In this document: positions 1 through 64,000 of the stretch, piece by piece
Layout of the letters: every line of letters starts with the position of its first letter
How positions within the stretch are numbered: the first letter of the stretch is position 1
Source: a virus
Lineage: Duplodnaviria > Heunggongvirae > Uroviricota > Caudoviricetes
Reading direction: 5' to 3' (one strand)
DNA length: 64,000 bases
IMG/VR virus record: IMGVR_UViG_3300024341_000001
The notes under the pieces: generated by a model
What the model was told of the DNA's origin: nothing
The model's input: only the letters and a program-made list of their open reading frames with translations
The model's database searches: none
Program-made: the position numbers and the translations under genes

Positions 1-314
1 GCCCGGAACTCCCGATTATCTACACCACAGATAACAAAGTCGTAAGGATCGAACTCTTTTTTTGTATTTATATATTTTTTCTTAAATGCCATGCCATAAC
101 GCTTACCCAGTACTTCGGCTTTATTTTCCAATTGATCTTCAAATTGAAAATTTTGATAAGGTAAATTTTTCTTTTCTACCTCATCACCATCAAATACGGT
201 AAATTCCCAAAATAACGGTATTTGTTCTTTCGTGATCAAATCCGCTATTAGCTGTATAAGCCAAGAATTTATACCTCCGGCCCCAGCTATCATAACGTTT
301 ACACGCTTTGGCAT
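1..314 (-). CDS. ThiF/MoeB/E1-like adenylating enzyme (partial, runs off window)
   Basis: Not in ORF track. Manual translation MPKRVNVMIAGAGGINSWL...TVFDGDEVEKKNLPYQ...NKAEVL...DFVICGVDNREFR has the GxGG, D-x-D-x-V-E-x-x-N-L-x-x-Q and D-N motifs of ThiF. ATG at 312-314 abuts the upstream stop. Confidence 0.9.
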   Translation of the reverse strand, partial: MPKRVNVMIAGAGGINSWLIQLIADLITKEQIPLFWEFTVFDGDEVEKKNLPYQNFQFEDQLENKAEVLGKRYGMAFKKKYINTKKEFDPYDFVICGVDNREFR

Positions 315-524
315 TTAACCGCCTAATGTTGTATGAGTAAGTGTTATTATTTGTGCTTGCTGCAATTGTTCCAATGTTACTGTTTTTGCATTTACTTCCT
401 GTCCATCCAAAAACAGCCAACGATGGTTACGCTCTACTATTGTTTGTATATCTTTAAGAGCTTCTTCATCGTTCTTTTCACGGATATCCATACCCGTTGA
501 TGTTATAAGTTGATATTTTATCAT
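315..524 (-). CDS. Ubiquitin-like / ThiS-MoaD-like small protein ending in GG
   Basis: 69 aa, ends TTLGG-stop, has a WLFLDG segment, lies directly upstream of the ThiF gene. Confidence 0.7.
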   Translation of the reverse strand: MIKYQLITSTGMDIREKNDEEALKDIQTIVERNHRWLFLDGQEVNAKTVTLEQLQQAQIITLTHTTLGG

Positions 525-2464
525 TTAGTTTGTAAAGTTGTAATTTCATTAGCCAATCTAGAATCATTTGCTAACGCAAACATTCTATTAACTAATCGTG
601 CGATATTTGCATGCTCATTTTGTCCTTTGTCAACCATGCATAAATATTTCCCACTTGGATATTCAAAAACTCTTATTGTAGAAGTCTCTACAATATATTC
701 TCTTAATTTACCTTTAACAGTGTAACCACTGACGACCCGCCCGTTGTCTAGTAAAGCATCTTCCATTTTTTGACAGTTAAATAAAGCAATAGTCTGTGAA
801 AGCATTTCTTGTTCTTTAGTGCGTTCCTCAGCCCATACCTTACGCCCAGTCTCGATAATATATTTGATGTCGGATCCAGTAATTCCTACTATATCCGGAT
901 CTACTAATATATCAATTATTCGACTCATTGAGGTTACACCGATCAAATTGAGCAGCTTGTTGGAGTCTTTTACCACATATTTTGATTTGTCTCCAAATGA
1001 GATATAATTTCTATTTTTATCTCTTTCCAATCCAATTTTGAAGTCAACGGTTTCCCCAGTTATTTCGTCGAGTGCTTGTAATATTATACCGGCTGCTATC
1101 GCGCGATGATATCTTAGTGAACACTTACTAACGCTTTCCAGGTAGTTATCGTAGTCCTCATCTTTATTGTAACATAGCGCTCTCGGTAATACGTCGACAA
1201 GTTCGTCTTTATTTATGCGGTAGTCATTTATATAGTTGGTGACCATTGTGGTTCCGGCTGAATTTACCTTTTTACGAACTTCCAAAGTAACATTAATGTT
1301 CCCAATCTGCATTTTCACTCTGCCGGAATTTTGTGCTTCCGTAATTACTGTTTTGCAGAATGCAGTAAATATATTCTCAAAATTGAACGAATCATCCCGA
1401 AGATTGCGTATAAAGTTACCAAGGAGATATTTAACTTTCACATTATTACTTTTTATTATATGAGATTCATATTCAATAGAATGCGCTTTAAATGTTACGT
1501 CATTAAACGTGAACTCTCCACCAGTTTCTAATTCAGCTATCTTATCAGTGAGTTTCTTTTGTATTCCGGCTTGTGCCTTTTCTACTACCGCATCTTCTAT
1601 TTTCTTTCGTTCATCACGCTTTGCTATCATAGTTAGAGTGGAATTTTCAATTACAATATGTTCATGGCCACGTATATATTTATTTAATGCTTCTTCTTCG
1701 GGAAATTCAGGATCGGGGCCAATATAGAATACCTTAGGTTGGCCAGTCTTCTCATTCTCATTACTACAATACCTATCAGGGTCAGTCCAATTATATGAAG
1801 CATTATCCGGTTTTGTAATATAGAATTTTATGGAGTAACCAATCATAGTTGTTCTACAGCCATGATTTACTTCTGCATATAAAGCTATTCTGGTATCATC
1901 CATTAATTGTATAACGTCTACAATATAATGAATGTAGTCAGGCAATTTTTCATATTTATTAGGATCATTAAATAATGATGGTTTATATTGATCTAGTTTA
2001 TTACAAAGCCAATATAGAGTTTCTATTTTTATTTGTGTCAAAGCAAAGTTACTAAGAAATGACGGTAAGTCATTATCTAGAATGTGTTGTTTTAGATCGT
2101 CTAGGGTCGAAAACTCTTTTGCTTGTTGTTCTTTATTTCCAATGTCCCCGATAATATTAATATATTTTATATCTTCCTGCTTTGGTACGAATTTTAAATA
2201 ATATCGCGCATTGCGTAATTTAAATAATTTATATCCAAATTTTTTAGCAGTTGCGTCCGGTAGTTCAAGATATAAGGCATCATCATACCCGTTAAAACGT
2301 AATACCAAATCCTTATTATTTGGTCCGGAGTTATAAATATATGTAAGATTTGAGCCTTTAAACATTGTGAATAAAGCGTCAAATAAATCACGCTCTATTT
2401 CTGTTATATTAAGGCCATAAATGTCGTTATAAATCTGTAGGTTTTTTATTAATATTTTACTCAT
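521..2464 (-). CDS. Large hypothetical protein translationally coupled to the Ubl gene
   Basis: 647-aa ORF whose stop overlaps the Ubl start; no family recognised. Confidence 0.75.
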   Translation of the reverse strand: MSKILIKNLQIYNDIYGLNITEIERDLFDALFTMFKGSNLTYIYNSGPNNKDLVLRFNGYDDALYLELPDATAKKFGYKLFKLRNARYYLKFVPKQEDIKYINIIGDIGNKEQQAKEFSTLDDLKQHILDNDLPSFLSNFALTQIKIETLYWLCNKLDQYKPSLFNDPNKYEKLPDYIHYIVDVIQLMDDTRIALYAEVNHGCRTTMIGYSIKFYITKPDNASYNWTDPDRYCSNENEKTGQPKVFYIGPDPEFPEEEALNKYIRGHEHIVIENSTLTMIAKRDERKKIEDAVVEKAQAGIQKKLTDKIAELETGGEFTFNDVTFKAHSIEYESHIIKSNNVKVKYLLGNFIRNLRDDSFNFENIFTAFCKTVITEAQNSGRVKMQIGNINVTLEVRKKVNSAGTTMVTNYINDYRINKDELVDVLPRALCYNKDEDYDNYLESVSKCSLRYHRAIAAGIILQALDEITGETVDFKIGLERDKNRNYISFGDKSKYVVKDSNKLLNLIGVTSMSRIIDILVDPDIVGITGSDIKYIIETGRKVWAEERTKEQEMLSQTIALFNCQKMEDALLDNGRVVSGYTVKGKLREYIVETSTIRVFEYPSGKYLCMVDKGQNEHANIARLVNRMFALANDSRLANEITTLQTK

Positions 2465-2472
2465 AATGCTTG

Positions 2473-2563
2473 CGGAGAGTACAGGATTCGAACCTGTGGC
2501 CAGTCTTTCGACTGGCGACGGTTTAGCAAACCGTTAGTTTAAACCGGACTCACTCAACTCTCC
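2473..2563 (-). tRNA. tRNA-Ser(GCT)
   Basis: Cloverleaf, loop TTGCTAA, long variable arm, G73. Confidence 0.95.
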
Positions 2564-2992
2564 TTATTGATAATCCTTTGTTTGTATAATACCAAATTTA
2601 TGGAAATATCGCAATGGTCTCCATTTATGGCCATTAACATAAAATCCCCATTTATGATAAGGTCGTCCACATAGTAATAATGTCCATGCACCACCTTTTG
2701 GTATATCCAGATAATGCTTTTTTAACGCAGTAGATTTCCAAATTGAAAAGGCTTTTACATTGAAACTACCTTCTGGTGTGACATTAGTATAATGACCTTT
2801 TAATACTATCGATATGAAATTACATGCATGATCATGAAAGAATCTCCTGTCATCAGATTTCATCCAATGGTGTAATCGTACAGAATATCCAAATATTAAT
2901 AATGTCCATCTATGTAAATATGGACAGTCAGGATATCCTAATTTTTCTTTCCATCTTATTTGGAATAAACGAAATTTTCGGTAGGGTTTCAT
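2564..2992 (-). CDS. Cupin-like phage protein
   Basis: LHHWMKSDDRRFFHDH motif typical of phage cupin-fold proteins. Confidence 0.6.
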   Translation of the reverse strand: MKPYRKFRLFQIRWKEKLGYPDCPYLHRWTLLIFGYSVRLHHWMKSDDRRFFHDHACNFISIVLKGHYTNVTPEGSFNVKAFSIWKSTALKKHYLDIPKGGAWTLLLCGRPYHKWGFYVNGHKWRPLRYFHKFGIIQTKDYQ

Positions 2993-2993
2993 T

Positions 2994-3069
2994 GTCCACG
3001 GAACAGGACTCGAACCATGTAGTCTCTGACAGGTAATGCCAGTATCTTGCCAATTAAACGATCCGTGGA
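2994..3069 (-). tRNA. Atypical or degenerate tRNA, anticodon TAC
   Basis: Acceptor TCCACGGA/TCCGTGGA, anticodon stem CTGGC/GTCAG, loop ATTACCT (C37), bulged T-stem. Confidence 0.5.
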
Positions 3070-3177
3070 TACGACGTTTTTAACAGTCAAGCTGCAGGAA
3101 ACGTCGACAACCCGGAGGGATTACTCCCCGCCGCCACCTAGTTTTAATAAACTAGGAAACAACAAATTCTTATACCA

Positions 3178-3807
3178 TTACTTTATTTTGTGCAACAAAA
3201 AATGCTTCCAATCCGCATGTCGTACTTCACGAATCAAAGAACTTATAGCAACAGGCCTGGGCTTGGCAGGTTGTTTTATTAACTTTAAACCTACTTCTTT
3301 ATTTAATCTATTACCTTTTTTAAAGTTAATATCTTTATGTGTTAATACCATATTGTCCCAAGTATGTTTACCACCTTTCGATACTGGCACAACATGATCT
3401 ATCGACATCTCAGCGGGAGCGAGTTTCCTTCCGGTGTATTGATCAGTAAATTCATCTCGTTCTTGGATCTGACGTGTGGTAGGATAAGTACCATATGCAA
3501 TAATAGGCATGGCGTCAAAATGTCTTGCTATAAGAACCGTTGGTGCCCGCACAGTAATACTTGGTGAATGCAGTGGTATGTCCCATGGTCGTACGGGTAA
3601 TTGTATCCAATTATCCCATGTAACAGGATTCATACTTATAGGCTTATCGAGATCTGGTTGACCTTCAACAAGTTCATATTGAATGTCAAGTGCATAACAG
3701 TTTATGTCAGCACATAAATCTACAACAGCCTTAGCGATCGTAGAAAATCCTACGGGCATCCAAGATCTATTTAACTTTAATACTAAAATTTTGTCCATTA
3801 TTGACAT
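3178..3807 (-). CDS. HNH endonuclease (McrA-like)
   Basis: SIDHVVPVSKGGKHTWDNMV...INFKKGN and N-terminal VLKLNRSWMP. Confidence 0.9.
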   Translation of the reverse strand: MSIMDKILVLKLNRSWMPVGFSTIAKAVVDLCADINCYALDIQYELVEGQPDLDKPISMNPVTWDNWIQLPVRPWDIPLHSPSITVRAPTVLIARHFDAMPIIAYGTYPTTRQIQERDEFTDQYTGRKLAPAEMSIDHVVPVSKGGKHTWDNMVLTHKDINFKKGNRLNKEVGLKLIKQPAKPRPVAISSLIREVRHADWKHFLLHKIK

Positions 3808-3823
3808 ATGATTTCTCCTTTCG

Positions 3824-3905
3824 TAGAGGTAGAGGGACTTGAACCCTCAAGGCTTTCGCGGCAGATTATGATTCTGCTGGGATGCCCAGTTACCCACATA
3901 CCTCT
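3824..3905 (-). tRNA. Leu-type (long variable arm, A73) tRNA with CAT anticodon
   Basis: Stem GCAGA/TCTGC, loop ATCATAA; variable arm CGCGAAAGC identical to that of tRNA-Leu(CAA) at 29425. Confidence 0.75.
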
Positions 3906-3919
3906 AATAAATATATAAA

Positions 3920-4558
3920 CTATAGATTGTAAGTAACAATAACACTGCTTTCTTCGGCAGTTGGATTAACATAATATGTAACAACAAGTTTTTTATATTG
4001 ATGGCTCATTCCAACATTTATAACATGCAATCCTTTTTCAGTATTATAGAAAAAGGCTTTTCCTATGGCGGCACCTATAAAGAAGGATAATTGGCCGGAT
4101 TCGGCAGGTAATCGGATAATTCGGTTGATTTGTAAGTATTTGCTGTGTGTAGTGTCGTTGTAAACATTACCTGTCGCCATAAATTCAAACCCCGCATAAT
4201 TGTACCTTCCTCCGATTTCAATAAAATGTGCGCCCAGATTTTTATTGGCAAAGTTCCCATATTTATTGGCGGGATACGGATAGTAATAGTCGCAAAGCCA
4301 AATTGACCCGTCATTGACCAAACTCCAAGCGAATGTAACAGTATTTTCGGAGAAGCGTTCAGATATACTTGCATCTGCGGTAATATTGGCGATAAAGTTT
4401 TTGGTAGAATATTCAAGATAGCCTCCAATTGTAGGTGTTGCACACAGCTGTATACCTTTTATTACATACTGTGATTTGAAACAAGCACCAGAATTAAATT
4501 GCGCTTGTCCGATAGATATAAATAACAATAAAAATAAAAAAATAAATATGCGTTTCAT
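3920..4558 (-). CDS. Putative outer-membrane beta-barrel protein
   Basis: Signal peptide MKRIFIFLFLLLFISIGQA followed by aromatic amphipathic strands. Confidence 0.55.
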   Translation of the reverse strand: MKRIFIFLFLLLFISIGQAQFNSGACFKSQYVIKGIQLCATPTIGGYLEYSTKNFIANITADASISERFSENTVTFAWSLVNDGSIWLCDYYYPYPANKYGNFANKNLGAHFIEIGGRYNYAGFEFMATGNVYNDTTHSKYLQINRIIRLPAESGQLSFFIGAAIGKAFFYNTEKGLHVINVGMSHQYKKLVVTYYVNPTAEESSVIVTYNL

Positions 4559-4594
4559 ATTGTTCCTTATATAATGATTATTGTTCGCTATTTA

Positions 4595-5389
4595 TTAAAG
4601 TGTTTTAAATTGTTCTTTTATCATCTTCGCAAATGACGTGAATACTGGCGAAGATGATAAATCTGTTTGCCAGGCCAACCCATTTTCTACAAGATCATAA
4701 GTATGTTTAATATAAGCTCCTGGTATTGCTTTGTTGTTTTCATCACGATCGCGCCCCATTAACCACAGAATATCGGAGACTTTAATAGCTGCCCGATGAT
4801 CGTGTGTGATTACTATAATGGTATTTAATTCATGTAGGTTTGCGACTTCGGTTATTAATGTACAGATTTCATCTATCATTAAAGGATCAAGTCCAGAAAA
4901 GGGTTCATCCATCAATAAAAAATGTTCGCTACATAGTAATTGTTGTATGATGGCTATTCGTTGCCGCTGTCCTCCAGATAACTGTGATGGGTATAAATGT
5001 GTCTGTGCTTTTAAATCAAACCGCTCCAGAAATATACGTGCTTTTTCAGGAGTATCCTTTCTATTTCGCCCAGCCAACAGTAAATTGGAAATAACTGTGC
5101 GATGTGCGAAGAGAGGATAGTTCTGAGCTACGACGCCAACACTGCCGGGGGTTACTTCTATATTTTTCTCAGTGATACGAACTGTTCCTGTCGTGGGCTT
5201 CTGCAGACCAGATAGTATACGAAATAGTTGAGTTTTGCCTATTCCTGATGGGCCCAATAATCCTACAACTTGCCCATGTCCGACGTTATTTTTAATTTCG
5301 CCGTTTACATTTTTGAGAATCTGTCGATTGCCGTATGTTAAAGAAACGTTTTCTATACGAAGCAAAGTTTCTTTTGTTATCCGTTTCAT
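4595..5389 (-). CDS. ABC transporter ATP-binding protein (NitT/TauT type)
   Basis: GPSGIGKT, LSGGQRQR, LLMDEPF; start at 5389 overlaps the permease stop. Confidence 0.95.
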   Translation of the reverse strand: MKRITKETLLRIENVSLTYGNRQILKNVNGEIKNNVGHGQVVGLLGPSGIGKTQLFRILSGLQKPTTGTVRITEKNIEVTPGSVGVVAQNYPLFAHRTVISNLLLAGRNRKDTPEKARIFLERFDLKAQTHLYPSQLSGGQRQRIAIIQQLLCSEHFLLMDEPFSGLDPLMIDEICTLITEVANLHELNTIIVITHDHRAAIKVSDILWLMGRDRDENNKAIPGAYIKHTYDLVENGLAWQTDLSSSPVFTSFAKMIKEQFKTL

Positions 5390-6171
5390 GTTCTTTCCCT
5401 CGTAATAAATGCGTATGGACAAATAGTTTTATTTAGAGCACCGATAGCATAATCAATAAATAAACCTAATACAAAGATAGTTATTTGAATAGCAAAAATA
5501 TCTGCTAATTCAAAATGTTTGTTACTATCAAGTAAAAATTTACCTACACCGCCCTCGGATCTAGCAACTCCTTCAACCATAGTAAGCATCATCCATCCCA
5601 TAGCAAAGTTTTGTTGTAATACCTCGATTGCATCGCTAGCGCGCCCCAAAACAATGATTTCAAATACTGCGCGCCATTCGTTCATTTGTAATGTACGTGC
5701 ATAGTCGAACTCACTTTTTGGAATTGCTTCTATAACCGCCATCATTGAAGTGACGAAAAACACGGACATACCAAATACTTCCAACATCAATTTAAGTTGG
5801 TGCCCACCACTAGCGATTAACGTAAATAAAAATGTAAAACCAACTAGTCCTAAAAAACGACCTTTTGTCACAAACATTGCTATAGGTCTGAAAAAAGGCA
5901 TTACTGTTGCATATGTCAATCCTAATGAAACGATCAATGTAATACCTATCGCTTGCAAACATAAAATAAAACTTGTGATAAGTTCTTGCCCGAAACCATT
6001 GTACCATATCTTGCTAAAGCTAGCTAAAACTTCTAATGGTTTAGGAACCACGTATGAGGGCCAAATCCACCATACTGCAACAGCTATGGCAAGTTGAATT
6101 GCTGCCATAGAAGTCATAATTGATTTGGACATAACCTTGTTTGGTGAAAACATTTCCAATGTAAGGTTCAT
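5386..6171 (-). CDS. ABC transporter permease (NitT/TauT type)
   Basis: Multiple TM segments, PKPLEV and EFDYARTLQM EAA-like loop. Confidence 0.9.
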   Translation of the reverse strand: MNLTLEMFSPNKVMSKSIMTSMAAIQLAIAVAVWWIWPSYVVPKPLEVLASFSKIWYNGFGQELITSFILCLQAIGITLIVSLGLTYATVMPFFRPIAMFVTKGRFLGLVGFTFLFTLIASGGHQLKLMLEVFGMSVFFVTSMMAVIEAIPKSEFDYARTLQMNEWRAVFEIIVLGRASDAIEVLQQNFAMGWMMLTMVEGVARSEGGVGKFLLDSNKHFELADIFAIQITIFVLGLFIDYAIGALNKTICPYAFITRERT

Positions 6172-6189
6172 TTTATTCCTTGAATTAGA

Positions 6190-6216
6190 GCAACCGCCAG
6201 GATTACTGACGGTTGC
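6190..6216 (-). terminator. Intercistronic stem-loop after the binding-protein gene
   Basis: GCAACCGTCAG-TAATC-CTGGCGGTTGC hairpin with no U tract; may stabilise mRNA rather than terminate. Confidence 0.5.
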
Positions 6217-6240
6217 CCGAAATTTTTGATTACTTGTGAA

Positions 6241-8031
6241 TTACTCTGTGCCAGTTACTATTTCGACACGTCTGTTTTTGGCACGTCCTGTCTCTGTATC
6301 ATTGTCAGCCACTGGCCGGGTTTGACCGTGTGCAACAATATTTAATCGACCTTCCGGGAATAAATCTTGGTATTTCCCTTCAAGCCAATACTGTACAGCT
6401 TGTGCGCGATCTGCCGATAAACGCATATTTCCTTCAGGAGTACCAGTATTATCAGTATGTCCATGAATTACAGCTTTCAATGACAAGCTGACCGCAAGCT
6501 CATCTTTTAATGCTTCGAGAGTGTTCTCTTGGCCTGCACGTATAGCTGATCTACCGATTTCGAATTGAATACTATATTTACGTTTGCCGACAACTTCTTT
6601 TAAGGTACTTCCCTTTTTGAACGTAAAACGATCTGCCGTAGAGGTATTTGTGTTGGTTTCTTTTGCAACAGCTAATACATACGAACCATCGATAGCGATT
6701 TCTGGCGCTGGTACGCTTGGTACAAGTTTTGGATATTGCTGAATTACAACATTACCAAATGCGACGTAGGTAGATTTAAATAATCCCGAAGGACCAAACA
6801 AAAGTACCATATCTGCAATATTGTTTGGTTTTGAACCGCCTAATTGCACTACTGAACCGTGTTTATTTAGTTCTTCTGTACCATCATGATATCGTAACCA
6901 GTATTCAGCATCCTTCTCCTTATATACACTGGCCGAGATTTCTGCTGCGCGTTGTTTTGCGGCATCGTATCTTTTTATTTGATCTCCGGCTTCGCCAATA
7001 GCTCGAAGCATTCCTTCAACCATTTTACGATTGTCTTTGCACCACACATCGATCCCAATAATAGCATTTGGCATTTGCCCCGCATATTCACGTGTGCTTA
7101 CGATATTTATGATATCTTGGTCGCATTGTTCGACGACATTCACATCACCAGGAGTCCAAGTAACTGTACCTTGAACTTTGATACGTTGTGTTTTTCCAGT
7201 TTTCTTGCCATTAATAACTACTGGACGATCTTCTTCATATCCCGCAATTAATTTAGCTGGCGCATCTAAAAAGTCATTAGCAGCAACCCAATTTACAGCA
7301 TTAGGATCGTAAGTGGTTTCATCAGGATTATTTGGAATGCCGTTGTCACCAGTATATTTCATTGCAATATTCCAGTCGCCATCTCGTAGATAACCGGATA
7401 TGACACAACCGCGCATAGACCCAGGATTCTTTTTCCACTCCGGTGGCCCCATCAATTTATCTTCACCATAAGAATAACCGGCTGAACCTATGACTTTAGC
7501 ACGATATTCAGTGCCGAGTTTTTCTAGTACTGGATTGAGTGCGGCTATAAATTGTGCAGCACCATCTCCCATTACAGCAACAAATGCAGGTTTTTCTGAT
7601 GGATATGGATTTCCGTCTTTGAGCTCAGTTGCAAATGCCACTAGGTCTGCCTTCATTTTTTCACAATCATCTTGTCGCTCTAGTGTAATATTAACCCCGT
7701 ACTTTTCCATAAGCGACCCCGATGTGGTAACAATACCACCATTGGCAAGCATCAGAGAAAACTGTGAATTCCAGGCCATTATTTCATACTTGAAAGTTGT
7801 GTTTGTAGCAGGTGCTGGGTCTGCCGACGGAAGCGGAAGTTCCGCTGCAATACTTTTTGTATTTGCAATATTTCCCAGATTTACCCTTTTTGCTACAACT
7901 GCCTTGGCGGGTTCTTTGCCGGGAATATATTGGTTAAGAGGTCCAAAAAATAACAAATAGAATAATGTTCCAACTATTGCCATAATAATAAGCAGCCTTC
8001 CGGCTGGGCGTATTCCGGTTCCTTCGTTCAT
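6241..8031 (-). CDS. ABC substrate-binding protein fused to C-terminal OmpA domain
   Basis: N-terminal TM, PBP2-like core, OmpA motifs GHTDNTG..NMRLSADRA..V and GRAKNRRVEI. Confidence 0.9.
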   Translation of the reverse strand: MNEGTGIRPAGRLLIIMAIVGTLFYLLFFGPLNQYIPGKEPAKAVVAKRVNLGNIANTKSIAAELPLPSADPAPATNTTFKYEIMAWNSQFSLMLANGGIVTTSGSLMEKYGVNITLERQDDCEKMKADLVAFATELKDGNPYPSEKPAFVAVMGDGAAQFIAALNPVLEKLGTEYRAKVIGSAGYSYGEDKLMGPPEWKKNPGSMRGCVISGYLRDGDWNIAMKYTGDNGIPNNPDETTYDPNAVNWVAANDFLDAPAKLIAGYEEDRPVVINGKKTGKTQRIKVQGTVTWTPGDVNVVEQCDQDIINIVSTREYAGQMPNAIIGIDVWCKDNRKMVEGMLRAIGEAGDQIKRYDAAKQRAAEISASVYKEKDAEYWLRYHDGTEELNKHGSVVQLGGSKPNNIADMVLLFGPSGLFKSTYVAFGNVVIQQYPKLVPSVPAPEIAIDGSYVLAVAKETNTNTSTADRFTFKKGSTLKEVVGKRKYSIQFEIGRSAIRAGQENTLEALKDELAVSLSLKAVIHGHTDNTGTPEGNMRLSADRAQAVQYWLEGKYQDLFPEGRLNIVAHGQTRPVADNDTETGRAKNRRVEIVTGTE

Positions 8032-9071
8032 GATCGATTCTTTCGTAAATATTTGGATGTTGTGGTTGATTGTGATTTTGATTCTATTGGCACTTGTTGC
8101 GCCGAGGGTAATTCGTTTAACAAAGGAGCGAGTTCTTCATTACCGACAAGTAATGCTTTTGTGTCGCCTAGCAACAAACTATCTACTTTGCTTTCCCATA
8201 ATTCAAGTTCCTTTAATGTGTCTGCTTCAAAGGCCATATTAGCTAGATCAACACCCTCAATAAATGGAGTTGCAACTTCCATGAATTGATCGATTTCTCC
8301 AAGTTTCTGCCCATAATCATTGAGTAGATTTTCAACTGTTTGATCATATAGCTTTTTATCATCAGATGCATCGCGAATAAAGGACATTGCCGCAGTCATG
8401 GCTTTGTGACCAGTGGTTACTGCCGCGGTTTGTCGCTCGAGAGTATCTACATTTTGTTTGATGTCTTCATACATAAATTCAGAGACTTCTCGCATCTTGT
8501 TCAACATACGCATCAAACTCTCCAGCTTTGTGTAGAGCTGCTGTAACGTGATGTTTGATTCTTTCAACCTTCCAGCACTACGTGCATTTAATACTAATGC
8601 CGCTTTTTTACCAGAAGTTTTTGCCGCCTTTGCCATCGAAATAGACCGCTGACGATCTCTCTCGTTGGTGTCAATGGTGACTTTTAATTGCCCCATCTGA
8701 CCTCGGAGATTCTTTATTTGTTTTTCAATTAAGACAAGTTTATCAGCTAATTTATCTACATAATTTTTTAATATACCGATCGGATCAATAGTAATGAAAA
8801 TCCCAGTGACCCAACGCATAATAAGTTTAAATGAACCAAAAAATAAGGTCCAAAATCGCTTACTTGTTAAGATCGTACCTACAATAACTACAGTCATAAA
8901 AAGAAACGCTGCCGTTAATGTATTTTCTAACAAACCAATAATAAATGGTAATGCTAGATTTAGTCCGTATAAAGCTGCCGCCGCTAATGCTACTGCGACA
9001 ATCATACCAAATGTGCCCTCTTTGCGTTGCCAGAATGACTTCGCGAGACCATCAGATAATCCTGGTGTCAT
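8028..9071 (-). CDS. Membrane-anchored coiled-coil protein of the ABC/OmpA cluster
   Basis: N-terminal TM helices then long coiled coil; coupled to neighbours. Confidence 0.7.
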   Translation of the reverse strand: MTPGLSDGLAKSFWQRKEGTFGMIVAVALAAAALYGLNLALPFIIGLLENTLTAAFLFMTVVIVGTILTSKRFWTLFFGSFKLIMRWVTGIFITIDPIGILKNYVDKLADKLVLIEKQIKNLRGQMGQLKVTIDTNERDRQRSISMAKAAKTSGKKAALVLNARSAGRLKESNITLQQLYTKLESLMRMLNKMREVSEFMYEDIKQNVDTLERQTAAVTTGHKAMTAAMSFIRDASDDKKLYDQTVENLLNDYGQKLGEIDQFMEVATPFIEGVDLANMAFEADTLKELELWESKVDSLLLGDTKALLVGNEELAPLLNELPSAQQVPIESKSQSTTTSKYLRKNRS

Positions 9072-9739
9072 TAACGTGCCTTTCTCTTTTGCGTTGAAGT
9101 TGTTTGTGTTGCTAGATATGTTTTTATTTTTGTTTCTTGCTCTCTAATTGCAGTACGTACCGAATCGAGCGTAGCAGTAAATACATCTTTTTGCGCAGAC
9201 AATTGTTGCTCCTCTTGTGCGGCACCAACCAATAAATCATTAGCTTGTACTTTTAGCTTCTCGATTTGATCATTTAATTCTGCAATGGTATCATCGATCT
9301 TTGCCGCTTGATGTCTTTTTGTATCAATACCTTTTTGCGATTCGGACAATTCAGCATCAAATTGCTCCGATGCCGCATCTACAGCACTGAATTTTGCGGT
9401 AATAGCATTTAATAAAATTTCTACACTTGCTTTTCCTTGTTTTTGCAAAGCAATAAAAGCAGATTTAAATCTAGCAGACTCATCGGCAATAGCTTCCGAT
9501 AATGACTCGACAAGACCATAAAAATCCGACAGGACTGATGGCGTTGCTTTATCAACATCTGCAACTATTTGTTGCAGAATTTCTTCATCAACTGTCTGAC
9601 GTCCAGGCTTAATACTTTTTTGTGCGGGCGTTGCCATTTTTTCGGGCGTGGCCAGCTGCTCATCAGCAGAAGGGGTTTCTTGCCCAGAATCTGGAGCAAA
9701 ATTCCAGAACGGGGATAGCGCCTTCTTTAGTACATTCAT
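9071..9739 (-). CDS. Coiled-coil hypothetical protein, first gene of the ABC/OmpA operon
   Basis: 222 aa with AGGAG SD upstream. Confidence 0.7.
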   Translation of the reverse strand: MNVLKKALSPFWNFAPDSGQETPSADEQLATPEKMATPAQKSIKPGRQTVDEEILQQIVADVDKATPSVLSDFYGLVESLSEAIADESARFKSAFIALQKQGKASVEILLNAITAKFSAVDAASEQFDAELSESQKGIDTKRHQAAKIDDTIAELNDQIEKLKVQANDLLVGAAQEEQQLSAQKDVFTATLDSVRTAIREQETKIKTYLATQTTSTQKRKAR

Positions 9740-9775
9740 TATATCTCCTGATATAAAGTTTTTTGTAATCGTGGC

Positions 9776-16923: not shown

Positions 16924-17200
16924 TTTTTATCTCCATTAATTTTACGTCATAATCAAACGACAATATTAAATATTGTTTTAGCTTTTTCAAAAAGTCGGCG
17001 TCTTTTGGTGATGCATTAATAGTTATCAATTTAGTTTTCGTGACGAATCTTCTTTTATGTAGACCATGTTTAATAGTCTCTTCCAACGCAATTCTTAAAT
17101 TATTAGTATATGCAAATACTACACGTAATACATTATTTTCCGAGGCTACTATTGCCACTATACCATTTGTTTTAGTTTTTATAATAAGATATTGTCTCAT
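16886..17200 (-). CDS. Hypothetical protein
   Basis: 104-aa ORF. Confidence 0.55.
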   Translation of the reverse strand: MRQYLIIKTKTNGIVAIVASENNVLRVVFAYTNNLRIALEETIKHGLHKRRFVTKTKLITINASPKDADFLKKLKQYLILSFDYDVKLMEIKNEHIQHDDRKHD

Positions 17201-17201
17201 G

Positions 17202-17290
17202 CGGAAAGTAGGAGATTCGAACTCCTATGGCGCACTACACGCCTACTGGTTTTCGAGACCAGGCCCCGCACCAATGAGGTCAGACTTTCC
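17202..17290 (-). tRNA. tRNA-Ser(CGA)
   Basis: Loop CTCGAAA, long variable arm. Confidence 0.93.
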
Positions 17291-17294
17291 TATG

Positions 17295-17381
17295 CGGAGA
17301 GTTAGGGATTCGAACCCCAGACGGACATAATGCCGCGCGCAATTTTCAAGATTGGTTCCTCGACCAAACCGGACACTCTCC
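17295..17381 (-). tRNA. tRNA-Ser(TGA)
   Basis: Loop CTTGAAA, long variable arm. Confidence 0.93.
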
Positions 17382-17392
17382 AAGAAAGCCAA

Positions 17393-17545
17393 TTATTTGG
17401 CTTTCAATAGTTGATACACTTTTCTTGTGCAAGTGGGTTTCATTACTAATGGAACTGATTTTTTATCGTAATATTCTACCCAAGGCGCATCTTTTGTTAT
17501 TTTATAGGCTTTCTTACGCAAAGCCTTAGCTCGTTTTCCATTCAT
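17393..17545 (-). CDS. Small basic phage protein (50 aa)
   Basis: MNGKRAKALRKK...CTRKVYQLLKAK; start overlaps the ligase stop. Confidence 0.55.
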   Translation of the reverse strand: MNGKRAKALRKKAYKITKDAPWVEYYDKKSVPLVMKPTCTRKVYQLLKAK

Positions 17546-18756
17546 TCTTCAACCACGCATTCTGTGTGTATTTTATCTGGTCGTAGTCGCTGAATTATTC
17601 CAAACTGTAATTTTCCAGAATCTTGAATATCCTGATATTCAGCTTCGATTACAAAGTTCTTTTTTACTTTACCAGAATTTAGATCCTTTGTAAGTTGTGC
17701 TAGTTCATCGTGAGTTAGTTTACCAGGGCCGACATATCCACGATCGATAATGGTGCCTTTGGAGTCGTATTGTGCCACAGCAAACTTCGCATAAAAATTG
17801 GCGTGTTTTCCGGATTTTCCCTTAAGCCATTCTGTGACAAAAAAGTCATCAGTTTTGAGAAATTTGTATTTATAACTTCCCGCTCGATGTGCTTCTCCAT
17901 CCATTGTATAAGAGATATATGATTTCTCACCTGGCACACGAAGGACAAAACCCTCCCAATTTTCTTCTTCGGCAAATTGAAGTAGCTCCTTCCAATCTGT
18001 GTATATGGGGGGCACGTTGATATTGATAGATTTGAGTAATTCGAATCGTTTAGTATATTCTCTATTTCCGACAAAATCTCCTTTGAAGAATAGGACATCG
18101 AAGGGGATACAGTTGAATTGTCCATCTTTTGATAACTCGTTATAACGCGATATAGCCTCCGCAGCATCATCTTTACGAACAACCTGCGCTACATGTCTAG
18201 GCGATTCACGTTTTGTTGTGTTGTTATAATATATAAATTCGGTTAATAAAAACGTTTCACTTGGTAGTATAGCCAATAATTTTTTTATAGGCGGTAACTG
18301 TATTAATACGTCTGTACGATCTTCCATACGACGTGAAAATACTTTTTCGGTAGTTTTGCCTTTAACCAAGAATAAGCAATGCCCATCGAATTTTCTTTGT
18401 CCATACGTATTTTTACCATCAATAATTGATTGTGGTGTTTTAGATATAGGTTTATTAGGACAAAATGCTTCTGGTATATTATCCAGATCAATAACAGTTT
18501 GCACTATTGATGAGGTAACTGAAGGCATCTTTGTATCGTAACCTTCTTTTTTCTTAATTACGATCTTGGCTTCCATCTCTGCCAATGCCTGCTCTGCAGG
18601 TGTAGTTTCATTAGCTTTACCGATATTCATTCCCACACATACCTTCACAGTTTCTTGCTGTTTACCGTTTAATTGCCCCCAACGAGTATAGAATTTTTCT
18701 TTTACAGTCCAGAATTCTAATACTTTAATTTTTCCTGTTTTGCTTTTTTGGTACAA
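17542..18756 (-). CDS. lig: ATP-dependent DNA ligase with N-terminal WGR-like region
   Basis: KFDGH motif I, TEF, FDVL, EGFVLR, KYK; OB-fold C-terminus. Confidence 0.85.
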   Translation of the reverse strand: MYQKSKTGKIKVLEFWTVKEKFYTRWGQLNGKQQETVKVCVGMNIGKANETTPAEQALAEMEAKIVIKKKEGYDTKMPSVTSSIVQTVIDLDNIPEAFCPNKPISKTPQSIIDGKNTYGQRKFDGHCLFLVKGKTTEKVFSRRMEDRTDVLIQLPPIKKLLAILPSETFLLTEFIYYNNTTKRESPRHVAQVVRKDDAAEAISRYNELSKDGQFNCIPFDVLFFKGDFVGNREYTKRFELLKSININVPPIYTDWKELLQFAEEENWEGFVLRVPGEKSYISYTMDGEAHRAGSYKYKFLKTDDFFVTEWLKGKSGKHANFYAKFAVAQYDSKGTIIDRGYVGPGKLTHDELAQLTKDLNSGKVKKNFVIEAEYQDIQDSGKLQFGIIQRLRPDKIHTECVVEE

Positions 18757-18758
18757 AG

Positions 18759-18941
18759 TTAATTTTTTAATCCGAGCACCTTATTAGTTAGATTTGTCAT
18801 ACAAATTGAACAAATATTACAATAAACAGGTATATAAGCATCATTAGTGCAAAGTACAAATTTTTCATTTTTTATTATCTTTGCTTGACATTTATGACAA
18901 TGTCTGGTATTATCTGCTTTTTCTACTGTTATTTTTCTCAT
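18759..18941 (-). CDS. Small Zn-finger-like protein
   Basis: CHKC...CSIC. Confidence 0.5.
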   Translation of the reverse strand: MRKITVEKADNTRHCHKCQAKIIKNEKFVLCTNDAYIPVYCNICSICMTNLTNKVLGLKN

Positions 18942-19294
18942 TCTTTAATTCCCAAATTAGTATGTAATTTGCTTTTTACGGCGGCCATTGAATTGAGTAA
19001 CTGTGTTAATAATAATTTTCGGTAATCTTCTAAATCCATTTCTAGCGCCAACGCCCTCAGTTTAACATGTATGGCGTCCGGTTTAATAGCAAGTTCTATA
19101 TCTTTGGACAACGTCCTTAACAATTCTACACATTTGTCTGTTGTAGCATTGTGTATAAAATTTTCTATATCTGTTATATGTTGTTCCATAGGTTTGATTG
19201 TGAAAGTGAGAGTTGAGTAATCGTCAAAGAATAATTTTTTTATAGCAGCGGTAGTAATAACTGCTAATTCTATTTGTTCATATGCCTTAAACAT
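18938..19294 (-). CDS. Hypothetical protein
   Basis: 118-aa ORF. Confidence 0.6.
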   Translation of the reverse strand: MFKAYEQIELAVITTAAIKKLFFDDYSTLTFTIKPMEQHITDIENFIHNATTDKCVELLRTLSKDIELAIKPDAIHVKLRALALEMDLEDYRKLLLTQLLNSMAAVKSKLHTNLGIKE

Positions 19295-19295
19295 G

Positions 19296-19369
19296 TACCC
19301 CCAGCAGGACTCGAACCCGCACTATTCGCGTCCGAAGCGCGACGTTTTATCCAATTAGACTATAGGGGT
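19296..19369 (-). tRNA. tRNA-Arg(TCG)
   Basis: Loop CTTCGGA. Confidence 0.92.
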
Positions 19370-19378
19370 ATAATTATC

Positions 19379-19942
19379 TTATACCAAACTTATTATAGCA
19401 ATAACTAATATCCAAGCAATAATTCCACCTTTATATAATTCAACGGTATCACCAACCTCTCCGCCGAAAAATTTCATCCAATAACTAGGTATTTTTAACT
19501 TTCCGATTTGGCGCGTTCTTGGTAACCAAGGCATATATTTTGGTAAACGAAATCCTAGAATGTGAATAACTTCTCGAGAGCGCCACCAACTTTCCGGTAA
19601 TTTTATCCAACGAGAAAACAAAAAGAACATTAAGTCTTCAACCCCCGCATAGAATAAAAATACCGTACATAGAAACATTACAAGCGATACAAATGTATAA
19701 CCACTCCAGAATATTAACATTAATGCGACTTCAGCAAACCAAAATATAAATTGGCCCACAGATATATTCTCTGATGCAGTGTTTTTTAGTATTAATGTAT
19801 CTTCTTCAACGTCGGGAGGTAAAAACGGTAATGTATCCATTATTGCTTCCCAATATAATAATTCTTTTTTAGCCATTTGCCACAAGTCAAAAAGTGAAAT
19901 AGCTATAAACTGTAGTATTTGAAATAGTAATTGTGCTATCAT
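19379..19942 (-). CDS. Hypothetical membrane protein
   Basis: Several hydrophobic segments. Confidence 0.6.
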   Translation of the reverse strand: MIAQLLFQILQFIAISLFDLWQMAKKELLYWEAIMDTLPFLPPDVEEDTLILKNTASENISVGQFIFWFAEVALMLIFWSGYTFVSLVMFLCTVFLFYAGVEDLMFFLFSRWIKLPESWWRSREVIHILGFRLPKYMPWLPRTRQIGKLKIPSYWMKFFGGEVGDTVELYKGGIIAWILVIAIISLV

Positions 19943-19944
19943 AG

Positions 19945-20018
19945 TACTCCTAATAGGACTTGAACCTACAACCTCTTCGTTCGTAGCGAAGCGCTCTATC
20001 CAATTGAGCTATAGGAGC
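19945..20018 (-). tRNA. tRNA-Arg(ACG)
   Basis: Loop CTACGAA. Confidence 0.93.
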
Positions 20019-20021
20019 ATG

Positions 20022-20096
20022 TACCCTCGATGGGAGTCGAACCCACACACAAGTCCTTAGGAGGGACTGACTCTATTCCATTTAAGTTACGAGGGT
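20022..20096 (-). tRNA. tRNA-Arg(CCT)
   Basis: Loop CTCCTAA. Confidence 0.93.
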
Positions 20097-20540
20097 GGAG
20101 GTGTTACATCGTGGACTACATTTTGGGCATGGGCAACTTATACCGTGTACACAGGGAGTCCCATCTAGTTTCATACCAGTACCATGACATTCTGTACATT
20201 GGTCGTGCATGCATGGCTGCCAATGTGTATGTTTTTGAATATTTTCCAAATGTTGTTTTTGGATTCGTCTTAAGTTTTCTTCGTATTGTTCTTTATTCAT
20301 ATCGATCCTTAGTTGTAGTAGGGATCCTAGCCAATCCCCCACACAGGCGGGAATTAATAGCCAAGGGTCACTTACATATGATATAACAATTACCGCGCCA
20401 AGCAAATATAATACTGAACCGGAGCTTGCCGCTTGTAGTTGTTTTTTTAAAGTTTGCGCATGTGCTGTGCGTCGTATATAATATGAATATAAAAAGCCGA
20501 GCACAAATGCTGCGAGAAATACATATATTATTTGAACCAT
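20082..20540 (-). CDS. Membrane domain plus Cys-rich domain hypothetical protein
   Basis: TM N-terminus then CMHDQCTECHGTG...CPCPKC; may be two fused small genes. Confidence 0.5.
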   Translation of the reverse strand: MVQIIYVFLAAFVLGFLYSYYIRRTAHAQTLKKQLQAASSGSVLYLLGAVIVISYVSDPWLLIPACVGDWLGSLLQLRIDMNKEQYEENLRRIQKQHLENIQKHTHWQPCMHDQCTECHGTGMKLDGTPCVHGISCPCPKCSPRCNTSTLVT

Positions 20541-20542
20541 AG

Positions 20543-20616
20543 AGCGGTTGATGGGATTCGAACCCACGAGATTCTGCATGGCAAGCAGACGCACTAGGCC
20601 TCTATGCGACAACCGC
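20543..20616 (-). tRNA. tRNA-Gly(GCC)
   Basis: Loop TTGCCAT, T73. Confidence 0.93.
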
Positions 20617-20623
20617 CTAATTA

Positions 20624-20980
20624 TTACTTTTCTATCATAAAGATTCCGATAAGATCGAAAGCGTTATTTACGAAAAATTCATGACAGATAGGTTTTTCAA
20701 AAGTATCAAGTATCTTTTTAAAGTTACTCTCCAGCTCAGCCAAACTGTTGGTTGATATATTTCCGATAGTATGTTGAATTATTTCTATCGATGTGGGATC
20801 GTCTTCTTCTCTGTATCCCAAACTGATAATTAGTTGATCAAGGGGTTCTACATATTCCACACCTAAGCTATGTGCCGAAATATTTTGAGTAGCTGCAAAT
20901 TCAGTTACTTCTTTTAATATTTTTTCCGGGCTGTCAGAATTACTTTTAAATAATTTGATCTTATTAAAATATGTTTTCAT
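20624..20980 (-). CDS. Hypothetical protein
   Basis: 118-aa ORF. Confidence 0.6.
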   Translation of the reverse strand: MKTYFNKIKLFKSNSDSPEKILKEVTEFAATQNISAHSLGVEYVEPLDQLIISLGYREEDDPTSIEIIQHTIGNISTNSLAELESNFKKILDTFEKPICHEFFVNNAFDLIGIFMIEK

Positions 20981-21009
20981 ATATGTGATCCTTTATAAAA
21001 GTTGAAAAT

Positions 21010-21381
21010 TTAGTGAGATTGTCCATCTATAACTGGAAACAAATCAAATATACGCATACCATGTGATTCGAAAGGTATATTAAAATCTTTACAAGCAAGT
21101 CGTATTCGTTCTACTCCAAGTGGATTCCACGAAATACAACAAACTTTTTGTATTGACTTACCTGCTTTGCCATATTCGGTTATTAAATGAGAACCATCAT
21201 GACAACTATCTCCAAGATCATGATCCATGTAAATAATGTCATATACATTTTTCTGAATTAATTTCAACGCATCTTCAAATGTTGTGGCTACATGAATATT
21301 GGTGCGGTTTAAATCAAACCACTCCGGTTGTTTTTCATCATCAACAAATAAAATCATTTTTTCGTATAACCCATGGATCAC
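21010..21381 (-). CDS. Stand-alone receiver-like domain (cyclic-phosphate-processing type)
   Basis: ILFVDDE...TTFEDA...IYMDHDLG. Confidence 0.65.
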   Translation of the reverse strand: MIHGLYEKMILFVDDEKQPEWFDLNRTNIHVATTFEDALKLIQKNVYDIIYMDHDLGDSCHDGSHLITEYGKAGKSIQKVCCISWNPLGVERIRLACKDFNIPFESHGMRIFDLFPVIDGQSH

Positions 21382-21844
21382 TCCCTGGATAAGCCCAATA
21401 GGGATTTGCTTGTTTTGATGCGTGGTTTGTATCAGTTAATACTACTTCATCCATAAATTGATCCTTTAGTTTATACAAACGCTTTTCCAACCCATTAATC
21501 ATCTGTGAAGGATGCTCATGATAATGTACGGAGTTTTCATCCCAATTAGGATGAAATCTTTTAATGTCACTATATATAATATATGCTCGTAATGGAGCAG
21601 GATTCACTAATTGACATTTTAAAGCCCATTCATAATTAAGTTGTAAAATATAAATACCGACTGAGGCCGCCTTATCAGAAAATTCCATTGAAATATTTAT
21701 TTGACCGATTTGGTGCGCCTTATGCGCAGGTTGTTCAGGATAATTATATCCGCAACACGACCAAAGTGTTTTGATACCTAATAAGTTTAAATAAGCAATG
21801 GTTTTTACCAATGGTAAATCGATATCGTCTTTTAAGTTTGACAA
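21341..21844 (-). CDS. Hypothetical protein, TYW3-like N-terminus possible
   Basis: LPLVKTIAYLNLLGIKTLWSCCG. Confidence 0.45.
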   Translation of the reverse strand: MSNLKDDIDLPLVKTIAYLNLLGIKTLWSCCGYNYPEQPAHKAHQIGQINISMEFSDKAASVGIYILQLNYEWALKCQLVNPAPLRAYIIYSDIKRFHPNWDENSVHYHEHPSQMINGLEKRLYKLKDQFMDEVVLTDTNHASKQANPYWAYPGSDPWVIRKNDFIC

Positions 21845-22278
21845 ATTTGTACTCCTAGTTCGTCTCTAAGTAAAAAGTTCTTTGCAGTTATTAACTCATT
21901 GGGCACAGAATATTTATTTTGTAAATATTCCCGTTCTAGCATTTTATATCTATGCAATAGTTCCATAGCATCGCTATGACGTTTTCGCGCGTCCTTTATT
22001 GAAGACAGAGAATCTTGCACAAGAATAAACGCGTGTAGTTTAGTAACTAGTTCTTTTTCGTTTAGAGAATATGTTATTCTTTTTCCAAAACACTTTTTAT
22101 CACATTCTTGCCAATTTATCGGTGCTGTTGGATATCGTTCTTCCACTCCTATACGTATAAATCCTGCAGGTAAATGTATTTCAATATTAAATGGTTTTAA
22201 ACTCAAATGAAGTCCTAAACTGATAAAATACCATTTTGTATACCGAAAATAACAAACAAATTCTAATTTTTTATCCAT
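21832..22278 (-). CDS. Hypothetical protein
   Basis: 148-aa ORF. Confidence 0.55.
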   Translation of the reverse strand: MDKKLEFVCYFRYTKWYFISLGLHLSLKPFNIEIHLPAGFIRIGVEERYPTAPINWQECDKKCFGKRITYSLNEKELVTKLHAFILVQDSLSSIKDARKRHSDAMELLHRYKMLEREYLQNKYSVPNELITAKNFLLRDELGVQICQT

Positions 22279-22490
22279 TTGTTCTTCTCATAGTGCCAGT
22301 TTGCAATAACATTATCATCAATACCTATTGCCTGAATCAAACAACCTTCTTGTATTATCAGGTGCGGATCTAATTGTTCAAATTCTTGTTGTGTGCGACA
22401 TTTGTAATACAAACCCCAATCACATTTTAATTCATATCTGATTGCATTATATGGTAATTCAGTTGGAAAATGAAAAACGATGGATCTCAT
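22263..22490 (-). CDS. Hypothetical protein
   Basis: 75-aa ORF. Confidence 0.5.
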   Translation of the reverse strand: MRSIVFHFPTELPYNAIRYELKCDWGLYYKCRTQQEFEQLDPHLIIQEGCLIQAIGIDDNVIANWHYEKNKWIKN

Positions 22491-22723
22491 CTTTGTCCTG
22501 GTCTAGAATCATCACATACCGAAATTACATATTTCGACCCATGATATAATTCTTGTACTTTATGTATAACAACAGTCACATTGTTTGCATATAATTTTCT
22601 CGCAATCTCGAATGGATCTTCGTCAGTCTGGAATTCTGTGCGTACGGGATAACCGCTGCGATTTAACACTGATTCCTCTTCCTGGGAACCATACCACCAA
22701 TTTAAATATATTGTGTAGGTCAT
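22487..22723 (-). CDS. Hypothetical protein
   Basis: Start revised to MTYTIYL (ATGA overlap). Confidence 0.5.
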   Translation of the reverse strand: MTYTIYLNWWYGSQEEESVLNRSGYPVRTEFQTDEDPFEIARKLYANNVTVVIHKVQELYHGSKYVISVCDDSRPGQR

Positions 22724-22971
22724 ACTGGAAATTGTCCTTGTATTTGTCCACAATTTAGACAATAAATAAATGTTACGTTATCACCATCCCCCATTAAACC
22801 TACATCCCTTGGTGGGTAACTTTCAAAACTACTAAACTCGTTTACAGTTTCGTAAGAGTCTTGATACGTAATAAAGAAACACATGTCTTTACATCTTGCC
22901 GAAATATATGCAAGTTTAACCTCATTACATCGTTTGCATGGCTGCTGCAATGCTTTTTTTATTGTTTCCAT
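22720..22971 (-). CDS. Cys-rich hypothetical protein
   Basis: CKRC...CLNCGQIQG; start revised to avoid tRNA-Gly. Confidence 0.55.
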   Translation of the reverse strand: METIKKALQQPCKRCNEVKLAYISARCKDMCFFITYQDSYETVNEFSSFESYPPRDVGLMGDGDNVTFIYCLNCGQIQGQFPV

Positions 22972-22973
22972 AG

Positions 22974-23047
22974 AGCGGGTAACCGGTCTCGAACCGGCCT
23001 TATTCCACGTTGGAAGCGTGGTGCCATACCGACTAGGCGATACCCGC
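22974..23047 (-). tRNA. tRNA-Gly(TCC)
   Basis: Loop CTTCCAA. Confidence 0.93.
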
Positions 23048-23056
23048 ATTTGGACA

Positions 23057-23647
23057 TTATGAATCTTTGTCCAAACGATAATTACTTGTAGAGATATTCA
23101 TTGACTTATAACTCTTCTGAAAACCATCTGTGTTTGCTGCAAAACACAATACGTTTTTGCTATCAAATCCATATGAACGTGTAGCATCATTTATAGCATC
23201 CATATTTGCTGAGAAGAAATCGAATTTCCATCCAAGCGCTGTTTTTGCCGTAATGATATCTTTAATTTGATCTTTCGAAAACCTCACGCTTGAGTTTTCT
23301 TGCCCATCGGTTATGATTACCATAATCACGTGATCAGTTTTTTGATCGTCCGGAAGTTTTGCTTGACGATCCTCAACGCGTTTCACGGCATCACCAATGG
23401 CATCTAACAATGCAGTATTGCCTCTTGGCACATAAGATATACGTGAAAGTGGTACAGCTTTTTGCAATTCTACACCATCTTCAAATACATCATATTCAGT
23501 GTCAAATAAAACAGTAGTTATTTTTGCATCGCCAGGGAGTTTTTTCTGCTCATCAATAAATGTGTTATAACCACCTATTGTGTCAGCCACAAATCCAGAC
23601 ATCGATCCCGAGCGATCGATTACAACAATTATTTCAGTAGGTTTCAT
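23057..23647 (-). CDS. von Willebrand factor A domain protein
   Basis: MIDAS motif VVIDRSGSM, TALLDA, IITDGQEN. Confidence 0.9.
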   Translation of the reverse strand: MKPTEIIVVIDRSGSMSGFVADTIGGYNTFIDEQKKLPGDAKITTVLFDTEYDVFEDGVELQKAVPLSRISYVPRGNTALLDAIGDAVKRVEDRQAKLPDDQKTDHVIMVIITDGQENSSVRFSKDQIKDIITAKTALGWKFDFFSANMDAINDATRSYGFDSKNVLCFAANTDGFQKSYKSMNISTSNYRLDKDS

Positions 23648-23654
23648 TTTATCC

Positions 23655-24755
23655 TTAATAAATTAGTTTATACTGATCAATCCATTTGTACAAAATATTT
23701 CTTTCTCCGTTGGTCGCCCTACGGTTTAATTTTCCACGGACCTGTCTGACCATTTTATCTTGTGGAGACACTTCTATGGTAAGATGCTTTCGTTCGTCGC
23801 CTATCCCATCGATACTATGCAAAGTGAATATTCTGCTTTGTCCACGCACGCATGCCTGAGAATACGACCATACACAATGGTGTTGTATCTTACTTTCATA
23901 TGCAAGATCTTTTCCGGTCAATAACTGATGAATCTTCCAATGTATCTTCGTGACCTTATCATAATATTCCCATGTCGGGATATTCATTGGCATCCATGTG
24001 CCTTCAATAATTGACTTGCCGGTTAATCTACGACCCATATGCCAACGATTAGAAAATCGTATAAGGGACGATAATGTACGTCCCTCAATTTGAAAATTTT
24101 CGTAGTCATGGGCATATTTTATAAAATCCAACAGTTCAGATAACATATCCGAGTCCAACTCTTCCAAATAGTTTGTAAAGAATTGTATTATTTTGTCCCA
24201 ATAAGCAACTTCTTTCCAATCATGTATAGGAAATGGACCTAACCGGTTGGCAAACGAATTAATTAGATTAGTAGGCCAATGACGCGCCCTACATTTTGCA
24301 TACCAACTGTTGTAGAACACGTTATTTTTAGGCCCGTTTAAAAACCAATGCAGCTCTTTTGCCGTAAATATTCCCTTCACTCGATCTTTTATAGAGCGCC
24401 CTTGGCCGAGATCTATCGCCCAATAGAATAGTTCTTGAACGAACGTATTTATTTCTTTTGGGGTAGTTAAGAAAGCATTGATAAACATATCATGTACCGG
24501 ATATTTAAAAAGCAAAAATCGTATGAGACTGGTTTTCTGCCGATCTGTATTATATGATGGACATTTCCATAAAGAAAGATTATTTATGAAAAATTTCGAA
24601 TAATTTGTCAAAGCTGGCATCAATTTATATACTTCTTCACCAGTGAGTTTTTTACTTTTTGCTGGTTTGACCGATTTATATGTTTTTAGCGTGTTATCGA
24701 ATGAAGCTAGCCTACGCATTTTTTCTTGCAGTCGGCTAATAGTTTTTCGTCCCAT
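23655..24755 (-). CDS. PcfJ-like domain protein
   Basis: ESKIQHHCVWSY...TIEV...QVRGKLNR. Confidence 0.7.
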   Translation of the reverse strand: MGRKTISRLQEKMRRLASFDNTLKTYKSVKPAKSKKLTGEEVYKLMPALTNYSKFFINNLSLWKCPSYNTDRQKTSLIRFLLFKYPVHDMFINAFLTTPKEINTFVQELFYWAIDLGQGRSIKDRVKGIFTAKELHWFLNGPKNNVFYNSWYAKCRARHWPTNLINSFANRLGPFPIHDWKEVAYWDKIIQFFTNYLEELDSDMLSELLDFIKYAHDYENFQIEGRTLSSLIRFSNRWHMGRRLTGKSIIEGTWMPMNIPTWEYYDKVTKIHWKIHQLLTGKDLAYESKIQHHCVWSYSQACVRGQSRIFTLHSIDGIGDERKHLTIEVSPQDKMVRQVRGKLNRRATNGERNILYKWIDQYKLIY

Positions 24756-24783
24756 AAAATCATGTCCTAATTAGTTTTACATG

Positions 24784-24856
24784 AGTCAAGTGTCGGATTC
24801 GAACCGACGCATATAGGTTTTGCAGACCTATGCCTTAACCACTCGGCCAACTTGAC
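24784..24856 (-). tRNA. tRNA-Cys(GCA)
   Basis: Loop CTGCAAA, T73. Confidence 0.94.
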
Positions 24857-25020
24857 ATCTTTTCTTTTTGTTAATGTGAATTTACGTACTGCTAAAGTAA
24901 TATAAGTATCTGAAAGAGTTAAAATTTTACGACAATTACAACAAATGTTGGCACTTAATTTCCGTATGACTGTTGTTCCACAACACACAGTTTTTTCTTC
25001 ATATAAGTGATATTTCATAG

Positions 25021-25092
25021 CAGGGCGTACAGGACTTGAACCCGTAGTCACGGTTTTGGAGACCGTTGGTTTACCAATTAACCGAACGCCCT
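25021..25092 (-). tRNA. tRNA-Trp(CCA)
   Basis: Loop CTCCAAA, G73. Confidence 0.94.
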
Positions 25093-25097
25093 GAAAT

Positions 25098-25186
25098 AAC
25101 TCATTCCATATGCGTGCTTTGATTTAACATAGATAGCTATCTATGGCTGAAGCGTGCTCGTTACAGCTTACCTTAGAGAATGAGCC
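25098..25186 (-). other. Small structured element with an 18-bp perfect palindrome
   Basis: GGCTCATTC/GAATGAGTT closure; CATAGATAGCTATCTATG at 25128-25145. Confidence 0.4.
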
Positions 25187-25216
25187 ATAATAAAATTAAA
25201 TTACGAGCAAATGGTC

Positions 25217-25417
25217 ATATACCATCTTTATACTGTTGCTCTACCGACTGAGCTATCTCTCCCAACCAGAAAGATAGTTATAGGAGGCTTCTTTTATATT
25301 GTCATGTCCTATACCATAAAATGAATTTAATCATTCAACAAAAGGGACCAACTATCTTTCAGGGTGGAGAGAGTAGGATTCGGACCTACGACACACAGTT
25401 CTTTGATAACGATATAC
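25217..25417 (-). ncRNA. Circularly permuted tRNA-Phe-derived RNA
   Basis: 3' half (ACTGT-GTGTC-T arm-TCTCTCC-A, 25363-25406) precedes 5' half (GGAGAGA-TA-GCTCAGTCGGTAGAGC-A-ACAGT, 25225-25262); spacer closed by 11-bp GAAAGATAGTT/AACTATCTTTC. Confidence 0.8.
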
Positions 25418-25432
25418 TTCGGCTCGTAAAAT

Positions 25433-26830
25433 TTATTTTCTAAGTGCGGCAATCATATCTGTTTTATGCTTAAGTAATATATCACTTACACCTACTTTAT
25501 AGATATGTGGGTTTTCAAATCTAGTGAATTCTTTTCCTAAGCTCTGCAGACGACTTTCCGCATAAAGTCTTGATGTACGTACGATAGGATTAGTTATTAC
25601 AACCTTTCCATTTTCCACGCACTTTATTAAAAGCGCTTCGTTTTTTAGATCTCCAACATCTGATAATCTATCTGGATAAACAGGATCATACAACTTCTTC
25701 GGTGGAGGCATTCCTGCGCAAGTAATACCGTCGCCATAAAAAGTGCCGTCGTTATTATAATAACGATACAGATCTTTTGGTCCGGGTAATGTAGCTTTTT
25801 CAGGATTATCTGAAAATTTCATTTTCGGCTGTCCTTGAATCGATGATAGTTTATATACACCATCATGAGCTCCAGCGCCAGCACCGATAATTAAATTTGT
25901 GCCTACACCATAAATATCAATAGGAGCGTCCTGTTCTTCTAGACTACGAATTACATATTCATCTAATTGATTAGATGCAACTATTTTTACATAAGACAAA
26001 TTGGCCTCATCAAGAAGATTTCTTGCTTTTTTGCTTAGGTACGCAAAGTCGCCGCTATCTAATCGGATACCATGTAATTTACATCCGTTGGCTTCAAGTT
26101 CTTTAGCTACGATTATTGCATTCGGCACACCACTTTTTAATGTATCATAAGTATCAACTAGCAACACTGTGTTGTGCGGATATTCTTTAGCAAACGCACG
26201 AAATGCAGTTAACTCGTTTTCAAAACCAAGTATCCAGGCATGAGCCATTGTACCTACCGCTAAGAGATCGTATTTCTTTGCGGCATAAACATTAGAAGTT
26301 GAAGTTGCACCACCAATAATAGCGGCTTTACTCGCCAAAATACCTCCCAACCCCTGTGCACGTCGTAATCCCATATCAATTATAGGTCGTTCGTTTACAA
26401 CTTGTTTTATACGTGCTGCTTTAGTTGCGATCAATGTACTGAAGTTGATAATGTTGAGCAACAGAGTTTCTAATAATTGACACTCTAGCCAACCACCTTC
26501 AATTCGCAGTATAGGTTCATTTGGAAAAACAACTTCGCCCTCACGCACAGAATAGATATCGCCTTTGAATTGAAAGTCACGTAAATAACTCAAAAAGCCT
26601 GCGTGAAAAATTCCTTGATGAAATAAATACGTTGTATCTTCTTCGGTAAATTTCCAATTCTTTAAGATATCTAACAACTCACTTAATCCGGCAAATAATG
26701 CATAACCGCCGCCGTATGGGTTACGTCGATAAAAATAATCATACGTGGCTCGGTCATTATGGCGGCTCATCTGGAAATATCCTTGTGCCATAACAAGTTG
26801 ATACATATCTGTGTATAACCCGTAGTTCAT
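25433..26830 (-). CDS. pncB: Nicotinate phosphoribosyltransferase
   Basis: TDMYQLVM, DMGLRRAQG, GTMAHAW, LVDTYDT, IRLDSGD, GVGT. Confidence 0.93.
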   Translation of the reverse strand: MNYGLYTDMYQLVMAQGYFQMSRHNDRATYDYFYRRNPYGGGYALFAGLSELLDILKNWKFTEEDTTYLFHQGIFHAGFLSYLRDFQFKGDIYSVREGEVVFPNEPILRIEGGWLECQLLETLLLNIINFSTLIATKAARIKQVVNERPIIDMGLRRAQGLGGILASKAAIIGGATSTSNVYAAKKYDLLAVGTMAHAWILGFENELTAFRAFAKEYPHNTVLLVDTYDTLKSGVPNAIIVAKELEANGCKLHGIRLDSGDFAYLSKKARNLLDEANLSYVKIVASNQLDEYVIRSLEEQDAPIDIYGVGTNLIIGAGAGAHDGVYKLSSIQGQPKMKFSDNPEKATLPGPKDLYRYYNNDGTFYGDGITCAGMPPPKKLYDPVYPDRLSDVGDLKNEALLIKCVENGKVVITNPIVRTSRLYAESRLQSLGKEFTRFENPHIYKVGVSDILLKHKTDMIAALRK

Positions 26831-27060
26831 ATTTTTATCCTTATTATTTGTGTATTATATAACCAATTATGCTCAATAATGGCATTACTCTTACACACTT
26901 CACCATCACTGTCTACGGTGGTGCCACGTATGAAAGCTTTTACATTACCCTTGTGTGTGATATGAAAAGGAGCGTCGAAGTTGTGGTGTTCGTATCCCGT
27001 GGGGCGCACCATGGACTTATAGCAGTCAGTGAATTTATCATTATCCAAACAATAAGTCAT
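26827..27060 (-). CDS. Hypothetical protein
   Basis: 77 aa, coupled to neighbours. Confidence 0.5.
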   Translation of the reverse strand: MTYCLDNDKFTDCYKSMVRPTGYEHHNFDAPFHITHKGNVKAFIRGTTVDSDGEVCKSNAIIEHNWLYNTQIIRIKI

Positions 27061-27932
27061 TTTTTACCTTTTGTTTTAGGTTTTTTATACAACGCTAATT
27101 TCTTCAACGCCTCGTCAAACTCCGCCTGTACTGTATCGGAAACTATTGCCTCATCTTTTTCAAAATGCTTTAATAATTCTAGAGCTTGTGCACTGTCACC
27201 GAATTTCACTTGCTCTTCCACACGCCGTGTCATAGCCTGCAACGCAGTGATACGTTCATAATGTTGATTTATAACTTTAATGATAGCTTCCGATATTCCA
27301 GGAATACCTGCATATAGTCGTTTAGAAATAGTAACATCTAATTCTTGCAAAGCACGTCCTTCCCGTGAAAGCTGAGCCAATAATGAAGCACGATCAGCTT
27401 CGATCTTTTTGACATATTTTCTGAAAGCACCGATTGTCATGTTTTGATCTAGCTCATTCATATCTATTGTACCAGACAATTCATCCAACGTATCTTTCTT
27501 TTCTTGTAGGGATTTTTGATCTCTATCATATTGCTCCAATAGTTTGAATGTTTCTGCATCAACTACTTTAATGGCATTTTTTAAGATCGGTAGTTTTTTT
27601 AGCACGGTATTGGCACGTTCTTCGGCAATTTTTTGTAACTCATCCCAATTTCTACCGTGCAAAGAACCGCAGTTACTATTAGTAATAACTGCACTCACAC
27701 ATTGTATATTTCTTGTATGTTTGTTACTTATAAATTTGCGATCAATCGCTTTATCTATAATTACGTGCGCTGTATGTTCCAATAACCACGCTGCCACTTC
27801 AACACGTTCTTTAAACGTTTTTAAGAATTCGTTCTTTTTGTTATCGGCCCAAAAAGCTATAGGTCTGGTATCGGCCATGTTAATCAATGACGTGTTAGAA
27901 GTATCTAACAACGCATCTTGTTGATTTTCCAC
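27057..27932 (-). CDS. Coiled-coil hypothetical protein
   Basis: 291-aa ORF. Confidence 0.65.
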   Translation of the reverse strand: MENQQDALLDTSNTSLINMADTRPIAFWADNKKNEFLKTFKERVEVAAWLLEHTAHVIIDKAIDRKFISNKHTRNIQCVSAVITNSNCGSLHGRNWDELQKIAEERANTVLKKLPILKNAIKVVDAETFKLLEQYDRDQKSLQEKKDTLDELSGTIDMNELDQNMTIGAFRKYVKKIEADRASLLAQLSREGRALQELDVTISKRLYAGIPGISEAIIKVINQHYERITALQAMTRRVEEQVKFGDSAQALELLKHFEKDEAIVSDTVQAEFDEALKKLALYKKPKTKGKK

Positions 27933-27973
27933 TGAGTTATTCCTTTTATATTTTTTGAAAATTGTGAGTTAGG

Positions 27974-28046
27974 TGCATCCGACAGGACTTGAACCTGTAA
28001 CTTCCGGTTTAAGAGACCGGCACTCTACCAATTAAGTTACGGATGC
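27974..28046 (-). tRNA. tRNA-Lys(CTT)
   Basis: Loop CTCTTAA. Confidence 0.94.
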
Positions 28047-28250
28047 TTAATTATCTGGAATTAATATTCCATTATTATCTTTAAACTTTTCTAGGGCTTG
28101 ATGTATATTATATATTTCAACATGCCTAACTTCTCCACCAAGTTCTATATCAATAAATTTACCTAATACCGCCCATGTATCAGGAAGCAAACACTGATGT
28201 AGTACAGCTCTGCCATTACCAGCAGGTAAACGTAAATCAACACGTATCAT
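28047..28250 (-). CDS. Hypothetical protein
   Basis: 67 aa with AAGGA SD. Confidence 0.5.
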   Translation of the reverse strand: MIRVDLRLPAGNGRAVLHQCLLPDTWAVLGKFIDIELGGEVRHVEIYNIHQALEKFKDNNGILIPDN

Positions 28251-28313
28251 TAGATTTCCTTATTACTATATGATTGGAATTAGTTGGTATATATGAAACT
28301 TATTTTTTTCATG

Positions 28314-28385
28314 AGCCAGAGATGGGACTTGAACCCATGACCTCCTGCTTACCATGCAGGTACTCTACCGCTGAGTTACTCCGGC
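28314..28385 (-). tRNA. tRNA-Thr(GGT)
   Basis: Loop ATGGTAA. Confidence 0.92.
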
Positions 28386-28540
28386 CATATATTCATTTGT
28401 GTGACTTATAATAAAGGAATATACCTAACCCTAAAAGTGTCACGCCGATTATCACACCGGTTATAATTTGTTTATTAGATATTTCGAGTGAATTAAAATC
28501 CATATCAAAACATCCGTAGGTATCTATTGATTGGTTCATA

Positions 28541-29023
28541 TTATGTCCACATGTAAGATCGATATTGAATTATTAAATGTAAAATTTCTTGGTCTTTAGC
28601 TTCATAAAATCTTTCTGCTTTATGCACAGATTCTGCATCTTTTTTGCTTATTTTATCTAGTTCCTCCCACGAAATACTGCCAAAAACATTGTGTAGTAAT
28701 GTCTCGTATTTTTCTACTGCTTTGGGACGTTCCTCTTTTATCCATTTATATGCTTTTAATAAAGCCTTTGCAGCTTCTTGATGTTTTGGATCACTGTCCC
28801 AATCAACACGATTCATTGCAAACTCATCCTCAATGAAACGTACGAGATATTCAAATACTGCTAAACGAATAAGTTCGTCCTTATCGCACCATGTTGGTGG
28901 TCGATTTAAAATCAGTATATTATGGGGGTGTCTCCAAGCAATAAACCAGTACCACCATTCATATAATTTACCTCGCCAGGACATGCCTTTAGTCTCTGGC
29001 CATATATTTTTTATTTTTTTCAT
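28541..29023 (-). CDS. Hypothetical protein
   Basis: 160-aa Trp-rich ORF. Confidence 0.6.
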   Translation of the reverse strand: MKKIKNIWPETKGMSWRGKLYEWWYWFIAWRHPHNILILNRPPTWCDKDELIRLAVFEYLVRFIEDEFAMNRVDWDSDPKHQEAAKALLKAYKWIKEERPKAVEKYETLLHNVFGSISWEELDKISKKDAESVHKAERFYEAKDQEILHLIIQYRSYMWT

Positions 29024-29027
29024 AGTG

Positions 29028-29107
29028 TAGCCTCTAAGGGACTCGAACCCTTACTCCGAAGAATACGGTCCTAAGCCGTACGCGGCTGCCAATTACGCCA
29101 AGAGGCT
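29028..29107 (-). tRNA. tRNA-Leu(TAG)
   Basis: Loop CTTAGGA, long variable arm. Confidence 0.93.
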
Positions 29108-29236
29108 AGAAATTCCAATTTACACATTTGCCTTTAAAACCGACAATTATATTATTTATAGCAACACCTATAGCTAATATTAATAAACAAGTACCTAACC
29201 ATATCCAAAAATCTGACATAATGAATTGTAATAGTT

Positions 29237-29422
29237 CTAACATTTTACATCCTTTCTTAAAAATTTTAGACATATACAGAGATCACACCCTATTGGTTTT
29301 CGACGGTCTGCACTACAAATTATCATATGGTCATATTGTTTTTCTTCGCCATAGAGTTTTTTATGTAAAGGAGTTTGCGAATACTTATTTAACCATTTTG
29401 GTTTTAGATTTATTTGTTTCAT
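29237..29422 (-). CDS. Hypothetical protein
   Basis: 61-aa ORF. Confidence 0.45.
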   Translation of the reverse strand: MKQINLKPKWLNKYSQTPLHKKLYGEEKQYDHMIICSADRRKPIGCDLCICLKFLRKDVKC

Positions 29423-29424
29423 AG

Positions 29425-29504
29425 TGACCTTGAAGAGACTCGAACTCTTATGCTTTCGCGACAGATCTTGAATCTGTTGTGTCTGCCAGTTTCACCACAA
29501 GGCC
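29425..29504 (-). tRNA. tRNA-Leu(CAA)
   Basis: Loop TTCAAGA, variable arm CGCGAAAGC. Confidence 0.93.
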
Positions 29505-29510
29505 TTAACA

Positions 29511-29954
29511 CTATATAACATAAATCGGTATTTTTGCTTCATTCAACATTATTAACGCCGCTTTAAAATTTTCGCCCCAACGCTCGTTAGCTTCGGGGTT
29601 ATCTTCACATCGTGTATTATCGATATAAACTTCACAGATACCTGATTGAATTATAGCTCTGGCACATTCTGCACATGGATACCAACTTAAGTAAATACGT
29701 GCACCATCTAGAGATACGCCACGACGTGCTGCTAAGTAAATTGCATTCCTTTCGGCGTGTTCTGTGTACATATACTTAGCCGGGCGTTCGAATCGTTCTG
29801 GAGATTCATTTACTAATCTAGGAATACCATTAAAACCCGTAGATATAATTTCATTATACGGCCCAACTATAACACATCCAACCTTTGTAGAGGGATCCTT
29901 GGACTTTGTTTTAATAACAGTTACTAAATCAAAAAAATATTTAGACCATTCCAT
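29511..29954 (-). CDS. dCMP deaminase
   Basis: HAERNA and PCAECARAII zinc motifs, KVGCVIV. Confidence 0.92.
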   Translation of the reverse strand: MEWSKYFFDLVTVIKTKSKDPSTKVGCVIVGPYNEIISTGFNGIPRLVNESPERFERPAKYMYTEHAERNAIYLAARRGVSLDGARIYLSWYPCAECARAIIQSGICEVYIDNTRCEDNPEANERWGENFKAALIMLNEAKIPIYVI

Positions 29955-29956
29955 AG

Positions 29957-30037
29957 TCGTCTCTGAGAGACTCGAACTCTCATGCTATTCGCGACGCGTT
30001 CTGGACGCGTTGTGTCTACCAATTCCACCAAGAGACG
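29957..30037 (-). tRNA. tRNA-Leu(CAG)
   Basis: Loop TCCAGAA, long variable arm. Confidence 0.9.
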
Positions 30038-30061
30038 AGGTGGGATTACTCCCACCAGTCG

Positions 30062-30268
30062 TTACGAAGTTGCTTTTGTAACATTTTTCGCTTGGAGACC
30101 TTTCTCTCCTTGCTCGACGTCGAAATTAACCGCTTCGCCGTCTTTTAGTGATTTATAACCATCACCCGTGATTGCCTTGTAATGTACAAAAACATCTTCA
30201 CCGGTGGCACGGGTTATGAAACCATAACCTTTGGCATTATTGAACCACTTGACTGTGCCTTGTTCCAT
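30062..30268 (-). CDS. cspA: Cold-shock protein (CspA family)
   Basis: [20 protein letters not shown]; start revised to MEQGTV. Confidence 0.95.
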
Positions 30269-30331
30269 GTTGCTTTGATCCTTTATGTTGTTTTGTTGCA
30301 TTAGGTGCACTTATTGTGCAACTCCTAATAG

Positions 30332-30412
30332 TCGGGAGAGAGGGATTCGAACCCTCATGCTGTTCGCGTGGCCTTTTAAGGACCATGTGGCTGCCAATTT
30401 CACCATCCCCCG
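30332..30412 (-). tRNA. tRNA-Leu(TAA)
   Basis: Loop CTTAAAA, long variable arm. Confidence 0.93.
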
Positions 30413-30642
30413 GATAATTCTACTTCTGCATATATTTTTTTAATATCTATGTTATTAAGATTCAATAATGCTTCCATACCTTTTAGATAAGCATTTTTTT
30501 CAAGGAGTATTAAATAATCTCTTGGACTTAATTCGAACTGATCGAATTCAAGTTTTGATGCTGGATTCCAGCCATATGAAACTTTTAAATTATAGCACCA
30601 AGTTAAATACTTGCGCACCTCTTGTTTATATTGTTCTAGCAT
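30400..30642 (-). CDS. Hypothetical protein
   Basis: 80 aa, 3' end overlaps the tRNA-Leu 5' end. Confidence 0.5.
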   Translation of the reverse strand: MLEQYKQEVRKYLTWCYNLKVSYGWNPASKLEFDQFELSPRDYLILLEKNAYLKGMEALLNLNNIDIKKIYAEVELSGGW

Positions 30643-30652
30643 AATTTATAAT

Positions 30653-30788
30653 TTATTACGGCGCTCAAATATGGATCGGGGGTAGTGAAAGTCATTATCC
30701 CTTATGAGCTTTGAGCAGTCTGCTTGCGTTACCTTTCACCCACTTCAGACCTTCGGCACTCTATCTCGCTCCTTTGTCGCCGTAATAA
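30653..30788 (-). ncRNA. Candidate pseudoknotted RNA closed by a perfect 11-bp stem
   Basis: TTATTACGGCG/CGCCGTAATAA; crossing GTCTG/CAGAC, GTGAAAG/CTTTCAC, GCTCAAA/TTTGAGC. Confidence 0.5.
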
Positions 30789-30792
30789 TTTG

Positions 30793-30866
30793 TGCACCCG
30801 AGAGGACTCGAACCTCCACCTAACGGATTAAAAGTCCGCTGCATTATCCAGTTTTGCTACGAGTGC
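30793..30866 (-). tRNA. tRNA-Lys(TTT)
   Basis: Loop CTTTTAA. Confidence 0.93.
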
Positions 30867-31062
30867 TGCTTTTCAAGAATTCTTGTAAAGAGGTTGTTCT
30901 GTAACTTAATTTAAATACTAATGGATTTGTTTTGTAATATTCTCGTGTAATTATGTTAACAAAGGCTTTGTCTATTTCGTCCGTAATATTTTTTGCGGAC
31001 CTGTCTACAAATTTGTCGAGATCTTTATAAACGTCCATACTCCATGTGATTTTTGCTTTCAT
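30844..31062 (-). CDS. Hypothetical protein
   Basis: MKAKITW ORF between two tRNAs. Confidence 0.45.
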   Translation of the reverse strand: MKAKITWSMDVYKDLDKFVDRSAKNITDEIDKAFVNIITREYYKTNPLVFKLSYRTTSLQEFLKSSTRSKTG

Positions 31063-31064
31063 CG

Positions 31065-31138
31065 TCGGCACCCTGGGGGTTGAACCCAGAACCTTTGGCT
31101 TATCAGACCAATGCTCTAACCAGTTGAGCTAGATGCCG
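31065..31138 (-). tRNA. tRNA-Ile(GAT)
   Basis: Loop CTGATAA. Confidence 0.93.
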
Positions 31139-31160
31139 TTTAATATTATTCACAATCCTT

Positions 31161-31637
31161 TCATGCCAAATCCAATTGCAAAAATACTCTAGTTGTCATT
31201 AATAACGTACCCAGAATATTATACTTGTATTGAGTTTTGCAGTAATCACACGTACATGCTCCCCAGTAATTATCATGCCAAGTATTACCTTCTTCAAGAA
31301 AAAGATTACCCGTCGCTATTAACTTTTTTCGTAATTCGGGGTAATTAGTGAACTTGGCCGCCAACAACTGGGCCATAACAGTTTGTTTTATAAGTTCCCA
31401 ATCAGGACGACGATCAACTATTCGTCCTAACTGTTTTGCTTTACCCGGAGTCGGTGCAACTCGAATTTCTTCGCGCTGCGCAGGATTCAATGTTTTGGCC
31501 GCCTGAAAAGCATGTTCAACCGTAGGATATTCAGCGCCATCATATGTGATGGGGGCTGGATAGAAATTTGATAAGAATTCCCACTCGTCCTTAAAACTTG
31601 TTATCGAATACAAATTTTGTTGCTCCTTCGTGTCCAT
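31161..31637 (-). CDS. NADAR (YbiA-like) ADP-ribose hydrolase
   Basis: FLSNFY...PTVEHAFQAAK...AKF...EGNTWHDNYWG. Confidence 0.9.
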   Translation of the reverse strand: MDTKEQQNLYSITSFKDEWEFLSNFYPAPITYDGAEYPTVEHAFQAAKTLNPAQREEIRVAPTPGKAKQLGRIVDRRPDWELIKQTVMAQLLAAKFTNYPELRKKLIATGNLFLEEGNTWHDNYWGACTCDYCKTQYKYNILGTLLMTTRVFLQLDLA

Positions 31638-32307
31638 GTATTTGCTCACAATCCTCGAATGTGTTATAAACAGTGACTGATGCTATTTTTCCATACCATG
31701 TTACTACGCATTTACCGTTTGTAAATATAACTCCTTCTCCTACTATACCTTTTCCAGAAACACCGCTAACATCTTTTTCACGACTCAATTTGAATGTCCG
31801 TGGAATCACACTTTTCATTAAAGCGTCTAATGTTTCCCACATTTTTTCGTTACCATCGTTCGCAAAGAATAAGCGAGCTTTAAATTCTGGATACTCCTTC
31901 ATATACATTGTCAGCTGCGGAGACTTTTCAGCCTTGGAATACCGCATGTTTGCTATACGGTCAGCTAATTTTAAACGTGTGAATCGCAAATGACCCGCCG
32001 TTTTATTGTACATTGCTTCTTTGCGTTCCTTACGATTCTTACCTTCTCCATCAGTAACCGCTAAAACCAATGCAGTAGTTATCATACCAAATTCTTCTTG
32101 CAGTTCCTCTTGCGAAGTTTTTGTGTCTTCTAATATATCATGTAAGAATCCTGCCGCTAACATCGATGGGTCGGTTTCGCCAAATTCCATTAAAACATGA
32201 TAAACGTTATCAAGATGTACTATAATATCCACTGGCAATGTACCATATTTATGTCCTGCATGTCGTTTCTCTGCAAAGCTTCGTGCCTTTTTTACTAGTT
32301 CGTGCAT
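31591..32307 (-). CDS. Small alarmone hydrolase-like HD protein (Mesh1/SpoT-type) with C-terminal extension
   Basis: HAGHKYG, LHDILEDT, KLADRIANM; start revised to MHELVKK. Confidence 0.85.
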   Translation of the reverse strand: MHELVKKARSFAEKRHAGHKYGTLPVDIIVHLDNVYHVLMEFGETDPSMLAAGFLHDILEDTKTSQEELQEEFGMITTALVLAVTDGEGKNRKERKEAMYNKTAGHLRFTRLKLADRIANMRYSKAEKSPQLTMYMKEYPEFKARLFFANDGNEKMWETLDALMKSVIPRTFKLSREKDVSGVSGKGIVGEGVIFTNGKCVVTWYGKIASVTVYNTFEDCEQIHGHEGATKFVFDNKF

Positions 32308-32309
32308 TG

Positions 32310-32921
32310 TTAAACCTCTATTGTTGTGTATTGTGCCTTTCCTAAACACTGAAAGGCAGTTTTGTGAATTATAAATTTTCGTGTATGATGGAAATGACCG
32401 AAACACCAATAAGATGGATTATGAAGTTCAAACATGGCTTGCAATAATTGATTTGTTCTGGAAGGTTGATTATACGCATGTTTTCCGTATAAATATATCA
32501 GCATACTTATCTTTGCTATTTCCGGACAATCATGTGAAAGCACTATTCGTGGTTTTGACACCTCGTATAATTTTAAGGCTTCATAACATTGTCGCATTGA
32601 CAGTTCCTCATCATACCACCAAGATACACCAGGAATTCTACTGTCCCAATCTGTCGACCAACCACCCCCTAGATAGAATATATCCCATTCTTCGATATAT
32701 CCAAATTCTCCAAGATAATTAGGATGTGTTTTACATAGTTCTGGATTATCATGATTACCGCGGATAAATTTATGTTGAGACGGCAACTCAGGTAAAAATG
32801 TATTTGGGAATCCATGGGCCATATCGCCTAATTGAATTGAAGGTCCATCAATCTTCTTGATCATAGGCAAATATATTTCTGTGTATAATCCATGTATATC
32901 ACCAATTATATGTATTGTCAT
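32310..32921 (-). CDS. Calcineurin-like metallophosphoesterase
   Basis: GDIHG, GD, GNHD, SHDCP, GHFH. Confidence 0.9.
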   Translation of the reverse strand: MTIHIIGDIHGLYTEIYLPMIKKIDGPSIQLGDMAHGFPNTFLPELPSQHKFIRGNHDNPELCKTHPNYLGEFGYIEEWDIFYLGGGWSTDWDSRIPGVSWWYDEELSMRQCYEALKLYEVSKPRIVLSHDCPEIAKISMLIYLYGKHAYNQPSRTNQLLQAMFELHNPSYWCFGHFHHTRKFIIHKTAFQCLGKAQYTTIEV

Positions 32922-32944
32922 AAAGTGATGCCCCTTGAGCGTAG

Positions 32945-33397
32945 TTAGCTAATAGTTATTTCTTTTTTGTCGATGCTTGGACTTGTTTTTGGAAGTTCGA
33001 TAGTAAGAACTCCACTATCCATATTAGTTTTGATGGCATCTACATCTACATCGGCTGGAAGCGCCCAGGAACGATGAAACGAGGAAAAATGTACTTCTTG
33101 AGCAAGATAACGTGTATCTTTCTTAGAAGCCTTCCCAGATTTCTCACCTTTTACAGTAAGAAACTTTCTTCCTTTATCATTTGTAACTTCTAATTTAATT
33201 TGATCTTTTCCATAACCAGGCAAAGCCGCTTCTATGACAAATTCCTTGTCTGTTTCGGAAATGTTTACTTTTGGAAATGCTCGACCAATAGGTTCAAAAC
33301 ATAGTTCCAAATTTGCTGCCTCCTCAAAGGCTTTTCTAATATCATTAAGCCAATATTCTATATCAGAGGCAAAGTCTCTTTTTAAAATAGGTAGCAT
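32945..33397 (-). CDS. Small heat-shock protein (Hsp20)
   Basis: PKVNISET, AALPG, FHRSWALP, GVLTIELPK; start revised to MLPILKR. Confidence 0.93.
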   Translation of the reverse strand: MLPILKRDFASDIEYWLNDIRKAFEEAANLELCFEPIGRAFPKVNISETDKEFVIEAALPGYGKDQIKLEVTNDKGRKFLTVKGEKSGKASKKDTRYLAQEVHFSSFHRSWALPADVDVDAIKTNMDSGVLTIELPKTSPSIDKKEITIS

Positions 33398-33440
33398 ATA
33401 TTTTCTCCTTATGAATGAAAATACGCTAAGGGGCATCTTG

Positions 33441-33514
33441 TACTCTCGGCGAGACTCGAACTCGCAACGCTCACGCTTAGAAGGCGCAGCTCTGTCCAAT
33501 TGATGTACGAGAGC
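33441..33514 (-). tRNA. tRNA-Arg(TCT)
   Basis: Loop CTTCTAA. Confidence 0.93.
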
Positions 33515-33522
33515 ATAATTTA

Positions 33523-34008
33523 TTAACAGGCTAAGTTTATATTCAGATACTCAGAGTCGCCAGTTACATATAAAAAACTGCCGAAGCGCCCCAATTCAGT
33601 GTCTGAGTAATTATCTGCTTCCTCTTCCGTAGCAAACTCTATTTCTCCAGTGATCAATGGCCATTTCCTCGAATGTTGATATACATCTAATTCTAATATA
33701 AGACCAGATTCCAGTGGAAAGTGATAACGTGTTTTGTAAACACGTCGACCAATTGTTAAGGGCCAAATTGCAATAAACACATTTTCATCTATTTGACATT
33801 GTGCTTCGTCCCGAACTACACCCATTCCTAATTTATAATTTATTTTATAATCTTTTGTATTATCTTCATGTACTCGTTGAGTAAACCTAATCCCATCTAT
33901 TGTATAACCCTGCATTAATTTTATTGATTTACTAGCTTGAGCCAGCTGTGGAAGCACAACATTCTCATCAAAGAACAAAAATTTATATTCAATTTCTTTT
34001 GGTATCAT
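33523..34008 (-). CDS. CYTH (triphosphate tunnel) domain protein
   Basis: EIEYKF, QGY, KTRY, ELDVY, EIEF. Confidence 0.85.
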   Translation of the reverse strand: MIPKEIEYKFLFFDENVVLPQLAQASKSIKLMQGYTIDGIRFTQRVHEDNTKDYKINYKLGMGVVRDEAQCQIDENVFIAIWPLTIGRRVYKTRYHFPLESGLILELDVYQHSRKWPLITGEIEFATEEEADNYSDTELGRFGSFLYVTGDSEYLNINLAC

Positions 34009-34565
34009 CCAAATTCAGCCCCTTCTTCATAACCTCGTTGTTCATTTTTTCCTATATTGAATATTTGATCTTTTCCTGCACGTACTCGTTTGGCATATCT
34101 ATCATATAAAGTAAGATAAACAGCCGCTGCCAAGTTTGTGCAATGTTTCGTGGGTATAGTGACAATTCGATGGCAGTGTTGCATATGTACTCGTTCAATA
34201 CCACCATCTTCTGGACCAAAAACATACACTGCATTATATGGATGTTCAAAGTCTAATAAGTTTTCAGAGTTTTCTCGCACTTCAATTGCAATAGGAATTG
34301 CTTTTTCAAACATATCAAACGGATAATCAAATTGTGTGAGTGTAACTTCTTTATAACCCTTCATCCGTTCTTCTCTTGGTAAACGATAATCTTTTGTTGG
34401 TGTCATTGATACACGATTGCCGGTGTACCAAACCTGGGCTATACCAAAACAAGATGCAGCACGTATTATTGCGCCAACGTTTCTTGGATATTTAGGATTA
34501 ATTAGTACGATCGAAGGAGTTACCCCGATCTTCTTATGGTTTTTACCGCAGATTAGTTGTTCCAT
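34005..34565 (-). CDS. SpoU/TrmH-family RNA methyltransferase
   Basis: PKYPRNVGAIIR, YVFGPEDGG, NLAAAV. Confidence 0.88.
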   Translation of the reverse strand: MEQLICGKNHKKIGVTPSIVLINPKYPRNVGAIIRAASCFGIAQVWYTGNRVSMTPTKDYRLPREERMKGYKEVTLTQFDYPFDMFEKAIPIAIEVRENSENLLDFEHPYNAVYVFGPEDGGIERVHMQHCHRIVTIPTKHCTNLAAAVYLTLYDRYAKRVRAGKDQIFNIGKNEQRGYEEGAEFG

Positions 34566-35173
34566 TAACTATTTATTATCTTATCTGCTAGATTATCTGA
34601 ATATAAAGCATGTACTTTATTTAACCACTGCAATGTCTTAGCTTTTGCCATATTGTAGTGCGTCCCCTCCCCATCTTTGCCGACGACTCCTTCAAAAGTG
34701 ATTCCTTCTATTTCATTATAATAGATCTTAGTGGTAAATTCTTTATTCCAGCGATAATATCCAAGATATTTTGGTATCAGTACTTTACCGTCAAATAATT
34801 TTATGAACATCTTAGGAGATACGAATCCTTTTTTATCTAAGGCCACATCAAACACCGTCAGTGTCTTCACATCATCTTTTTCATGTTGTCCAGCAAAACT
34901 TCTTTTCCCAGCAAATTCTGCAAACACTACCGCATGTTCAAATCGGTTATCAATCATAATTTGGGTAAGCGGGAATAACAACGTTTCGTGAAATAAAGGA
35001 ACTGCTGATCCAAATACGTCATCTGATTGGTCAAATAATCTTGTGCGCGTACCGAATTTAAACCAACCACGTTTTTTGCTGTATTCAAAACGTAAGTTAC
35101 TACCATCTATTTTATCGAACACGTGTGCATTAAAAGATGGCACATCTTTAGGAATTTCTGGATATTGTTTCAT
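34565..35173 (-). CDS. ATP-dependent RNA ligase (Rnl2-like)
   Basis: KIDGSN motif I, FGTR, FAEF, FDV, EGVVGK. Confidence 0.8.
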   Translation of the reverse strand: MKQYPEIPKDVPSFNAHVFDKIDGSNLRFEYSKKRGWFKFGTRTRLFDQSDDVFGSAVPLFHETLLFPLTQIMIDNRFEHAVVFAEFAGKRSFAGQHEKDDVKTLTVFDVALDKKGFVSPKMFIKLFDGKVLIPKYLGYYRWNKEFTTKIYYNEIEGITFEGVVGKDGEGTHYNMAKAKTLQWLNKVHALYSDNLADKIINS

Positions 35174-35379
35174 ATATCGGTTGCTTTCCGTAACGGAAAT
35201 TTTTGATTTATTTCAATAAGATCTTCAGTCAAACGAATGTCCATATAGATTATTAATACTCTAGCATATTTATCATCTACTATAATTCGGCGATGCTTGT
35301 GTGCAAATTCTTCAGGTATCCAACATATTTCAAATGCACCATCATCATATTGTATTTTTACTTGTTTATAATAATTCAT
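35170..35379 (-). CDS. Hypothetical protein
   Basis: 69-aa ORF. Confidence 0.5.
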   Translation of the reverse strand: MNYYKQVKIQYDDGAFEICWIPEEFAHKHRRIIVDDKYARVLIIYMDIRLTEDLIEINQKFPLRKATDI

Positions 35380-35588
35380 TTATACATACAAATTTTACAG
35401 GGGCGATAACTACATTGTAATGCATCTAGTTCTGTAAGAAAAAATACTCGATTCTTTTTTTTCATACGTTTGCCGCTATAACAATCTAATGTTCCGTAAA
35501 TTTTTAATTTCCTATTTCCCGCAAGTATGCCTTTTCTAAACGATAAATGTATACCTCGGCTTGTCAATATCTTGTATTGTTTTGGCAT
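35376..35588 (-). CDS. Ada-type metal-binding domain protein
   Basis: YGTLDC...NRVFF...YRPCKIC; start revised to MPKQYK. Confidence 0.75.
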   Translation of the reverse strand: MPKQYKILTSRGIHLSFRKGILAGNRKLKIYGTLDCYSGKRMKKKNRVFFLTELDALQCSYRPCKICMYK

Positions 35589-35591
35589 TTG

Positions 35592-35666
35592 TCGGAATAG
35601 TGGGGCTTGAACCCACACGATGTCCAGTTCCCGAAACTGGTGGCCTACCAATTGGCCCATATTCCG
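35592..35666 (-). tRNA. tRNA-Pro(CGG)
   Basis: Loop TTCGGGA. Confidence 0.93.
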
Positions 35667-35673
35667 TTTAATT

Positions 35674-36516
35674 TTAAAACAGCCCCTGTTCTTTTAATTG
35701 GACTAATGCACGAATCATTTCATCAGCATGAAAATTGAAATATCCTTCTCCGCTAGCGATTATTAATTTTCCGTCCTCACTTTTTTTAGCATCAAATCCT
35801 TTTCGTATGAATGGGGATTCAATACCTGTGAATTTTAATATTAATTCAAGATCTGGATATATTCTTTCCAGCGAATCACATAATTCGGCATCCATAAGAA
35901 GTTCTGGTGCTGATATAATTTTTTTTGGTGTATCAGTAATAATAAGCATCTTGGTCTTTACATATTTTTCTTTCGCTAAAATTACGGATTCTTCGTGAGG
36001 ATGCTTATCAAACCATTCAGGTGCAACACGTTTTCGATCTTCTAATGTGTAAAGACCACGTTTATTTGCAGCCGCTGAAAGTGGTCGTCTAAATGCATGA
36101 TTATCATCAATCGCCTTTATTATATCTGCTATAGAATAACAATGAATTGTTTGACAGAAGTAAGTTTCCGGAATACCGGGAATTTCGTACCTGTAATTTA
36201 TTTTTTGATCTGACCTGTATAAACATCTAGCTGCAAAAACACACGTTCTTAAAAAATTAGCCTGACTAAATTGAAAATTATCCTCACCTGATTCTACATC
36301 ATACGTAGCTGCTCCACTAATGTGTCGAAATATTCCTAACAATAATGTATGTCCCAAAACTGTTCCATAATATTCAAAATAAGTTCCAACCTCTAATAAC
36401 GACGGAATTAATTCTTTTGTGACATGATACCTATGTGCATTTAATGTAGATATAAAAATTTCTGCTACCTTAAAACGTCTTTCTAAATCATGAACGGTTT
36501 TCTTATAAGTTGTCAA
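35674..36516 (-). CDS. Hypothetical protein
   Basis: 280-aa ORF, start uncertain (non-ATG). Confidence 0.6.
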   Translation of the reverse strand: MTTYKKTVHDLERRFKVAEIFISTLNAHRYHVTKELIPSLLEVGTYFEYYGTVLGHTLLLGIFRHISGAATYDVESGEDNFQFSQANFLRTCVFAARCLYRSDQKINYRYEIPGIPETYFCQTIHCYSIADIIKAIDDNHAFRRPLSAAANKRGLYTLEDRKRVAPEWFDKHPHEESVILAKEKYVKTKMLIITDTPKKIISAPELLMDAELCDSLERIYPDLELILKFTGIESPFIRKGFDAKKSEDGKLIIASGEGYFNFHADEMIRALVQLKEQGLF

Positions 36517-36556
36517 ATTAAACCAAGAAATTGTTTAACATTAGTTATTTATAGTG

Positions 36557-36630
36557 TCGGAGTGACTGGACTCGAACCAGCGATCCCATGCGCCCAGGGC
36601 ATGTGCGTTAGCCAACTACGCTACACTCCG
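36557..36630 (-). tRNA. tRNA-Pro(TGG)
   Basis: Loop CCTGGGC. Confidence 0.92.
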
Positions 36631-36634
36631 GTAA

Positions 36635-36655
36635 GACAACATCAATGATGTTGTC
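36635..36655 (-). terminator. Hairpin, likely terminator or processing signal
   Basis: GACAACATC-AAT-GATGTTGTC. Confidence 0.45.
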
Positions 36656-36664
36656 GGTTGTTAT

Positions 36665-37147
36665 TTAAAACTTTTTTGCAATGAACTCTTTTAGAAGCTT
36701 TAATAATGATTTTCCGCTTCCACCAAAAAATAATTTATCCTCAATACGGGCTATTTCCTTCTCGACGGCATTTTCACGTTTTGCACATTCAGCTAATGCC
36801 GCCTTATGTTTAAGTAGTAACTGCTTTCCTTGTTTACTTATTTTTGCCGATGCCGTGGAACCGAAAAGATCGAGGATATCGATACTTGGAGAATAAATTT
36901 CATCTATGGCTTCTTTTAAAGGATTGATTAGTTTGGATATATCTATATCCGCAACCGTAATTTCTTTGCTTAGGATTAATGGTAATAAAGCAGCCGTGTC
37001 CCGTTCATCCTTATAATCGTACATGTGTTTGTCGAGATCGCCGTACTCTTGCTTTATGGAAGCAAGTTTTTTATTAGCAGCCTCTCGAAGACGCCTGCTA
37101 AAATGTTTGCGCATATCGACAGTGATTGTATTGTCTGTCTTTTCCAT
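36665..37147 (-). CDS. Hypothetical protein
   Basis: 160-aa ORF. Confidence 0.6.
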   Translation of the reverse strand: MEKTDNTITVDMRKHFSRRLREAANKKLASIKQEYGDLDKHMYDYKDERDTAALLPLILSKEITVADIDISKLINPLKEAIDEIYSPSIDILDLFGSTASAKISKQGKQLLLKHKAALAECAKRENAVEKEIARIEDKLFFGGSGKSLLKLLKEFIAKKF

Positions 37148-37152
37148 ATGTG

Positions 37153-37227
37153 TGGGAGATCACGGGATCGAACCGTGGACCTTCGGTTTGTAGGACCGAC
37201 GCTCTAAACCAGCTGAGCTAATCTCCC
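37153..37227 (-). tRNA. tRNA-Val(TAC)
   Basis: Loop CCTACAA. Confidence 0.93.
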
Positions 37228-37231
37228 ATAA

Positions 37232-37356
37232 CTATAATAGCTGTGACTCTGCGGTTACTCTTAATGGAACGTTTCATTTCCAGGCATAAAATACTTCAAT
37301 TAAAGCCGCAGTCCATTAATTATATTTTTATGCGTATGCACGAGTAGCTATTATAG
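37232..37356 (-). ncRNA. Candidate multi-pseudoknot RNA closed by a perfect 11-bp stem
   Basis: CTATAATAGCT/AGCTATTATAG; GCATAAAA/TTTTATGC, TTAATGGA/TCCATTAA, CTGCGG/CCGCAG all cross. Confidence 0.5.
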
Positions 37357-37482
37357 CTTTGTACCTTTTACGACAATGTATATTGCTGGGCAAACCATGC
37401 GCAACATTGATTCAAACATATTTGGTACTCTATTTTCAAAGATCGTAACGTAGATATAATGTCTGTCATTATGTCTATGCTA

Positions 37483-38149
37483 TTACCATTTACCCTTTAT
37501 CCACGCTTTCAGATCGCGTCGCTCGTTTGTTCTATGGTCAATCCATAAATTATGTTTTACCATATAAGTACGAATTTTTTCTGCTCGATGTCCCGACCCC
37601 ATCTGCAATCGTTTATTTTGGGCCGCTTGTTTTTGATGATTATATTTAGCGATACGTTGTAACTTAGAATATAATATTTCAAAAGCAAGTTGTTTGTTTT
37701 GGTACTGGGATCTTTCGGAACCGCAACGAACAGTTAACCCTGATTTATGTTTTAATACAACAACTGTTTCAACTTTATTACGATTCTGTCCTCCAGGACC
37801 GCTTCCTTTAGTGGTTGTAACTTCAACGTCATTAAAATTTATACTGACCTCGGGAAGTTCTATAAGATCCAACACTGCAACTGTTACAACAGAGGTATGT
37901 GTTCGTCCTCGGTTTTCTGTAGGAGGAACTCTGTGCCATTGGTGCGCACCACCCTCGTTTTCAAATAATTCCTTTGCTCTTTGTCCGATAACCTGAACTG
38001 AAGCAAACCCATCACTAACATATATTGGAATTGCCTCAAAGTCCGTGTTTATACGCGACTTTTAAATAAATACTTAATTGATCCTCGACGAGGAGTTTTG
38101 CATCCGCTCCACCCTCGCCAGCTTGTAATTCCAATAAAATGTTACTCAT
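37483..38149 (-). CDS. Class I release-factor homolog (PrfH-like size, PxT and GGQ) needing a +1 frameshift at CTT-TGA
   Basis: Frame 1: MSNILLELQAGEGGADAK...HGL then TGA (38036-38038). The +1 frame continues EAIP...EGGAHQWHRVPPTENRGRTHTS...GPGGQNRNK...RSQYQNK; about 221 aa joined. Confidence 0.85.
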
Positions 38150-38206
38150 GATGTTTTTCCTTTCTACCCAAGGTTTGAATTTCTTCAGGGACACAAGGGG
38201 AATGTA

Positions 38207-38281
38207 GGTGACCGATGGGATTCGAACCCATAACGTACAGGGCCACAACCTGTCGGACTAAGCCAATTGTCCTACGGCCAC
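38207..38281 (-). tRNA. tRNA-His(GTG)
   Basis: Loop TTGTGGC, C73; G-1 not encoded. Confidence 0.92.
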
Positions 38282-38283
38282 AG

Positions 38284-38366
38284 TGTATCTGGAGGGATTC
38301 GAACCCCCACGCCCAAAGGGGACCTGATCTACAGTCAGGCGAGCCAGCCAGTTGCTCAACAGATAC
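38284..38366 (-). tRNA. tRNA-Tyr(GTA)
   Basis: Loop CTGTAGA, long variable arm. Confidence 0.93.
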
Positions 38367-38371
38367 ATATC

Positions 38372-38503
38372 GCGGGTAATTTAAGCGACGTCAGTGTTTT
38401 TAATTTAGCTACTACGTATTTTCATACGCGCTAGGACTTGAACCTAGAGTGTTATATTTTTGAGATATATGCTTTAACCGATAACTAACATCTATCGACC
38501 CGC
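38372..38503 (-). ncRNA. tRNA-like element (CAA loop) with expanded acceptor region
   Basis: TATAT-CTCAAAA-ATATA arm, T-arm CTAGG-TTCAAGT-CCTAG, ends GCGGGT/ACCCGC, about 50-nt insert after the T-arm. Confidence 0.45.
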
Positions 38504-38506
38504 TAG

Positions 38507-38578
38507 CTCAGCAGGAAGGGCTCGAACCTTCAACATCCTGGTTAACAGCCAGGCACTCTACCGTTGAGTTACTGCTGA
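38507..38578 (-). tRNA. tRNA-Asn(GTT)
   Basis: Loop CTGTTAA, G73. Confidence 0.94.
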
Positions 38579-38596
38579 ATTTATTGTATTTTTTAG

Positions 38597-38671
38597 TCGA
38601 CGCGGTAGGACTTGAACCCACATATCTTCCGTGTATAAGGCGGCTGCCGTCACCAATTTAGCTACGCGTCG
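38597..38671 (-). tRNA. tRNA-Ile(TAT)
   Basis: Loop CTTATAC; anticodon stem has only three Watson-Crick pairs. Confidence 0.75.
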
Positions 38672-38678
38672 TTTATTG

Positions 38679-38752
38679 TGGAGACAACCGGAATCGAACC
38701 AGTGCATACCCAGGTCTTCAGCCTAGAGCTCTACCGACTGAGCTATGTCTCC
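38679..38752 (-). tRNA. tRNA-Phe(GAA)
   Basis: Loop CTGAAGA. Confidence 0.94.
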
Positions 38753-38976
38753 ATGTCATTTAATTGTTCATTAATGACTTTTTTATCTTTTCTGCGTTGT
38801 ATAGTATGTTCGCGATATTTGATAGCTTGTTCATATTTACACATACTACAACTATCTTTCAACCAATGATTTTTAAACAACCTATTCGTTTGATTATTAT
38901 ACCACCACTTAAATCTATCCCAAACTCTTTTACGTTTTAAAACCTTTAATTCATCTTTGTCTCTGTTGTGTTTCAT
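38743..38976 (-). CDS. Basic hypothetical protein
   Basis: Start revised to MKHNRDK. Confidence 0.5.
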   Translation of the reverse strand: MKHNRDKDELKVLKRKRVWDRFKWWYNNQTNRLFKNHWLKDSCSMCKYEQAIKYREHTIQRRKDKKVINEQLNDMET

Positions 38977-38977
38977 G

Positions 38978-39051
38978 CGGGGCGTACGGAACTCGAATCC
39001 GTACTCTTCTGCGTGACAGGCAGGCGTGTTAACCAATTACACTAACGCCCC
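38978..39051 (-). tRNA. tRNA-Asp(GTC)
   Basis: Loop CTGTCAC, G73. Confidence 0.93.
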
Positions 39052-39333
39052 AATTGCACCATGTACCAAACATGGAAATAATTTATTATAATGACAAATT
39101 TGTACGCCCGTACAGGTTAAAATACGATAATAATATTGTCTAGGATCCATTAATAAAGAATAAAGATGTGCAACATCAACCCGCGCCTCGCTGGCATATC
39201 CTATCGTACTTACATAGCAATTCCAATGTTTTTTATGTATAATTTGTAATAAATCGATTTCACTTATTGAGTCAAAAGCAAGCCCTGTTTTTTGTGAAAT
39301 CCATTTTTGAAGTTCTTCATCTTGTAAATACAT
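39037..39333 (-). CDS. Hypothetical protein
   Basis: 98-aa ORF. Confidence 0.45.
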   Translation of the reverse strand: MYLQDEELQKWISQKTGLAFDSISEIDLLQIIHKKHWNCYVSTIGYASEARVDVAHLYSLLMDPRQYYYRILTCTGVQICHYNKLFPCLVHGAIGALV

Positions 39334-39338
39334 TAATA

Positions 39339-39554
39339 TTATTCTTCTATAACACCTGTCAAAAGATTAATACCATTTTCATAATCATTTCCAGATTCTT
39401 CGCAGGTTACTATCCACTTTATTCCACAAACCGGACATTTATAAATATATGTATATGCAGTATTAAAGAATGCTTCGGGGTCTGTTGCTTTTAATTTTTG
39501 TCCGCAAGTACATTTAAACTTCGGAGCTATGAAATTCGGTTCTTTCTGTTTCAT
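39339..39554 (-). CDS. Small Zn-ribbon protein
   Basis: CTCG...CPVC; start revised to MKQKEP. Confidence 0.55.
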   Translation of the reverse strand: MKQKEPNFIAPKFKCTCGQKLKATDPEAFFNTAYTYIYKCPVCGIKWIVTCEESGNDYENGINLLTGVIEE

Positions 39555-39557
39555 TAG

Positions 39558-39630
39558 TAGCGCTAGCCGGGATTGAACCGGCCTTTTGACCTTGAAAGAG
39601 TCGTGTCCTAACCAACTAGACGATAGCGCC
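39558..39630 (-). tRNA. tRNA-Glu(TTC)
   Basis: Loop CTTTCAA. Confidence 0.93.
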
Positions 39631-39634
39631 ATTT

Positions 39635-39901
39635 ATTACCGAGCTTACCCAGCTTTTTGTTTTATCCCGTCATTTCTCTATTGGCCTCTACCCGACCGTT
39701 ATTAGACAAGAAGCGTGCCGTCCTGGGTCTGTTTGAGTTGCATACTTGCTGGTGGTGCGAACGAATAATGTGATGGCTTTGAATTACGTTCGGAAAGATA
39801 GCCACAAACTTCCTCAGTATATCTTGGTCACATTCTTCTCCCACTCGCTTCTTTGTATGAGCTGAAGTTCCTCACCGTGGTGTAACGGGTTCTCTTGTAA
39901 T
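39635..39901 (-). ncRNA. rnpB: RNase P RNA (type A-like catalytic domain, divergent specificity domain)
   Basis: P2 CCCGTTA/TGACGGG; P3 then GAGGAA; P4 ACT[T]CAGCT/AGCTGGGT with bulged U; P5 CATAC/GTATG-CAA; P6 AAGAAGCG/CGCTTCTT; L15 GGGTA; AGAGAAATGA and AAAACAAAA linkers. Confidence 0.85.
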
Positions 39902-39906
39902 TTTTG

Positions 39907-39979
39907 TACCGCTAACGAGATTCGAACTCGTGTATTAAGATTGAGAATCTTATATCCTGGGCCACTAGATGATAGCGGC
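39907..39979 (-). tRNA. tRNA-Glu(CTC)
   Basis: Loop TTCTCAA. Confidence 0.93.
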
Positions 39980-39985
39980 GGTTTA

Positions 39986-40078
39986 GTTCACGGACCTTGT
40001 CAGTACGCCCCATAGATGGGGTCTGGATGGTGAACATAAATACCACCCACAGGGCATGACAGATGGGTTATCAAGTCC
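39986..40078 (-). ncRNA. Candidate structured RNA upstream of tRNA-Glu
   Basis: GGACTTG/CAAGGTCC, TGTCA/TGACA, CCCCA/TGGGG, GTTCAC/GTGAAC pseudoknot. Confidence 0.4.
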
Positions 40079-40137
40079 TACAATAAATGTGCGATATTTT
40101 TGTTCGAAGAATTGCATGTATTAATATACGTAATTTT

Positions 40138-40419
40138 TTATTTAGTGTCAAGCAAAATCGACATCAAACCATATAAACACATTAACTCCTGATTCGGCCC
40201 ATGGTATCCTCCGGATACATGATATGATGGAACAGGCGAAAGTGTTGTACGATTATTTTTAACGATTGCAGTAAATGGTTCAATATATATAATCCCGCCC
40301 ATGTTTTGGTAACAAGTAATTACTTCATGATCAAGAAGTTTATGTTTGTCAAGAAAGGTATAAAACATTTTTCTCAACTCTTCATCGGGAATCAACGTAA
40401 TAGCTTTTTGTATAGTCAT
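40138..40419 (-). CDS. Hypothetical protein
   Basis: 93-aa ORF. Confidence 0.5.
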   Translation of the reverse strand: MTIQKAITLIPDEELRKMFYTFLDKHKLLDHEVITCYQNMGGIIYIEPFTAIVKNNRTTLSPVPSYHVSGGYHGPNQELMCLYGLMSILLDTK

Positions 40420-40440
40420 TTTTTTTGGTGGTGCCTGTTG

Positions 40441-40782
40441 TCAGGCACCTATTTTTACACAAAGAAATCCATTATTTTTTGGTTTCACTGTTATAACTTT
40501 GCCGATTAATTCGCCAATTGAACTAATATCCAAAGAAGCAAGTAATCGAGCCAAGTCGCTTGTAGCAAAAATTTGACCGTCTTGGTCAAAATCCATCCAT
40601 AAGCCTTGTGTAGGTTTGTTATCATCTTTACACCATATTTCGTTTACAGTGAATGAGCGCTGCCCATCAGTTACTTTAAGATATAACTTATTTCGCCCCA
40701 TAGGGCGGCGTATTTCTAGGTTTTCAATTGTTACTTTTTTTAATGGACAACCTATTTTAAGGTTGTAATAATTCTGTATCAT
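40441..40782 (-). CDS. Hypothetical protein
   Basis: 113-aa ORF. Confidence 0.55.
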   Translation of the reverse strand: MIQNYYNLKIGCPLKKVTIENLEIRRPMGRNKLYLKVTDGQRSFTVNEIWCKDDNKPTQGLWMDFDQDGQIFATSDLARLLASLDISSIGELIGKVITVKPKNNGFLCVKIGA

Positions 40783-41029
40783 CCGTCTTTTTTTCGACTT
40801 TAACGTAACCTAGCTGCTCAAGCGTTTTTATACGTTTTTCTAATTCTATATTAGCTTGTTCAAAGGTTCCACGAAACTCGGCAGCCGGTTGGTTCCTAAT
40901 TAATTCTGTTTTAGAAGGATCTACGATACCGTTTGACTGAATTAGTATCCACTCGTTATTTAATCCGGGTAGTAAATCCAATTCATGCCATTTTACAGGA
41001 ATATCATCCCGTACACATTCATATCTCAC
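40757..41029 (-). CDS. Hypothetical protein
   Basis: 90-aa ORF. Confidence 0.5.
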   Translation of the reverse strand: MRYECVRDDIPVKWHELDLLPGLNNEWILIQSNGIVDPSKTELIRNQPAAEFRGTFEQANIELEKRIKTLEQLGYVKVEKKTDDTELLQP

Positions 41030-41032
41030 TAA

Positions 41033-43156
41033 TCATCCGTTACTTAAAATTGGTAATTCACATTGTCCGCCTGCGCATACTAATTCTTGCTGTAATGTAG
41101 TACTATCCTCTTCTTCTTTTAGTGTCTTGTAATTTACAGATTTGAACGAAGTTATAATAGTATCCCACAATTGTTTATCTTGCTCTGTTATCACAGCTTC
41201 AAGTGGCGGTTGTTTGAAATCTTTATCACCTGTTTGTGCCAACAATGCTACAGCGGCGAAATTATTTTTGTTATTAAATAAATACTCACGCACCTTGTCC
41301 CATTCATCAGCTTTTACTATGACTGTACATGATACGTTATGCGTAACATTTTTTCTATTAGCAACACTGGTTCCTGGTAATACCCAGTTTTGTTGTGTTG
41401 ATTTAATGAGGTCTAAATGCGCTATGGCATCTAGATCTTTTTTTACTATCGCCCCTTCCGGAACCTCTATAGGAAAGGTGATTACATCGTCTGTTTTATT
41501 TGCGCTCCAAACCGACTCTTCGCTCATGTGCGGATTTGCGATTTTGAAGTGCATATATACCGGATCAAGTTTATTTACTTGCACCCGTCGAAAATATTTT
41601 TTTGCATGATGTGCATGTATACCAGACGCACTTCCCAATACTAAACTTGCGGTTCCTTCTGGTTTTATACACGTCACGCGGGCAGCTTGTTTTATATAAA
41701 GTTTCTCTGCCCACACTTTATTTGTTGCAACTGCTAATTGCGCAGCTTGTTTTTGATACGCAGGATTCAATAATATTTGAGGATTATCCATCATACCGGT
41801 CATTGATACACCCAGCAATGCTTCATCTTCAGTTAGTTTTTTTGCGGCCGGTGATAAATAAGGAAAATATGTGTAGCCGGCCTGTAGTGTCCCAATGATT
41901 GTGGCAGCTTTTACACAAGTTAAATAATCATCTAGTGTATGTATTTCTGCACCATTAATGGAAGTTAAATTACAAAATTGTACGCCACAAACACCATCAT
42001 CAGTTACCGGAATAAAGCCGATCTCTGCACATGGATTAGTACTCATCCATGGATGGTTACCAAATATAAACCCGGGTTCACCGAAATTTTTTGTTCGTTC
42101 GAATATTTCTTTAAACTCTTCTGAAGTTAACTGGTCTCGAAGTAACAAAACACTATTATTACTTCTTGCTCTATGTTTATAAACATCAAACCAACTTATA
42201 CGTTGATTCTGTTGCAAATCAGATAAAGCCCAGTCATCTAGTTCTACCTCGATTTTTTGTTTGCCTGGGTATGCAGGATCTTCTAGTATTACATAACCTT
42301 CGTGTTTATTTGTTTTCGCGTTTAGCTCAAAACGACCTTTTTTATGTACAGTAAAGAATGCTTTTGCATTTATCATATCAATATCGTTTTTATCGAATAA
42401 TACTAACGTAGCACTTCGACGAATACCTCCACTTATTACTGCGTCGGCTACATGCATTAATATATCATATGCATTGATAGATTTTAAATTTAATTGATGC
42501 AAATCCTCGATAATATGGTCTAATAAAAGTTTTATTTTTTTATGAGCATTCTTTAGACCTCTATATCCGGGAGCACGGCCACCACCCGTTTTTAACGGAG
42601 TGCCGGCAGAACGTATTTTACTGTAATCAAACACAATCTTTCTACCTGTGTATGCAGTATTTTTAAAATAACAGTTCAACAACGCTTCTAAACTGTCGGC
42701 CCATCCTTCGATGGTATCTTCTACTGCGTAAGTAATGATTGTGCCTGTTTTGTCTTTTTCAGTTACTAAATTAGGTAATCGGCTAAGAAACATATTTGAT
42801 AAACCAATTCCTACGCCATTACCACATAATAACAAATAAAATATCTCCGAAAACGCACGAAGAGAATCAACATGGCGACAAGCACAATTGAAAATACGTG
42901 ATTGATGTGCTTCAATCGCTTTGCCACCAAATTGTATTGATCTCATTGACGGTACTACACGTTTTACACGCACAAGGTCAAAAGCCCATTCGATTTCTTT
43001 TTTATCTTCATCAGATAGAAATGAATAGTGTTTTTTGTGCATGGATTCAAGTCGTTTTATAGCCTCTTCCCAAGACTCTCTACGACCAGCTTTTTCATTG
43101 TAACGAGCATATTTGCTCGTAAAAATAAAATTGGATAATTCCTCTAAATAATTCAT
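41033..43156 (-). CDS. nrdJ: Class II (B12-dependent, monomeric-type) ribonucleotide reductase
   Basis: IFNC, GGIRRSA, TNPCAEI, FCNLT, TCIKPEGT, C-terminal CAGGQCE; no nrdB nearby. Confidence 0.9.
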   Translation of the reverse strand: MNYLEELSNFIFTSKYARYNEKAGRRESWEEAIKRLESMHKKHYSFLSDEDKKEIEWAFDLVRVKRVVPSMRSIQFGGKAIEAHQSRIFNCACRHVDSLRAFSEIFYLLLCGNGVGIGLSNMFLSRLPNLVTEKDKTGTIITYAVEDTIEGWADSLEALLNCYFKNTAYTGRKIVFDYSKIRSAGTPLKTGGGRAPGYRGLKNAHKKIKLLLDHIIEDLHQLNLKSINAYDILMHVADAVISGGIRRSATLVLFDKNDIDMINAKAFFTVHKKGRFELNAKTNKHEGYVILEDPAYPGKQKIEVELDDWALSDLQQNQRISWFDVYKHRARSNNSVLLLRDQLTSEEFKEIFERTKNFGEPGFIFGNHPWMSTNPCAEIGFIPVTDDGVCGVQFCNLTSINGAEIHTLDDYLTCVKAATIIGTLQAGYTYFPYLSPAAKKLTEDEALLGVSMTGMMDNPQILLNPAYQKQAAQLAVATNKVWAEKLYIKQAARVTCIKPEGTASLVLGSASGIHAHHAKKYFRRVQVNKLDPVYMHFKIANPHMSEESVWSANKTDDVITFPIEVPEGAIVKKDLDAIAHLDLIKSTQQNWVLPGTSVANRKNVTHNVSCTVIVKADEWDKVREYLFNNKNNFAAVALLAQTGDKDFKQPPLEAVITEQDKQLWDTIITSFKSVNYKTLKEEEDSTTLQQELVCAGGQCELPILSNG

Positions 43157-43617
43157 TGATCGCTGCTACCAAATCCTTTATCACCACGTGCGGTGATTTT
43201 AAATTCATCTACCTTAACTAATTCGATGTCAGGTACCGCATGAAACGCAATTTGCGCCAATTTTGTACCAGCATCGATCATTTCTGGATAATCACCGTGA
43301 TTGTGTACGATCACCTTTACTTCACCGGTGTATCCAGCATCTATAACCCCAGCTTTCACTGTTATAGGACGTTGTAACGATACTCCACTGCGTTCATATA
43401 TTTTGCCAAAATATCCTTTTGGAATATTGAACGCGATCCCAGTCTGAACGGCATCAAAGCCATTCGCAGCTAGTCTGATTTGCTTTACAGAATACAAATC
43501 GTAGCATGCGTCTGTATCATGTGTTTTAGTTGGTAATATAGCTTTATCCGATAGCACTTTTACCGGGACTGTTATCGTCGAAGATACTTTTTGTTTCTTG
43601 TTTGAGTTTTTCTGCAT
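43153..43617 (-). CDS. dut: Trimeric dUTPase
   Basis: ACYDL, RSG, GVIDAGYTGE, RGDKGFGSS. Confidence 0.95.
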   Translation of the reverse strand: MQKNSNKKQKVSSTITVPVKVLSDKAILPTKTHDTDACYDLYSVKQIRLAANGFDAVQTGIAFNIPKGYFGKIYERSGVSLQRPITVKAGVIDAGYTGEVKVIVHNHGDYPEMIDAGTKLAQIAFHAVPDIELVKVDEFKITARGDKGFGSSDQ

Positions 43618-43828
43618 ATTTTATATGTTTAATTAATTTTATTTTGTCTAAGCGTATATAAAGATCGGAATCAACACAGGCCCATTCTTTCGATAGTGGA
43701 TTAGTTGTTGGAATCGGAGATAATTTTCCCCATTCTACATCTATAGCCATAAACATACCAATAGACATGTGTGGCCAATCTTGTATAACAATACCTAAAC
43801 ATTCATTGTTAAAAGTGTCAAATGTCAT
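43544..43828 (-). CDS. Hypothetical protein
   Basis: 94-aa ORF. Confidence 0.45.
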   Translation of the reverse strand: MTFDTFNNECLGIVIQDWPHMSIGMFMAIDVEWGKLSPIPTTNPLSKEWACVDSDLYIRLDKIKLIKHIKYAEKLKQETKSIFDDNSPGKSAIG

Positions 43829-44330
43829 TAAAATACTTTAAATAATTATCGATTTCCGTAAGCCATTTCTGGTCGAATTCAGCATAAGGAAGGCTTCGGC
43901 GTGAGGATTCATCATACCAATATTTTTTGACAAAAGCAAGTGGCGTGACAAACGCATGATCGACATGTAGTTTCTTAAAATGTATCAGAAAAAAGGCTGT
44001 TCCTCCACAGTCTTCAAAATACTCCAAAAATATTAATTGATGCTGTTTAATATTATTTAGAGGAAACGAAGTTTTACTTAACGTTTCTTTTGCATCAAAG
44101 GCTATACCTTGCCCTACAACGATTTCGTCATAATCAATGGAAGAGTACTTATTATGTTCTTTCATTGATCTTTTATAAATACCTGTGAAATCTACTGTAC
44201 TTTGTTTTGGTATGAGCCCTTGGTTGGTAAGGAGAATAGGAACTTCAACCTTATTGATTACCGCAACTTTATTTTTGCGGTACTTAAGATTGGCTTGTTG
44301 TATCCTCTTCTCTAGTTGATTCATTGACAT
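43818..44330 (-). CDS. recU: RecU Holliday junction resolvase
   Basis: STVDFTG, IAFDAKET, NIKQHQLIFL. Confidence 0.9.
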   Translation of the reverse strand: MSMNQLEKRIQQANLKYRKNKVAVINKVEVPILLTNQGLIPKQSTVDFTGIYKRSMKEHNKYSSIDYDEIVVGQGIAFDAKETLSKTSFPLNNIKQHQLIFLEYFEDCGGTAFFLIHFKKLHVDHAFVTPLAFVKKYWYDESSRRSLPYAEFDQKWLTEIDNYLKYFNDI

Positions 44331-44459
44331 CGATTGATACTACGATTCCTCTATCTTGGAATATTTTATATAATATATCCAAGAGTTTCTTTTGTGTATT
44401 AGGATTAGTGACAAAGTCAGCGGCGTCCTCTATAACTTTAATTTGGATCAGTAAGTCGT

Positions 44460-45119
44460 TCATCTTTTTCCTCGGACTTTATTTTTTCTGCTATTTTTAC
44501 TCCTGTGTCCACCAGTTCCAGAATTTTTTCCTTTTGGCTGTGCAATGAGTTTACTATTGCTTCGATCGACTCCACTATTTGTGTTACTATTTCCATTTTC
44601 TAATTCCTTTATTCTTTTTAATTCTTTTTCTACTTCTTCCGTAGTTAAAACATTTGTTGCTGAAGGAGCTAATGATACAGCACGGCGAGTTATGGAGAAC
44701 TCTCGTTCTTTATCTGTAAGTTTATCTTTTATTTTTACTTTTTTCTTTAATACCGGTTGCGCGCGAGCGCAGGATTCCGATACTGATATTATTTTATACA
44801 GTTCATTATTTAACTTTGTATAGTCACCAATCTTAAATAATTTTTCTGCAGCTTTTGGTTTGATGTCGTTATTTATTTTGTATGTTCCAGGTACTATCAT
44901 GCCGATCGAAGCTAAATCATCTGTTTCTAATGATTTTATATTTTCATCTAAAACCATGTCTCTATGTATGACATTTTCAGAAGCTTCGTCTACTACCTCT
45001 ACATGAATTATACCTCTGTCTGAAATGGAAAGAGCAGCTTTTCGGGCTGCTCTTATCGCACTATCCTTTGTATCACGGCTACCCCTGTGGTTGCCGTTTA
45101 TCTTGTACTGAAATTTCAT
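44460..45119 (-). CDS. Hypothetical protein with basic tail
   Basis: Start revised to MKFQYK. Confidence 0.55.
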   Translation of the reverse strand: MKFQYKINGNHRGSRDTKDSAIRAARKAALSISDRGIIHVEVVDEASENVIHRDMVLDENIKSLETDDLASIGMIVPGTYKINNDIKPKAAEKLFKIGDYTKLNNELYKIISVSESCARAQPVLKKKVKIKDKLTDKEREFSITRRAVSLAPSATNVLTTEEVEKELKRIKELENGNSNTNSGVDRSNSKLIAQPKGKNSGTGGHRSKNSRKNKVRGKR

Positions 45120-45315
45120 GCTTTTTTCGTTTTTGATCAGCCAGGAATTCTTCAAAAGCTAATACATTCCTAAGTTCTGTATAATTACCTAGTATTTTAT
45201 GATATTTTGTCAGAGTGATCTCTCCCTCTGCGTGACATGTACCACATCGTCTTCGTAATGCTTTTATTTTTCCTGTACCGTTACATCCGCCCGGGCATGG
45301 CATCGTGAGCTTCAT
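45079..45315 (-). CDS. DnaJ-type Zn-finger small protein
   Basis: CPGGCNGTG...CGTCHAEG. Confidence 0.55.
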   Translation of the reverse strand: MKLTMPCPGGCNGTGKIKALRRRCGTCHAEGEITLTKYHKILGNYTELRNVLAFEEFLADQKRKKHEISVQDKRQPQG

Positions 45316-45321
45316 ATTACC

Positions 45322-46044
45322 TCATGAAATTAGTTGACGATTCTTATGTAATTGTTTTTTAATATACGAAAGATTGTACTTTGTAAATAAATTTCGTATC
45401 TCTTCGTTTTTAATCTTATGTAACGTATTAGCATCTAACCACCGCATCAAATTAGTCGGTCTAAATTTTGCAAATGTGGGTGTCTGTAAAATACTACGTG
45501 CTACGAATCCATTTTTATCACTATGAACAGTGTAGCGTTTTATCCAGTTCATTGCTTCCCAGAAATTATTATCGTTGATGATCATTGCCAAGTTAAAGCT
45601 ATATATGACTTCGTTCTTGTAATCGAACTGGTAATCATCGGCAAAGAAGCAAGCCAATATTTCGCTGGTTCCTTCGTACATTGTTTGCCACGACCCAAAA
45701 TTTCCGGCGGAATACTGGTAAAAGTGTATACATTCATGTAAGATTGTGGCCATAGGTATTATGAAATGCGGTACCGCAAGACCTTGAACGTAAGAAAATC
45801 CTTGAAATACCGCCGTATTCGTTCCATGATCAAATATTGCCGGTAACGTAGGTACAGCTGAATTTATTTCCTCTACCGTCGTTTGGCCCGGCTCTGTTCC
45901 ATGCAACTTTGCGAATTGTTCTGGAGTCTTAGCAAAAATTATAGTAAACTTTTGCGGCGGCGTATACCCTAAATGATACGACAAAAATTGTAGTATCTCA
46001 TTTATTTGTGAACGTGTTAAAGCTCTTTGTATGAATTTATCCAT
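45322..46044 (-). CDS. Putative Zn metallopeptidase
   Basis: ILHECIH...YEG. Confidence 0.6.
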   Translation of the reverse strand: MDKFIQRALTRSQINEILQFLSYHLGYTPPQKFTIIFAKTPEQFAKLHGTEPGQTTVEEINSAVPTLPAIFDHGTNTAVFQGFSYVQGLAVPHFIIPMATILHECIHFYQYSAGNFGSWQTMYEGTSEILACFFADDYQFDYKNEVIYSFNLAMIINDNNFWEAMNWIKRYTVHSDKNGFVARSILQTPTFAKFRPTNLMRWLDANTLHKIKNEEIRNLFTKYNLSYIKKQLHKNRQLIS

Positions 46045-46086
46045 AATACATGAAGGCCTCGATATTTACCGAGGCCAATAAAGCTA

Positions 46087-46509
46087 TTAAGCTAAAAGAC
46101 TGTTCTTTTTGCTTGCAACCGTTTCTTCGGTTATTTTGGCGTAGTTTTTTACTGTATTTGATGTTTGATCGTTTGGACCAATACGAATTTCTAACCAAGC
46201 ATTCACCTTTGCACCTTGTAATGCATTGGCTATATCTTGTTCAGTAGCATTTACAGATTCAGCAATATTACTACCAATTGCTTCTAGAATTCCCTTTAAC
46301 TTCCACAGGGATTTATCTGTTAATACAAAATTATCCCATACTAAACGACCTTTAAAGTCTCCATCGAGAATCTTCAAAGTCGCTTTGATCATAGGATTAC
46401 CACTATCTTTTGCAGTTGTTAACTCTGCTTTATCCACCGTTAGGTTATAACGGCCTTCTGGAATAGGATCAAAACTCGATCCCTTAACATCGCGTAAGTT
46501 ATAGCTCAT
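46087..46509 (-). CDS. DUF669-family (SSB-like) protein
   Basis: FDPIPEGRY...GNPMI...GRLVWDN; downstream of AAA_24. Confidence 0.75.
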   Translation of the reverse strand: MSYNLRDVKGSSFDPIPEGRYNLTVDKAELTTAKDSGNPMIKATLKILDGDFKGRLVWDNFVLTDKSLWKLKGILEAIGSNIAESVNATEQDIANALQGAKVNAWLEIRIGPNDQTSNTVKNYAKITEETVASKKNSLLA

Positions 46510-47709
46510 TAATTATTAATACCTAGTTTTGCTTGTAGATCAGTAAGGAACTGCTTTGCCTCGTCTTCTTTCAGATCGAGTAGAGAACCAACATAATAGT
46601 CCTCCTGTAATTTATCTTTTAATTCCCGTTCCTCAAAATGTGGAATAATGTCACGAAGTTTTGTGAAAGTTTCTACTGTTATACCGCCGGTCATCACGGT
46701 TTGACCATCTAGTGTTATAGCAACGGTACGGTTAGAAACTTGATTCAAGCGTTGTACCGCACGGAGTGCAACAGGTTCACGCTCTAGTTCTTTCATATCC
46801 AAGTACTTCGTTAACTCTTGATATGTGTATTCAAACTCTTTTGGTAATGTGTTAGTACGATCTTTTATAACTTTTGCTATTCTGGTATCATTTGGACCAA
46901 ACATAAGTTCAAGGACTATGTCAAATAAATCCATGTGTTAGCTATAGTTTTATATATATCTATAGAGCAGACTGTATCATCTTCATACTTGAAGTCGGTT
47001 GTCAGTCGTTCGAGCGTTTCCGCTACGGAATTGTCCTTACTGGTTAAGGAGTTTCTCCGTTATTCCCGATTTTCCTATAAGATTTCTCTACATAGGCCGC
47101 TATTTTATCCAATATTCGTGTTTTTATCTGTAATTTCAAGATAAACATATTTATTTTAAAAACGAATTGGACCAGTATATTTTCTTTTCATGTCAACGGT
47201 ACTTCCTTTGGACCGTCTGGTTTTTTACCAATTATTTTCATGAATTCACTGCTCTCTGCAGAATATTCATTTTTTGATTTAGCTGTTACAATGATATTAA
47301 GATCTAATGCTAACAACTTGTTTATAAAGGATTTTAAATCAGCCTGAAGCAACCGATAATCCATCGGTTGAAATGTATAATCAGGCTTTGCCTTTTTCAC
47401 CCTTAGACGTTTTAGGTGTTTGTCTTGCAACAAGTCCCAGTATGCGGTCATACTGTCCAAAACAAATGTTTTTATTCCTGTGGGATCTTCGATTAACTCA
47501 TCGACGGCTCGATTTATTTCATCTATATCCGTTGTAAGTAATCGCGTCATTTCAAATTTGTCGACATAAAAATGTGTGCCACCTTCGATGTCGACTACGG
47601 CAGGAGATGGAAAGTATAGCGAAGTTAGCGTTTTCCCAACACCGCTTTCGCCGAATACATACATCTTTAACCGTCTATCGTCTTTAGTTGGTTTTTTAAA
47701 TAAGCTCAT
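46509..47709 (-). CDS. AAA_24-type phage ATPase, two exons (47709-47196 and 46930-46509)
   Basis: GESGVGKT, VDIEGG, VLDS; splicing restores PKEVP-YLFDIVLEL...KDRT (311 aa). Confidence 0.88.
46931..47195 (-). mobile_element. ORF-less group I intron (265 nt)
   Basis: P1 CCGU/GCGG with U.G; P3 TCGG/CCGA; P4 ACGGAG/TTCCGT; P6 AGCG-GAAA-CGCT; P7 GACTG/CAGTC; P8 CTTCA/TGAAG; terminal G. Confidence 0.92.
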
Positions 47710-47712
47710 TAA

Positions 47713-48381
47713 TTATTTTACTATATAATCGATTATAATTTCGTATAACTTGTGAGTAGCCACAACATCGCCTAAACAATACTCGGCGATCTCTTTTATT
47801 TTTCCTTCATTATATGCTTGTTCGACATTTTCTGCGTGTATCTTGCCGTTTTTTGGTGATGGAATACCGAATGCCGCGCATGCATTTTTTAAACTTAAAA
47901 ATCCGTCTCGTCCAGACAATTGAAGCATTACATCAAAATGAGGAGGAAATGGATCAAAGCGTGTATATTGCAGAAAAGACGAATTCGTAGGTATTATCCT
48001 ATGTAACATACTTCGTCTAATAATAAAGGGGACATCGAATCTAACTGAGTTAAACCCAACGAAAACACCATTAAATACACTAATTGCTTTCCAAAATTTT
48101 TCTAAAATAACTTTTTCAGAAGAATCGGTGAGTGCCACTTTTGTGTCACTTGTAGAGTAATACATACCTATACAAATAATTTGTCCTAACAAAGGATCAG
48201 TAGCCATAATTTTACGGCGTTCGCTTGTAACATTGAGCAGTGGATTTGACTTCTGTGCCCTTTCTATCTTACGTGTTATCAGTTCTTCTAGTTCATCGGG
48301 CACAACATCCCGCGTAGGGATGGTTTCGATGTCGAAGGCTAATTGTTTATTAAAAACAGTTGTATCTTTTTGAAAAACCAT
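47713..48381 (-). CDS. PolB-like 3'-5' exonuclease (DEDDy)
   Basis: FDIET, FNSVRFDVPF, YCLGDV. Confidence 0.88.
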   Translation of the reverse strand: MVFQKDTTVFNKQLAFDIETIPTRDVVPDELEELITRKIERAQKSNPLLNVTSERRKIMATDPLLGQIICIGMYYSTSDTKVALTDSSEKVILEKFWKAISVFNGVFVGFNSVRFDVPFIIRRSMLHRIIPTNSSFLQYTRFDPFPPHFDVMLQLSGRDGFLSLKNACAAFGIPSPKNGKIHAENVEQAYNEGKIKEIAEYCLGDVVATHKLYEIIIDYIVK

Positions 48382-48388
48382 TTATACC

Positions 48389-48718
48389 TTATATTAAAAT
48401 ATCTTGAAATCCTAAATACTCATTTATTTTTAAAACTACCTGATCCACCATCTGAAGGTTCTGCAAGTTTTCACAGAATTCCAACTTCACTGGTTTCTTG
48501 TGGGTTAATGCAACGCTTATTAAGTTCTTTAATACCGGCGCCTGAACATCTTTACCAACTGCTATATGAAGATAGGTATTGCCAAGATGCACAATAATGG
48601 TGTCTGACGATGATGTATATTCGTATACTTTGCCGACACGTTTGCCAATCAACTTTTTGTAGTCGTCGGAATGTTGCCCAAGTGAATAAACCGATTTAAA
48701 GAATGTTTTATATATCAT
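48389..48718 (-). CDS. Hypothetical protein
   Basis: 109-aa ORF. Confidence 0.55.
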   Translation of the reverse strand: MIYKTFFKSVYSLGQHSDDYKKLIGKRVGKVYEYTSSSDTIIVHLGNTYLHIAVGKDVQAPVLKNLISVALTHKKPVKLEFCENLQNLQMVDQVVLKINEYLGFQDILI

Positions 48719-49464
48719 GTCAATTCTAAGGGGGCATCAAATGGAGCAATATGAAATTTATTTTCAAGTGTTGCAAATTTCTTCATAAAATGCTCCTTAA
48801 CTTTTTCGGGCGAATTAGTCCTTGGACTTATATGACCAATAACTATTCCCTTTGTCTTAGTCAAATCAAACTCAGATAAAAATTCTAAAGCCTGTGATGT
48901 ACTAAGGTGACCAAAGTTGGAGCTAATACGATCCTTTAATAATTGGTCGTATCCGTCGTAAGTTGCCAATAATTCATCGTCATAATCGCATTCGATGAAA
49001 AAGGCGTTACAATGTTTTGTACGTTCTCGCATAGTTTTGCTGATGCTGCCAGTATCGGTTAAATAGCAGAGAAACGTATTTGTAGCGGGCTCTTCAATTA
49101 TAAAACCCAGTGCAAACTTTGCGTCGTGTTTTGTTGAAAAAGGTTTAACTATCAAAGATTTAATTTGCAGTACAGATGTCTCATTTATATATTTGATTTC
49201 ACAATCATTTAAATCTGTTTCTTTTGCTTTGAAAACAGCTTCATGAATATATATAGGAACTTTGGTTTTACGCCCAACAGGGCCTGCGCCAACAATATGA
49301 TCGCTATGTTCGTGAGAAATAAACAGGGCGCTGAATTCCTTGTGCCCTGTTTTCTCAAAAACCCTTTTTGCCGATATACCGCAATCGATTAAGATGCGTG
49401 TATTATCGTTATAAATTAATGTGCAGTTCCCGGAACTCGAGGAACCCACAGGTAATATTTTCAT
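48715..49464 (-). CDS. Metallo-beta-lactamase-fold nuclease (YycJ/PhnP-like)
   Basis: GSSSSGN, IDCG, SHEHSDH, HD, TDTG, GHLS. Confidence 0.9.
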   Translation of the reverse strand: MKILPVGSSSSGNCTLIYNDNTRILIDCGISAKRVFEKTGHKEFSALFISHEHSDHIVGAGPVGRKTKVPIYIHEAVFKAKETDLNDCEIKYINETSVLQIKSLIVKPFSTKHDAKFALGFIIEEPATNTFLCYLTDTGSISKTMRERTKHCNAFFIECDYDDELLATYDGYDQLLKDRISSNFGHLSTSQALEFLSEFDLTKTKGIVIGHISPRTNSPEKVKEHFMKKFATLENKFHIAPFDAPLELT

Positions 49465-49473
49465 TACTTAATC

Positions 49474-49914
49474 CTATTTACTAAAATGTATTTTTACGGG
49501 TAATACCCGCCAGTCGGAAATATGCCATCTTCGTATTTGACCTATTTGCCTGGCGCTTAATCCTATTCGTATCAAGCGGTGTATTACAGGAGACGGTGTA
49601 TTTCCTAGTGTACGCAATGTATCAAGAACGGTAGTTCGTGAAAAATCAGTGAAAATCGGATATGCAACATGACCGCTTTTGGTATACGATAATTCTTGTG
49701 TGCGCACACCATAGTAATTATCGATACCTCTTTCAACAACTTTTAATGTAAAGCCGGTATGATCAAATTTTTTATTTGCGTCTGATTCGACGTTTTCCGT
49801 GGTTACCATTATCAAAAAAGTTTGTACCTGGACTGAATGATATTTGCGTTTTAGGCGTGTGTATGGTTTTAAGGCTGTTTTTGTGATGTTCTGACTAGAT
49901 CTTTTTCGATCCAT
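49474..49914 (-). CDS. Hypothetical protein
   Basis: 146 aa, start uncertain. Confidence 0.45.
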   Translation of the reverse strand: MDRKRSSQNITKTALKPYTRLKRKYHSVQVQTFLIMVTTENVESDANKKFDHTGFTLKVVERGIDNYYGVRTQELSYTKSGHVAYPIFTDFSRTTVLDTLRTLGNTPSPVIHRLIRIGLSARQIGQIRRWHISDWRVLPVKIHFSK

Positions 49915-50162
49915 TCTTTGCTATTCCTCAAGAAAAGTGTTATGTCTTCTTCGATTTGCCACATTGTTTGCAGCCAAATAACATAGTCTTCATCCCGCAA
50001 ATCATCTTCTTTCAAACTGCGTACGCATACATACTTATCGTTATATTTAACTATTTTTATATCGTATTGTTCGCTTTTTAATGATTTTAATTCTTGGGGA
50101 GATGTGGTGTAGTTTGTCACTAAAACTATATATTTGTCGAAGTATTTACTAAAGTCTGTCAT
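49869..50162 (-). CDS. Hypothetical protein
   Basis: 97 aa behind a promoter. Confidence 0.55.
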   Translation of the reverse strand: MTDFSKYFDKYIVLVTNYTTSPQELKSLKSEQYDIKIVKYNDKYVCVRSLKEDDLRDEDYVIWLQTMWQIEEDITLFLRNSKEWIEKDLVRTSQKQP

Positions 50163-50168
50163 TGCTTA

Positions 50169-50197
50169 AATATACTAAATTTGTGTATTAAAAGCAA
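50169..50197 (-). promoter_or_regulatory. Sigma70-like promoter
   Basis: TTGCTT-17-TATATT. Confidence 0.55.
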
Positions 50198-50204
50198 ATT
50201 AAAC

Positions 50205-50627
50205 TTATAATTCTACTCCTGCTCTTTTTAATAAGTCAAAGCTATGTTTTTGGTCGTCTTTAGGATACATAGAATTCGAAGTTAATCGTAATTCTTCCCA
50301 TCTAACCTTACCATCATCAATTAATTTTTTTATGTTGCGTTGTGTACGATTTAGTCCTGACGCTCCAGTTTTAATTTCTAAAAATATTATTGCATTATCG
50401 TCAAATACAATATAATCTACAGGCATCCCTAAAAAATGAGCTCTTTTTGGATCATATTGAAAATGTTTCAGATACGGAACCAAATGTTCGGCTATTTGTC
50501 CCAGGCGGACTTCTGATGCTTTCTTTTGTCGATATATCTTTAAATATTGCACCCTGTAAAAGAATGCCGTATAAATTAAGGCAATAATTAACGTTGTAAC
50601 AATAATTATGATATAGGTGTTAAACAT
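50205..50627 (-). CDS. Holliday-junction-resolvase-like PD-(D/E)xK endonuclease with N-terminal TM
   Basis: GQIAEHLVP...FLGMPVDYIVF...FLEIKTG. Confidence 0.8.
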   Translation of the reverse strand: MFNTYIIIIVTTLIIALIYTAFFYRVQYLKIYRQKKASEVRLGQIAEHLVPYLKHFQYDPKRAHFLGMPVDYIVFDDNAIIFLEIKTGASGLNRTQRNIKKLIDDGKVRWEELRLTSNSMYPKDDQKHSFDLLKRAGVEL

Positions 50628-51687
50628 TTGATAATTCTTTTTCGATTTTGGTTTTTAACAATTCTATCTTATCATTTGACGGTGGAACCATGGTACCACG
50701 TCTATCCGCTTCTCGCACTTTTATAAGTTGATATATGTTTTCTTTGCCGACTCTTTTAATTAGACGACGCACGCCCTTTACGGTTAACTTCGGGTCCGCG
50801 TCAAACATATGATTCTCTATTAATATCTTTACAGTTTGTATTAGAGACGGCGGTAATTTATATTTTGTCATGTATGTTACAGCGAGCTCGGCGCCTACAA
50901 ATTCGTGTTTGAAAAAATGCATTTTACCATCGGAAGTAATATCCATAGTAGTTGGTTTTGCCATATCATGAAATAACATAGTCCATCTGATTTCTTCTTC
51001 AAGTGCTGCCGCATTTATAGCCAACAATATGTGTTCAAATACATTGATGCCTTCGCCCCGACGTGTTTGACGAATATTGTTACAACGTGCTAACTCTGGA
51101 AAAATATATTGTAGTACGTTGGTCTCTAACATCAAACGAAAACCATGCCCCGGATTTTTTGACATAATTATTTGTTGCAATTGTTTTCCAATATATGCTG
51201 GGTTGCTCTTTACTACATTCTTGATCAATCGTGAATGTTCGTACATTGTTACCCACGTTGGGACATCTACGGCAAAAGAGGTTTGCGCAGCAATGCGACA
51301 TATCCGTAATAACTCTTCGGGGTAATCGAGAAATGTGGAGGTATTGGCACGAATGAGTTTATTCTTTAAATCATCGGCGCGAAATACCTTGCCATCCAGA
51401 CTGAGAATAGCATTGTTTATCGATATAGGATCAAATGGTACACTATCTATACTATTCAAAAAATACAATTCATATGTTGTGTCACCGTCACTTATCTGCA
51501 GTGTTGGTTTTGTTCTGTGCAATGTATAGTTATCTAACAATGGAATTACCTGTTCGCGGGTTACTCCAATTATAGCTAACTTATAATACTGCACTTTTAT
51601 TTTTAATGCTGTTGCCCAAACACATTCACCAAATAAGTAGATCGTGGCCCCTAGTTTTTCAATAGCAAAGATTAAGTTGTTATCCAT
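50620..51687 (-). CDS. CCA-enzyme paralog with degenerate nucleotidyltransferase head and intact HD domain
   Basis: PEELLRICRIAAQ body; FEH...LFHDMAKP...H..VGA...HM HD motifs; DxD and RRD motifs lost. Confidence 0.8.
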   Translation of the reverse strand: MDNNLIFAIEKLGATIYLFGECVWATALKIKVQYYKLAIIGVTREQVIPLLDNYTLHRTKPTLQISDGDTTYELYFLNSIDSVPFDPISINNAILSLDGKVFRADDLKNKLIRANTSTFLDYPEELLRICRIAAQTSFAVDVPTWVTMYEHSRLIKNVVKSNPAYIGKQLQQIIMSKNPGHGFRLMLETNVLQYIFPELARCNNIRQTRRGEGINVFEHILLAINAAALEEEIRWTMLFHDMAKPTTMDITSDGKMHFFKHEFVGAELAVTYMTKYKLPPSLIQTVKILIENHMFDADPKLTVKGVRRLIKRVGKENIYQLIKVREADRRGTMVPPSNDKIELLKTKIEKELSNV

Positions 51688-52115
51688 AAACCGGTTCTTA
51701 AGTCTTCTCGCATAGTTTCATATGTCGGTGCTTTCATAAACATATCTGGTTGCATACTTATAGAATTAAATAATCGTCGTGAATTCAATCCAATATGGCC
51801 CTCTATAATTCCTATGACATTGATAGACTGTGGTCTTGTGTAATGTACACGCATACGTATTCTTGATAAAAATACATGTGCGAGCGATGAAACTACATTT
51901 GTAATAATCATATGATGCGTATCATCATGCTGTGTACTTGGTAAGAATAACCAAAAATTATTTAAATGTACAACGGAGAAAGGCACGGAGATTTTACTGG
52001 AGTCCAATGCTGTAGCAATCTCGAGTTGTTTCGCTACATAATCAAATTTATCTCTGAATGCAAACTGAAAGCAGTCATAGTTGTCTGTCATCTGGAATGG
52101 CTGCATTGAAATCAT
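51672..52115 (-). CDS. Hypothetical protein
   Basis: 147-aa ORF. Confidence 0.55.
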   Translation of the reverse strand: MISMQPFQMTDNYDCFQFAFRDKFDYVAKQLEIATALDSSKISVPFSVVHLNNFWLFLPSTQHDDTHHMIITNVVSSLAHVFLSRIRMRVHYTRPQSINVIGIIEGHIGLNSRRLFNSISMQPDMFMKAPTYETMREDLRTGLWITT

Positions 52116-52332
52116 GGTGTATCCTATGTATAGTCACGCTGTGATTTTTAAAAACATGCGCATCACAAGTACAAATTAGATGCGTCGGTCGCTTTGGAGC
52201 TGTCGGGTTAGCTAGTGTTTCTAGTCGACATGTGCCGTGTGAAACAGTTACTTTTCTATAATATAAACAATTGCCACACGCTCTAGCGACCTGATACCCT
52301 GGCGGCGTATAATCAGTGTTTGGTAGAGACAT
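52075..52332 (-). CDS. Cys-rich hypothetical protein
   Basis: CGNC...CRL...CDAH. Confidence 0.55.
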   Translation of the reverse strand: MSLPNTDYTPPGYQVARACGNCLYYRKVTVSHGTCRLETLANPTAPKRPTHLICTCDAHVFKNHSVTIHRIHHDFNAAIPDDRQL

Positions 52333-52552
52333 GTTTAAATCCTTTATTAGTACAATATTTTTTTAGTTCTTCAATAGTACTTTGCATACTACTAAACGAA
52401 TCTCGCTTTAAAAATTCTTGGTGAAACTGAAAATCTGTCTCATCTTTTACGCTGCCGTAACTAAAATAAACGGCAAACAACTTATCTACCTGTTTGCCGG
52501 TTATCTCGTAATAAAAAACAATTCCACTTGTTAGCTTTTGTTCGTAGCGCAT
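52313..52552 (-). CDS. Hypothetical protein
   Basis: 79-aa ORF. Confidence 0.45.
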   Translation of the reverse strand: MRYEQKLTSGIVFYYEITGKQVDKLFAVYFSYGSVKDETDFQFHQEFLKRDSFSSMQSTIEELKKYCTNKGFKHVSTKH

Positions 52553-52899
52553 GATTCTAGTTCTGATGTGGCTTCGGCAGCTGTGGCTATTAATTCCGAC
52601 AATGCTTCGGAAAGTCCTAATAAATTCTGTCCGTTATTATAATATTTACAGACTTGTACTAGTTCCTCATAAAGAACCTTTATAGCGTCTAATTGATTTG
52701 CATTCTCTAGTTGTTGCGCCACCTGTTTGAAAACATATAACATTTGTTGCGTAAATACTGCTTTTGGTATATTGCTTTTGTCTTGTAATAACTCGTCAAA
52801 TCTTGCTTCGATCTTATCCGCTATTTCTTCGATAGTGCTCTCTGACGCTAAATTTGCAGTCGGATATTTTCTTAATACTTCTTTTATAATTTCAGTCAT
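52531..52899 (-). CDS. Hypothetical protein
   Basis: 122-aa ORF. Confidence 0.55.
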   Translation of the reverse strand: MTEIIKEVLRKYPTANLASESTIEEIADKIEARFDELLQDKSNIPKAVFTQQMLYVFKQVAQQLENANQLDAIKVLYEELVQVCKYYNNGQNLLGLSEALSELIATAAEATSELESCATNKS

Positions 52900-52907
52900 T
52901 TAAGTCC

Positions 52908-53351
52908 TTAAATTAATTTTCCGGTCATATGATCCAACTCATGTTGTATAATAATTGCCGGCATACCGACAAATTTATCAACGTGTGGAGTACCTTCCTC
53001 ATCCATATATGATACGGTAACGATTTCTCGACGAATACATCTTTTCTTATACCCGGGTTTTGACATACATCCTTCTTCAAACGAGAAGTATTTACCCGAT
53101 CTTTTTGCCGTTGCATTTATAAATACTTTCCAATTATCAGAAATATTTACTACAAATACATGCGGTATGGGCTCATTTTCTTTTGTCCAGATTTGATTAC
53201 TTGCCAGCCCCATACATATTTCATAGTTCTTAGCGGTGTCTATTAAATCTACTGCCAACAAGGCCGCTGGGCCCACTTCACCACGAGTAGCTGGTGTTCG
53301 TAATATCCGCAATTGTGCCTCGTTATCTGCTTTATTTATCGACACAACCAT
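52908..53351 (-). CDS. def: Peptide deformylase
   Basis: GLASNQI, EGCMS, QHELDH. Confidence 0.92.
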   Translation of the reverse strand: MVVSINKADNEAQLRILRTPATRGEVGPAALLAVDLIDTAKNYEICMGLASNQIWTKENEPIPHVFVVNISDNWKVFINATAKRSGKYFSFEEGCMSKPGYKKRCIRREIVTVSYMDEEGTPHVDKFVGMPAIIIQHELDHMTGKLI

Positions 53352-53580
53352 ATTTTAACCTTTCATGATATTTACATAAATAATCATACGCATTTTCAGC
53401 GTCCAATAACGTGTTATATGTTTCTTTTATAGTAGTAATTTTTATTCCAAGAAAGTAAAGAATATATATTAATAAACAGTGTGATTCTTCTGGTTTCAAT
53501 ATTATTTTGCATGTTGTAAAATTGCGTCTGTACTTGGTCATAATCATAGTTGTGTAAATACTCTCTTTCTTGCATACCAT
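53332..53580 (-). CDS. Hypothetical protein
   Basis: 82-aa ORF. Confidence 0.4.
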   Translation of the reverse strand: MVCKKESIYTTMIMTKYRRNFTTCKIILKPEESHCLLIYILYFLGIKITTIKETYNTLLDAENAYDYLCKYHERLKYGCVDK

Positions 53581-55866
53581 TGGAATTTTAGTAAATCTAT
53601 ATTTACATCCGCAAAATCAATAATGACTGGATTCTTTTTTATCTTATTTGAAACTCGCATTAGTCTGCCGGCGCTTTGTTTTAACCACACTTTACTTCGT
53701 GTTGGTGCGCATATAAATAAGATCTCAAGCTCCTTCAGATCGATGCCTTTATGAAACAATTGCCAGGTAGTAACAACAATACGCTTTTTACCGCTTTCAA
53801 GTTGCTGCATAATAGCGGCGCGATCTTTTTTCTTTACACTGGATAATAAAACTACGGAGTCCGGTAGTAACGCACCCAGTCTCTGAGCATGTTCTTGTCT
53901 ATGACACAATAGAACACATTGTTGTGTTTTATATTTATTTACGGTGTCAACTATTAATTTATTTCTTATGTCATTAGTACCCATATCCGTTATCATGATA
54001 CCATATTCTGACGTATCAAATAATGGATACGTATATGAAGTTTTTATATACTCATATACAGGTTTTACAATTCTATCTGCAACAGCGGCATCTGGAACCT
54101 GATGTACCAATGGGCCGGTTAACCAGAATATTACTTTAGTAAGACCATCAGCTCGTTCTGGTGTGGCTGATAATCCATATTTATATTTTGCTGGTATCTT
54201 TGAAATAACTTCAGCGTATGTTTTTGCTGGTACGATGTGTCATTTTGTTATCATTGAGGTTGTTATCTCAATTTCTACAAATTACTTTGTAGCTCGGCAT
54301 ATATTTTCATCCTATAAGGATGTCAAGGACTCTTGGGAATATTATATTTATTCAATTCCTATGCTCTACACTGCGCAGGGCCTGTTTGCTATCCTTGCGT
54401 TTAGCACGGTATTGCCCATCACGGGTTTTTACCGTTTTTCCTTGATTTACACCTTTGATCTTACGATCAAGTGCGGCACAAGCTTTTTCAAATAATGCTT
54501 TTTTTCTCTTTAGAAAAATTGTACTGTCTTTATATAAATAATTAAATATTCTAACAACTTCAATTAAATTAGTCGTCTCTAATCTAAATATTGAGCGGTG
54601 TTTTGTTATCTTAGTATAAAGTTTTAATCTTTTATGGCACCAAGAAACAACATCGATATTGCCAGATATGTCAAAACAGTATCTAAGATGAGGAACTTTT
54701 CTTATATATATCGAACCATCACCATCAAATATACCCCTAATAAAATGATGTGTGTATTTTATAGGAATATTTTTGGGTTTTCCACCTCGTAGAGATTTTT
54801 GTGGCAAGCACCCTTTAGCTATGACGTCTAATCTCATTTGTTTATTATTTATATAATACACCGCTAAAGGTTGTTTTGATATTTGAATCTTTGCCTTGGT
54901 TCCTAAAATATCTTTAATCCGTCGCAACATGTACAGATCATTCGGATGTAGTGCTAAGGTCATGCCTGGGCGATTTTTTCTAACACAACCGTCGGCGAAT
55001 ATTAATCCAAGTATATACGCTTTTTCTTCTGTATCTATATTTTTAAAATAACGACTATTCAAACCAGGGTGTCTGCATTCTTCGTAGTCCCTAGTTAATT
55101 TTTCTTCATGTATAACATTGTATACTAATTCTTTTGAAGCAATGTGTAGTTTTTGCATTATTTGATAAGCCGACAACCCACTTTTATATAATATCTTAAT
55201 TTTATTTTTCATAAGTTATTATACGTAATATGTGGACCTTGTCAATACCTCATCGCATATTATCATTCCGAATTTATTTAATTCTGATTGATCAATTTTT
55301 TTTACGCTTTGTAATAGCCCTACAGTTATTGGTTTTATTTTTCTTTCGCCCGCGCCGATTTTTCCTATATTCTTTACTGAGGTGAACTGTTTTAATCGCG
55401 CAATAAATTGATGCGCAAGTTCTATAGTATCTACCAGTATCAATGTAGGTTGTTTTAGTTTTGCAAGTAACGCACAGGCTATAACGGTTTTTCCTGAAGC
55501 CGTGATAGAGCATAAAACCCCGTTTGTTGTATTACTTAATACATCTACTGCAGTTTTTTGATAATCTCGTAACTCCCCGGTAAATTCTATTTGTATAGGA
55601 GTTTTGCTATAATAGCGATTATCATCAATCTGTAAATTAGGATTTATTATCTTCAATGACGAAAGGAAACCAACGGGGGCGGTTATTGTATTGTTTGCTT
55701 CTGTGTAAAATCGAAGCTTTGGTTCGATCCCCCACAGACTTTTGTTCATACTCATAGCCGTTACCCAGGTTGGATTTTCGGTCACAAGGCTCGCTTTTAT
55801 CTGGTGTGCCTCGTCTTCTGTGTAATCGGTTATGGTTAATTCACCACTTATATTTACATTCATCAA
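53544..55866 (-). CDS. SF2 DExH helicase (UvsW/XPB-like), two exons (55866-55247 and 54240-53544)
   Basis: LRDYQ, TASGKT, spliced motif II DEVH, LSATPER, GID, QSAGRLMR; 438 aa. Confidence 0.92.
54241..55246 (-). mobile_element. Group I intron (IA-like, with P7.1) in helicase motif II
   Basis: Exon ends GT, intron ends G; P3 TCAAGGA/TCCTTGA, P4 ACGGT/ACCGT, P7 GCATA/TATGC, P8 CATCC/GGATG. Confidence 0.9.
54352..55212 (-). CDS. Double-motif LAGLIDADG homing endonuclease in the helicase intron
   Basis: YILGLIFADG and FIRGIFDGDG; C-terminus overlaps the ribozyme core. Confidence 0.92.
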   Translation of the reverse strand: MKNKIKILYKSGLSAYQIMQKLHIASKELVYNVIHEEKLTRDYEECRHPGLNSRYFKNIDTEEKAYILGLIFADGCVRKNRPGMTLALHPNDLYMLRRIKDILGTKAKIQISKQPLAVYYINNKQMRLDVIAKGCLPQKSLRGGKPKNIPIKYTHHFIRGIFDGDGSIYIRKVPHLRYCFDISGNIDVVSWCHKRLKLYTKITKHRSIFRLETTNLIEVVRIFNYLYKDSTIFLKRKKALFEKACAALDRKIKGVNQGKTVKTRDGQYRAKRKDSKQALRSVEHRN

Positions 55867-55878
55867 TTCTTTTCATTA

Positions 55879-55907
55879 ATTATAATAATAAAACACCTGA
55901 AACTCAA
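55879..55907 (-). promoter_or_regulatory. Leftward sigma70-like promoter
   Basis: TTGAGT-17-TATAAT. Confidence 0.7.
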
Positions 55908-55928
55908 TAATCTTATACCATAATAGTC

Positions 55929-55957
55929 TTGCATTTGATTATAAAAAACAGTATAAT
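55929..55957 (+). promoter_or_regulatory. Rightward sigma70-like promoter
   Basis: TTGCAT-17-TATAAT, then AAGGAGA SD and ATG at 55977. Confidence 0.7.
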
Positions 55958-55976
55958 CATATCATAAGGAGAATAC

Positions 55977-56722
55977 ATGACACAATTAACAGAAAAACAA
56001 CAAAAGTGGTTAGAAGATCTTGTTATAAACGGTCAAACAACTACTACCGAAGAAATAATTCGCGGTTTAGCCAAGATAACTATCGCCTCATTAGTAGGTG
56101 GAACACAGCTGGCAATTGAACAAGCTATACCGGCTGAAGGTGCTTCGGTGTATGTTTTGCATTCTTTTGCGATTCAAACGTTGGCACAGGTATTAAAAGC
56201 TTATGAAACAAAGGATAAAAAGACCGTCTTCGACAGTACAGCAGTAGCATTGGAGTTTGTAAAAAACCGCCCTACTGCAGTTATCGATGAAATGATACAA
56301 GTGCAAACTAAATTCGAAAAAGAATTGAAGCAATTAATTACCCCGGAGACATTACAGGAAAATTTTACTACGACCCCAGGAACAGGCGCAGACTCCAACT
56401 CTACATCAAAGGTATAAATCCTGGGGGCAAAGGATCAGTACGGGAATATGTACTGTTAAATGAATTACAACGACAAGATCTATTAGCGTATATACATAGT
56501 TCGCTGCAAAAATATGCGGCAATAGTAGATCGTGAAAATGCGGCTGAAGTAAAAAATCTAAATGAGATACAACAACACTTGGATGAGCTGACATTTCCCG
56601 AACGATACCAAAAAACGAAGTTACCCAAGCAGGAATTTGAAGATAAAATAAAAAAATTATCCGCGCTTGAAAAGAAGTTTCCTAAAAACTATGTAAAACG
56701 CAATGGCAGATCAAGATCTTGA
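55977..56722 (+). CDS. Tail assembly chaperone: short form 55977-56417, -1 frameshift form to 56722
   Basis: Slippery heptamer A-AAT-TTT at 56360-56366; hairpin CCCCAGGA/TCCTGGGG 7 nt downstream; start-less open -1 frame; immediately upstream of tape measure. Confidence 0.85.
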
Positions 56723-59474
56723 ATATAGACTAAAAATAGACACAAGTGATTTAGCTTCTCAACTACAACAGGTACGCGCACAAATCGACCAGGCCCTCGG
56801 TGCGCAAGTATTTAATACAATTACTCCTTCAACACAACCCGCAGCTTTTGCTTTCCCAATGCAGCAAGCGCTGGCAAATGCACAAATATCGCTAGGGCAA
56901 GATATAAATAATACAATAAGCGCGGCACAGAATGCGCAGAACGATGTACATCGTGCAATGCAATCCATGCGTCTTGGATTTCAGAAATTTAATAACGATG
57001 TAATGACATCTTATTTATCACAGGTTGATGTACCCATGTTTGCATCTGCACAAGGTGCGCCAATACCGTCATTTCATAACCGCGGTGTTTTTCAAAACTT
57101 AACCGCCAATGTTATTGGTTTGGGATATGACCCATCAATGTCACTTACGCCAGGAGAGTTCCGACGACGCGCAGGCTATGAATTTGCTAATCAATCAGGC
57201 AGGTTAACATTTGGAATAGGCGGTTCAATGCTTGGTGGTATAGCAGGAAGCCTAACTCCAATACCTTTTGGAAGTGTTATTGGAACTGTACTCGGAGGTA
57301 TGGTAGGTGATATGGCATATGATGTCGCAGGAACTACCATATTACGAGATTACGAACAAGCAAGCGCAATCCGTGATTTTGCATATAATACTTCTTGGCG
57401 TACATTTGCTGGAAGATTCACAAGACAGCAAGCTTTACAGATTGGCCAGGATTTATCAACTGTAGCAAGAAGCGAGGCATTGGTTGGATATGGTGTTACA
57501 AATACTGATGTACAACGTGTAATGCAGGAATATACCGCTATTGGTGGGTTCGATACTGTAAGATCAGCAGAAGAATATCGAACTCGTGCAAAAGATATGA
57601 TTGAGAATCATCGCAAAGTAATGCAGATATTACGTCTTACTGAAGAAGACGCTTTACAGTATATGAATACCATGCAAATGTATGGACGACCTATAACCGG
57701 TAATTCAGCAATAGGTACAGCTACAATGGCATATGCTGCTGGTTATACACCAAAAGAATTTATGTCATTTGCACAACAAGCTGCGGAGATGGTACGTGGT
57801 ACCGGGATAAATTTAGGGTCAGCGTTTGCGGGAGGAATGGATGCATTATTACGTACTAAATCATTTGTCGAAGCAGGCACCGTTCCGATGGAACTAATAC
57901 AACAGTATGGTGGAATACAACAATATACATTAAATACAACTCGTATGGGATACGAATGGGCTAATAGTATGAATGGCTTTACTCGTTTTGCTGCGGGTAT
58001 GACATCGGGCGGATTAATGGGTACCGTTGGTATGAGTCCACAAGAAGCGATTGGTACCGCAGTTGCAAATCTTAGTGCCGGGGGAATCGAAGGCATATTG
58101 GGAATGCAGGGTCGTATGGGTAAATTAATCAGTAATGAAAATCCCACAGTCCTTGCGGCTATGCGCGGATTAGATATAGCATCAGTTATGAAGATGTTAA
58201 ATATAAATCCTACAATGGAAAATTTTATGGGATTTGCGCAGACAACACTAGGGGTGTCGTTACCAGATGCCGAATCATCATATCGAATGGCTACAGGAGG
58301 TGCAACGGTTAATATAGCTAAACTACGTAATACCGGCTATCAAACAGCGGTTGATATGGCTCCATCGACACTTGCCCAGATGTCTGATCGTTTTACAAAT
58401 GTCATTAGTAATACAATGGCTGCTACAGGAAACTTTCTAGGATTACCTACGGCTTTGCGAGGATTAGAACAATACGCTGAAAAAGTACTTGGTAACGCAA
58501 CATTGAGAGAGCCTGATTATATAACACGTACACGCACTTCTGCTATAAACGCCCTGTTCACTGGAATAGATCACGAACGTTTCGATGATTTACAAAAAGT
58601 TCTTGGATCTGAAAAAGCGGTGGTCGACTTAATATATGCTTCTGAAAATGAACGAAAAAATATACTTGAAAGTGTGTCTGACGCAAATGACAAACAAACA
58701 ACTCTTGCACGAGAATATTTTATAAATCGAAATTTAAATAAATTACGTCAAGTTGATTCAAAAACCACGGCGGCGGAGAAGACGCTGCAAGAACGACTTG
58801 CCGAGCCAATGACACAAGAAAAAATGCAACTTCTTATAAATGAAAAGTTGGTGTCAAATATAAAAGATTTTGCTAAACCCGGGATGACTAAGGGGGAAGC
58901 AACTAGAATAACACAATTGTATAACAAAACTACTGCGGCACAAGAAGAGCAAACAGTAAGTGATATATTAGCAGGCCCGCAAGTTTCTTTTTTACGAGGA
59001 ATAGCGCGGGGGCTAGATGAATGGGGGCTAGAACGTGAAGATATTGCATCGCGTGTTGAAGTTAGTAAGACATTTCGAGCAAATAAATGGCTGACAGCCA
59101 CATTAAACCGCGCTGGCGCTGTGGTCGCTCGTGGCGCCGCCGAGCTTATCGGACGAGGTACTGGTGCCGATACTTTCAATTCTCAAACCAGTGATCTATT
59201 ACAAGAATCAGGAATTAGTGCCGAGAAAGCAAAAGTAGACGATCAGCTGAAAGATCAAAAAAAGGTAAATGACCAACTGGATCTAATAGCAAAACAAATG
59301 AAACAGTTCGGCGCAATAGGTATGACTGGAGGACTAAGTCCTGAAGCAACGATGCAAGCACAAAGTAACGCTGCGCAGGCAGCGGCATTGAAAGAAATTA
59401 TTACAAACACAGCTACGCTGAAAAAAGCTGCTGATCAAGCCACTGGTTATATAAATGTTAAAGTACATTGGTAA
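56703..59474 (+). CDS. Tail tape measure protein
   Basis: 923 aa, Ala/Gly/Met-rich helical, follows the frameshifted chaperone. Confidence 0.8.
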   Translation: MADQDLEYRLKIDTSDLASQLQQVRAQIDQALGAQVFNTITPSTQPAAFAFPMQQALANAQISLGQDINNTISAAQNAQNDVHRAMQSMRLGFQKFNNDVMTSYLSQVDVPMFASAQGAPIPSFHNRGVFQNLTANVIGLGYDPSMSLTPGEFRRRAGYEFANQSGRLTFGIGGSMLGGIAGSLTPIPFGSVIGTVLGGMVGDMAYDVAGTTILRDYEQASAIRDFAYNTSWRTFAGRFTRQQALQIGQDLSTVARSEALVGYGVTNTDVQRVMQEYTAIGGFDTVRSAEEYRTRAKDMIENHRKVMQILRLTEEDALQYMNTMQMYGRPITGNSAIGTATMAYAAGYTPKEFMSFAQQAAEMVRGTGINLGSAFAGGMDALLRTKSFVEAGTVPMELIQQYGGIQQYTLNTTRMGYEWANSMNGFTRFAAGMTSGGLMGTVGMSPQEAIGTAVANLSAGGIEGILGMQGRMGKLISNENPTVLAAMRGLDIASVMKMLNINPTMENFMGFAQTTLGVSLPDAESSYRMATGGATVNIAKLRNTGYQTAVDMAPSTLAQMSDRFTNVISNTMAATGNFLGLPTALRGLEQYAEKVLGNATLREPDYITRTRTSAINALFTGIDHERFDDLQKVLGSEKAVVDLIYASENERKNILESVSDANDKQTTLAREYFINRNLNKLRQVDSKTTAAEKTLQERLAEPMTQEKMQLLINEKLVSNIKDFAKPGMTKGEATRITQLYNKTTAAQEEQTVSDILAGPQVSFLRGIARGLDEWGLEREDIASRVEVSKTFRANKWLTATLNRAGAVVARGAAELIGRGTGADTFNSQTSDLLQESGISAEKAKVDDQLKDQKKVNDQLDLIAKQMKQFGAIGMTGGLSPEATMQAQSNAAQAAALKEIITNTATLKKAADQATGYINVKVHW

Positions 59475-59483
59475 CGAGGATAT

Positions 59484-61856
59484 ATGCTATCAGCATCAAA
59501 AATAAAATGTCATGTATATCTTGAAAATGTAGAAATTGATTTTTCAAATATACATATAATCGAACAAATCGGAACACCACCAACCGCTATCATAAATGTG
59601 GTTCCTATAAAAAATATCTTTAATATTTTACCGAAGACTATTTGTGTTATAACCTTGGAAGAAATTAAAAGTTATAAAGATGGAATACCTGTATATGAAG
59701 AAGTGGTTATATTTTTTGGTGAATACACTGATAACGGGCTGAATCGTACAGCGACCTCATCCGAAGTGCAGTTAACATTTACTGGATTTACAGGTAATTG
59801 GGATACAAATCCGATAGTACCGATAGATGCTACTATCCCAACGGCAGCTGAATCCGTTATGCTCGGTATAAATTATTTTACTAATACTGGGGCAGATGGA
59901 AAGGGGATATATTATAGTAAGTTTCCTTCACTATTACTTAGTCTTGTGAACTTTATGGATACAACCAAAGACGACAAAACTATAAAAGATTATGAACAAG
60001 TTTTAGGCTCGACAAATAGTCGTAATAAATTAATGGCAGGTTTAAAAGCATATTGGAAAAATAATCCGCCGGAGGGGCCGGATTTTAAATTTCACCGCGG
60101 TACAAAATTGCGTGCAAGAATTGCACTAGTTATAAATCACTTTTTGTTTAAGTATGGCCCGTTTTTAAATGGCTTGATGCAAAGTTTATTATTTGATTCA
60201 ATGATAAATTATATCGGGTCTGGCACTATGGAAAATCTTGCAAAGAGTACTGCCGTGCTAGCATATCTAAAAGAACGTATACGTGGTATCGCAAGTTCAG
60301 GATCAATGCCTGTTTCATCAGCTATCCGAAAAATTTTAGAGCCGTTTAAATATACTTTTCAGGAATTTGCGGCGCCGGTTCTAACAATCGATGCTTTAAG
60401 CGACATTGCTGAATTAACTTTGTCTAAAGTTATTGTTGCACCAGAATGTAATCTGTTGGCGCCCATATCCAATAATGTATTTTTCGATGATGACGTCGAA
60501 ACAATACAAATGAATCGTTCTTGGAGAAATGAACCAACTAGATTGATTTATACTTCCAATACAATTCCAACCAAAGACGAAAGCGGCAACATCATTATAA
60601 ATGCTATGTTGGCTATTATTGTGCCAGCAAAAATACTGGTCAGTGATGTAATAAATAAACTTTCAAAGTTAACTGCGTCTTCAAGAAAAGCGTTGCGAGA
60701 AGGCGCCGTGAAATCTGAAGAATCCGAACGTTGGGTTGTGGATACATTTGACAAATATATAAAATCTTTTAAAAACCAGAAAACTATTGGATTAGCGAGC
60801 ACTGAAAATGAGCAAATTAAAACTTTGTCACAAAATAAAACTATATCTAATGATAATGCCGTATTAAATAAAGATGTTATTGATATATTAAAATACACCA
60901 ATGAAGAGGCAATGCGTGGTGTCGTGTCATTGGTGGAAAAAGATGATAGCGCTTTAGAACAAGCATTCCTATTGAATGCGGTAAAAGATTCGTTATCTAC
61001 CGAAGTTGAATCTCCTGCAGCAATTTCTTCTGATAAAAATTTCGAAAAGATAGATACAGATAAAAAATTATTTGATCGCATGAATATGGGTAATGGTTCT
61101 GAAGCATTAATGAATTATAAAATGCAACTTGCTGAAACTATTTACGTAGAGAAGCGTCGTATAGGCAGAACCGCTGCTTTGCGTGTTACTTTTTCGCCAT
61201 ATCGAGTGTGTGGTGCACAATCGTTATTATTGTTAAAAGACTTTGGTCCACTCACTGGTGTAATTACTACAAATATTATAAATATCAGTGCGCAAGGAGA
61301 AGCAGTACAAAATATAAATTTATCACACGTATCTTGTGTTGATACATCTCTACCGACAGAAAGTTACGCCGATTTCCTTGATCCATATAAAGACATATTG
61401 CCACCGACATTATCTGAATTTAATGTTAAAGAAGTTGGTGGAAGGTTATACGTGTATTTGACTGGACGCTCAGATAGTTCAGTTTATGATTATTGTGTTA
61501 ATAATTTACAATTAAACGCTAGGGGCGAAGATATAGATCCACTTTCTACAAGTAAATGCGCCGCAAAATTACAAGAAAAATACAATGTTATAAAAGATAC
61601 GGCGACCCTAAAAAAGTTCACAGATGATTTGACATATCGACGATTAGCTACGTTAAAAGAATTAATGTCTGGATTATCAAATGCAGTAGATAAACTAACC
61701 GCTAGATCACTATGTGACTCCGCAGGAAAACCTTACTTCGTAGGGCAAGTTGACATGGATTCTCCTAGACCTTTTATACGAGAACGACAAAACATGATAT
61801 TAAATATTTTTAAAGCTACAAACCCGGCCGTAGCTGTTTGGAAAGGATTAGAATAA
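59484..61856 (+). CDS. Putative baseplate hub / tail-associated protein
   Basis: 790 aa downstream of tape measure; call is positional. Confidence 0.55.
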   Translation: MLSASKIKCHVYLENVEIDFSNIHIIEQIGTPPTAIINVVPIKNIFNILPKTICVITLEEIKSYKDGIPVYEEVVIFFGEYTDNGLNRTATSSEVQLTFTGFTGNWDTNPIVPIDATIPTAAESVMLGINYFTNTGADGKGIYYSKFPSLLLSLVNFMDTTKDDKTIKDYEQVLGSTNSRNKLMAGLKAYWKNNPPEGPDFKFHRGTKLRARIALVINHFLFKYGPFLNGLMQSLLFDSMINYIGSGTMENLAKSTAVLAYLKERIRGIASSGSMPVSSAIRKILEPFKYTFQEFAAPVLTIDALSDIAELTLSKVIVAPECNLLAPISNNVFFDDDVETIQMNRSWRNEPTRLIYTSNTIPTKDESGNIIINAMLAIIVPAKILVSDVINKLSKLTASSRKALREGAVKSEESERWVVDTFDKYIKSFKNQKTIGLASTENEQIKTLSQNKTISNDNAVLNKDVIDILKYTNEEAMRGVVSLVEKDDSALEQAFLLNAVKDSLSTEVESPAAISSDKNFEKIDTDKKLFDRMNMGNGSEALMNYKMQLAETIYVEKRRIGRTAALRVTFSPYRVCGAQSLLLLKDFGPLTGVITTNIINISAQGEAVQNINLSHVSCVDTSLPTESYADFLDPYKDILPPTLSEFNVKEVGGRLYVYLTGRSDSSVYDYCVNNLQLNARGEDIDPLSTSKCAAKLQEKYNVIKDTATLKKFTDDLTYRRLATLKELMSGLSNAVDKLTARSLCDSAGKPYFVGQVDMDSPRPFIRERQNMILNIFKATNPAVAVWKGLE

Positions 61857-62824
61857 TGCCATTATTTTATATACCTGCGGTAATTAGTAATACTTATTCA
61901 AAAGTTACTGCTACCGGTGGTTCACTTAATAGTATAATGACTGTACCCGAAAAAAGTCAGGTTACTCCAGATGCAGACGATGCTTTAACGATTTCAACAG
62001 AACAAAATGAAAAATCTCATACAATAAATTTATCGGAGATAAAACAACCGGCAGTTATATCAATATTTAATGCTACTGATCGTCGTATTAAATATATGAC
62101 TAAAAATTTCTTTCTGCAAAGTATAACAAAACCTAAATTGGAGCGATTTCAAATAATTGAGACATTTCGAGAATCGAAATTATTTTTCTTCGGCGAGCGT
62201 ACTAAGGTATATACAATTCAAGGTATGCTTATTGAGGCATTAGACTCAAGTTATACAAATGACAACATATACGGTGAATTAATGGCGGTCGAATTGGGCT
62301 TGGCCGATGTCGACAGAATGTTTTCTTTGCGTACTCGCGATCAGTATCGTTGGTCTACCTCATTTCAAATGTTTTACGATGAGCAGTTGCGCGGTACAAA
62401 ACTAGTGGAACAGAATAATATAGCAGGCTTGTTTTTTGAACGGTCATCAATTATTGGTTATCCGGTACAATTACAATTAACTAGAGATACCAATAATCAG
62501 TATTTGGTACAGTTTCAAATGACTTGGGCTGTAATGGAAGAAAACTTTTATAACGCTTATGTTCGTAATCAGTATACTCCAGGAATAGCAACATCGAAGA
62601 CTTTAAAAACAACTTTGAATAATTTATTAAAGATATACAATGATTTAGTTGCTCAGGTAACGGAAGCCGAAGCTAAACTAATTACTGAAAAGCGCGAGGC
62701 AGCGATAGGCATCGAAGCAGGAACAGGTATGACAGATGATAAACTAGATAAGTTGAAGAAAGACCGGGATGCAGCATATTCTGCATATTTGAATGAATAT
62801 AGAAAAGCACTAAAAAATGAGTAA
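61838..62824 (+). CDS. Putative tail/baseplate protein
   Basis: 328 aa in the tail operon; call is positional. Confidence 0.5.
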   Translation: MERIRIMPLFYIPAVISNTYSKVTATGGSLNSIMTVPEKSQVTPDADDALTISTEQNEKSHTINLSEIKQPAVISIFNATDRRIKYMTKNFFLQSITKPKLERFQIIETFRESKLFFFGERTKVYTIQGMLIEALDSSYTNDNIYGELMAVELGLADVDRMFSLRTRDQYRWSTSFQMFYDEQLRGTKLVEQNNIAGLFFERSSIIGYPVQLQLTRDTNNQYLVQFQMTWAVMEENFYNAYVRNQYTPGIATSKTLKTTLNNLLKIYNDLVAQVTEAEAKLITEKREAAIGIEAGTGMTDDKLDKLKKDRDAAYSAYLNEYRKALKNE

Positions 62825-63527
62825 TAATTTAAAACAAAACGAGATAGCAATTTGGAAGCGATGGAAGCATACAGGTGATCCTCAATTCGCCAATCAGTTG
62901 TTGCGTTCAATGGATCCATTTTTACAATCATATGTAAATAAATATACTGGTGCGCCGTTACCTAGACCCGCAATTGAAAGCCAGGCACGTATTTTGGCTT
63001 TAAAGGCGTTTAGCACCTTTAAGCCGACGATGGGTACGCAATTAAATACGCATGTTGGTCATGAGTTAAAGCATTTACATAGATATGTGCTTGAGTATCA
63101 AAACGTTGGAAAAATACCCGAAAACCGAGGTATAGCCATAAGTAAATTTAAAAATATAAAGGCCAACTTAACCGAATCACTAAATCGTGAGCCAACAGTA
63201 ATAGAACTGGCCGATGAACTACAGTGGTCGCCTGCAGAAGTAGAACGTATGCAGGCTGAATTACGCGCCGACTTAAACGTCATACAAGGTAAGGAAGAGG
63301 CGTTCTTTGATAGTCAATTGAATATGACAGATTCAAGTAGAGACCTCGTAGAATTTGTATATTGGAGTAGTACCCCCGAAGAACAAAAAGTCATAGAGTA
63401 TTGGTTTGGAATAGGTGGGGCCCCGAAGTTAAACTTACAACAAATATCACGTAAGTTACATAAAACTGAAGAAGAGATTAGAACAATAAGCAAAAGAATA
63501 GCACAACGTGTTAAGGAAAGTATGTAA
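62817..63527 (+). CDS. Sigma-70-family RNA polymerase sigma factor (group 3-like)
   Basis: Region 3 LNREPTVIELADEL and region 4 HTH YWFGI...LQQISRKL. Confidence 0.8.
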   Translation: MSNNLKQNEIAIWKRWKHTGDPQFANQLLRSMDPFLQSYVNKYTGAPLPRPAIESQARILALKAFSTFKPTMGTQLNTHVGHELKHLHRYVLEYQNVGKIPENRGIAISKFKNIKANLTESLNREPTVIELADELQWSPAEVERMQAELRADLNVIQGKEEAFFDSQLNMTDSSRDLVEFVYWSSTPEEQKVIEYWFGIGGAPKLNLQQISRKLHKTEEEIRTISKRIAQRVKESM

Positions 63528-64000
63528 TGGCATCATTTGTGTGCCCTCCGACTACTTCGGAGGATATATTAAAGAAAGTAAAAGCCTCAAAGGAAGCTAG
63601 TGTTGCAGGTGCATTTGCTGGCACTGGAATACCTGCACTGGATTCAATTATATCGGGATTATCTGATACTATCGGAGGATTAACTTCCGCAGGTATACAA
63701 ACCGCTGTGACACAAATGCAAGAAGCCGCACAAGAAAAATTAGGCGCATTTGCATCTAGTGCTTTGGCCGGCCTAGTTTCTATTTTGAATCTATCCGCGG
63801 AAGCCGAATCAGTCTCTTTTGGGATGACCTTGGATTCCCTGAAAAGGCAGGTCGCATTACGATTATTATCACTAAATGAAATATTATATCATACGGACGG
63901 CGCATTAAATATATTACGAAGATTATCAAAACCATATATAAAATCAGTTAACACTCAATTAAAATACGCTTATCCCTTTATCAAAAAAGCATTGGAGGAT
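63527..64000 (+). CDS. Hypothetical virion-module protein (partial)
   Basis: ATG overlaps the sigma stop; frame open to window end. Confidence 0.6.
   Translation, partial: MASFVCPPTTSEDILKKVKASKEASVAGAFAGTGIPALDSIISGLSDTIGGLTSAGIQTAVTQMQEAAQEKLGAFASSALAGLVSILNLSAEAESVSFGMTLDSLKRQVALRLLSLNEILYHTDGALNILRRLSKPYIKSVNTQLKYAYPFIKKALED

What the first reader, a model, noticed from the sequence alone, without database searches (positions are those of the whole stretch)
39635..39901. Phage-encoded RNase P RNA inside the tRNA array
Seen: on the minus strand, between two tRNA-Glu genes, the conserved catalytic-domain helices of bacterial RNase P RNA occur in the right order. These are P1 ATTAC..GAG/CTC..GTAAT, P2 (7 bp), a short P3, GAGGAA, P4 with its bulged U, P5 followed by CAA, an 8-bp P6 pseudoknot, an L15 GGU CCA-binding motif and an AGAGAAATGA linker. 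Known: RNase P RNA matures tRNA 5' ends. Inferred: the phage supplies its own ribozyme, with a divergent specificity domain, for its ~39 tRNAs and uses host RnpA, since no rnpA is in the window. I do not know this as a standard phage feature.
Basis: partly seen in the sequence, partly recalled or inferred. Interest (0 to 1): 0.92.

Follow-up and report, generated by a model that had tools for sequence, protein, structure and literature searches.

The report
Phage-encoded miniature RNase P ribozyme gene
A 215-kb lake-water bacteriophage carries, between two of its 37 tRNA genes, its own stripped-down and unusually remodelled copy of the RNase P ribozyme that trims tRNA precursors, something I could not find reported for any virus in the literature I could search.

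Summary
Window 39635-39901 (minus strand, 267 nt) folds into the catalytic domain of a bacterial type-A RNase P RNA. It has P1-P5, the P4 bulged U, the P6 pseudoknot, P15/P16 with a GGGUA L15 loop, and the CR-I, CR-IV and CR-V motifs.

Rfam finds nothing in the window itself. Homologs in about two dozen other large-phage contigs do hit RNase P models (E 1e-4 to 3e-60). Covariance models built only from those other phages find one hit in the window, exactly here (56 bits, E 5e-16; then full length, 99 bits, E 6.5e-25).

Helices covary strongly: 94.6% of cells paired against 68% in shuffles, and 39 of 48 pairs with compensatory changes.

The specificity domain is reduced to P7 plus one hairpin, and P18 is absent. 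In this window's subclade the hairpin is a long stem with a variable 56-nt tip.

The phage has no RnpA. None of its 37 tRNA genes encodes CCA, but it encodes CCA-adding enzyme domains.

The most likely function is 5' maturation of phage pre-tRNAs together with host RnpA. Catalysis is untested.

This scan has noted the same family before on other phage DNA. I found no publication on it.

The parts
39906..39979 (-). tRNA-Glu(CUC), immediately upstream; its 3' trailer is the ribozyme
   Evidence: ARAGORN; Rfam tRNA 61.4 bits
39635..39901 (-). RNase P RNA-like gene, P1 to P1, 267 nt (with 4-nt spacers: 39631-39905)
   Evidence: R2 full-length hit 39633-39903, 99.2 bits, E 6.5e-25; R1 hit, E 5e-16; helix table
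39892..39901 (-). P1 5' strand AUUACAAGAG; pairs with 39635-39643 CUCGGUAAU
   Evidence: P1 covaries at 10 of 10 pairs in the family
39883..39889 (-). P2 5' strand CCCGUUA; pairs with 39666-39672 UGACGGG
   Evidence: P2 was not in the model yet is 94% paired, with 4 of 6 pairs compensatory
39873..39882 (-). Short P3 hairpin CAC-CACG-GUG
   Evidence: P3 length varies from 3 to about 12 bp across the family
39860..39873 (-). CR-I: GAGGAA plus the P4 5' strand AC(U)UCAGCU with bulged U at 39866; pairs with 39647-39654 AGCUGGGU
   Evidence: P4 97% paired with 5 of 8 pairs compensatory; matches Rfam consensus GAGGAAAGUCC in homolog L122
39855..39859 (-). P5 5' strand CAUAC; pairs with 39741-39745 GUAUG, followed by J5/15 CAA (39738-39740)
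   Evidence: covaries with CACAC/GUGUG (L001) and CACAU/AUGUG (L240)
39846..39853 (-). P6 pseudoknot 5' strand AAGAAGCG; pairs with 39708-39715 CGCUUCUU inside the P16/17 loop
   Evidence: a different sequence but still paired in every member; 5 of 5 pairs compensatory
39752..39844 (-). Reduced specificity domain: P7 GUGG/CCAC (39841-39844 with 39752-39755) enclosing one long hairpin arm and the linker GUUCGCA
39763..39838 (-). P8-like arm: 10-bp stem GAAGAAUGUG/CACAUUAUUC with a 56-nt variable tip (39773-39828)
   Evidence: stem covaries completely in L001, L240 and L120; folds; R2 places the insertion in this hairpin loop
39686..39737 (-). P15 (CUC/GAG), L15 (AAACA and GGGUA), and P16 (GACC/GGUC) with a P17-like stem and the P6 3' strand
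   Evidence: P15 and P16 98-100% paired with compensatory changes; matches Rfam CGGGUAG
39655..39685 (-). CR-IV/J18-2 GCCAAUAGAGAAAUGA (no P18), the P2 3' strand, and J2/4 AUAAAACAAAA (CR-V with G-to-A in ACAGAA)
   Evidence: 17-mer invariant in many members; Rfam alignment
39557..39630 (-). tRNA-Glu(UUC), 4 nt downstream; RNase P cleavage at its 5' end would make the ribozyme's 3' end
50620..51687 (-). CCA tRNA nucleotidyltransferase-like protein (RNA-binding plus HD domains)
15113..15826 (-). 237-aa ORF carrying the PolyA_pol nucleotidyltransferase head domain (genome C1:133669-134046)
   Evidence: 74.6 bits, above the cut-off; ORF

Best explanation
The element is a phage-borne, miniaturised gene for bacterial type-A RNase P RNA. 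It is transcribed within the tRNA/small-ORF array. It is released when its two flanking tRNA-Glu genes are processed; cleavage at the 5' end of the downstream tRNA makes its 3' end. It folds into the conserved catalytic domain: P1-P5, the P15-P17/P6 pseudoknot, and CR-I, CR-IV and CR-V. Most likely it works together with the host's RnpA protein and removes 5' leaders from the phage's roughly 37 pre-tRNAs. That would make tRNA maturation independent of host rnpB supply. Its specificity domain is cut down to P7 plus one hairpin, which in this subclade is lengthened by a variable expansion. Substrate recognition would therefore rest mainly on the catalytic domain and the protein. Shown here: homology, structure, covariation, genomic context and absence of a phage RnpA. 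Inferred: expression, catalysis and the protein partner.
For: Independent covariance models trained without this window give one hit here: R1 56.4 bits, E 5e-16; R2 full length 99.2 bits, E 6.5e-25. It is the only copy in the genome. Homologs hit Rfam RNase P models: L148 191 bits, above gathering; L122 72 bits, E 3e-22; L187 and L176 E about 1e-13; L121 against RNaseP_arch E 8e-7; L124 against RNaseP-T E 1.5e-4. Family covariation: 94.6% of cells paired against 67.8% in shuffles and at most 47% when partners are slid. 39 of 48 pairs have compensatory changes and 0 of 500 shuffles reach the observed values. This includes P2 and P6, which were not in the model. All 12 helices are collinear and paired in the window, L001, L240 and L120, with different sequences. 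The core motifs GAGGAA, bulged U, GGGUA, AGAGAAAUGA and ACA-AA are conserved. In about 9 of 22 members the element ends 0-7 nt before a tRNA. The genome lacks RnpA, Rpp29 and Pop5 but encodes CCA-adding enzyme domains, and 0 of 37 tRNA genes encode CCA. This fits a phage-borne tRNA maturation kit. Reduced S-domains are compatible with activity in archaeal type T RNase P (PMC13462272).
Against: No Rfam RNase P model detects this copy, even at E up to 10. The MFE is no better than shuffles (z = +0.72). The T-loop-recognising part of the S-domain (CR-II/CR-III, P9-P14) and P18 are missing. J2/4 reads ACAAAA where most other members and the Rfam consensus read ACAGAA. L15 GGU has no CCA to pair with on primary transcripts. 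No RNA run holds the sequence, so expression and RNA ends are unknown. The host and its RnpA are unknown. No activity data exist.
Confidence: 0.7

Rival explanations
1. It is a non-catalytic mimic. The RNA keeps the RnpA-binding surface of the catalytic domain and acts as a sponge or regulator. It would titrate host RnpA or pre-tRNAs to shut down or re-route host tRNA maturation, without cleaving anything itself.
For: The substrate-recognition S-domain and P18 are lost. ACAGAA is changed to ACAAAA in J2/4. The phage has no protein partner of its own. The conserved CR-IV/CR-V regions are also the protein-contact regions in bacterial holoenzymes (my own knowledge of the T. maritima holoenzyme structure).
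Against: Elements needed for chemistry rather than protein binding are conserved and covary across very divergent phages: the P4 geometry with its bulged U, J3/4 GAGGAA, the P6 pseudoknot and L15. The gene sits among substrates that the phage needs matured. Type T RNAs with similar reductions are active enzymes (PMC13462272).
Confidence: 0.12
2. It is a catalytic RNase P RNA that works with a phage-encoded protein not yet recognised, or with no protein at all, rather than with host RnpA.
For: No RnpA is found in the genome. Many small unannotated ORFs are interleaved with the tRNAs, including a zinc-ribbon ORF directly downstream that is conserved in L001.
Against: No neighbouring ORF matches any RNase P protein family. 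The conserved 3' core matches bacterial RNAs that bind RnpA. Protein-free activity at cellular Mg2+ is not known for bacterial P RNAs (my own knowledge).
Confidence: 0.1
3. It is a decaying relic of a captured host rnpB, or merely a structured spacer in the tRNA transcript with no function in trans.
For: It is invisible to Rfam and has an unremarkable MFE. A clearly 5'-truncated copy exists beside an intact one in L176, so decay does happen in this family.
Against: The structure is maintained by compensatory changes in every helix across phages of 37-59% GC. The core motifs are near-invariant while the rest diverges to about 60% identity. It is a single intact copy in a complete genome.
Confidence: 0.04

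Closest known systems
Bacterial type-A RNase P RNA (Rfam RF00010; E. coli M1 RNA / rnpB)
   Same: Same order and pairing of P1, P2, P3, P4 (bulged U), P5, P6 pseudoknot, P15, L15 with GGU, and P16/17. Same CR-I (GAGGAA...), CR-IV (AGA-GAAAUGA) and CR-V (ACA-AA plus the P4 3' strand). Homologs align end to end with the RF00010 model, and one phage copy scores 191 bits.
   Different: About 140 S-domain positions (P9-P14, CR-II/III) are replaced by P7 plus one hairpin. P18 is absent. The size is 267 nt here and about 200 nt in the short forms. It is encoded by a virus inside a tRNA array, often abutting a tRNA, with no rnpA in the genome. This copy is below detection by RF00010 and has ACAAAA for ACAGAA.
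[quoted passage not shown]
   Same: The same kind of reduction: the S-domain is collapsed to essentially a single hairpin stem, while the catalytic domain, the P15-17/P6 pseudoknot and all conserved regions except CR-II are kept. L124 weakly hits RF02357 (E 1.5e-4).
   Different: By sequence the phage RNAs are bacterial type A, not archaeal. No Pop5, Rpp29 or Rpp30-type proteins were found in the phage. The reduction is an independent, convergent event. This window's subclade re-expands the hairpin with a variable tip.
Theta (minimal HDV-like) ribozymes next to phage tRNA genes (PMC10879173)
   Same: These are also phage-encoded ribozymes placed in tRNA clusters and proposed to make phage tRNA maturation less dependent on host RNases.
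   Different: Theta ribozymes are small self-cleaving RNAs proposed to act in cis on 3' trailers. The present RNA is a trans-acting, multiple-turnover type of enzyme for 5' leaders, and it is unrelated in fold.

Membership tests
Bacterial RNase P RNA, type A (RF00010) | CR-I: GAGGAAAGUC-type J3/4 and a P4 helix with a bulged U | tested here: met
   GAGGAA plus AC(U)UCAGCU/AGCUGGGU, 8 of 8 pairs. P4 is 97% paired in the family with compensatory changes.
Bacterial RNase P RNA, type A (RF00010) | CR-IV (J18/2 AGA-GAAUGA) leading into the P2 3' strand, and CR-V (ACAGAA) leading into the P4 3' strand | tested here: met
   AGAGAAAUGA-CGGG and AUAAAACAAAA-AGCUGGGU. Homolog L122 aligns to the Rfam consensus UAGA-AAUG and AACAGAA-CC-GCUUAC. 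One deviation: ACAAAA for ACAGAA in this subclade.
Bacterial RNase P RNA, type A (RF00010) | P15-L15-P16/17 arm with a GGU motif, and a P6 pseudoknot to the J5/7 region | tested here: met
   CUC/GAG, GACC/GGUC, GGGUA and an 8-bp P6. P6, P15 and P16 covary.
Bacterial RNase P RNA, type A (RF00010) | Full specificity domain (P7-P14 with CR-II/CR-III, the T-loop docking module) | tested here: not met
   Only P7 plus one hairpin remain. About 140 model positions are replaced by about 40 nt in short forms and by a 76-nt arm here.
Bacterial RNase P RNA, type A (RF00010) | P18 hairpin | tested here: not met
   The 23 model positions are reduced to 1 nt in L122. The window goes directly from the P15 3' strand to GCCAAUAGAG. 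P18 is retained only in longer phage forms such as L148.
Bacterial RNase P RNA, type A (RF00010) | Score at or above Rfam's gathering threshold (100 bits) | tested here: not met
   No hit at all for the window. Relatives score 53-72 bits. Only L148 passes, at 191 bits.
Bacterial RNase P RNA, type A (RF00010) | Endonucleolytic removal of pre-tRNA 5' leaders, with the RnpA protein in vivo | not testable with these tools
   No RNA runs hold the sequence. No rnpA is in the phage. The host is unknown.
[quoted passage not shown] | S-domain reduced to essentially one hairpin while the C-domain and P6 pseudoknot are kept | tested here: met
   Architecture; definition from PMC13462272.
[quoted passage not shown] | Sequence membership (gathering score 60) and archaeal protein partners (Pop5, Rpp30, Rpp29) | tested here: not met
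   The window gives no hit. L124 scores 37 bits, below 60. PF01868 and PF01900 are absent from the genome. The best Rfam affinities are to the bacterial class A model.

The most novel reading that the evidence does not exclude
The phage runs a mitochondria-like 'tRNA punctuation' expression system. Its long tRNA/small-ORF transcripts are cut at every tRNA by its own RNase P ribozyme, together with 3' processing and its own CCA-adding enzyme. This would release both the tRNAs and dozens of essentially leaderless mRNAs. The loss of the T-loop-reading S-domain, with a variable new arm in this subclade, would then be an adaptation that retunes the ribozyme's substrate range or lets it work with a non-canonical protein or no protein.
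Probability: 0.15. Interest if true: 0.92.

Novelty: new variant of a known kind. Interest (0 to 1): 0.82.

Why it matters
RNase P RNA is one of the few universal ribozymes and has been regarded as a strictly cellular housekeeping gene. A family of virus-encoded copies would mean that large phages take over even the 5' maturation of tRNAs. That adds to their known tRNAs, tmRNAs, aminoacyl-tRNA synthetases and CCA-adding enzymes. These copies are roughly half to three-quarters the size of E. coli M1 RNA and have repeatedly lost the specificity domain. They are natural minimal bacterial-type P RNAs of 200-270 nt and could serve as compact models for catalysis, for RnpA dependence and for substrate recognition without T-loop docking. 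They also show that Rfam-based annotation misses such genes: this copy gets no hit at all. The direct tRNA-ribozyme-tRNA arrangement makes self-liberation and processing order directly testable.

Tried and rejected
Steps that found nothing or led nowhere:

- Rfam on the window at gathering score and at E up to 10 on 551 nt, and RF00010 on the whole genome: no RNase P hit.
- Single-sequence MFE: not better than shuffles.
- Exact-word scans gave many chance matches: L002, L003, L125, nearly all 118 hits of the 15-mer, and most hits of the gapped pattern.
- All 35 bacterial/archaeal genome loci holding the 17-mer lack the element. The 214.6-kb 'Alistipes CAG:435' scaffold is unrelated to this phage.
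- blastn of the window region and of the L148 and L122 elements against 50,697 GenBank phages: no relative.
- MAFFT misaligned long against short forms and misplaced L120's 5' end. I used separate seeds, model-guided alignment and explicit helix tables instead.
- R1 could not span the window's insertion and mis-set the 5' half. R1 on the isolated 5' fragment gave nothing.
- Sequencing runs: only DNA from lake water, no RNA. Contigs from partial-share runs were identical fragments, so they gave no natural variants.
- Neighbouring small ORFs: no RNase P protein family, and no Rpr2/Rpp21 match for the zinc-ribbon ORF.
- Terminase search: only a weak hit.
- Seven literature searches and six papers read: no report of a virus-encoded RNase P RNA.
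- Complex prediction was not used, because it does not take RNA.

Full report
**What is there.** On the minus strand, window 39635-39901 lies 4 nt after tRNA-Glu(CUC) (39906-39979) and 4 nt before tRNA-Glu(UUC) (39557-39630). It sits inside an array of 37 tRNA genes, all on that strand.

- P1: AUUAC-AA-GAG / CUC-G-GUAAU.
- P2: CCCGUUA / UGACGGG.
- P3: a 3-bp hairpin.
- GAGGAA, followed by P4: AC(U)UCAGCU / AGCUGGGU, with a bulged U.
- P5: CAUAC / GUAUG, followed by CAA.
- P6: an 8-bp pseudoknot, AAGAAGCG / CGCUUCUU, whose 3' strand sits in the loop of the P16/17 arm.
- P15: CUC / GAG.
- P16: GACC / GGUC.
- L15: GGGUA.
- The linker GCCAAUAGAGAAAUGA.
- J2/4: AUAAAACAAAA.

**Standard detection fails on this copy.** Rfam finds 34 tRNAs but no RNase P family. 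This holds at gathering score, at E up to 10 on a 551-nt slice, and with RF00010 over the whole 215-kb record. The minimum free energy is no better than that of shuffled sequence (z = +0.72).

**Homologs rescue it.**

- An 18-mer from the 5' core found L001, about 70% identical over the full length and in the same tRNA-Glu/tRNA-Glu context.
- The invariant 17-mer GGCCAATAGAGAAATGA and a gapped J18/2-J2/4 pattern found more copies on IMG/VR contigs: L120, L121, L122, L124, L145/162/183, L148, L150, L176, L187 and L190. Several of these contigs are 160-500 kb.
- The same 17-mer found 13 further metagenome loci, including L240.
- These relatives do hit Rfam RNase P models:

| Locus | Rfam model | Bits | E-value |
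|---|---|---|---|
| L148 | RNaseP_bact_a | 191 (above gathering) | 2.8e-60 |
| L122 | RNaseP_bact_a | 72 | 3e-22 |
| L187 | RNaseP_bact_a | 55.5 | about 1e-14 |
| L176 | RNaseP_bact_a | 53.2 | about 1e-13 |
| L121 | RNaseP_arch | 35.8 | 8e-7 |
| L124 | RNaseP-T | 37.1 | 1.5e-4 |

- L150, L190 and L162 get no hit, like the window.
- So the family runs from a canonical class-A RNA to copies that Rfam cannot see.

**Independent test on the window.**

- I built covariance model R1 from six short-form members of other phages. The window and its close relatives were left out.
- R1 gives a single significant hit in the 64-kb window, at 39633-39824(-), 56.4 bits, E 5e-16. It is also the only hit in the whole genome.
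- R1 could not span the window's internal insertion.
- Model R2 was built from the 21-sequence model-guided alignment A5, still without any long-form member.
- R2 recognises the element end to end, 39633-39903(-), 99.2 bits, E 6.5e-25. It places the insertion in one hairpin loop. It also finds L001, L240 and L120.

**Covariation.**

- On A5 (18 distinct sequences, 48 pairs in 9 helices), 94.6% of cells form standard pairs. The shuffled controls give 67.8%, and sliding the partners gives at most 47%.
- 39 pairs show changes on both sides. The covariation score is 0.689 against 0.195 in shuffles.
- No shuffle out of 500 reaches any observed measure.
- P2 and P6 were not part of the model that made the alignment, so they are not biased towards it. 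They still covary: 4 of 6 pairs in P2 and 5 of 5 in P6.
- For the window's own subclade (window, L001, L240, L120), I located all twelve helices collinearly in each RNA. Pairing is essentially perfect, and the sequences differ in P2, P4, P5, P6, P7, the long arm, P15 and P16.

**Anatomy relative to known RNase P RNAs.**

- Rfam's alignment of L122 to RF00010 matches P1, P2, P3, CR-I, P5, J5/15-P15, P16/17, CGGGUAG, CR-IV, CR-V and the P1 3' strand.
- It replaces about 140 specificity-domain positions with about 40 nt, and the 23 positions of P18 with 1 nt.
- What remains of the S-domain is a covarying 4-5-bp P7. It encloses GAG, one hairpin, and a GCUUGGA-like linker. The hairpin is P8-like, and in L122 its loop reads UAAC.
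- Architecturally this is what archaeal type T RNAs look like: an S-domain that is 'essentially a hairpin', with everything except CR-II retained (PMC13462272).
- By sequence, however, the phage RNAs are bacterial type A.
- In the window's subclade the hairpin is a 10-16-bp covarying stem. Its tip is 56-113 nt long and has no shared sequence or fold, so it looks like an expansion segment rather than a conserved new domain.
- This subclade and L303 also read ACAAAA where the other members and the Rfam consensus read ACAGAA.

**Context.**

- The record is an IMG/VR virus of 215,016 bp, 37% GC and 100% CheckV completeness. It is found in lake-water metagenomes.
- It encodes no RnpA, and no Rpp29 or Pop5.
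- None of the 37 tRNA genes encodes CCA.
- The phage does encode CCA-adding enzyme domains. A PolyA_pol head is in the ORF at 15113-15826(-). An RNA-binding plus HD body is in the ORF at 50620-51687(-).
- In about 9 of 22 family members the element ends 0-7 nt before a tRNA. The others are stand-alone genes with terminator-like ends.
- None of 35 bacterial or archaeal genome loci holding the 17-mer contains the element.
- blastn found no relative among 50,697 GenBank phage records.

**Most likely mechanism.**

- The RNA is co-transcribed with the tRNAs and freed by their processing. RNase P cleavage at tRNA-Glu(UUC) creates its 3' end.
- It then folds into a type-A catalytic domain and, with host RnpA, removes 5' leaders from phage pre-tRNAs.
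- Isolated catalytic domains of bacterial P RNAs are reported to keep activity in vitro, especially with the protein. This rests on my own recollection of the RNase P literature and was not checked here. Type T enzymes work with a comparable reduction.
- I put homology and selection for structure at about 0.95, and the full functional statement at about 0.7.
- Rivals are a non-catalytic RnpA or substrate decoy (0.12), a different or no protein partner (0.10), and a decaying relic (0.04).
- The relic rival is disfavoured by covariation in every helix. A truncated copy in L176 shows what decay looks like in this family.

**Novelty.**

- Seven full-text searches and six papers gave no report of a virus-encoded RNase P RNA. 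One paper on circular megaphage genomes states that only tRNAs and a tmRNA were detected by Rfam (PMC8172020).
- Earlier notes of this same scan describe the same family on other phage DNA, and they also found no publication. One of those notes is marked 'part of it fell' without saying which part.
- I therefore class it as a new variant of a known kind. It is a bacterial-type P RNA, virus-borne and miniaturised. This window holds an especially divergent long-arm form that Rfam cannot see.

Noticed in passing
window 2472-39979, minus strand (whole tRNA array): 21 of 37 tRNAs are followed by an ATG within 6 nt of their 3' end, and 18 of these open ORFs of 61-187 aa. Random positions give means of 4.6 and 1.5 (maxima 12 and 9 in 2000 trials). 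The array looks 'punctuated' like mitochondrial transcripts, which suggests leaderless small-ORF mRNAs released by tRNA processing.
   Followed up: partly
window 15113-15826 (-) and 50620-51687 (-): CCA-adding enzyme domains lie in two ORFs about 35 kb apart. A 237-aa ORF holds the PolyA_pol head (74.6 bits). A 355-aa ORF holds the RNA-binding and HD domains but has an unrecognised N-terminal 104 aa. No tRNA gene encodes CCA.
   Followed up: partly
L176:1880-2077 (-) beside L176:2372-2621 (-): A 488-kb viral contig holds an intact RNase P RNA with a P18-like insertion. About 300 nt downstream is a second copy that lacks the P2 5' strand, P3 and the P4 5' strand and abuts a tRNA. It is a 5'-truncated pseudogene or a split form.
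   Followed up: partly
window 10243-10317 (-): ARAGORN calls a tRNA with a CUA anticodon 'Pyl', which is an amber-suppressor-like tRNA. Similar tRNA(CUA) genes lie about 5 kb from the ribozyme in L150 and L190. I did not examine possible TAG recoding.
   Followed up: no
window 39339-39554 (-); L001 about 2534 onward: A small zinc-ribbon ORF (CxC...CPxC) starts 2 nt after tRNA-Glu(UUC), directly downstream of the ribozyme. A similar Cys-rich ORF follows the same tRNA in L001. It has no significant Pfam match and no Rpr2/Rpp21 match.
   Followed up: partly
L148:12987-13316 (-) and L148:10443-10753 (-); L120:5303-5806 (+): A 168-kb viral contig carries a near-canonical class-A RNase P RNA (191 bits, with P18) in the same tRNA array as a tmRNA gene. 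L120 also has a tmRNA about 4.4 kb from its long-form P RNA.
   Followed up: no
window 3168, 12837, 19377, 53045, 55911 (-): GGTATAAGA occurs five times, all on the minus strand, against 0.56 expected by chance. No copy is close to the ribozyme.
   Followed up: partly
window 41033-43156, 25433-26830, 17542-18756 (all -): A class II ribonucleotide reductase, a nicotinate phosphoribosyltransferase and an ATP-dependent DNA ligase are interleaved with the tRNA array.
   Followed up: no
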